Below are positions 1 through 30,654 of a stretch of 30,654 bases of DNA, in pieces. The stretch covers positions 1 through 30,654 of the forward strand of contig CAVVYR010000012.1 of assembly GCA_963752475.1 (NCBI GenBank). The letters are read 5' to 3'. The translations under genes and the position numbers were made by a program. Source of the stretch: an uncultured Chloroflexia bacterium (lineage in GTDB: Bacteria > Chloroflexota > Limnocylindria > Limnocylindrales > CSP1-4). The notes beneath the pieces are model-generated. The model was given only the letters and a program-made list of their open reading frames with translations. It was not told where the DNA came from and made no database searches. Each line of letters starts with the position of its first letter. The first letter of the stretch is position 1.

Positions 1-290
1 GGACCGATACGCCGCTCCGCGGTGAGTACCGTTTGACGGCAAGGGCGATGGGGGTGATCACGGGCGGCAAGTGCAGCACACGGCCGCCGGACCTGATCCG
101 GCGTCCGTTGCGCCAACGCTTGCCGGTGCGTGGGTTGATCCCGACCATCCGGGACGCCCGGGCTGACGGCACCACCTCGGAGACTAGCTTGGCGAAGGCT
201 GTCCGTTTCTCATGGTCCGGCGGTGCTCCTCGGCGACCCATCGCGACCCCCTGGTGCTTGGGTGTTGCGACGTTCACCAGATTCCGCGCC
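1..290 (-). mobile_element. IS30-family insertion sequence, left end plus transposase N-terminus (runs off the window)
   Basis: Minus-strand ORF from ATG at 241 (absent from the ORF track because it has no stop in the window): MGRRGAPPDHEKRTAFAKLVSEVVPSARASRMVGINPRTGKRWRNGRRIRSGG...KRYSPR, typical of IS30 transposase N-termini in high-GC bacteria. 261-290 reads GGCGCGGAATCTGGTGAACGTCGCAACACC on the minus strand, resembling IS30 terminal repeats (GGCG...GCAACACC). Confidence 0.75.
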
Positions 291-553
291 AGGAACCCGT
301 GACCACCAGAACCCGTGACTAGCGGAGGTAGTGGTTGGTAGAGCGCGGAGCCTGTGCAGCGGCGTCATCCACTCGCCTCGGCATATGCGAGTTCCTCGCC
401 CTCGACACGCTCCGGGACGGTCTTCGACCCGCGATTAGCGTCTTCTCGGGGCTGCTTAGGAAGCCGAGCACGAGGACGCTCGATCCAAGTCGACGCCACG
501 ACACGGACTCCCGCGCCACGACCGATGGTCGGTGCTGGCCGTGGGCCCTCCGG

Positions 554-940
554 TCATCGACGTCCGTCCAACTCACGCAATCCATCCGGCGCACCAGAGA
601 CAGCTTCGATGGTGGCGACTCGGGCTCTACGCTGCCCCAGCGTCACGATGGCGACACCGGCGAGGATTGACGGTAGTGCCACGACCACTGGCCCGGTTAG
701 CGTCTCGCCGCCGATCGTCATGCCCAGCAGGACCGCGACAACGGGATTGACGTAAGCATAGCTCGTGCCATCACAGCGCTCGTGTGCCGCAACAGGTACA
801 CCTAAGCCGTGTAGCCGACGATCGAGCCGAATACTATGGGGGAGAGCAGGGCGGCCAGGGACTCCACGGTCGCGGTGACCGTGATGCGTTCGCCACCAAC
901 AACCCCGAGCACCAGGAGCGCCGTCCCGCGGCTGAGCAGC
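554..940 (-). pseudogene. EamA/DMT (YedA-like) transporter C-terminal remnant
   Basis: Across frames it reads LLVLGVVGGE...ESLAALLSPIVFGSIVGYTA*VYLLRHTSAVMA/TSYAYVNPVVAVLLG..GGETLT. In-frame TAG at 802-804, a 1-nt frameshift near 770, and the 5' half is missing. Confidence 0.75.
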
Positions 941-996
941 CGCGTTCCAAACCGAGGAGGAGGTCTCTGACTTCCCGACCAGCACGGAGGCACGCG

Positions 997-1845
997 ATGA
1001 CACGACACCACCTGCACTCGAGCGCAGGGTCCGGCCGCGTCCTTGACGTCAGTCCCTCGTCCGTGGGCTGGGCCAGCCTTGACTTCTCGGTCCTGGCACT
1101 CGATAAGGGCACGCCACAGGCGTTGGAGAGCGCGGGCCGAGAGCTCGCCATCGTCCCGCTGGAGGGGAACGTCCAGGCCGAGGTCGGCGACGGCACGTAT
1201 GAGCTGCGCCGTTCGTCGGTCTTCGCCCAGATGCCCCACGTCCTCTATGTGCCGCCCGGCCACCGGGTCAGCATCGTCGCCGACTCCCGGGCCGAAGTGG
1301 CGGTCGGCGGTGCACCAGCGGATGGTCGCTACCCCGTGCGTCTCTTCACACCGGACGAGATGCGACTGGAGATTCGGGGTGGCGGTGGCGCCACGCGTCA
1401 GGTGAACCACATCCTCGCCCACCCGCTGCCGGCGGAGCGGCTCATCCTCTACGAGGTCTACGTCCCGCGTGGCGGCTGGTCAGGGTGGCCTCCGCACTGT
1501 CACGACGGCTACGAGGGCTCGCCCTATCTCGAGGAGACCTACTACTTCCGGCTCGATCCGGCCGATGGCTGGGCCCTCCACCGCAACTATCGGGTGGACA
1601 CTGACTTCGACGAGACGTTCGCGGTTCGCGACCGCGACGTCGTGTGCGTCACTCAGGGCTTCCACTCGAGCGCAGCCGCGCCGGGCTCGCACCTGTACTT
1701 CCTCAACTACCTCGCGGGCGATCTCATCGACGACGAACGCCGCATCCCGCCCTTCTTCCAGCCGGAGTACCGCTGGATCGACGGTAACTGGGAGCAGGAC
1801 GCGATGACACTACCGGCGGTCACGCCCGAGGCCGGACAACGGTGA
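997..1845 (+). CDS. iolB: 5-deoxy-glucuronate isomerase-like protein (IolB/KduI cupin family)
   Basis: GGAGG at 986-990 precedes ATG 997 (the track ORF from 784 is over-extended). Motifs RGGGGATRQVNHIL, LYEVYVPRGGWSGWPPHCHD, YLEETYYFR and LYFLNYLAG match IolB. Confidence 0.88.
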   Translation: MTRHHLHSSAGSGRVLDVSPSSVGWASLDFSVLALDKGTPQALESAGRELAIVPLEGNVQAEVGDGTYELRRSSVFAQMPHVLYVPPGHRVSIVADSRAEVAVGGAPADGRYPVRLFTPDEMRLEIRGGGGATRQVNHILAHPLPAERLILYEVYVPRGGWSGWPPHCHDGYEGSPYLEETYYFRLDPADGWALHRNYRVDTDFDETFAVRDRDVVCVTQGFHSSAAAPGSHLYFLNYLAGDLIDDERRIPPFFQPEYRWIDGNWEQDAMTLPAVTPEAGQR

Positions 1846-2807
1846 CTGAACGTGGGTCACTCAGCCCCGGCAAGGCGCGCGGGCTGGCTACCGCCTCGAC
1901 CCGCGAGGGGGTCTTCACCATCCTCGCCATCGACCACCGCGACTCCCTACGGGTGGTGCTCGACCCGACGGACCCGGATGGCGTCAAGCCCTCTGCCATC
2001 ACGGCCCTGAAGCTCGACCTGCTGCGGGGCCTGGCCAAGCGGGCCAGTGCGGTCATACTCGAGCCGGAGTACAGCGTCGCCCCGGCCATCGCCACGCGCT
2101 TGCTGCCAGGGTCGGTAGGCTTCCTCGCCGCCATCGAGGCGCAGGGGTACCTGGGTGACCCGGCCGCGACGAGCACCTCCCTGCTTGAGGACTGGGGCGT
2201 CGCTAAGGCCAAGCGAGTGGGCGCCAGCGGCATCAAGCTGCTGGTCTTCTACCGACCCGATTGCGGCGAATCAACCGCGGCCCAGGAGCGGCTCATCGCC
2301 GAGGTCGTGACCGACTGCGCCCGCCACGATATCCCGCTCTTCCTGGAGCCGCTGCTGCGCGACCGGGCGGGCGACACGGTCGACCGACGCGTTCTCGTGA
2401 TTGAGACGGTGCGCCGCCTCGGGCGCCTGGGTCCCGAGTACCTCAAGGTCCAGTTCCCGCTCGACACCGATGCGGAGGACGATCGGGTGGCCTGGCGCGA
2501 CGCCTGCGCCGAGCTCGACGACGCCGCCCCGGTGCCATGGGCGCTGCTTTCGGGTGGCGGCACCTTCGAGCGCTTCCGCGAGCAGCTCGCCATCGCCTGC
2601 GAGGCCGGCGCCTCGGGCTTCATGGCCGGGCGGGCGCTCTGGGGCGACTACGTGACAGCGCCGCCTGACAAGCGTGCAGCGCTGATGTCGTCGACGCTCC
2701 GGCCGCGGCTCGACGAGCTCTCTGCTATCGCTCGCCGCGATGGCCGGGACTGGTCGAGTGGGCACACGCTGCCGCAAATCGACGAGCAGTGGTACCGGAC
2801 CTACTGA
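1842..2807 (+). CDS. Class I ketose-phosphate aldolase, tagatose-1,6-bisphosphate aldolase (LacD/YihT) family
   Basis: LAIDHRDSLR, GASGIKLLVFYRPD, PLFLEP, YLKVQFP (Schiff-base Lys), WALLSGG and GASGFMAGRALW. GTGA overlap with the iolB stop. Confidence 0.88.
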   Translation: MTERGSLSPGKARGLATASTREGVFTILAIDHRDSLRVVLDPTDPDGVKPSAITALKLDLLRGLAKRASAVILEPEYSVAPAIATRLLPGSVGFLAAIEAQGYLGDPAATSTSLLEDWGVAKAKRVGASGIKLLVFYRPDCGESTAAQERLIAEVVTDCARHDIPLFLEPLLRDRAGDTVDRRVLVIETVRRLGRLGPEYLKVQFPLDTDAEDDRVAWRDACAELDDAAPVPWALLSGGGTFERFREQLAIACEAGASGFMAGRALWGDYVTAPPDKRAALMSSTLRPRLDELSAIARRDGRDWSSGHTLPQIDEQWYRTY

Positions 2808-3110
2808 TGCGAGCTGGGACCCCGCAGCCAGGCGGCCTCGAGCAGCCGCTCGACGACCCGCATGCTGGCGGCCGTGTCGGGCACCGGCACCGGCACCTCT
2901 GTGTGCTCGATGACGGTCCGCACGAATCCGGGCCCGCAGCCAGTATCGGTCCGCAGCCGGTACCTCGATGGTGCTAAGGCCCGAGAGACGGGGACGGGCG
3001 TCGCCGCCGCTGGCGATGGTGGTTACGTTATCGGCGGGGCAGCTGAACGGGTCTGACAACGAGAGCCAGCCCTTCATGATGTGGAGACGCACACGACGGT
3101 GCTGAGAGCT
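2801..3110 (-). pseudogene. Degraded C-terminal remnant of a Gfo/Idh/MocA oxidoreductase
   Basis: Two minus frames join to give RVRLHIMKGWLSLSDPFSCPADNVTTIASGGD...TIEVPAADRY / FVRTVIEHTEVPVPVPDTAASMRVVERLLEAA...*, resembling the C-terminus of this family. The stop at 2801-2803 abuts the aldolase stop. Confidence 0.45.
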
Positions 3111-3538
3111 ATGAGGGAACCTGCACACACGTCAGCTGTTCGCACGAGGATGCCGTGTCGGATACCTGGATGGGTGCTCAGGTTTCGATCGGCGGGATCT
3201 GTTCAGTACTCAGGCGGTGTCGACAGGGTTCGGCCTCGCGAAGCGATCGACGTGCAGATCGAGAACGCATACACGAAGAACACGGTGGCACGCTTCGCTA
3301 CGATCGACGCCTTTGGGGACCATCGGCGTGGTCGGGCCCGACACAATGGATATGGCTCTGTGCGCGATCATCGATGGTGCCGATAGGCAAGCCCGCCACA
3401 GCCGGCGGGCACTCCTGTTCATCGATTCCTCTGCCGATGGACAGTCGTGGGTGGGCGCATTCGAGAACGTACCAAGGAAGTAGCACAGAATGTGGCTTCA
3501 TCCGCTCGGATGCGGGCATCCAGAAGGAGTATCGCTCG

Positions 3539-4366
3539 ATGTATGACTCGCTCTTCAGTGTGCAGGACAAGATCGTCATCGTCACCGGCGGCCTGGGCCA
3601 GATCGGATCGGAGGTCGTCAAGGCCCTGCTTGAGCGTGGCGCCCGCGTCGCGGTGTTCGGACGGCATGTCACGGGCGAGCAGGCTGCGGCGACACTCGGC
3701 CAGAGCGTCCCCGACGATCGCATCGCACTCCACGCCGTGGACATCACCGAGCGGGCCACGATCGATCAGGCGCTCGACGAGTTGGCGGCCCGCTGGGGCA
3801 CCGCGGACGCGCTAGTCAACATCGCCGGGCTGGACACGCAGCCGAGTGCTCCACCCGCCGTTTCCGGGCCGTTCGAGGAGTTCCCGGAGGAGGTCTTCCG
3901 AGAGGTGGTGGAGGTGAACCTCGTCGGCACCTTCCTGATGATCCAGGCCGTCGGAGCCCGGATGCGCAGGGCGGGTTCGCCCGGCGCCATCGTCAACGTA
4001 GGTTCCATCTACGGGATGGTCTCGCCGGTGCAGGACATCTATGCCTATCGCAAGGAGCAGACCGGGATCCCGTTCGTGAAGCCGGTCGCCTACAGCGCCG
4101 CCAAGTCCGGAATCTACAACCTGACCCGCTACTGCGCTACGTACTGGGGCCGTGACGGCATTCGCGTGAACACGCTGACGCCCTCTGGGGTCGCACGCGA
4201 CACCCAGGACGTCACCTTCCAGGCGAACTACATCGCCCGCATCCCGATCGGCCGGATGGCCCGGGCCGACGAGTTCAACGGAGCCGTCATCTTCCTCATC
4301 TCCGACGCGTCGGTGTACATGACCGGCTCCAACCTGGTGATCGACGGTGGCTGGACCGCCTGGTAG
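3539..4366 (+). CDS. Classical short-chain dehydrogenase/reductase (SDR)
   Basis: AAGGAG at 3524-3529 precedes ATG 3539. TGGLGQIG nucleotide-binding motif, NIAG, GSIYG, YSAAK catalytic motif and NLVIDGGW. Confidence 0.92.
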   Translation: MYDSLFSVQDKIVIVTGGLGQIGSEVVKALLERGARVAVFGRHVTGEQAAATLGQSVPDDRIALHAVDITERATIDQALDELAARWGTADALVNIAGLDTQPSAPPAVSGPFEEFPEEVFREVVEVNLVGTFLMIQAVGARMRRAGSPGAIVNVGSIYGMVSPVQDIYAYRKEQTGIPFVKPVAYSAAKSGIYNLTRYCATYWGRDGIRVNTLTPSGVARDTQDVTFQANYIARIPIGRMARADEFNGAVIFLISDASVYMTGSNLVIDGGWTAW

Positions 4367-4387
4367 CGAACGGCCACGCGGACGGCC

Positions 4388-4642
4388 CTAGTGTCCCGCG
4401 TCTGAACTTGGTTGACGGGTCGCGCGGGGCAGGATCTCGTCGGCGGTCTTGGTCCAGGTGAACGGATGGCAGCGTCCGTTCCAGCCGTAGATGAAGGTCC
4501 GGATGGCAGCCACGAGCTGCGGGACGCTGGCGAATGAGCCACGGCGGATGACCTGTCGGCTGATGATGCCGAAGAACACCTCGACGAGGTTCAGCCACGA
4601 GCCCGAGGTGGGGGAAGTGGAGCGTCACCCGGGGATGCTTGG
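4388..4642 (-). mobile_element. IS630-family remnant A: transposase C-terminus and right end
   Basis: KHPRVTLHF/PTSGSWLNLVEVFFGIISRQVIRRGSF.SV..L...I..FI..WN....PFTWTKTADEIL, with a frameshift near 4612-4616. The end CTAGTGTCCCG is at 4388-4398. Confidence 0.88.
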
Positions 4643-5265
4643 TCGAGGCCAGGGTCCGCGACATCGTGGGCCTCTACCTCGACCCACCCGACGGCGCGAT
4701 CGTCCTCAGCGTCGACGAGAAGACCCAGATCCAGGCCCTCGACCGGACCCAGCCGATGCTGACGTTGCGCCCCGGGCAGGCCGAGCGCCACACCCATGAC
4801 TACAAGCGCCACGGCACCACCTGTCTGTTCGCCGCGCTCCAGGTCGGCAGCGGGGCCGTCACCACCGACCATCGGGCCCGCCATACCGGACGACTTCCTG
4901 GCTTTCATGCGCTGGGTGGCCCGCGCCTATCCCGAGGGCGAGCTGCACGTCGTGCTCGACAACGTCTCCACCCACACGACGCCCGCGGTACGGGCCTGGC
5001 TCGAGCGACATCCCGCATCACCTTCCACTTCACCCCGACAAGCGCCTCGTGGATGAACCAGATCGAGACCTGGTTCGGCATCCTCACCCGCAAGGCCATC
5101 CGTCGGGGCAGGTTCGGCAGCGTCACGGAGCTCATCGCGATGGTCGATGCCTTCACCCGCAGCTGGAACGAGGGCGCCAGGCCCTTCGTCTGGGTCAAGA
5201 CCGCGGATGCCATCCTGGCCAAGGCCGTGCCCAAACCGCCAGCCAATAGCGGATCGGGACACTAG
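4642..5265 (+). mobile_element. IS630-family remnant B: 5'-truncated DDE transposase and right end
   Basis: VRDIVGLYLDPP..AIVLSVDEKTQIQALDR...HDYKRHGTT..LFAAL / VVLDNVSTH / FHFTPTSASWMNQIETWF. Compensating frameshifts near 4888 and 5013, no HTH region, and the end CGGGACACTAG at 5255-5265. Confidence 0.9.
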
Positions 5266-6200
5266 CCCGTCGACCGGAGCGCCTCGTCGATGGACACCGA
5301 CGTGTCGAAGCGGCGTGCGCGGATGAGCGCCTCGATGGCGCACAAGACCCTCGTCAGCTCCACGTTCGCGCTCACGGTGTAGGCTGCGTCTGTGTGACGG
5401 GACCCCTCGTTCGCCTCACCTAGCAGCGTACCCAGGGCCCGTTCGAAGCTGGCGGGGAAGTCCAGCGGCGTGCTCGGTGAAGTGGCCCGACCGCGGTCTC
5501 CCCAGAACTCGAGGGTCTCGGTCTTGTCCGCTGGCTCGGCGTGCAAGGTCATCCTGGTGGTGCTGACTGCACCTTGCTGGTGCCGCAACGCAAGTGCTGT
5601 CTCCCCGAGTGGGTCGTGCGCCGTCACCGAGACCGCCGTCACCGGCCCGAGCACGGCCACCAGTTGCGACACGATGTGCGGTCCCACGTCCCAGAGCGCG
5701 CCGCCTTCGTGGCGCCACCGGGACGCCGCATAGGGGCTGCCCTCCGCCAGCGCGGCGGAGATGAACTCGACGTGCCCGCTCGTGTGGCCCATCCGCGCCT
5801 GCCCCCGCAGCCACGCGGAACGGACGGGCTCGAACAGGCGTGTCAGGAACACCAGTGCTGCGACCCCGGCCCCCGAAACGGCTGCATCGACTCGGCGAGC
5901 GTCCGGCACGGACAATGCCATGGGCTTCTCCATCAGCAGGTGCTTGTGGGCCTGGGCGGCCAGGACAGCAGGATCCACCTGGACCGCCGGTGCGACCGCC
6001 AGGTCCACCAGGTCGACCGCGTCGAGGAGCTGCGCGAAGCTGGCGAAGGCACGAAGCCCGTGCGCATTCGCGATCCGCTCGCGCGCCGCCACGTTGCGAC
6101 CCCAGATGCCGTGGGCATCACCGCCCCCTAGTGCCTCGATAGCCGGCGCGTGGATGGTCTCGGCCCAGTAGCCGGTACCCACTAGCCCGACCGAGATCAT
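5262..6200 (-). CDS. Gfo/Idh/MocA family oxidoreductase (in frame with the upstream DHDPS-like gene in this sequence)
   Basis: Own likely start ATG 6200: MISVGLVGTGYWA, then HLLMEKPMA and GGALWDVGPH. Confidence 0.85.
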   Translation of the reverse strand: MISVGLVGTGYWAETIHAPAIEALGGGDAHGIWGRNVAARERIANAHGLRAFASFAQLLDAVDLVDLAVAPAVQVDPAVLAAQAHKHLLMEKPMALSVPDARRVDAAVSGAGVAALVFLTRLFEPVRSAWLRGQARMGHTSGHVEFISAALAEGSPYAASRWRHEGGALWDVGPHIVSQLVAVLGPVTAVSVTAHDPLGETALALRHQQGAVSTTRMTLHAEPADKTETLEFWGDRGRATSPSTPLDFPASFERALGTLLGEANEGSRHTDAAYTVSANVELTRVLCAIEALIRARRFDTSVSIDEALRSTG

Positions 6201-7112
6201 CGCCCGACGCTCGCGGCGATCGATCTCGACCTTCGTCGCTGCCGCCGGGGGCAGCACCTCGAGCGGGACGCTGACGGCTGGAGTCTCGATGATGCCGTCG
6301 CGGTGCAGCAGGTGCTTGAGGGCGCCCAGCTCTGAAGCGTGGCGGCCGAGACCATGCTCCTGGCCCACGCCGAGGATCCCCGCCATCACATCGACCTGCG
6401 CCTGGAGCTGCCGGAGTCGCTCGTGGTCGCCCGCGCGGTGAGCCGCATGGAGCCCTACGAACAGGTCCGGGCACACGTTGCCGACGCCGGGCACGATGCC
6501 GTCCGCACTCGCGGCCAGGGCTTCGGAGGCCAGTCGGTCCGATCCCAGCATCATGGTCCGATCGCCCACGCCGCCGACCTCGCGCACGATGCGCCGGAAG
6601 GCGGCCATGTCACCGGAGGTGTCCTTGAGGCCCACGATCACGTCACGCCCGAGCAGGTCGATGACGACATCGACAGGCAGTTTGCGCCCGACGTTGCCCG
6701 GGATGTCGTACGCGATGACGGGCAGCGAGCTGGCCGCGGCGATGGCTTCGAAGTGACTCCTCGTCTCGGTGGCACTGACGTCGGCGTAGAACGGTGCCGT
6801 GACCACGATGGCCGCGGCCGGCCAGCGCTCGATCCAGCGAGCTTGCTGGATGACCCGTGCCGTCGAGCCCGCGAGTGCTCCTGCGAGGACGGGGACCGCA
6901 CCCCCGACGGTCGAAAGCACGACCTCGAGCGTCCTGGCCCGGGCAGCATCGTCGAGATAGATGGCCTCGCCACTGGAGCCCAGCGTGAACAGTGCATCGA
7001 CGTCTGCCTCGAGCTGACGGGCCACGAGGCGCTCGAGGCTGCGCTCGTCCACCCTCCCGTGATCTGCGAGCGGCGTGCAGATGGGGATGACGATGCCGGT
7101 GAGTCTGGTCAT
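6197..7112 (-). CDS. Dihydrodipicolinate synthase/NAL superfamily aldolase (2-keto-3-deoxy sugar-acid aldolase-like); stop lost by a +1 frameshift, giving the 616-aa ORF 5262..7112
   Basis: GIVIPICTP, LGSSGE, YDIPG, GLKDTSG and DGIVPGVGN; the residues differ from true DapA (GTTGE, KEA). An alternative frame ends IAASVGR* with an ATGA overlap at 6197-6200. Confidence 0.85.
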
Positions 7113-7134
7113 CGTGGGCTGCGTCCTGTGCTCG

Positions 7135-8223
7135 TCATACGCGGTGCTGCTCCATGTAGTCCCGGTCGAAGTCCAGGCCGTGGCCCGGCACCTCGCGCAT
7201 CGTGTATCGGCCTTCCACGAGGGGGTGTGGCGTGCGCAGGGCCTTGAGTGCGCTCAGCGTGCCGCCCTCCGTATCCTCGGCGATGTAGCCGTTCGGGAGA
7301 GCGCACAGGACCTGCGCCGAGAGTTCCAGCATGAAGTGCGGCGCCATCGGCCGGTTGAAGGCCTGGCTCAGCGCCGCAATCTCCATGTAGGGCGTGATGC
7401 CACCGACGCGCACGATGTCCGCCTGCACGAAGTCGACGGCGTCCGCCATGAGGTAGTCGCGGAACTGGTAGATGGTGTAGACGTTCTCGCCAATCCCGAT
7501 AGGCGTCTCGATCTGCCGGCGAAGGCTGGCGTGGCCGGGGATGTCATCGCTCAGCAGTGGCTCTTCGATCCACGTGAGATCCAGTCCGCGCAGCAGGTCG
7601 ATCCGGCGCACAGCCTCGTCGGGGCGCCAACCCTGGTTGGCGTCGACCATCAGGTGCCGGGAGCCGATCACCTCACGGATGCGCGTGAGTCGTTCGACGT
7701 CCTCCGCGGGGTCCGGCTTGCCGATCTTGACCTTCATGGCTGGGTAGCCGCTCTTGCGCCAGCGCGTCACCTGCGACAGGAGTTCTTCTTCCGACAGCCC
7801 CAGGTTGATGCCACTCGCATAGACGGGGATTGAAGAACGCACTCGGCCCAGGACATCGACGAGGGGGCGCCCCTGCTCCCTGGCCAGCAGGTCCCAGAGT
7901 GCGATGTCGAGCGCGCCCAGCGCCGTGGTGGTTAAACCGGCTCCACCCAAGTCGTGCAGGAAGTGCCAGGCCTCGTGCCACACCGCACGTGGCGACACCT
8001 CCCTGCCTAGGACGAAGGGCGCGAGGCTGTGCTGGATGAGGGACTCGATGGTCTTGCCGCCGTCACCCGAGGTGTGGCTCACGCCCGTGCCGGTCACCCC
8101 GGTGTCGGACGTCACCTCGACGAGAACGAGCTCGATATGGGTGACGTGATGGATGGTGTCGTACCAGTCCCCACCGAGGAGCGGGAGGCGCGCGACGAGC
8201 GTGTCGATGGAGGCGATCTTCAT
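7135..8223 (-). CDS. Mandelate racemase/muconate lactonizing (enolase superfamily) enzyme, probable sugar-acid dehydratase
   Basis: Start MKIASID at 8223. ALDIALWDL, MKVKIG (KxK), MVDANQ, WIEEP, GEN, QADIVRVGGIT and APHFMLE. Confidence 0.92.
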   Translation of the reverse strand: MKIASIDTLVARLPLLGGDWYDTIHHVTHIELVLVEVTSDTGVTGTGVSHTSGDGGKTIESLIQHSLAPFVLGREVSPRAVWHEAWHFLHDLGGAGLTTTALGALDIALWDLLAREQGRPLVDVLGRVRSSIPVYASGINLGLSEEELLSQVTRWRKSGYPAMKVKIGKPDPAEDVERLTRIREVIGSRHLMVDANQGWRPDEAVRRIDLLRGLDLTWIEEPLLSDDIPGHASLRRQIETPIGIGENVYTIYQFRDYLMADAVDFVQADIVRVGGITPYMEIAALSQAFNRPMAPHFMLELSAQVLCALPNGYIAEDTEGGTLSALKALRTPHPLVEGRYTMREVPGHGLDFDRDYMEQHRV

Positions 8224-8267
8224 CGTGTGGTTCCCTTGAGTATCGTGGATTGGATGAATGGGATCGG

Positions 8268-9149
8268 TCAGCCCTTCACGGCGCCGGAGGCAAGCCCGGA
8301 GATCAGCGCGCGCTGGGCGTACATGAAACCGATGAGGATGGGGATGGCAGCGAGCACCCCGCCGGCGGTGAGGAACTCCCAGCGAATCAGGTTCTCGCCG
8401 ATGAACAGGTTGAGGCCGACGGGGATGGTCCGGTTCTCCGTGCTCGCCGTGAAGGTCAGCGCGAACAGGAACTCGTTCCAGGAGTAGATGAAGGCGTACG
8501 TGCCGGCGGCCGCGATGCCCGGGCGCGACAGCGGCAGGATGACGTGGCGGAAGGCCTGCATCTTGCCGCAACCGTCGATGTAGGCGGCCTCCTCGATCTC
8601 GATCGGGATCTGGTCGACGAACCCCTTCATCAGCCAGGTGCTGAACGACATCGCGAACGCACTGTAGACGAGCATCAGGCCGATCTTGCTGTCGTACAGC
8701 CCCAGGTTCAGGAGCTGGATGTACAGCGGCACGATCAGCAGCACGGTCGGGAACAGCTGGACCAGCAGGATGCCGGCCAGGACCACCTGGCGGCCGCGGA
8801 ATCGGTAGCGGGAAAGGGCCGTGCCGGCGAGCAGCGCGCTGGTGATTGTGATGAGGACGGTCCCGACGGCGACCATGAGGCTGTTCGTCACGTACTGGAA
8901 GAAGGGCGTGGTCGTCAGCAGGTCGGCATAGGCCGCCAACGTCGGCTCCTGCGGCAGGATGCCGCCGCCGACCATCTCGCTGGGCGGTGTGATGGACGTG
9001 ATGAACATCCACGTGTACGGCGCGAAGACCCCCACGATCCACGCGGCGATGAGCAGGTAGACCGGCCGGAGCCAGGTCGGCCACCGGCTGGTCTTGGGCC
9101 CTTCGGTCGGCACGCGGGCGGACTGTGCGGCGGCGCCGGCGTAGCTCAT
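8268..9149 (-). CDS. Carbohydrate ABC transporter permease (MalG-like)
   Basis: Hydrophobic helices, EAA motif IPIEIEEAAYIDG, WNEFLFAL and C-terminal GAVKG. Confidence 0.95.
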   Translation of the reverse strand: MSYAGAAAQSARVPTEGPKTSRWPTWLRPVYLLIAAWIVGVFAPYTWMFITSITPPSEMVGGGILPQEPTLAAYADLLTTTPFFQYVTNSLMVAVGTVLITITSALLAGTALSRYRFRGRQVVLAGILLVQLFPTVLLIVPLYIQLLNLGLYDSKIGLMLVYSAFAMSFSTWLMKGFVDQIPIEIEEAAYIDGCGKMQAFRHVILPLSRPGIAAAGTYAFIYSWNEFLFALTFTASTENRTIPVGLNLFIGENLIRWEFLTAGGVLAAIPILIGFMYAQRALISGLASGAVKG

Positions 9150-10096
9150 CTGATCTCGGCCCTCCGTGTCAGCCGCATGTAGACCACGACGAGGGCCATC
9201 AGCATCAGCGCCTGGGTCACACCCAGCGCCGCAGCCGTCCCGAAATCGAAGCCGCGGTAGGCGGTCTGATACGCGTGCAGCGGGATGGTTAGTGTCGCGT
9301 TGGCAGGGCCGCCGTTGGTGAGGATGAGGATGAGGTCGAAGTAGTTGGCGGTCCAGATGAGCCGGAGGATCGTGGTGATCAGGATCGTCGGCATGATCAG
9401 GCGCACGGTGATGTACCAGAACGACTTCCAGGAGTTGGCACCGTCGATGCGAGCCGCTTCGAGTAGCTCCGAGGGCACCGCCTGGAGGGCGGCGAGCAGC
9501 ATCACCGCGAAGAACGGGATGCCCTGCCAGATGTCGATGAACATGAGCGTCGGGAGCGCCGTGGCCGGATTAGCCAGCCAGGCTACCGGCGTCTCCTGCA
9601 GCCCGAGCGCCTGCAGCATCTCGTTGAGGATGCCCAGGTTCGGGTCGAGGATCCACATCCACATGAGTGCCACCAGGACGCTGGGTGTCGCCCAGGGCAG
9701 GAGGACGAGTCCGCGCACGAGCCCACGACCGCGGATGGCCTGGTTCAGTAGCAAGGCACCGAGCATCCCGAAGAAGAGCTGGAAGGCGACGTTGCCGACC
9801 GTCCAGACGATCGAGTTCCGCAACGCCTTGTGGAACTCGGCGGAGCCAAGCAAGCCGACGAAGTTGTCGAGCCCGACGAACGTCTGCGCGCTGAGGTTGA
9901 GCAGGTTGGTCTCGGTCACCGACAGCCAGAGCGCATTGGCGGCGGGATAGAGGATGAACCCGCCGATGATCAGCAGGGCCGGCGCCAGCATCAGCCAGTG
10001 CACCGGCAACGAGCGTCCCTGCCGGATCCGAGACAGCCGCGAAGGGCTGGTCTCGGGGCCGGGCCTGAAGGGGGCTTCTACGGGTCGTGACATCAC
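9146..10096 (-). CDS. Carbohydrate ABC transporter permease (MalF-like)
   Basis: FVGLDNF, LLPWATPSV, ELLEAARIDGA and LTNGGP. Start is GTG 10096 or ATG 10093; ATGA overlap with the next gene. Confidence 0.95.
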   Translation of the reverse strand: MMSRPVEAPFRPGPETSPSRLSRIRQGRSLPVHWLMLAPALLIIGGFILYPAANALWLSVTETNLLNLSAQTFVGLDNFVGLLGSAEFHKALRNSIVWTVGNVAFQLFFGMLGALLLNQAIRGRGLVRGLVLLPWATPSVLVALMWMWILDPNLGILNEMLQALGLQETPVAWLANPATALPTLMFIDIWQGIPFFAVMLLAALQAVPSELLEAARIDGANSWKSFWYITVRLIMPTILITTILRLIWTANYFDLILILTNGGPANATLTIPLHAYQTAYRGFDFGTAAALGVTQALMLMALVVVYMRLTRRAEIR

Positions 10097-10113
10097 AGCA
10101 CGCTACAGATGAG

Positions 10114-10158
10114 GGCGAGCCGCCCCAGGGCCGTTGTGCGGCGGAGGGGCGGCTCGCC
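10114..10158 (-). terminator. Intergenic stem-loop between the binding-protein and permease genes (mRNA stabiliser or partial terminator)
   Basis: Perfect 13-bp inverted repeat GGCGAGCCGCCCC (10114-10126) / GGGGCGGCTCGCC (10146-10158), with no U-tract. Confidence 0.6.
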
Positions 10159-10201
10159 TGCGATCGGTCTTCCGATCAGTTCAGGTTGGGCAAGACCTGG
10201 T

Positions 10202-11437
10202 CTACTCGGCCAGTGTTGCTGCGACTCCCTCCACGACGGCGTCGTTGGAGTTCTCACCCAGCAATGCGCCCTGGAAGAGCGGCTGCCAGGTCTGCTGCGT
10301 GGCCTTCGTGGTACCCGGGATGGCCGGCCAGGCCGTGACCACGTTCTCCGCCGCTTCGACGGAGATTTGGAAGAAGCGGTTGTCCTCGAAGCGAGGATCG
10401 TTGGCCACGGACTGAACCACCGGCAGGTAGCCGTTGGTCGACAGGGTGATCGCGAGCTGCGGCTGCTGCTCGGCGAGGAAGCTGATCCACTTGAACGCGG
10501 CATCCTTGCTGTCGCTGTCCGCCAGCACGGCGTTCGCGTTCATGGTCCCCATGTACGTCGTCTGGCTGGGATCGCCGGTCGCCGAGGGGATGAGGGCGAC
10601 ACAGACGTCGTCGCCATTGCTGGCTTCCAGCGTCTTGGCGGCGCCCAAGTGATTGATGATCATGGCCGCAGTGCCCGCCTGGAAGTTGGCGATGATCTGC
10701 GCGAAACCACTATTGACCGCGCCTGGCGGGGCGTATGGGTAGGTCTGGATGTAGAGGTCGTTGGAGGCCTTGGTCTCCGCGCTGTCGAAGGCGACGTTGC
10801 CCTCGTCATCGAGGAACCGTGCACCGCCAGCGACCAGGAAGGCCGCCCATTGGTCCTGACCGTTGGGGCCGCCACGGATGTCGAAGCCCCAGACCTCACT
10901 ATCGGGATCGGTGAGGGCTTCGGCCGCGGCCACGAACTCGGCCTGGGTCTTGGGCACCTCGACGCCCGCCGCCTCGAAGAGGTCGCAGCGGTAGTACAGG
11001 TAGAACATCAGGAACTTGTTGGGCATCGCGAAGATGGCCGAGCCGTCCGGGCTGGTGACGAAGTCCCACATGCTGGGGATGACGTCGTCCTTCGCGGCCC
11101 AGGCATCGATGTGCGCGTCGAGCGGCTCCAACATCTGCGCCTGCAGCAGCTGGCCGAACATGTTGGTGTTGAGATGTGTTGCATCGGGCGCGTTCCCGGC
11201 CGCGATGGCGTTGACGAGGCTGTCGTAGAACTGCGGCTGCGCCACGGAGTCACGGATGTTCACCGTGATCCCGTTGATCTGCTCGAACTGGTCGGCGAGA
11301 TCCTGGATGGTCGTGTCGGTCACGTCATCCTGCCAATACCAGTAGTCGATGCTCTGGTCGGCATCTTGCGCGCTGGCCACACCAGCGAGGGTGAGCACAC
11401 TGCTCAATCCGACGGCCAAGCCTGACCTGAATCTCAT
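10202..11437 (-). CDS. Sugar ABC transporter substrate-binding protein (CUT1, SBP_bac_1-like)
   Basis: AAGGAGG RBS, signal peptide ending ASA-QD, AIAAGNAPD, LYYRCDLFEAAG and FQAGTAAM. Confidence 0.93.
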   Translation of the reverse strand: MRFRSGLAVGLSSVLTLAGVASAQDADQSIDYWYWQDDVTDTTIQDLADQFEQINGITVNIRDSVAQPQFYDSLVNAIAAGNAPDATHLNTNMFGQLLQAQMLEPLDAHIDAWAAKDDVIPSMWDFVTSPDGSAIFAMPNKFLMFYLYYRCDLFEAAGVEVPKTQAEFVAAAEALTDPDSEVWGFDIRGGPNGQDQWAAFLVAGGARFLDDEGNVAFDSAETKASNDLYIQTYPYAPPGAVNSGFAQIIANFQAGTAAMIINHLGAAKTLEASNGDDVCVALIPSATGDPSQTTYMGTMNANAVLADSDSKDAAFKWISFLAEQQPQLAITLSTNGYLPVVQSVANDPRFEDNRFFQISVEAAENVVTAWPAIPGTTKATQQTWQPLFQGALLGENSNDAVVEGVAATLAE

Positions 11438-11522
11438 CTTGTCCTCCTTGGGCTACTGCCAGTTTCTCGGTCCATGCCCAAACCTCCGGCGGCCATCCTA
11501 TATCATCCGAGAGCCGAGGCGC

Positions 11523-11556
11523 TATACTTTTTCGAAACGTTTCGCGAACCGTTTGA
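11523..11556. promoter_or_regulatory. Divergent promoter region with a TATACT -10 box and a tandem LacI-type operator (site 1)
   Basis: TATACT at 11523-11528. Perfect palindrome CGAAACGTTTCG at 11533-11544, immediately followed by CGAACCGTTTGA at 11545-11556. Confidence 0.7.
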
Positions 11557-11605
11557 TTCGAGGCCAGCCCCAGCGCCGCGCTGGTCCGCATGGGAGTTCC
11601 ATCTG

Positions 11606-12787
11606 GTGAGTCGAGAAGTGCTGATGCCGCGCCTGTCCCAGGATATGGAGACTGGCCAGGTGGTGGAGTGGCTGAGGACCGAAGGCGACCTTGTCGAGGA
11701 GGGGGATCCGCTCCTGGTGGTGGAGACGGACAAGGCCAACATGGACGTCGAGGCGCCGGCCTCTGGGGTGCTGCGGCGCGTCCTCGCCAGCGTCGGCGAC
11801 GAGCTGACCGTCGGGAGCATCCTGGCCATCATCGTCGGCGAGGATGAGGAACTGCCGGAGCAGGAGCCCGCGTCACCGCCGGCGCCGCCCGCGTCACCTC
11901 CGGTGCCGCCGAGAGCGGACGATGACGTTGGGGCCGGCGCTCCCGCGCGTCTGGCTGTCAGCCGCTCGGGTCGCCAGCCGGTGTCTCCGGCGGCACGGCG
12001 CGTGGCGAACGAGCTCGGCGTCGACATCACCCAGCTGCGTGGCAGCGGTGAGGGCGGCCTCATCACGGAGGCCGACGTCCGCGCTGCAGGAGCCGGAGCG
12101 TCTCCATCCTCGGCGGCGGCCGCCGGTGACCGCACGGAGGTCCCCCTCGTGGGTGCGCGCCGGCGCATCGCCGAGCGCATGGCCCTGAGCCGACGGACCG
12201 TGGCCGATGTGACCACGGTCATCGACGTGGACATGGACCGTGTCGCGGCACACCGCAAGACCTCAGGCCAGCCCTACACGGCGTACGTCGCGTGGGCGGT
12301 CGCTCGCTCGCTGGTCGATCACCCGGCCCTGAGCGCGACGATGGAGGACGGCCACCTGTTCAGGTATGCCCACGTCAACCTTGGCGTCGCGGTCGCCCGC
12401 GACGACGGGCTCGTCGTCCCCGTCATCCGTGAGGCTGAAGGGCTCGCGCTCTCCGAGCTCGCGGCCAGGATTGATGACCTCGCCGCAGCGGCGAGGAGCG
12501 ACACCATCCAGCCGGAGGCACTGACGGGCTCCACCTTCACCGTGACCAACTCGGGCACCTATGGCTCGCTGCTCTTCACGCCCATCGTCAATGTGCCGGA
12601 GGTCGCCATCCTGGGCATGGGTCGGGTCGCCGACACCCCTATCGTCCGTGACGGGTCCGTGGTCGTGGCCAAGGTGATGTATCTCTCGCTGAGCTACGAC
12701 CACCGAGCGGTCGATGGGGCGGATGCCGTGTCCTTCGTGGCCGACGTGAAGCGCCGGCTCGAGACGCTGGAGGAGGCGGCCGCATGA
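11606..12787 (+). CDS. 2-oxoacid dehydrogenase E2 (dihydrolipoamide acyltransferase)
   Basis: GGGAG RBS then GTG 11606. Lipoyl domain ETDKA, peripheral-subunit-binding domain SPAARR...GSGEGGLITEADV, TFTVTNSG and catalytic DHRAVDG. Confidence 0.93.
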   Translation: MSREVLMPRLSQDMETGQVVEWLRTEGDLVEEGDPLLVVETDKANMDVEAPASGVLRRVLASVGDELTVGSILAIIVGEDEELPEQEPASPPAPPASPPVPPRADDDVGAGAPARLAVSRSGRQPVSPAARRVANELGVDITQLRGSGEGGLITEADVRAAGAGASPSSAAAAGDRTEVPLVGARRRIAERMALSRRTVADVTTVIDVDMDRVAAHRKTSGQPYTAYVAWAVARSLVDHPALSATMEDGHLFRYAHVNLGVAVARDDGLVVPVIREAEGLALSELAARIDDLAAAARSDTIQPEALTGSTFTVTNSGTYGSLLFTPIVNVPEVAILGMGRVADTPIVRDGSVVVAKVMYLSLSYDHRAVDGADAVSFVADVKRRLETLEEAAA

Positions 12788-13818
12788 CCGTGCCCACCTC
12801 GCACACGAGAGCGGGTCGACCCTCCGACGCCCTTGAGGCCGAAGCCCTGATCACGATGTACCGCCAGATGCTGCTGACCCGGGCGTACGAGGACCGCGCA
12901 CAGGAGCTGTGGTCCACGGGCGTGGTGGTCGAGTCGCTCCATGGCAGCCAGGGGCAGGAAGCCATCGGCGTGGGCGCCTGCTTCGGGCTGCGTCGCGATG
13001 ACGTCATCCTGCCGTCGCTTCGGACGCGCAGCGCCTACTTCGTGAGGGGCGTATCCCCGCGACAGTTCCTCGCCGGGATGCTGGGGAAGGCGACCGGCGC
13101 GGCCAACGGCAAGGCCACCGCGCACCACATGGCTGCGCCGGAACAGGGCGTGATGCTGGGAAGCGCCATCGTGGGCGGCTCCATCCCGGTCGCCACCGGC
13201 GCCGCTCTCGCCTTCAAGATGCAGGGACGCGACAGCGTCGCGGTCTGCTTCTTCGGCGACGGCGCCGCCCAGCGCGGCGACTTCCACGAGGCCCTCAACT
13301 TCGCTGGCGTCTTCCGGCTCCCGATTGTCTACGTCATCGAGAACAACGGCTATGCCGAGTTCACGCCCATCGAGAAGCATTTCGCAGGCTCGAGCCTGTC
13401 CCTGCGGGCGGAGGGCTACGGCTTCGGCGGATCGACCACCGACGGCAACGATGTCCTCGAGGTCTATGACACGGTCACCGATGCGGTCGCCCTCGCACGC
13501 TCTGGAGGCGGGCCGACCCTCGTGGAGTGCATCACCTACCGCCAGCGGGGCCATTCCTCGAGTCACCCGCCGACCGAAGGTCGAGACGAGGAGGAGGTCG
13601 CTTCCTGGCTGGAGAAGGATCCCATCGATCGCTACCGTCTCGAGCTGCAGCAACGCGGTCATCTCGATGACGAGCGCATCGAGCAGATCAAGCAGGACGT
13701 GGACGCGGAGATCGAGGAGGCGGTGCGCTTCGCGGAGGATAGCCCCGCACCCGATCCGGCCGAGCTTCACCGCGACGTCTACGCAGCTCCCGTGACCGCG
13801 CAGGAGGTCGGGCGATGA
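12784..13818 (+). CDS. TPP-dependent dehydrogenase E1 alpha subunit
   Basis: GQEAIGVG, TPP motif FGDGA...ENNGYA, DGNDV and GPTLVECITYR..GHS. Confidence 0.93.
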   Translation: MTVPTSHTRAGRPSDALEAEALITMYRQMLLTRAYEDRAQELWSTGVVVESLHGSQGQEAIGVGACFGLRRDDVILPSLRTRSAYFVRGVSPRQFLAGMLGKATGAANGKATAHHMAAPEQGVMLGSAIVGGSIPVATGAALAFKMQGRDSVAVCFFGDGAAQRGDFHEALNFAGVFRLPIVYVIENNGYAEFTPIEKHFAGSSLSLRAEGYGFGGSTTDGNDVLEVYDTVTDAVALARSGGGPTLVECITYRQRGHSSSHPPTEGRDEEEVASWLEKDPIDRYRLELQQRGHLDDERIEQIKQDVDAEIEEAVRFAEDSPAPDPAELHRDVYAAPVTAQEVGR

Positions 13819-14801
13819 GCGTGATGACCAACCGCGACGCGGTCCGACGTGCGCTCCAAGAGGAGATGCGACGAGATGAGCGCGTCTTCCTCTTCGGCGA
13901 GGATGTCGCGGAGCCGGGCGGTGTGTTCAAGGTGTCGCAAGGGCTCCTCGACGAGTTCGGGCCCGAACGTGTCTTCGACACGCCCATCAGCGAATCGGCG
14001 CTCGCTGGCGTCGCCGTGGGTGCGGCCATGATGGGCATGCGTCCCGTGCTCGAATTAATGTTCGCGGACTTCACGACCATCGCCATGGACGGCATCGTGA
14101 ATTCCGCCGCCAAGACCAGGTTCCTCTCGGCCGGCGAGGTCAGCGCGCCACTCACCGTCCGGATGACGTATGGGGCGGGCCCGCGCTGGGGTGCACAGCA
14201 CACCCAGTCGATTGAGTCGTGGCTGACCAATGTCCCCGGCCTGACCATCGTGATGCCGTCGACGCCCTCAGATATGCTGGGTCTGCTGAAGTCGTCGATC
14301 CGCTCGCCCGACCCGGTCATCTTCCTCGAGCACAAGCAGACCTACGGGCTGAAGGGCGAGGTCCCCGACGTGGAGTACACCCTGCCCATCGGACGGGCGG
14401 ACATCAAGCGTGCCGGTGAGGACGTCACCATCGTGGCCTCCGGGGCGATGGTGGAGCGTGCGCTCAAGGCGTCCGAGGCACTCGGTGCCCGGGGGACCAG
14501 CGCGGAGGTGATCGACATCCGCACCGTCCTGCCCCTCGACGTCGAGACCATTGTCGAGTCTGTCGTGCGCACCGCGCATCTGGTGGTGGTGCATGAGGCC
14601 CCCGTCTTCGGCGGCATCGGAGGCGAGATTGCGGCCTCGGTGGCGCAGGAGGCGTTCGGCTACCTCGATGCTCCGGTCCAGCGCCTCGGTGGCGCCTGGG
14701 CGCCGATCCCGTTCGGGCAGACGCTCATCGATGAGTACCTGCCGAGTGAGGCGGAGATCGTGCGCGCGGCATCACAGACCCTCGGCGGATCCGTGAGCTA
14801 G
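13815..14801 (+). CDS. TPP-dependent dehydrogenase E1 beta subunit
   Basis: GEDV..PGGVF, DTPISE, RPVLELMFADF, GAQHTQS and DPVIFLEHK. Confidence 0.94.
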   Translation: MSVMTNRDAVRRALQEEMRRDERVFLFGEDVAEPGGVFKVSQGLLDEFGPERVFDTPISESALAGVAVGAAMMGMRPVLELMFADFTTIAMDGIVNSAAKTRFLSAGEVSAPLTVRMTYGAGPRWGAQHTQSIESWLTNVPGLTIVMPSTPSDMLGLLKSSIRSPDPVIFLEHKQTYGLKGEVPDVEYTLPIGRADIKRAGEDVTIVASGAMVERALKASEALGARGTSAEVIDIRTVLPLDVETIVESVVRTAHLVVVHEAPVFGGIGGEIAASVAQEAFGYLDAPVQRLGGAWAPIPFGQTLIDEYLPSEAEIVRAASQTLGGSVS

Positions 14802-14829
14802 GCGTGGGAGCCGGAAGGACGGCAGCCAC

Positions 14830-16392
14830 ATGGACGTAGTGCTCGGTATCGACATCGGTACTTACAGCTCCAAGGGTGTCGTCTGTCGGGCGGATGGGAC
14901 GCTCCTCGCGGATGCCCGGGTCGATCACGGTGTCTCGATTCCCGGGGCGGGCCGGTTGGAGCACGACGCCGATGCGGTGTGGTGGGGCGACCTCGTCAAG
15001 CTCAGCAAGCGACTCACGGCGCAGATGCCGGCGGATGCCCGTGTCGCTGCCGTGGGCCTGAGCGCGATCGGACCCTGCCTGCTGCCGGTCAATCGGGCCG
15101 GCCGGCCGCTCCGCCCCGCCATCCTCTATGGCGCCGACAGCCGCGCGACCGACCAGCTGGCCCGCCTGGAGCGCGGGCGCAAAGCCGCCATCACGCGCCT
15201 CAGTGGCACCCACATGACGAGTCAGGCGGCGGGGCCCAAGATCATGTGGCTGATCGAGCACGAGCCCGAGGTGATGCGACGGACCGCCAAGCTGATGACG
15301 GCGGCTGGCTACCTCGTCCTGCGGCTGACGGGCGAGTACTCGACCGACCATCACAACGCCTCGTACTTCGCGCCGTTCTACGATCTGCGACGCGCTGAGT
15401 GGGACCTCCGCTTCGCTGACGGCGCGGTCGATCCAGACCTGTTGCCGCCGTTGCGCTGGCCGAGCGACATCGTGGGCCAGGTGTCGAAGACCGCTGCAGC
15501 CGCCACCGGCATCCCCGCGGGCACACCTGTCTTGGCCGGGACCACGGATGGCGGAGCCGATGCCGTCGGTGCCGGCGTCATCCACCCGGGCGACCTGATG
15601 CTCTCCTACGGCAGCACGTCGGCGCTGGTTCTGGTGCTCGACGGCCTGCAGACGGCGAGGCCACTGTGGGCCACGCGAGGCTCCTGGCCGGACGACTACG
15701 TGCTCACCGCGGCCCTCTCCACCAGCGGCTCCATCACCACCTGGTGTCGTGAGCAGTTCGCCCGCGAGTTCCCGCTGGACGGGCCCGGTGAGGCCGGGCT
15801 GGCCTACGAGCAGCTGTCGCGGGAGGCGGAAGCCTCGACCTGTGGCGCGCGTGGTCTGCTGCTCCTGCCGTACTTCAGCGGAGAGCGCAGTCCCTTCAAT
15901 GACCCGCACGCGCGCGGCGTCATCGCCGGCCTCAGCCTGTCACATCGACGTGGTGACGTATACCGCGCCATTCTCGAAGGTACCGCCTTCGGCATCCGGC
16001 ACAACATCGAGACCATGGTCGCGAGCGGGACGGTGCCGAGGCGGGTGGTCGCCGTGGGCGGGGGCACTGCCAGCCGGCTGTGGCTCCAGATCGTCTCCGA
16101 CGTGACCGGGCTAACGCAGGAGCTGCCCGATCGCGCCATCGGGGCCGCGTACGGCGACGCCTTCCTCGCAGCAACCACGATCGGGCTCTTCGATCGCCGC
16201 TCCCGTGACCGGTCGTGGAACCGGATCATGGGACGGGTCGAGCCGGATGCGCAGCGTGGACGAGCGTACGAGCGCCGGTACGCACTCTACCGGGAACTCT
16301 ACGAGAGCACGAAGCGTGTCGTCCACGCGCTCGCCGAGGAGGCTGCATCGGCCAGCGAGCCGGCCGCGGACGGCGCTCCGGTGACGACCTGA
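14830..16392 (+). CDS. FGGY-family carbohydrate kinase (xylulokinase-like)
   Basis: LGIDIGTYSSKG, PAILYGADSR, AGTTDG, SYGST, LPYFSGERSP and RAILEGTAF. Confidence 0.93.
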   Translation: MDVVLGIDIGTYSSKGVVCRADGTLLADARVDHGVSIPGAGRLEHDADAVWWGDLVKLSKRLTAQMPADARVAAVGLSAIGPCLLPVNRAGRPLRPAILYGADSRATDQLARLERGRKAAITRLSGTHMTSQAAGPKIMWLIEHEPEVMRRTAKLMTAAGYLVLRLTGEYSTDHHNASYFAPFYDLRRAEWDLRFADGAVDPDLLPPLRWPSDIVGQVSKTAAAATGIPAGTPVLAGTTDGGADAVGAGVIHPGDLMLSYGSTSALVLVLDGLQTARPLWATRGSWPDDYVLTAALSTSGSITTWCREQFAREFPLDGPGEAGLAYEQLSREAEASTCGARGLLLLPYFSGERSPFNDPHARGVIAGLSLSHRRGDVYRAILEGTAFGIRHNIETMVASGTVPRRVVAVGGGTASRLWLQIVSDVTGLTQELPDRAIGAAYGDAFLAATTIGLFDRRSRDRSWNRIMGRVEPDAQRGRAYERRYALYRELYESTKRVVHALAEEAASASEPAADGAPVTT

Positions 16393-16460
16393 AACGATGC
16401 GTGAGCCTCATCTTGTCGCCGGCACGGGGCTTAGCCCCCGATGGCCCGCGCGTGCAGGTC

Positions 16461-17195
16461 TCAGGCGGGGATGCCACCGAGCTGACGGGCGAGATCGACG
16501 AAGTCGGTGGCCACGATCTGCGCGTCCTCGCCGGGTTCCGAGTCGGGCGACGGGATGTCCCACCACTCATCGGGTCGATAGACGAACGCCGTCTGCATCC
16601 CGCAGGCGCGCGCGGCCCCGATGTCGTTGTTGTGGGTCGACACGAGCATGATGCGCTGCGGGGGCAGGTCCAGCCAGCGGGCGACGGTCTCGTAGGTGCG
16701 GTGGTCGGTCTTGTAGATGCCGATCATCTCGCATGAGAACACGGCATCCCAGGTCAGGCCCGCTCGGCGTGAAGCCTCGACCACGAGCGCGGTCGTGAGG
16801 ATGGTGAAGGGACATACGATGAAGCGCTCGCGCAGGAGGGGAAGGCCCCGGGTCACGTCCGGCCACGGCCTCACCTGCCGCCAGGAGCGCACGAGCTCAC
16901 GTCGATCGTGGACCGAGAAGCCAGCGACCTCACGCTGCTCCAGCGTGGACTCCAGCGTTCGCTCGAGCACGCCATCCATGTTCATGTCCGCGTGCCCTTC
17001 GGGGCCGGACAGGCCGGCACCCACCATCCCGGTCGACAGGCGGCGCCAGGTCTTGGTCACCGCAGACCAGTCCGCCTCGATCCCGCGGAGCTCGCCTTGG
17101 CGCTCGAATGCCTGGTGCACCGCGCTGTGCCAGTCGAAGACCGTTCCGCCCGTATCGAAGGCGAGCGCCGCGAGGTCGTGGTCAGTCGTCGTCAT
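16461..17195 (-). CDS. HAD-superfamily hydrolase, type II haloacid-dehalogenase-like
   Basis: Start ATG 17195 (the track ORF is over-extended). AFDTGGTVFDW, WDAVFSCEMIGIYK and MLVSTHNNDI.AA..CGMQTAFVYRP.E. Confidence 0.85.
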   Translation of the reverse strand: MTTTDHDLAALAFDTGGTVFDWHSAVHQAFERQGELRGIEADWSAVTKTWRRLSTGMVGAGLSGPEGHADMNMDGVLERTLESTLEQREVAGFSVHDRRELVRSWRQVRPWPDVTRGLPLLRERFIVCPFTILTTALVVEASRRAGLTWDAVFSCEMIGIYKTDHRTYETVARWLDLPPQRIMLVSTHNNDIGAARACGMQTAFVYRPDEWWDIPSPDSEPGEDAQIVATDFVDLARQLGGIPA

Positions 17196-17294
17196 GACAC
17201 CATGGTGGCACATCCCACTGCCGTGGCCTACACGGAGCGGGGGGTCTCCACGCCCTCGCCCGTCGACCAGGAGACACGGGTTGCAGGAGGATCG

Positions 17295-18257
17295 ATGACC
17301 AGCTCCGAACCGGGCGCGCCGCTCGACGTCTTGACCATCGGCCGCTGCGTCGTGGATTTGTATCCCGACCGCGACGGCCTTACGCTCGATCGCGTCGAGT
17401 CCTTCCAGCGTTATCTCGGTGGTAGCCCCACCAACGTCGCGGTCGCCGCCGCGCGACTGGGGCACCGCGCGGCGGTCATCACCCGCACCGGCAGCGATCC
17501 CTTCGCGGAGTTCATCCGTCGCGAGCTGCGTCGCCTCGGCGTCCAGACCGACCACGTGTCGACGGCCCCCGACACGAGCACCACGCTGGCATTCTGCGAG
17601 ATCTTCCCGCCCAACAGGTTCCCGCTCTACTTCTTTCGCGATCCGCTCCCGCCGGACCTGCGGATCGACCCCGCTGAGCTCGACCTCGTCGCGATCGCCG
17701 GTGTGCGCGTATTCTGGGCCACGCTCACGGGGCTGTCCAGGGACCCCAGCCGTGCCGCCCATCACGCCGCCTGGCAGTCGAGGGGTCGAAAGGACGCGAC
17801 CGTGCTGGACCTCGACTACCGCCCGGCCTACTGGGACTCCCCGGCGGAGGCAGGGGCCGAGGGTCGCCGGGCGCTCGAGCAGGCGACGGTCGTCGTCGGC
17901 AACCTCGAGGAATGCGAGCTCGTCGTCGGTGCGTCCGATCCCGACCGCGCCGTCGATGCGTTGCTGGAGGCGGGAGTGGAGCTCGCTCTCGTCAAGATGG
18001 GTCCCGCCGGGGTGCTGGCCGCGAGCCCGGCCGAACGCCTGCGGGTGCCGGCCATGCCCATCGACGTGGTCAATGGCCTGGGGGCGGGTGATGGCTTCGG
18101 TGGCGCGCTCTGCCACGGCCTCTTGTGCGGGCTCGAGCTGGAGGAACTGCTGCGCTTCGCGAGCGCCGCTGGGGCCATCGTGGCTTCCCGGCGTGCCTGT
18201 GCCACGGCGATGCCGACCCTCGACGAGGTCGAGTCACTGCTCCGGGCGCGAGGTTGA
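17295..18257 (+). CDS. iolC: 5-dehydro-2-deoxygluconokinase (PfkB family)
   Basis: AGGAGG RBS. DVLTIGR..VDLYP, YLGGSPTNVAVAAARLG, AFCEIFPP..FPLYFFR, LDLDYRP and VVNGLGAGDGFGGALCHGLL are characteristic of IolC. Confidence 0.92.
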   Translation: MTSSEPGAPLDVLTIGRCVVDLYPDRDGLTLDRVESFQRYLGGSPTNVAVAAARLGHRAAVITRTGSDPFAEFIRRELRRLGVQTDHVSTAPDTSTTLAFCEIFPPNRFPLYFFRDPLPPDLRIDPAELDLVAIAGVRVFWATLTGLSRDPSRAAHHAAWQSRGRKDATVLDLDYRPAYWDSPAEAGAEGRRALEQATVVVGNLEECELVVGASDPDRAVDALLEAGVELALVKMGPAGVLAASPAERLRVPAMPIDVVNGLGAGDGFGGALCHGLLCGLELEELLRFASAAGAIVASRRACATAMPTLDEVESLLRARG

Positions 18258-18258
18258 C

Positions 18259-19125
18259 GTGGACGAGCGCAGCAGCCGGCTGACCCGGACCCCGTCCGAC
18301 TCGGTCGCCTACGTTGAGTCGGCGGCCTTCACCCTGCTCGGGGCCGACCGACCGGGCATGATCGTGGCGCTGCACGGCCTGACCGGTTCGCGTGGGCAAC
18401 CGCGGATGTACCTCGATGGCCTCGACGTGCCAGCGTTCGGCCTGCTGGCACCGGATCTGCGTGGACACGGCGAGACGGACTTCCTCGGGCCGGCGGAGGA
18501 TTTCACCCCGGGCCAGCTGGGTTCGGACGTCGAGGCACTCATCCGCCACCTCGGCCTGGAGACCCGACCCATCGTGCTCCTGGGCATCTCCCTGGGCGCG
18601 ACCGTCGCGCTGGAGCTCCTGCGTCGGAGGGCGCTCGACATCGCGGCAGGCGTCTTCATCCGTCCCGCGCATGAGGCGATCCCTGCCCGACACCTGCGCA
18701 TCAACCGCTCCATCGCGGATTGGCTGCGGGCGGACCCGGGCGACGCGCTCGCCAGGCTCCTCGCCAGCGACGGATACCGCGCCGTCGCTGCCGTCTCCGA
18801 ATGCGCCGCCGCAGGACTCCGCGACAAGGTCACCGCCGAAAGGGCGGCAGAACGTGCACTTCGACTCGACCAGGGCGCCGGCTGGACCGCGTTCGCGCCC
18901 GATGAGCGCTTCAGCGAGGCTCCGCCATCCCTCATCGTGGCCGCCGTCGACGACCCGCTGCACCCACGTTCGGTGGCTGCCGAGTGGCAACGCCGGATCA
19001 TCGGTGCCGCGCTTGCCGAGCTGCCGTCACGCGACGTCCATCCGACCCGTTATGCGGCGCTGGCACGCTCGACGGTGCAGTCGCTCCTCGAGCAGGTGGC
19101 AGCGACGGTGGAGGCATCCCCGTGA
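18259..19125 (+). CDS. Alpha/beta-fold hydrolase
   Basis: ALHGLTGS, PDLRGHG, nucleophile elbow GISLG and DDPLHP. Start GTG 18259 is inferred. Confidence 0.82.
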   Translation: MDERSSRLTRTPSDSVAYVESAAFTLLGADRPGMIVALHGLTGSRGQPRMYLDGLDVPAFGLLAPDLRGHGETDFLGPAEDFTPGQLGSDVEALIRHLGLETRPIVLLGISLGATVALELLRRRALDIAAGVFIRPAHEAIPARHLRINRSIADWLRADPGDALARLLASDGYRAVAAVSECAAAGLRDKVTAERAAERALRLDQGAGWTAFAPDERFSEAPPSLIVAAVDDPLHPRSVAAEWQRRIIGAALAELPSRDVHPTRYAALARSTVQSLLEQVAATVEASP

Positions 19126-20132
19126 CCCTATATGTCGGCGTCGACGTCGGTGGCACCAAGTGCGCCGTCGTGCTCGTCGACGACACCGGGACCACGGTGG
19201 GGCGTTCGTGGTATGAACACGATGTCGGCCGGGCCGCCGCTCTCACCGATGTAGTCGCCGACGCCACCAGCGAGCTGCTCAGTGCGCATTCGCTCGCGGC
19301 CCAGGACGTGGCCCGGCTCGGGGTCGCCGCCGCGGGCCTGGTGAGCCGGGACCGGGCCACGCTGGTGCGTGGGCCGACCCTCGACGCGATCAAGCTTGAC
19401 CTGGGGCCGCGTTTGGCCGCACGCACCGGGCGTCCGGTGACCGTCGTGAACGACGCCAACGCCGCGCTCTTCGGGCACGTTCGGCTGACGCAGCCCACCG
19501 ACGGGACGCCGGCGGTCGATGCCGCGGGCCAAGGCACGAGAGTCTGGTTGCTGCTGGCCCTCGGCACGGGCATCGGCGGCTCGGTCATGGTGGGCGACAC
19601 GCTCGTCATTGGCGAGCATGGCTTCGCCGCGGAGTTCGGTCACGTGCCGGTGGACTTCAGCGACCGGCGTCGTTGCCTCTGTCGCGCCACCGGCTGCGTG
19701 GAGCAGTTTGCCTCCGGGCGCGGGATCGCGGAGCGGGCGGCTCTGGTTCTGCCACCGCCGGAGTCGGCGGGCCGGCTGCGGGCGATGGGGGCGACTGAGC
19801 CGTTCACGTCGCGGCACGTCGTGGCGGCAGCGGCGGCCGGTGACGCGTGGGCCGTCGGTCTGCTGGCGCACGCCGGGCAGATGCTGGGGCGAGCGGTCGC
19901 CACGCTGTGCGTGGTCCTCGACCCGGACAGCGTCATCATCGCCGGGAGCTTCGGCCATGCGGCCGGCGAATGGCTCCTGCCCCATGCGCAGGAGGAGTTG
20001 ATGGCCCGCTGGCCCTACGCTCGTGAGCGGCCACCGCCGATGTTCTCGAGAGACGTCATCGGGCCGTACGTGGCCGCCGCTGGGGCCGCGCTGTTGGCCA
20101 AGGCCGAGCAGGAGAGCAGAGGAAGGCCATGA
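19122..20132 (+). CDS. ROK-family sugar kinase (no HTH)
   Basis: VGVDVGGTK, NDANAA, LGTGIGG and EFGH...CLC...GCVEQFASG. GTGA overlap. Confidence 0.92.
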   Translation: MTLYVGVDVGGTKCAVVLVDDTGTTVGRSWYEHDVGRAAALTDVVADATSELLSAHSLAAQDVARLGVAAAGLVSRDRATLVRGPTLDAIKLDLGPRLAARTGRPVTVVNDANAALFGHVRLTQPTDGTPAVDAAGQGTRVWLLLALGTGIGGSVMVGDTLVIGEHGFAAEFGHVPVDFSDRRRCLCRATGCVEQFASGRGIAERAALVLPPPESAGRLRAMGATEPFTSRHVVAAAAAGDAWAVGLLAHAGQMLGRAVATLCVVLDPDSVIIAGSFGHAAGEWLLPHAQEELMARWPYARERPPPMFSRDVIGPYVAAAGAALLAKAEQESRGRP

Positions 20133-21199
20133 GTGCACGTGACCAACGCATCCGCCTGGGCGTGGTGGGGACTGGGCGCATCGCCCAGGTCGCCCACCTA
20201 CCCGCGGCGGCGAAGGCGAGAGGGGTCCAGCTGGTCGGCATCAGCGACCCGTCGGAGGAGCTGAGCGCGAAGGTGTCGGCGCGCTATGGCGTCGCGGGCT
20301 ATACCGACACCGCGGAGCTGCTGGCTCTGGAGCTCGACGCGGTCGTGATCGCGACGCCCGACCGCTTCCATCTGCCGCTGGGCTTGCAGGCGCTCGACGC
20401 GGGCAAGCACGTGCTCATGGAGAAGCCGCTGGCCGCGACCGCGAGCGAGGCCCAGCGACTCGTGGACATGGCCCGTGATCGCGGGCTGAGCTTGCAGACG
20501 GGCTGCATGAAGCGCCACGACCCGGGCATGCGGTTCGCCCGGGCCAACGTCTCGCGCATCGGGCGGATCATGAGCCTGCGCTCCTGGTACCGGGTCATGG
20601 CGGCCGCCAAAGCGGGCATGCAGCGGACCTACTTCGCGTCGCTGGTGGTGGACGAGGCCGTGCGTCGGACGGAGGCCGGGATCAAGGCCGACGCCGAGCG
20701 ATACCGCCTGCTCACCCATGGGGCTCATCTCTTCGATGGCCTGCGCTTCATGGCGGGCGACATGCGCTGGATCAGCACCTCGCACGCGACGGTGGCCGGC
20801 GACCACACGTGGCATGGCAGCGCCGGTCTGGAGCGTGGCGGAGGTCTGGCCTCGTTCGAGATCAGCGTCAGTGTCCATGGCGCCTGGTCGGAGGGGATGG
20901 AGATCTACGGCGAGTACGGCCACATCCGTACGCGATCACCGTACGTCTTCTCGCGTCAGGGAAGCCGCGTCGAGGTCTACATCGAGGACGACCGGACGGC
21001 GACCGTGCCTCGCTTCGATGACACCGACCCGTTCACCCTCCAGCTCGAGGCCTTCGCTCATTCCATCCTCTATGGGCATGAGACCGAGCCCACACCGCAG
21101 GACGGCGTCGAGGCCTTGCGCCTGCTCGAGGCAGCGGCGGAGAGTGCCGCCAACGACGGCCAGAAGGTATCGATGGGGGCGGCCGATGACCACGCTTGA
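20129..21199 (+). CDS. Gfo/Idh/MocA family oxidoreductase (inositol/sugar dehydrogenase-like)
   Basis: IRLGVVGTGRIA, IATPDRFH, GKHVLMEKPLA, MKRHDP and THGAHLFD. Confidence 0.9.
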   Translation: MSARDQRIRLGVVGTGRIAQVAHLPAAAKARGVQLVGISDPSEELSAKVSARYGVAGYTDTAELLALELDAVVIATPDRFHLPLGLQALDAGKHVLMEKPLAATASEAQRLVDMARDRGLSLQTGCMKRHDPGMRFARANVSRIGRIMSLRSWYRVMAAAKAGMQRTYFASLVVDEAVRRTEAGIKADAERYRLLTHGAHLFDGLRFMAGDMRWISTSHATVAGDHTWHGSAGLERGGGLASFEISVSVHGAWSEGMEIYGEYGHIRTRSPYVFSRQGSRVEVYIEDDRTATVPRFDDTDPFTLQLEAFAHSILYGHETEPTPQDGVEALRLLEAAAESAANDGQKVSMGAADDHA

Positions 21200-21209
21200 C
21201 GTGCAACTG

Positions 21210-21233
21210 CGAAACGATTCGATTATCGTTTCG
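21210..21233. promoter_or_regulatory. Tandem LacI-type operator (site 2), upstream of the CoA-transferase genes
   Basis: CGAAACGATTCG (21210-21221) followed by ATTATCGTTTCG (21222-21233). The 24-mer has 9-bp inverted arms CGAAACGAT/ATCGTTTCG, and TTGACG lies at 21196-21201. Confidence 0.65.
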
Positions 21234-21298
21234 AACACAGACGAGTCAGGCGCCCGCCTTCTGGCCAGCCGGCAGCGTTGAGAACGAGGGAGATGAAG

Positions 21299-22490
21299 AT
21301 GCAGGCGCCGCTCGAGGGCATCAAGGTCCTGGACATCAGCCGGGTGCTGGCGGGTCCGTTCTGCTGCATGTTGCTGGGCGACATGGGCGCGGATGTCGTC
21401 AAGGTCGAGCGTGTCGGGCGCGGCGACGACGTCCGTGCCGTCGGCGACAAAGTCGGGGGCGAGAGCCTCTACTACCTGATGATGAATCGGAACAAACGTG
21501 GGGTCACGCTCGACTTCCGCAATCCACGGGGCATCGAGCTGCTCAAGTCGTTGGTCGCGGAAGCCGATGTGCTGGTGGAGAACTTCCGGGCCGGCACGAT
21601 GGAGAAGATGGGCTGCAGCTACGACGTCCTGAGGGAGATCAACCCGCGCCTGGTGATGGCCAGCCTCTCCGGTTTCGGACAGGACGGACCCTACCGAGAC
21701 TATGCCTGCTTTGACATGATCGCCCAGGCCATGGGCGGGCTGATGGACCTGACCGGCGAACCCGGTCGACCACCGGTCACCACGGGCACGTTCCTCGTCG
21801 ACTATGCCAGCGGCATCTACGCGGCGTTCGGGTATCCTTGGCGCACTGCGCGCTCGTGACGTCACGGGCGAGGGCCAGCACGTCGACGTAGCGTTGCTGG
21901 ACACGGCCGTGTCGTTCCTGATCACGGCCATCCCTGAGTACCTGCTGCTGGGCAAGAAGATGACGCGGCGCGGGAATCGTGACCGCTACGCCGCACCGGC
22001 GAACCTCTTCGAGGCCAAGGACGGTCGTTACGTCTTCGTCGCGTCCGCCACCAATTCGCTCTTCCCGCGCCTGCTGGCTGTCATGGGACGCTCGGAGATT
22101 CTGCAGGACCCGCGCTTCGCCACGAACGAGGCTCGCATGAAGAACGTCGAGGCCAGCGAGGCCATCCTGGCCGAGTGGGTCGGGGAGCGGACGGCCGACG
22201 AGGTCGTGGAGCTGGTGCGCGGTGCCGGACTCCCATGTGCCAAGGTGGCGACCATCGATGAGGTCGTCGAGGATCCGCAGGTCAAGCATCGTGAGATGCT
22301 CGTCGAGATCGAGCACCCCACGGTCGGCCAGCTCCCCATGCAAGGCCTCAACGTCCGCTACTCCGCATCGACACAGAGCATTCGTCGCCCACCGCCGCTC
22401 CTCGGCCAGCACAACCACGAGGTCTATGCCGAATGGCTGGGCCTCGATGCAGCCGCCATCAAACGGCTCGCGGCGGATGGCGTCATTTGA
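21299..22490 (+). pseudogene. CaiB/BaiF (family III) CoA-transferase split by one +1 frameshift (possibly a sequencing error)
   Basis: PLEGIKVLD.SRVLAGP, NRNKRG, DVLVENFR and ACFDMIAQAMGG. An extra G in the GGG at 21830-21832 joins ORFs 21278..21859 and 21804..22490, which ends PPLLGQH. Confidence 0.88.
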
Positions 22491-22582
22491 TCGGCCCGGC
22501 GCATGACGAGTGACCGACAGCCGGCGTCTCCCGGATTCGGCCGATACCCGACGGCGAGCATCGAAGAGAGGGGCACCGCACC

Positions 22583-23464
22583 ATGAAACCCAAGCTCATG
22601 AGCATGGCCGAGGCCGCCCGCCTGGTGCCATCCGGAAGCACCATCGCGGTCGGGGGCAGCATCATCCGGCGGTCTCCGGCGGCGTTCATGCGCGAGCTCA
22701 TCCGCCAGGGCACGTCTGACCTGCGCATCCTGGCCTTCCCGGCCGGGTTCACCATGGACATGCTCGCCGGCGCCGGCGCGGTGAGGCGGGTCGAGGCCGT
22801 GTACGAGGGCCTTTTCCAGTTCGGCATGGCCTACAACTTCCGGCGCGGCGTCGAACAGGGGGCGATCGAGATCCGGGACTTCCCGGAGACATCGATGATC
22901 GCCCGCTTCCGCGCAGCTGCCCAGGGCATCTCGTTCATGCCGACCGATGTCCTGCTGGGCACGGGCATGGCCGAGCACAACCCAGAGCAGATCCGTGAAA
23001 TCGCATGTCCCTTCACGGGCAAGGCCTATCACGCCGTCGAGGCCGCGGTCGCGGACTTCACCGTCCTACATGGGTACGTCGGCGACGAGTACGGGAACGT
23101 GCAGTTCCCGGTCCAACGCGACAGCGACGACATCGATCCCATCATGGCCAAGGCCGCCGGCCGGCTCATCGTCACGGTCGAGAAGATCGTGCCGCACGAG
23201 GAGATCCTGCAGCGGCCCAACCTGACGTATGTCCCGCACCTGTGGGTCGAGGCCATCGTGGAGGCGCCATTCGGTGCGCATCCGCTCAGCTGTGACGGGT
23301 ACTACGACGAGGATGCGGAGCACATGGAGTACTACCAGGCCTGCTCCAAGGATGGCCGCTTCGATGAGTACGCGGCGGAATACATCCATGGTGTCGAGGA
23401 TCACTGGGAGTACCTGCGCAAGGCCCTGACTCCCCAGCGCATCTTCGAGCTCTCAGTACGTTAG
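22583..23464 (+). CDS. Family I CoA-transferase-fold protein, subunit A (GctA/IpdA-like)
   Basis: IAVGG....RSPAAF.RELIRQG, RFRAAAQGISFMP, CPFTG, DEYGN, IVTVEKIV and PFGAHP.SC.GYY. Confidence 0.9.
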   Translation: MKPKLMSMAEAARLVPSGSTIAVGGSIIRRSPAAFMRELIRQGTSDLRILAFPAGFTMDMLAGAGAVRRVEAVYEGLFQFGMAYNFRRGVEQGAIEIRDFPETSMIARFRAAAQGISFMPTDVLLGTGMAEHNPEQIREIACPFTGKAYHAVEAAVADFTVLHGYVGDEYGNVQFPVQRDSDDIDPIMAKAAGRLIVTVEKIVPHEEILQRPNLTYVPHLWVEAIVEAPFGAHPLSCDGYYDEDAEHMEYYQACSKDGRFDEYAAEYIHGVEDHWEYLRKALTPQRIFELSVR

Positions 23465-23475
23465 GAGCGGAACCG

Positions 23476-24285
23476 ATGTCCTACGCGGACGACTACACCC
23501 TCAACGAGCTGCTCGTGGTCGCAGCGTCCCGAGAGCTGCGCGACGGCGACCTCGCCTTCGTCGGTGTCGGGACCGCTGGCCGGGCCTTCACGCTCGCGGT
23601 CGGCATCCCCATCGCCTCGGCCAGGCTGGCCCAGCTCACGCATGCTCCCGACATCACGATCTACTGGGGAAACCTGCTGAGCCCAGATCTGACGCGCATC
23701 CCGCCCGACCTGACGCAGCACGAGATCACGACATGGCCGTGTGCGAGTCAGATGGCCCATACCGGCGACAAGTGCGACATGTTGGCGCGCCGCCAGTTCG
23801 ACGTCTCGTTCGACTCGGCGCCCCAGATCGACCGATACGGCAACCTGAACATCACCGCCATCGGTGACTACAAGAAGCCCAGGGTCCGATTGGTCGGATG
23901 CCTGGCTCAGACCGATCACTTCGCCTACGTGAAGCGTCCCATCGTGATCACCGACCTGCGCTCCCGCACGTTCGTGGAGCGCGTCGACTTCATCACCAGC
24001 GTGGGGCACCTCGATGGTGGGGATTCGCGTGACCGGCTGGGCCTCGACCCCGGTGGACCATGGCGTGTCATCACGGATATGGCCGTGTTCGGCTTCAACG
24101 CTGAGTCCAAGGAGATGGAGCTCCTTTCTATCCATCCCGGCGTGACCATGGAGGCGGTGCTCGAAGCCATGAGCTTCCACCCGCTGGTCCCCGACGACGT
24201 TCCTGTAACGGAGGCGCCGACGATAGAACAGGTGCGTCTCATCAGAGAGGACATCGACCCCAACCGCATCCTCCTCGTCGCCTGA
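23476..24285 (+). CDS. Family I CoA-transferase-fold protein, subunit B (GctB/IpdB-like), lacking the catalytic Glu
   Basis: ELLVVAASREL.DGD, LAQLTHAPD, QIDRYGNLN, FVERVDFITS.G, VITDMAVF and SIHPGVT. It has IYWGN where active enzymes have IYESG. Confidence 0.9.
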   Translation: MSYADDYTLNELLVVAASRELRDGDLAFVGVGTAGRAFTLAVGIPIASARLAQLTHAPDITIYWGNLLSPDLTRIPPDLTQHEITTWPCASQMAHTGDKCDMLARRQFDVSFDSAPQIDRYGNLNITAIGDYKKPRVRLVGCLAQTDHFAYVKRPIVITDLRSRTFVERVDFITSVGHLDGGDSRDRLGLDPGGPWRVITDMAVFGFNAESKEMELLSIHPGVTMEAVLEAMSFHPLVPDDVPVTEAPTIEQVRLIREDIDPNRILLVA

Positions 24286-24334
24286 CAGCTCGCCTCAGGC
24301 CGCAGCTTGTGGATGGGGACATGAGCCCGCTGGG

Positions 24335-25318
24335 TCAATCGCCCGTCGGAACGAAGCCGAGACGCTTGTCGACGACCGCCTGGAGCGCCTGCCCAGCGAT
24401 GTAGCGCCGCAGATTGTCCAGGAACGCTGCACTCAGGAGCGCGGGCGTTTCCCCTGTGGTGCCAGCCGTGTGCGGGGAGACGATGACCGTCGGCAGTGAC
24501 CACAGCGGGCTCTCATGATGCAGCGGCTCGTCCTCGAAGACGTCCAGGGCTGCTCCCGCCAATCGCGCCGATGCAACGGCCTCGGCCAGCGCCCTTTCGA
24601 CCACGATGGGCCCTCGTCCGACGTTGATGACGCGCGCTCCCGGCGGCAGGGCCTGGAGCTCTCGCGCGCCGACGAGTCGCTCCGTATCCGCGGTCAATGG
24701 CGCAGCGATGATGAGCCAATCGGAGCGCGGCAGCAGGCCTTGAAGCTCGGCGATGGCGAAGATCCGCCCTTCTCCCGGAACTCCCTGTCGGCTCGAGCGA
24801 CCAACGAGTACGACCTCAAGGCCGACAGACCGAAGCAGTCGCCCGATCGCGCGTCCCACGGTGCCGGCCCCGACGATGACGGCATGCGCGCCGGCCAGTG
24901 AGCCGAGCACCCGCGGGTGCCATCGATGGTCCGATTGTGCCCGCGTCGTGCCGGGCACATCCTTCACCAGCGCCAGCATCAGCGCGAGCACGTACTCGGA
25001 CAGCGCGGTATCGAAGACGCCCCGGCTGTTGGTGACCGTCACGTCGCTATCGGTGAGTTCTGGAAAGAGCGCCCAGTCGACCCCTGCCGCTCCGACGTGC
25101 AGCCACCGCAATCGCGTCGCCAGCGACCAGCTGGACCGCAGGGCGTCGCGGGGCGGCCCGTAGTGGAACATGACATCGCACTCCTCGAGTGCGGAACGCA
25201 CCGCTGCCATGTCCTCTGCCATCACGTAGCGTGCGCCCGTAGTCACCTCGGGAATCCCCGGTGGTGAGCGTCCGGCCTGGTGCCCCACGACAAGCACACG
25301 GGGCAGCTGTCGGGTCAC
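24335..25318 (-). CDS. D-isomer-specific 2-hydroxyacid dehydrogenase (GhrA-like)
   Basis: AGVD, VTNSRGVF, GAGTVG, PLT..T, INVGRG, LDVFEDEP and SPHTAG. The start is uncertain; GTG 25318 was chosen. Confidence 0.9.
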   Translation of the reverse strand: MTRQLPRVLVVGHQAGRSPPGIPEVTTGARYVMAEDMAAVRSALEECDVMFHYGPPRDALRSSWSLATRLRWLHVGAAGVDWALFPELTDSDVTVTNSRGVFDTALSEYVLALMLALVKDVPGTTRAQSDHRWHPRVLGSLAGAHAVIVGAGTVGRAIGRLLRSVGLEVVLVGRSSRQGVPGEGRIFAIAELQGLLPRSDWLIIAAPLTADTERLVGARELQALPPGARVINVGRGPIVVERALAEAVASARLAGAALDVFEDEPLHHESPLWSLPTVIVSPHTAGTTGETPALLSAAFLDNLRRYIAGQALQAVVDKRLGFVPTGD

Positions 25319-25412
25319 CTCAGGAGACCAGCGGGCTGTCCGGGCGATACGTTGCCCGACGCTGCGGTGGCCGCGGCGAACCGCGCCATAGGCATCCTCA
25401 GGGGTCGCCTCG

Positions 25413-26252
25413 TCACGACGCGGCGCGTGCTGCGTGCTCCGCGAGGAACGCCGCCACGCGCGGAGCGTCGGCGGCGTTGAGGTCTTGTGCGATGACGGGG
25501 ACATGATGAGGGAGGGCCGCGTGCAATTCCATCACCAGCTCATAGTCCATGCCGCCGGTGCCCGGAGCCGAATATCCCGAGGCAACCACGTCCTTGGCAT
25601 GCACACCGGCGACGTGTCCACCCAGCGCTTCGAAGGCCTCGGTGAGGATCGCCTGTTGCCGCGGAAGCGTGCCGACGGTCAGAAGGTTGGCGGGATCGAG
25701 CACGACCGCCAGGTAGCGGGCGTCGTCTCCCATCTCGCGGAACAGCCGCACCGCAGCACTCGCGTCGCAGACGACGTTGCCGCGTTCGGGTTCGATGCCG
25801 AGTCGGACGCCTGCATCGATCGCTACCGGGATGAGCAGATCCAGTGTGGTCCGTAGGTCCCGCCACGCCGCAGGTGTCACGTTGTCATGGTGTGCTCGCC
25901 AGTTGCTCCGCGGGTCGCGGGTCCCTGAGCACAAGGTCACGACCGCGGCTCCCATGGCCCCGGCTCCGACGATACTCACACTGCACGCCTCGATTCCGGC
26001 TTCCCGCACAGCCAGGTCTGGATGGATTGCGTTGAACGTGCCCGAGACCGCCCAGACGCGCACGCCGCCGGCTTCGAAACCAGCGGAGATCGCTCGGGCG
26101 TCGTCGGCGGTGAGCGTGGGGTCGAGGGAGGGGCGCCCGATCGCGATCAGGTTGAGTTGCGTGGCCGTGAACCCAGCGGCACTGATGCTCGCAGCGACCT
26201 CATCGGGTGGTCCTGGGGGAAACACTCTGGCGAACACACCGAGCTCGATCAT
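25413..26252 (-). CDS. Sugar phosphate isomerase/epimerase (xylose-isomerase-like TIM barrel)
   Basis: Start ATG 26252: MIELGVFARVF, then SGTFN.IHPD, TLCSGTRD, GIEPE..NVV, LDPANL and HAKD. Confidence 0.88.
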   Translation of the reverse strand: MIELGVFARVFPPGPPDEVAASISAAGFTATQLNLIAIGRPSLDPTLTADDARAISAGFEAGGVRVWAVSGTFNAIHPDLAVREAGIEACSVSIVGAGAMGAAVVTLCSGTRDPRSNWRAHHDNVTPAAWRDLRTTLDLLIPVAIDAGVRLGIEPERGNVVCDASAAVRLFREMGDDARYLAVVLDPANLLTVGTLPRQQAILTEAFEALGGHVAGVHAKDVVASGYSAPGTGGMDYELVMELHAALPHHVPVIAQDLNAADAPRVAAFLAEHAARAAS

Positions 26253-26463
26253 CGTGACACCTGCCTTGGAAGGGCACCGCTGGATGGACGTTCTGCTTGC
26301 TGCACCGAGGTGCCGTGGCGAGCGCCCCTCCATGCTAGGTCGTCTCGCGCGGCGTCGCGCGGTACACCAGTCCGCTCGGACAGATCCAGTGAGCAGCTAG
26401 TGGACAGGATCACTGAGCAACAACACCGTCCGTGAACGCGGTTGACGGACCGCATAGTATGAA

Positions 26464-26488
26464 TCGAAACAATTCGCGAACCGATTGT
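26464..26488. promoter_or_regulatory. Tandem LacI-type operator (site 3) in a divergent intergenic region
   Basis: TCGAAACAATTCGCGAACCGATTG (26464-26487) matches 11532-11555 at 21 of 24 positions. Confidence 0.7.
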
Positions 26489-26786
26489 CTTCAGAGGACG
26501 TGTCCCGATCATGCCATCTGCTTGGGCGACGCTCCACCTCCGATCGTGAGCCTTGTGCTCACGGCCGCGATTCATGATAGCGGACCCCTGTTCGCACTGA
26601 CCGGTAAGCGGAAGCGCGGATCCATGATCGGCCGGCCGCCCTGCGTCGTTCGTCGCGACCCGGTCGCGGCTGCCCGGCTGTTCCGTGATGGTGAGCTACT
26701 CGAGGCAATGCGTACGTGTGGCGCTTCGTCGGGACCGGAGTGTGCTCGGAGACGTTCCGATCGACCAGGCATGCAGGAGAGATGTC

Positions 26787-27080
26787 GTGATTAGTGGACA
26801 GCCGCTGGACGTGGCCCTGGACATCCGCATCGCGGTCCTGGAGGCCATGGAGGATGTACGGAGCCTGTTGAGGCACTACGCCTGGGCGCTCGATTATGCC
26901 GATTTCGAAGGCCTCACGGCCTGCTTCGAGGAGTACGTGGCGGCCTCCAGGGACGACGCCTCCTTCGCGGACTATCTCGAGTGCTACGTGACCGGCGTCG
27001 CCGACGAGCATGAGTACCTCGCGCTGATCGGCCTGGAACGTCCCATGAGGCTCCCGACCACGACGGGGATCGACGCGTGA
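26787..27080 (+). pseudogene. Deletion chimera: SnoaL/NTF2-like N-terminus fused to a CoA-transferase subunit A C-terminus
   Basis: AGGAG RBS and GTG 26787. RIAVLEAMEDVRSLLRHYAWALDYADFEGLTACF is SnoaL-like. EEYVAASRDDASFADYLECYVTGVADEHEYLALIG parallels EYYQACSKDGRFDEYAAEYIHGVEDHWEYL in 22583..23464. Confidence 0.7.
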
Positions 27081-27358
27081 CACCGACCGTCGAGGAGATG
27101 CTGGCCGTCGCCATCAGTCACTCCTTCCGCGAGGGTGCAGTTGGCTTCATCGGCCTCGCGAGTACGTCCGTTCGATCCATTCTTGTGACCGAGGTCGACG
27201 TGGGCGAGAGCACCGGGTTCGCACTCCCATCCGCGTCGGCTGCCCCCACCACCGAGGAGCCCCCTGCGACGGAGCTCTCCACCCTTCGCACCGTAGTCGA
27301 TCCAGCCGGGCTGCTGGGCGGCGCCGGCGCCGCCGCTGCCCAGGGGTCGGGTCGTTGA
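27077..27358 (+). pseudogene. Internally deleted CoA-transferase subunit B remnant
   Basis: The N-terminus TVEEMLAVAISHSFREGAVGFIGL is joined almost directly to the C-terminus ESTGFAL...APTTEEPPATELSTLRTVVDP. It is 93 aa versus 269 aa for the paralog at 23476. Confidence 0.7.
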
Positions 27359-28422
27359 CGACGCTCGCGGATGTCGCTCGCCGTGCCGGCGTCTCCGTGT
27401 CCACGGCATCGTATGTGGTCTCGGGAGCTCGTCCGGTCGGCGAGCAGACACGCCAACGCGTCCTCGATGCTATCGCGGAGACGGGATACACGCCCGATAC
27501 CGTCGCTCGATCCCTCAGGAGTCATCGATCCGAGGCGATCGGCTTGGTCTTGCCCGACATCCGCAACCCGTTCTTCGCCAACGTGATCGACGGTGTCGAG
27601 ACCGAGGCCAGAGCTCAGAGGCAGACGCTCCTCTTCGTCAACTCCGCGGAGGATCCCGACCTCGAGGTCGATGCCCTGCGCCAGCTCCGCTCGCGCCGCG
27701 TCGACGGCCTGATCGTCGGTCTCACGCGCGATATGCCACCGCAGGCCCTCGAGGGACTCCAGACCGCCAAGGTGCCGGTCGTCCTGGTCGACCGCGCCGG
27801 TCCCCCCGGGTTCGACCAGGTGCTCGTCGCCAACGACATCGCCACCATGGTGCTGGTCGACCATTTGCTCGAGGCCGGCCACCAGCGTATCGGGATGATC
27901 GCCGGCGTGCGCGGGATTTCCACAGCCGAGGACCGAATCACTGGTTTCCTCGCTGCGCTTGACCGCGCCGGGCTATCTCCGGACGACTCGATCATCATCG
28001 ACGGCGGCTCCAGGCGTGAGCTGGCTCGCGTGGCCGTCAGCGAGGCCCTGCGCTCCGGGCAGCGGTTCGACGCGCTCGTGGTCGGCAACAACGAGATGAC
28101 CCTGGGCACGCTGGAGGCCATCTCGCTGCTGGGACTGCGCATCCCCGACGACATCGCCGTTGTGTCCGTCGACGACCTTCCCACCGGGAGTCTCCTGGCG
28201 TCGCCGCTCACGGCCGTCGTCCAGCCCAGCTTCGCCGTAGGACGTGAAGCGATGCGGCTGCTGCTCCGTCGTGTCCAGGCGCCCGACGCTCCCGCCCAGC
28301 ACATCCGTCTGCGGGCCGGCTTCGTCCATCGACGATCGTGTGGCTGCCCGTTCTCCAACCCCCGGGAAGCTGAGCGCCAAGCCTCCCCGGACGCGGTCAT
28401 GACCGTGGGGCGACCCCGATGA
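27355..28422 (+). CDS. LacI-family transcriptional regulator
   Basis: TLADVARRAGVSVSTASYV HTH, ARSLR hinge, IGLVLPDIRNPFF, RVDGLI, PLTAVVQP and RRSCGC. Confidence 0.95.
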   Translation: MTTLADVARRAGVSVSTASYVVSGARPVGEQTRQRVLDAIAETGYTPDTVARSLRSHRSEAIGLVLPDIRNPFFANVIDGVETEARAQRQTLLFVNSAEDPDLEVDALRQLRSRRVDGLIVGLTRDMPPQALEGLQTAKVPVVLVDRAGPPGFDQVLVANDIATMVLVDHLLEAGHQRIGMIAGVRGISTAEDRITGFLAALDRAGLSPDDSIIIDGGSRRELARVAVSEALRSGQRFDALVVGNNEMTLGTLEAISLLGLRIPDDIAVVSVDDLPTGSLLASPLTAVVQPSFAVGREAMRLLLRRVQAPDAPAQHIRLRAGFVHRRSCGCPFSNPREAERQASPDAVMTVGRPR

Positions 28423-29388
28423 GCGCCCCTGGCCCGCGCCGGCCTCGCTACCGCGATCTTCCTCCGGCGACCGATCGACGTCCGGCGGGCTCATCATGGG
28501 GTCTGTTCGGTGAGACGGACGAGATCGGCACGCTCAACCTGATCGACTCCGGACGCGATCCGGAGGGCTGCCTCGCTCGTGCAGTGGGGGACGATGTTCC
28601 CGCTCGACTGGCGGGCCGACTTGCCGTCTCCGCCCCTCCTCGGTCGCGGTGCCGCCCGCCGGGTCGAGAAGGATCTGGAGCCCGGCACGGACGACTACTA
28701 CGACAACTACTATCCGCAAGCCTCGAGCCAGTGGGACGCCCTGCGTCATGTCGGCCATGCGACGTACGGCTACTACAACGGGATCGAGCTGGACGATCGG
28801 CGGGACCTAGGCCAGTCTCACCTGGGTATCGATCGCTGGGCCGAGCACGGGATCGCCGGCCGTTTCGTGCTGATCGATATCGGGCGCGTTCGCGATCGGT
28901 GCGGCGACCCGATTCCGCAGGACCAACCGATCGCCGTGACGGCTGCGGAGCTTGACGAGGCCCTCGTGAACCAACAGGTAGCGCTCGAGCACGGCGACAT
29001 CCTCCTGCTGCGTTTCGGCTGGATCGCCTGGTACGAGCTGCTGAGTGACGGGCAACGGGAGCGGCTGGCGACCGCTGGGATGTTCCCGGCTCCGGGCCTG
29101 GCGGCGGCCGAACGGACCGCCGAGTGGCTGTGGGATCACGGCGTCGCGGCCGTGGCGAGCGATACGCCGGCACTCGAGGCGATGCCCTTCGACCGCTCGT
29201 CGATCGACGGGTTCTTGCACTACCGCCTGGTCACGTTCCTGGGGATGGCCATCGGCGAGCTCTTCGACCTGGAGCGGCTGGCTGAGGACTGTGACGCCAA
29301 CCGCGTGTACGAAGGGCTGTTCACCTCAGCGCCGATGCACTACCCCGGGGGCTCCGGTTCCCCGGCGAACGCGCTGGCGATCAAGTAG
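28419..29388 (+). pseudogene. Cyclase-family (kynurenine formamidase-like) metal hydrolase with one +1 frameshift (possibly a sequencing error)
   Basis: SSWGLFGETDEIGTLNLI, a frameshift near 28548, then IRRAASLV..G, QASSQWDALRH, GIAGRFVLID, GDILLLRFGW, AVASDTPALE, IGELFDL and GSPANALAI. Confidence 0.85.
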
Positions 29389-29861
29389 TCGTCGAGGGGG
29401 TATCGGAGCGTCGAGGTCGTCCAAGCTCCGACCGAGCGCGACACGCCGGAGCTGGTCCACCCGGCGCCAAGGTGATGTTGGGATTGCGAAGGTGCTTTCG
29501 CTCCTCGTTCATCCCCAGGTCGCAACGAATCCGGATGGGCCAATGGAGGCGGACTTCGTGTTCTATGCCCGAGGGGTCTCTGATCTCAGTCGATTCCGGC
29601 CGGCACTGCACGCTATCACCCGATGACTCAGTGCTGTTGAACCCGAACACTCGTACCAGTCCCACGTTCCGGTCCTCCGCTGATGCCGAACTTGCCAAGG
29701 CCACTTCTATGCAGGTGCTCTCGCGGGAAGTATCCGAATCGGGTCATCCGTGGGGCATCTCGTTCGTGCAGGGGATCTTGAACATGGTGTCCGACAGCGA
29801 AGGATCTACGACGCGCCTGGGGGTAACCGGGTGCCTCTCGACGAGGCCAAGATGACGCACC

Positions 29862-30045
29862 AGCATCGAGGACGTGGAGGCCGCGACTGCGCGCTGGGTC
29901 CACTGGTGGAACACCGGGCGGCTCCACTCGGCCTGCGGCGACATCCCACCCGCCGAGTCCGAGGCCGCATACTGGGCCGATCAGCCGGTGGCCACAGCCG
30001 CCTGAACCCTATCGTCCGAGTCTCCACGAAACCCAGGGCGCTTCA
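29862..30045 (+). mobile_element. IS3-family remnant: OrfB C-terminus and right inverted repeat
   Basis: Translates SIEDVEAATARWVHWWNTGRLHSACGDIPPAESEAAYW...* (stop at 30003-30005). The end GAGTCTCCACGAAACCCAGGGCGCTTCA (30018-30045) has the terminal CA. Confidence 0.88.
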
Positions 30046-30654
30046 CAGAGCGGATCTACACCATCCTGGTCTCGCTGCTGTCGACGAGCGCCTCATCGTC
30101 TTCAGCCGGAGGGAGGGTGTCCTTCCACTTGATGTCAATCACCACCGGCGACCTATCCTCGGACGGCCCGACGAAGACATCCGGAAGCATATGGGTCGTC
30201 TTCAGAGGCGTGTATCCATCGCGGCCGGCTTCAAGACCTGGAGCTTCCAGGTGGGTTTCGGTGCTGCAGTACTCACGTGATCTAGCAGGCCACGGAAGAA
30301 CGCGCGCTCGTAGAGGTCGTTCATATCCAGGGCGACAGTCATCTGGTGCTCGACTACGAGGTCGACGGTGTCGCCTGGCAGGACTCTGCCCTTGATGGAG
30401 GACACGGCCATCTCCGCTCCCATCCCTGAGCGGGTCGCCGTGATCGCGGCTCGGAACGGCTACACGGGGGAGCCATCGATCGAGACACTGACGGTTGGAC
30501 CGAGGGAGCCCGTCGAGCAGTGGACATGGGCGTGTCCGACCGGTGTCGAGGTCGAGCTGCTCACCGACGCCGCAGGGGGACACTACTGGCCCACGGAGTC
30601 GAATGCCGGCATCGACGGGACGAAGCTCGCGTGCGAGTTCTTCGAGCAGCACAG
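30046..30654 (-). pseudogene. McrC-like PD-(D/E)xK restriction nuclease fragment, frameshifted and 3'-truncated (5' part outside the window)
   Basis: Joining frames gives ...ALDMNDLYERAF...HMLPDVFV...PVVIDIKWK, matching the McrC pattern DMN.LFE / PD / D.K(W/Y)K. Frameshifts near 30424 and 30220, a stop at 30056-30058, and the IS3 end at 30045. Confidence 0.55.

Follow-up and report, generated by a model that had tools for sequence, protein, structure and literature searches.

A pair of adjoining genes in the stretch of DNA analyzed here (the window, 30,654 nucleotides of one contig from an uncultured Chloroflexia bacterium) encodes two proteins of the family I CoA-transferase fold, subunits A and B, in which the catalytic glutamate of the beta subunit is missing and a glutamate of the alpha subunit, Glu102, is conserved. 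The reading that we favor, though tentatively and with somewhat less than even confidence, is that A and B form an IpdAB-like enzyme that breaks a carbon-carbon bond in the CoA thioester of an acid derived from a sugar or a cyclitol, and that they share a CoA cycle with the product of a CaiB-type partner gene. The family to which the pair belongs is large and widespread, and it travels with this fixed partner. The features concerned are the following.

21211..21232, unstranded: operator-like palindrome GAAACGAT-N6-ATCGTTTC, in the gap before the CaiB-type gene
21278..22490, plus strand: CaiB-type family III CoA-transferase gene, present in the window as two ORFs (21278-21859 and 21804-22490)
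22583..23464, plus strand: subunit A (alpha), 293 amino acids, family I CoA-transferase fold
22886..22888, plus strand: codon of Glu102 of subunit A, candidate catalytic base, within IRDFPET
23476..24285, plus strand: subunit B (beta), 269 amino acids, without the catalytic glutamate
23569..23601, plus strand: 11-residue insertion GTAGRAFTLAV of subunit B (residues 32-42), between FVGV and GIP
23662..23673, plus strand: YWGN motif of subunit B (residues 63-66; Trp64 at 23665-23667), counterpart of the canonical [YF]ESG

Both subunits matched PF01144 almost from end to end (A, E 6.9e-27; B, E 4.2e-14). Among proteins of solved structure, A was most similar to GctA (9.4e-35), followed by AibA (8.5e-31) and IpdA (2.2e-25), and B to GctB (9.4e-29), followed by IpdB (1.3e-18) and AibB (6.1e-14). 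When the predicted structure of B (pLDDT 79.9) was searched with Foldseek, the query-normalised TM-score was 0.79 for 1poi_B, 0.71-0.74 for AibB, 0.71-0.73 for IpdB and about 0.60 for canonical transferases. GctAB of Acidaminococcus fermentans (PDB 1poi) is thus the best solved match of both subunits and the best fold match of the B model, and it has the same A-then-B gene order. By analogy with the three solved relatives, A and B would form a GctAB-like heteromer. These matches, together with the motif conservation described below, support the proposal of the initial annotation that the pair is a heteromer of the GctAB/AibAB/IpdAB type without the glutamate of the beta subunit. In public databases, proteins of the family are annotated as 'CoA-transferase' or 'glutaconate CoA-transferase subunit B'. 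No model specific to A or B was found in NCBIfam, the ESM Atlas held generic CoA-transferase clusters only, and our literature searches found no publication on the subfamily.

The catalytic residue of GctB is Glu54, according to the accessible text of PMC5380842. Subunit B, which contains FVGVGTAGRAFTLAVGIP and THAPDITIYWGN, instead has YWGN and the 11-residue insertion. Trp64 was found in all 120 B homologues collected (61-92% identity), all of which carried the motif [IV][YF]W[GN]N where the canonical consensus is IFESG; none had Asp or Glu at positions 62-68. The Trp is thus a property of the family and not a private mutation. The initial annotation had also placed Trp64 at the position of the glutamate itself. 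The absence of the glutamate is upheld, but the exact Trp-for-Glu pairing is one of several registers. Trp64 was aligned with Glu by HMMER against GctB, by MAFFT in a set of 125 representatives and by BLASTP against the canonical paralogue of the same genome, whereas hhalign left a gap opposite Glu and paired Trp64 with the preceding Tyr. HMMER against IpdB paired Gly65 with Gly57, the equivalent of Glu54-beta in the available text of the mBio 2017 paper (PMC5380842), and HMMER against the C56N variant of AibB paired Asn66 with residue 56. The residue matching the catalytic Glu (Trp64, Gly65, Asn66 or a gap) varies with the aligner, and these registers are equally possible.

The insertion, which had been put at about 11 residues, was defined by an hhalign comparison of B with 20 canonical Glu-bearing relatives, where it formed a gap of exactly 11 columns. 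Among 126 aligned sequences in all, none of the 20 insertion carriers had Glu at the aligned position, compared with 41 of the 106 without the insertion; judged from this alignment, the insertion goes along with loss of the beta glutamate. In the broader insertion-bearing clade the position of Trp64 is occupied by V, Q, I, L, Y, F or D, and since it is not conserved there, Trp64 is unlikely to be catalytic.

With the acyl- or CoA-carrying beta glutamate gone, A and B should be unable to perform family I ping-pong CoA transfer, and the database name 'CoA-transferase' is almost certainly wrong as to mechanism. That the pair is still a CoA-transferase, acting through another nucleophile such as Glu102 or by a ternary-complex mechanism, seems to us quite improbable. 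The full-length PF01144 matches of both subunits and the public annotation speak for transferase activity, but the catalytic-Glu motif is missing in 120 of 120 homologues. Moreover, IpdAB, the relative that has an alpha glutamate, lacks the beta glutamate, acts on a CoA ester and showed no CoA-transferase activity, as stated in passages of PMC5380842. A second transferase would also be redundant, because a dedicated family III transferase adjoins the pair in nearly all loci.

In subunit A, the sequence IRDFPET, with Glu102 encoded at 22886-22888, is present as described previously. Glu102 was aligned with IpdA chain residue 117, a Glu in 6co6_A that is exchanged for Ala in the crystal variant 6coj_A; over the part covered by the alignment, residues 18-301 of the 308, the two chains differ nowhere else. 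The match of Glu102 to the IpdA glutamate, made by eye in the initial annotation, thus holds. We take this IpdA residue to be Glu105, the catalytic base of IpdA. The position is Glu in all 57 A subunits adjoining a B subunit with the Trp motif (W-type B), and likewise in 17 of 17 A partners of a second glutamate-less B type. Elsewhere it differs: GctA has Gln, AibA has Gly, and the canonical pair of the same genome has His in A and Glu in B.

IpdAB, the ring-opening hydrolase of COCHEA-CoA in steroid catabolism (PDB 6co6, 6co9, 6coj, 6con), thus resembles A and B both in lacking the beta glutamate, with Gly57-beta in IpdB, and in having an alpha-subunit glutamate at the Glu102 position. A review describes its reaction as retro-Claisen hydrolysis of a CoA ester (PMC6678751). 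However, IpdAB is less similar in sequence to the pair than is GctAB, and its setting is steroid catabolism under KstR2, whereas A and B have a CaiB partner and are surrounded by genes for sugar acids and cyclitols. No steroid-ring genes were found near the pair or in related loci, where the neighbors are sugar, cyclitol and acid genes. The 2-hydroxyglutarate fermentation genes that form the context of GctAB were likewise not found near the pair.

The third solved relative, AibAB, is the 3-methylglutaconyl-CoA decarboxylase of Myxococcus xanthus (PDB 5mzw), a glutamate-less member of the same subgroup that acts on a CoA ester of the C5-dicarboxylate type. We regard it as unlikely that A and B are an AibAB-like decarboxylase whose substrate, a beta-carboxy or vinylogous (glutaconyl-type) acyl-CoA, is supplied by the adjoining CaiB/SUGCT-like transferase. 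Among solved structures only GctA matches A better than AibA does, AibB and IpdB fit the B model about equally, and the CaiB partner resembles a C5-dicarboxylate transferase. But Cys56B, which replaces the glutamate in AibB, has no counterpart in B, where the motif is W/G/N and the YWGN segment contains no Cys; AibA has Gly where the A family has an invariant Glu; and the genes of the AibAB context, which is biosynthetic, were not found near the pair. The proton source of AibAB is Glu72B, which lies in a loop where B aligns with too little certainty to assign a counterpart. A further point for decarboxylation comes from Lachnospiraceae, where related loci run on into an Fe-ADH, an AbfD-like gene and a butyryl-CoA-transferase-like gene. 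This continuation is a route towards crotonyl-CoA and butyrate.

The gene upstream of the pair had been described as CaiB-type, and it matches PF02515 as two halves, profile positions 1-174 and 172-366. It reads as two ORFs because of one extra G at 21833. The gene has one surplus base relative to the L001 orthologue, and the short-read contigs of runs X1 and X2 omit one base at this position. (X1 and X2 leave parts of the stretch without cover; X3 and X4 contain only relatives at 90-95% likeness.) When the base is removed, an ORF of 403 amino acids results that is 88% identical to L001 without gaps, so that the frameshift probably stems from a mistake in the assembly. Among solved structures, the L001 protein comes closest to succinate-hydroxymethylglutarate CoA-transferase (E 1.3e-87). 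Of 58 loci with a W-type B gene, 53 had an intact CaiB-type ORF no more than 10 kb away, and for 43 the distance was at most 2.5 kb; the window is one of the five loci that had none in the clustering, owing to its frameshifted copy. The linkage is thus kept across the family.

The operator copy reported upstream of this gene is present as an operator-like palindrome with 9-nt arms, located by inspection of the letters and with a pattern search. Related sites were found at 11535-11554 and 26467-26486. The pattern AAACGNT-N6-ANCGTTT, with up to two mismatches, matched three times in the window against 0.17 expected, and none of 100 shuffles reached three matches.

Loci with W-type B were found in Chloroflexota, NC10, Actinomycetota, Spirochaetota, Bacillota and Pseudomonadota. 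A word-index search gave 1772 matches at E <= 0.001, and 80 representatives at 50% identity had E <= 1e-30, both counts including neighboring subfamilies. The E. coli genomes gave no match to the DNA of the Izhakiella orthologue. Recurrent neighbors in the 58 loci were an ALS-like ThDP enzyme (28), Dak1 (22), a MaoC (18), E1-beta (13), a shikimate-dehydrogenase-like gene (12) and an IolC-like kinase (10). Two or three different glutamate-less A/B pairs occurred within one locus in 26 of the 58, which suggests consecutive small rearrangements and would suit a proton-moving acyl-CoA enzyme (isomerase, epimerase or dehydratase), in which Glu102 would act as base on the alpha carbon and no C-C bond would be broken. 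The conserved alpha glutamate and the limited occurrence of the MaoC-like hydratase point the same way. Even so, we give this explanation little probability: no member of the CoA-transferase fold is known to us to act in this manner, our literature searches found none, and the sole solved relative with an alpha glutamate is a C-C hydrolase.

An island on an Azospirillum plasmid contains nothing beyond a sugar ABC transporter, LacI, two A/B pairs, CaiB, the ThDP enzyme and DhaKL. A dehydrogenase is absent from this island, which therefore fits redox-neutral lyase chemistry; an enzyme able to make a beta-oxo group is absent as well, and the retro-Claisen variant is therefore disfavored there. 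The CoA-transferase-like fold is akin to that of sugar-phosphate isomerases, and the uptake of this island's substrate by a ribose-type sugar ABC system, with no acid-making oxidoreductase, could be taken to mean that A and B are not an acyl-CoA enzyme at all but a sugar isomerase, a lactonase or a non-catalytic ligand binder on the NagB/RpiA/CoA-transferase-like fold. This we hold to be very improbable, given the tight linkage to a CaiB-type transferase and the binding of CoA esters by all three solved close relatives.

It had also been suggested that the pair replaces a missing IolD. This must be abandoned: other contigs of the same genome encode IolD (864 bits, cut-off 715), a second IolB adjoining it, and IolA/MmsA. 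The substrate of IolD is a dione, which offers no acid for CaiB to activate. The iol genes are missing from most of the 57 related loci, the IolC-like kinase noted above being confined to its 10 of 58, and the IolB of the window was matched in none of 61 loci. Disposal of malonate semialdehyde by A and B is not needed here, since IolA is present, and cannot be their general role, since iol genes occur in few loci; conversion of 3-oxopropanoyl-CoA to formate and acetyl-CoA is one possible activity only. The 'OxcT' of inositol-to-propionate conversion in Anaerostipes was set aside as a candidate for the same enzyme, being in the accessible portion of PMC8355322 a single gene (AR1Y2_1115) of an organism that has IolD. 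The available text of the Dysosmobacter inositol-to-butyrate paper proposes an oxoacid dehydrogenase complex for 3-oxopropionate and contains no mention of a transferase or of glutaconate.

In the mechanism that we favor, C-C cleavage of a CoA thioester, Glu102 would serve as base towards water or a beta-hydroxyl group. A beta-oxo- or beta-hydroxy-acyl-CoA would be cleaved between its alpha and beta carbons, either hydrolytically (retro-Claisen) or by lysis (retro-aldol). The product would be a short acyl-CoA, which the adjoining CaiB-type (SUGCT-like) transferase could use to load the next molecule of free acid, so that the two enzymes would run an ATP-free CoA cycle. In itaconate and citramalate catabolism, a family III CoA-transferase loads the acid and citramalyl-CoA lyase frees acetyl-CoA, which reloads the transferase. 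The logic proposed here would be the same, although that lyase belongs to the CitE or HpcH family and has another fold; the MaoC-like hydratase found in 18 of the 58 loci may be a further parallel. The substrate is likely to be a C5-C7 acid of sugar or cyclitol origin, polyhydroxylated or bearing an oxo group and in part deoxygenated. Later in the pathway, a ThDP-dependent enzyme may process a 2-oxo or ketol intermediate, and a triose or ketose may be phosphorylated. In favor of the proposed mechanism, the CaiB orthologue in L001 is closest to succinate-hydroxymethylglutarate CoA-transferase, and CoA esters of the glutaconyl type are the substrates of the nearest relatives of A and B. On the other side, the pair is closer in sequence to GctAB and AibAB than to IpdAB; decarboxylation or another activity is therefore equally compatible with the fold.

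Three candidate reactions can be written on paper: ring opening of shikimoyl- or quinoyl-CoA to DHA(P) and succinate semialdehyde, retro-aldol cleavage of apionyl-CoA to DHA and glycolyl-CoA, and lysis of a 2-substituted malyl- or HMG-type CoA to a 2-oxoacid and acetyl-CoA. Sugar-acid CoA esters have precedent in the deoxyribonate pathways, through other enzymes, in the accessible text of PMC6365646; a paper on L-threonate 3-dehydrogenase (PMC12994016) proved, in the text available, unrelated to A and B. More speculatively, and with doubtful prospects as a whole, A, B and CaiB may constitute an ATP-independent, C-C-breaking CoA-cycling module at the core of an unrecognized catabolic pathway that spans six phyla or more, with gut Lachnospiraceae and plant-associated Proteobacteria among its owners. 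Its substrate would be a cyclitol-carboxylic acid of the quinate/shikimate type or a branched or deoxy sugar acid, whose CoA ester would be opened or split to dihydroxyacetone phosphate and a C4/C5 acid (succinate semialdehyde or a 2-oxoacid). Among glutamate-less enzymes of the CoA-transferase fold, A and B would then stand for a third type of reaction or for a new class of substrate, with the GTxGRAF insertion and the alpha glutamate as markers.

So far, IpdAB and AibAB are the only known non-transferase members of the fold, and the reaction of A and B would add to them a chemistry or a substrate class. The alpha glutamate offers a simple sequence marker with which to sort the CoA-transferase-fold superfamily. 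Solving the reaction would give a function to a conserved gene cluster of soil, plant-associated and gut bacteria, and would probably uncover a CoA-dependent route for a plant-derived acid.

The CoA-transferase-fold pair consists of an alpha subunit (A) and a beta subunit (B) and is preceded by a CaiB-type gene:

21278-22490, forward strand, CaiB-type gene upstream of A, apparently split
22583-23464, forward strand, subunit A, ORF of 293 aa
23476-24285, forward strand, subunit B, ORF of 269 aa

The window is one entire contig (C12, 30.6 kb) of a metagenome-assembled genome (completeness 88.8%, contamination 5.8%). In a Pfam profile search both subunits matched PF01144, each across almost the entire profile, and neither reached any cut-off in the NCBIfam profile search. 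Against all PDB chains the top match for both was glutaconate CoA-transferase, GctAB (1poi; E 9.4e-35 for GctA, 9.4e-29 for GctB), alongside the decarboxylase AibAB (8.5e-31 for AibA with A, 6.1e-14 for AibB with B) and the steroid ring-opening hydrolase IpdAB (2.2e-25 for IpdA with A, 1.3e-18 for IpdB with B); canonical transferases scored far below these three. A predicted model of B (pLDDT 79.9, pTM 0.84), built on 17 sequences, gave a fold grouping that agrees with the sequence grouping, with TM-scores of 0.79 to 1poi_B, 0.71-0.74 to AibB, 0.71-0.73 to IpdB and about 0.60 to CtfB, AtoA and SCOT. The pair has the CoA-transferase fold.

Around the catalytic beta glutamate, 20 Glu-bearing representatives share the canonical consensus THAPxxxxI[FY]ESG; the corresponding stretch in B is THAPDITIYWGN. 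Trp64 of B lies opposite the catalytic Glu when B is aligned with GctB by HMMER, with 125 representatives by MAFFT, or with the genome's own canonical paralogue by BLASTP. Profile-profile alignment (hhalign) places a gap opposite the Glu and pairs Trp64 with the Tyr just before it. HMMER sets Asn66 of B opposite residue 56 of the AibB C56N variant and Gly65 opposite Gly57-beta of IpdB, which the mBio 2017 paper (PMC5380842) identifies as the counterpart of GCT Glu54-beta. The initial annotation had Trp64 occupying the glutamate position; the loss of the glutamate stands, but the exact residue match depends on the aligner (Trp64, Gly65, Asn66 or a gap). Judged from these alignments, a carboxylate is missing at the old Glu site whichever register is used. 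All 120 best database homologues (61-92% identity) match [IV][YF]W[GN]N, position 64 being Trp in each, and Asp and Glu are absent from positions 62-68 in all 120. The Trp is therefore a family trait and not a private mutation or an error. Classical ping-pong CoA transfer requires the beta Glu, according to PMC5380842, so the mechanism of A/B is very likely not that of a family I transferase. That the pair still transfers CoA by means of another nucleophile is decidedly improbable.

B also contains an insertion, previously put at about 11 residues and measured at 11 by hhalign (GTAGRAFTLAV, residues 32-42, between FVGV and GIP). It was surveyed in 126 aligned sequences, namely the query and 125 representatives of 200-330 aa among the 150 matches listed. 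None of the 20 insertion-bearing sequences had Glu at the aligned position (5 had Trp and 15 other residues); in the 106 insertion-free sequences the position was Glu in 41, another residue in 58 and a gap in 7. Because insertion-bearers lack Glu throughout and only 5 of 20 have Trp, the insertion is characteristic of a broader clade that lacks the Glu, and Trp of the close family only.

Glu102 of A had been aligned by eye with the catalytic Glu of IpdA, and HMMER with A as query reproduces this match. Over the aligned stretch (18-301 of 308), two PDB sequences of IpdA differ at one residue, chain residue 117, which is E in 6co6 and 6co9 and A in 6coj and which pairs with Glu102. We take residue 117 to be Glu105 of IpdA, reportedly found to be catalytic by Crowe et al. 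in 2018. Glu is invariant at this position, being present in 57/57 A ORFs found beside a W-type B, that is, one with the YWGN motif including Trp64 (57 public loci and the window). The alpha Glu is also present in 17/17 cases of a second type without the beta glutamate (motif LTILLGW), and a third (motif VxLVFSG) has His in A in 8/9; in the canonical pair that this genome also encodes, on contig C6, B carries Glu (LILIYEAG) and A carries His. By these alignments and counts, absence of the beta Glu with presence of an alpha Glu is a combination common to the W-type family and IpdAB; the residue opposite Glu102 is Gln in GctA and Gly in AibA. AibAB is among the best PDB matches of the pair and differs at this very position; an AibAB-like decarboxylase is an unlikely reading of A/B.

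The apparent split of the CaiB-type gene is due to one extra G at 21833 (21830-21833), as seen by comparison with the orthologous DNA (84% identical) of a related locus, L001. Contigs from two short-read runs, X1 (depth 4.6) and X2 (depth 2.9), omit the extra base and show no other difference from the window at this place; both runs belong to one study, possibly of the same sample as the source genome. With the base removed, a single 403-aa ORF results, 88% identical to that of L001 and gap-free. Thus the frameshift most likely arose in the assembly, and the gene is probably not a pseudogene. The closest solved relative of the L001 orthologue is succinate-hydroxymethylglutarate CoA-transferase (E 1.3e-87). 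By analogy with Mct and ThnP, described in abstracts as intramolecular CoA-transferases, the CaiB-type protein could be an intramolecular transferase.

Other features of the window are as follows.

784-1845, IolB (224 bits)
DeoC/DUF2090-type aldolase
4639-5265, weak DDE_3 transposase-fragment match (E 1.3e-8), between the IolB/aldolase genes and the remaining cluster
5262-7112, reverse strand, DHDPS-Gfo fusion, a single 616-aa ORF with a DHDPS-family domain and a Gfo/Idh/MocA oxidoreductase domain
Sugar ABC transporter
11474-14801, E2, E1-alpha and E1-beta of a 2-oxoacid or acetoin-type dehydrogenase, complete set
11535-11554, palindrome (pattern AAACGNT-N6-ANCGTTT) before the E2 gene/operon
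FGGY kinase, after the E2/E1 genes
IolC (347 bits against a cut-off of 300)
Alpha/beta hydrolase, ROK and Gfo/Idh/MocA oxidoreductase genes
21211-21232, palindrome GAAACGAT-N6-ATCGTTTC (pattern search), in the gap before the CaiB-type gene
26467-26486, palindrome (pattern AAACGNT-N6-ANCGTTT) before the TIM-barrel/2-hydroxyacid-dehydrogenase genes
D-2-hydroxyacid dehydrogenase and xylose-isomerase-like TIM-barrel genes
27355-28422, LacI gene
28579-29388, putative PF04199 'cyclase'

The palindrome pattern has 3 matches in the window against 0.17 expected, and the operator copy noted earlier upstream of CaiB-A-B is one of them, as a predicted site. The three palindromes suggest one regulon, with the LacI protein encoded at 27355-28422 perhaps its regulator. 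Sugar and inositol genes surround the dehydrogenase set. In 5 related loci DHDPS-family genes stand alone, and the putative cyclase recurs near A/B in L010, L013 and L053.

The initial annotation also had A/B supply a ring-opening step in place of a missing IolD. IolD is present in the same genome on contig C14 (864 bits against a cut-off of 715), beside one of two IolB copies (305 bits; the two genes within C14:111220-115009), the other being that of the window. IolA/MmsA lies on C6 (687 bits), and the window copy is the only IolC above cut-off in the genome. The canonical inositol route is therefore complete without A/B; moreover, IolD does not act on an acid, and most occurrences of the family are away from iol genes. 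The idea is rejected.

Scanning one genome for each species with two peptide patterns, which include YWGN, gave 61 loci; relatives without the motif are covered by the 126-sequence alignment. The closest were in uncultured Chloroflexia (88-90% identity), the others in NC10, Actinomycetota, Spirochaetota, Lachnospiraceae and other Clostridia, Alpha- and Betaproteobacteria and Enterobacterales. To compile neighbourhoods, we called the ORFs of 90 aa or more ourselves in this GC-rich DNA, up to 10 kb either side of the pair, and clustered them; clusters were named from the Pfam/NCBIfam match of one representative each, antisense-artefact clusters being set aside.

Neighbours of A/B in the 58 loci with a W-type B
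Intact CaiB-type ORF, 53 (43 within 2.5 kb)
LacI, 35
ALS-like ThDP enzyme (NCBIfam PRK06112, 942 bits), 28
Second or third glutamate-less A/B pair, 26
Dak1, 22
Dak2, 22
MaoC-like, 18
E1-beta, 13
Shikimate-dehydrogenase-like, 12
IolC-like kinase, 10

The CaiB-type gene seen before the pair is thus a regular partner, and A/B is linked to a family III transferase; the window, with its frameshifted copy, is among the 5 loci counted without an intact ORF. In Proteobacteria the ALS-like ThDP enzyme seems to take the place of E1-beta. Four gene orders are given here.

Lachnospiraceae (L016): DeoR, TRAP transporter, E1-alpha, E1-beta, CaiB, A, B, IolC-like, ShikDH-like, Fe-ADH, HpaB/AbfD-family protein, butyryl-CoA-transferase-like protein
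Subtercola (L013): DeoR, DUF2090, FGGY, ShikDH-like, cyclase, Zn-ADH, 2,5-dioxovalerate-dehydrogenase-like ALDH, A, B, 960-aa FAD/FeS oxidase (YdiJ/GlcD-like), ThDP enzyme
Izhakiella (L033): LacI, A/B (L type), A/B (W type), LacI, ShiA-like MFS transporter, MaoC, CaiB, DhaL, DhaK, ThDP enzyme
Azospirillum argentinense plasmid island (annotated): sugar ABC transporter, L-type pair, LacI, W-type pair, CaiB, 'acetolactate synthase', DhaK, DhaL

Unrelated genes and IS3 elements lie on either side of the Azospirillum island, within which no oxidoreductase gene is annotated; the Azospirillum record labels the B subunit of the LTILLGW type 'hypothetical protein'. Many proteobacterial loci (L019-L060; L033:7365-10801, L091:6253-8015) have two or three distinct glutamate-less pairs side by side, of the W type, the LTILLGW type with alpha Glu and the VxLVFSG type with His in A. 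Fe-ADH, HpaB/AbfD-family and acetyl-CoA hydrolase/transferase-family genes lie downstream of A/B in Lachnospiraceae (L016:12892-16944, also L015, L017, L018 and L042), and look like a route from 4-hydroxybutyrate to crotonyl-CoA.

IpdAB, the only solved relative with the same glutamate arrangement as A/B, acts as a hydrolase, opening the ring of a beta-oxo-acyl-CoA through retro-Claisen cleavage (PMC6678751, PMC5380842), and C-C cleavage is proposed for A/B on that ground. The adjacent CaiB-type enzyme would supply the transferase function; A/B would then cleave a C-C bond of the CoA ester, leaving a thioester enolate, either by hydrolysis of a beta-oxo-acyl-CoA or by retro-aldol lysis of a beta-hydroxy-acyl-CoA, and the CaiB-type enzyme would then use the short acyl-CoA product to charge a further acid molecule. 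A 2-oxoacid or ketol intermediate is suggested by the ThDP enzyme or E1/E2 complex that recurs in these loci, and a triose or ketose product by the kinases (Dak, IolC-like and FGGY). The SUGCT-like partner, together with Gct/Aib kinship, suggests as substrate a C5-C7 acid, possibly a dicarboxylate. That A/B is instead an isomerase, epimerase or dehydratase has a low probability, and a function apart from CoA esters, for a pair so regularly found beside a CoA-transferase gene, a very low one.

Full-text searches found no paper on the W-type subfamily and we found no dedicated NCBIfam model; database names of its proteins are generic only. The glutamate-less A/B family is very likely a non-transferase branch of the CoA-transferase fold, for which C-C cleavage of a CoA ester is proposed in place of CoA transfer.
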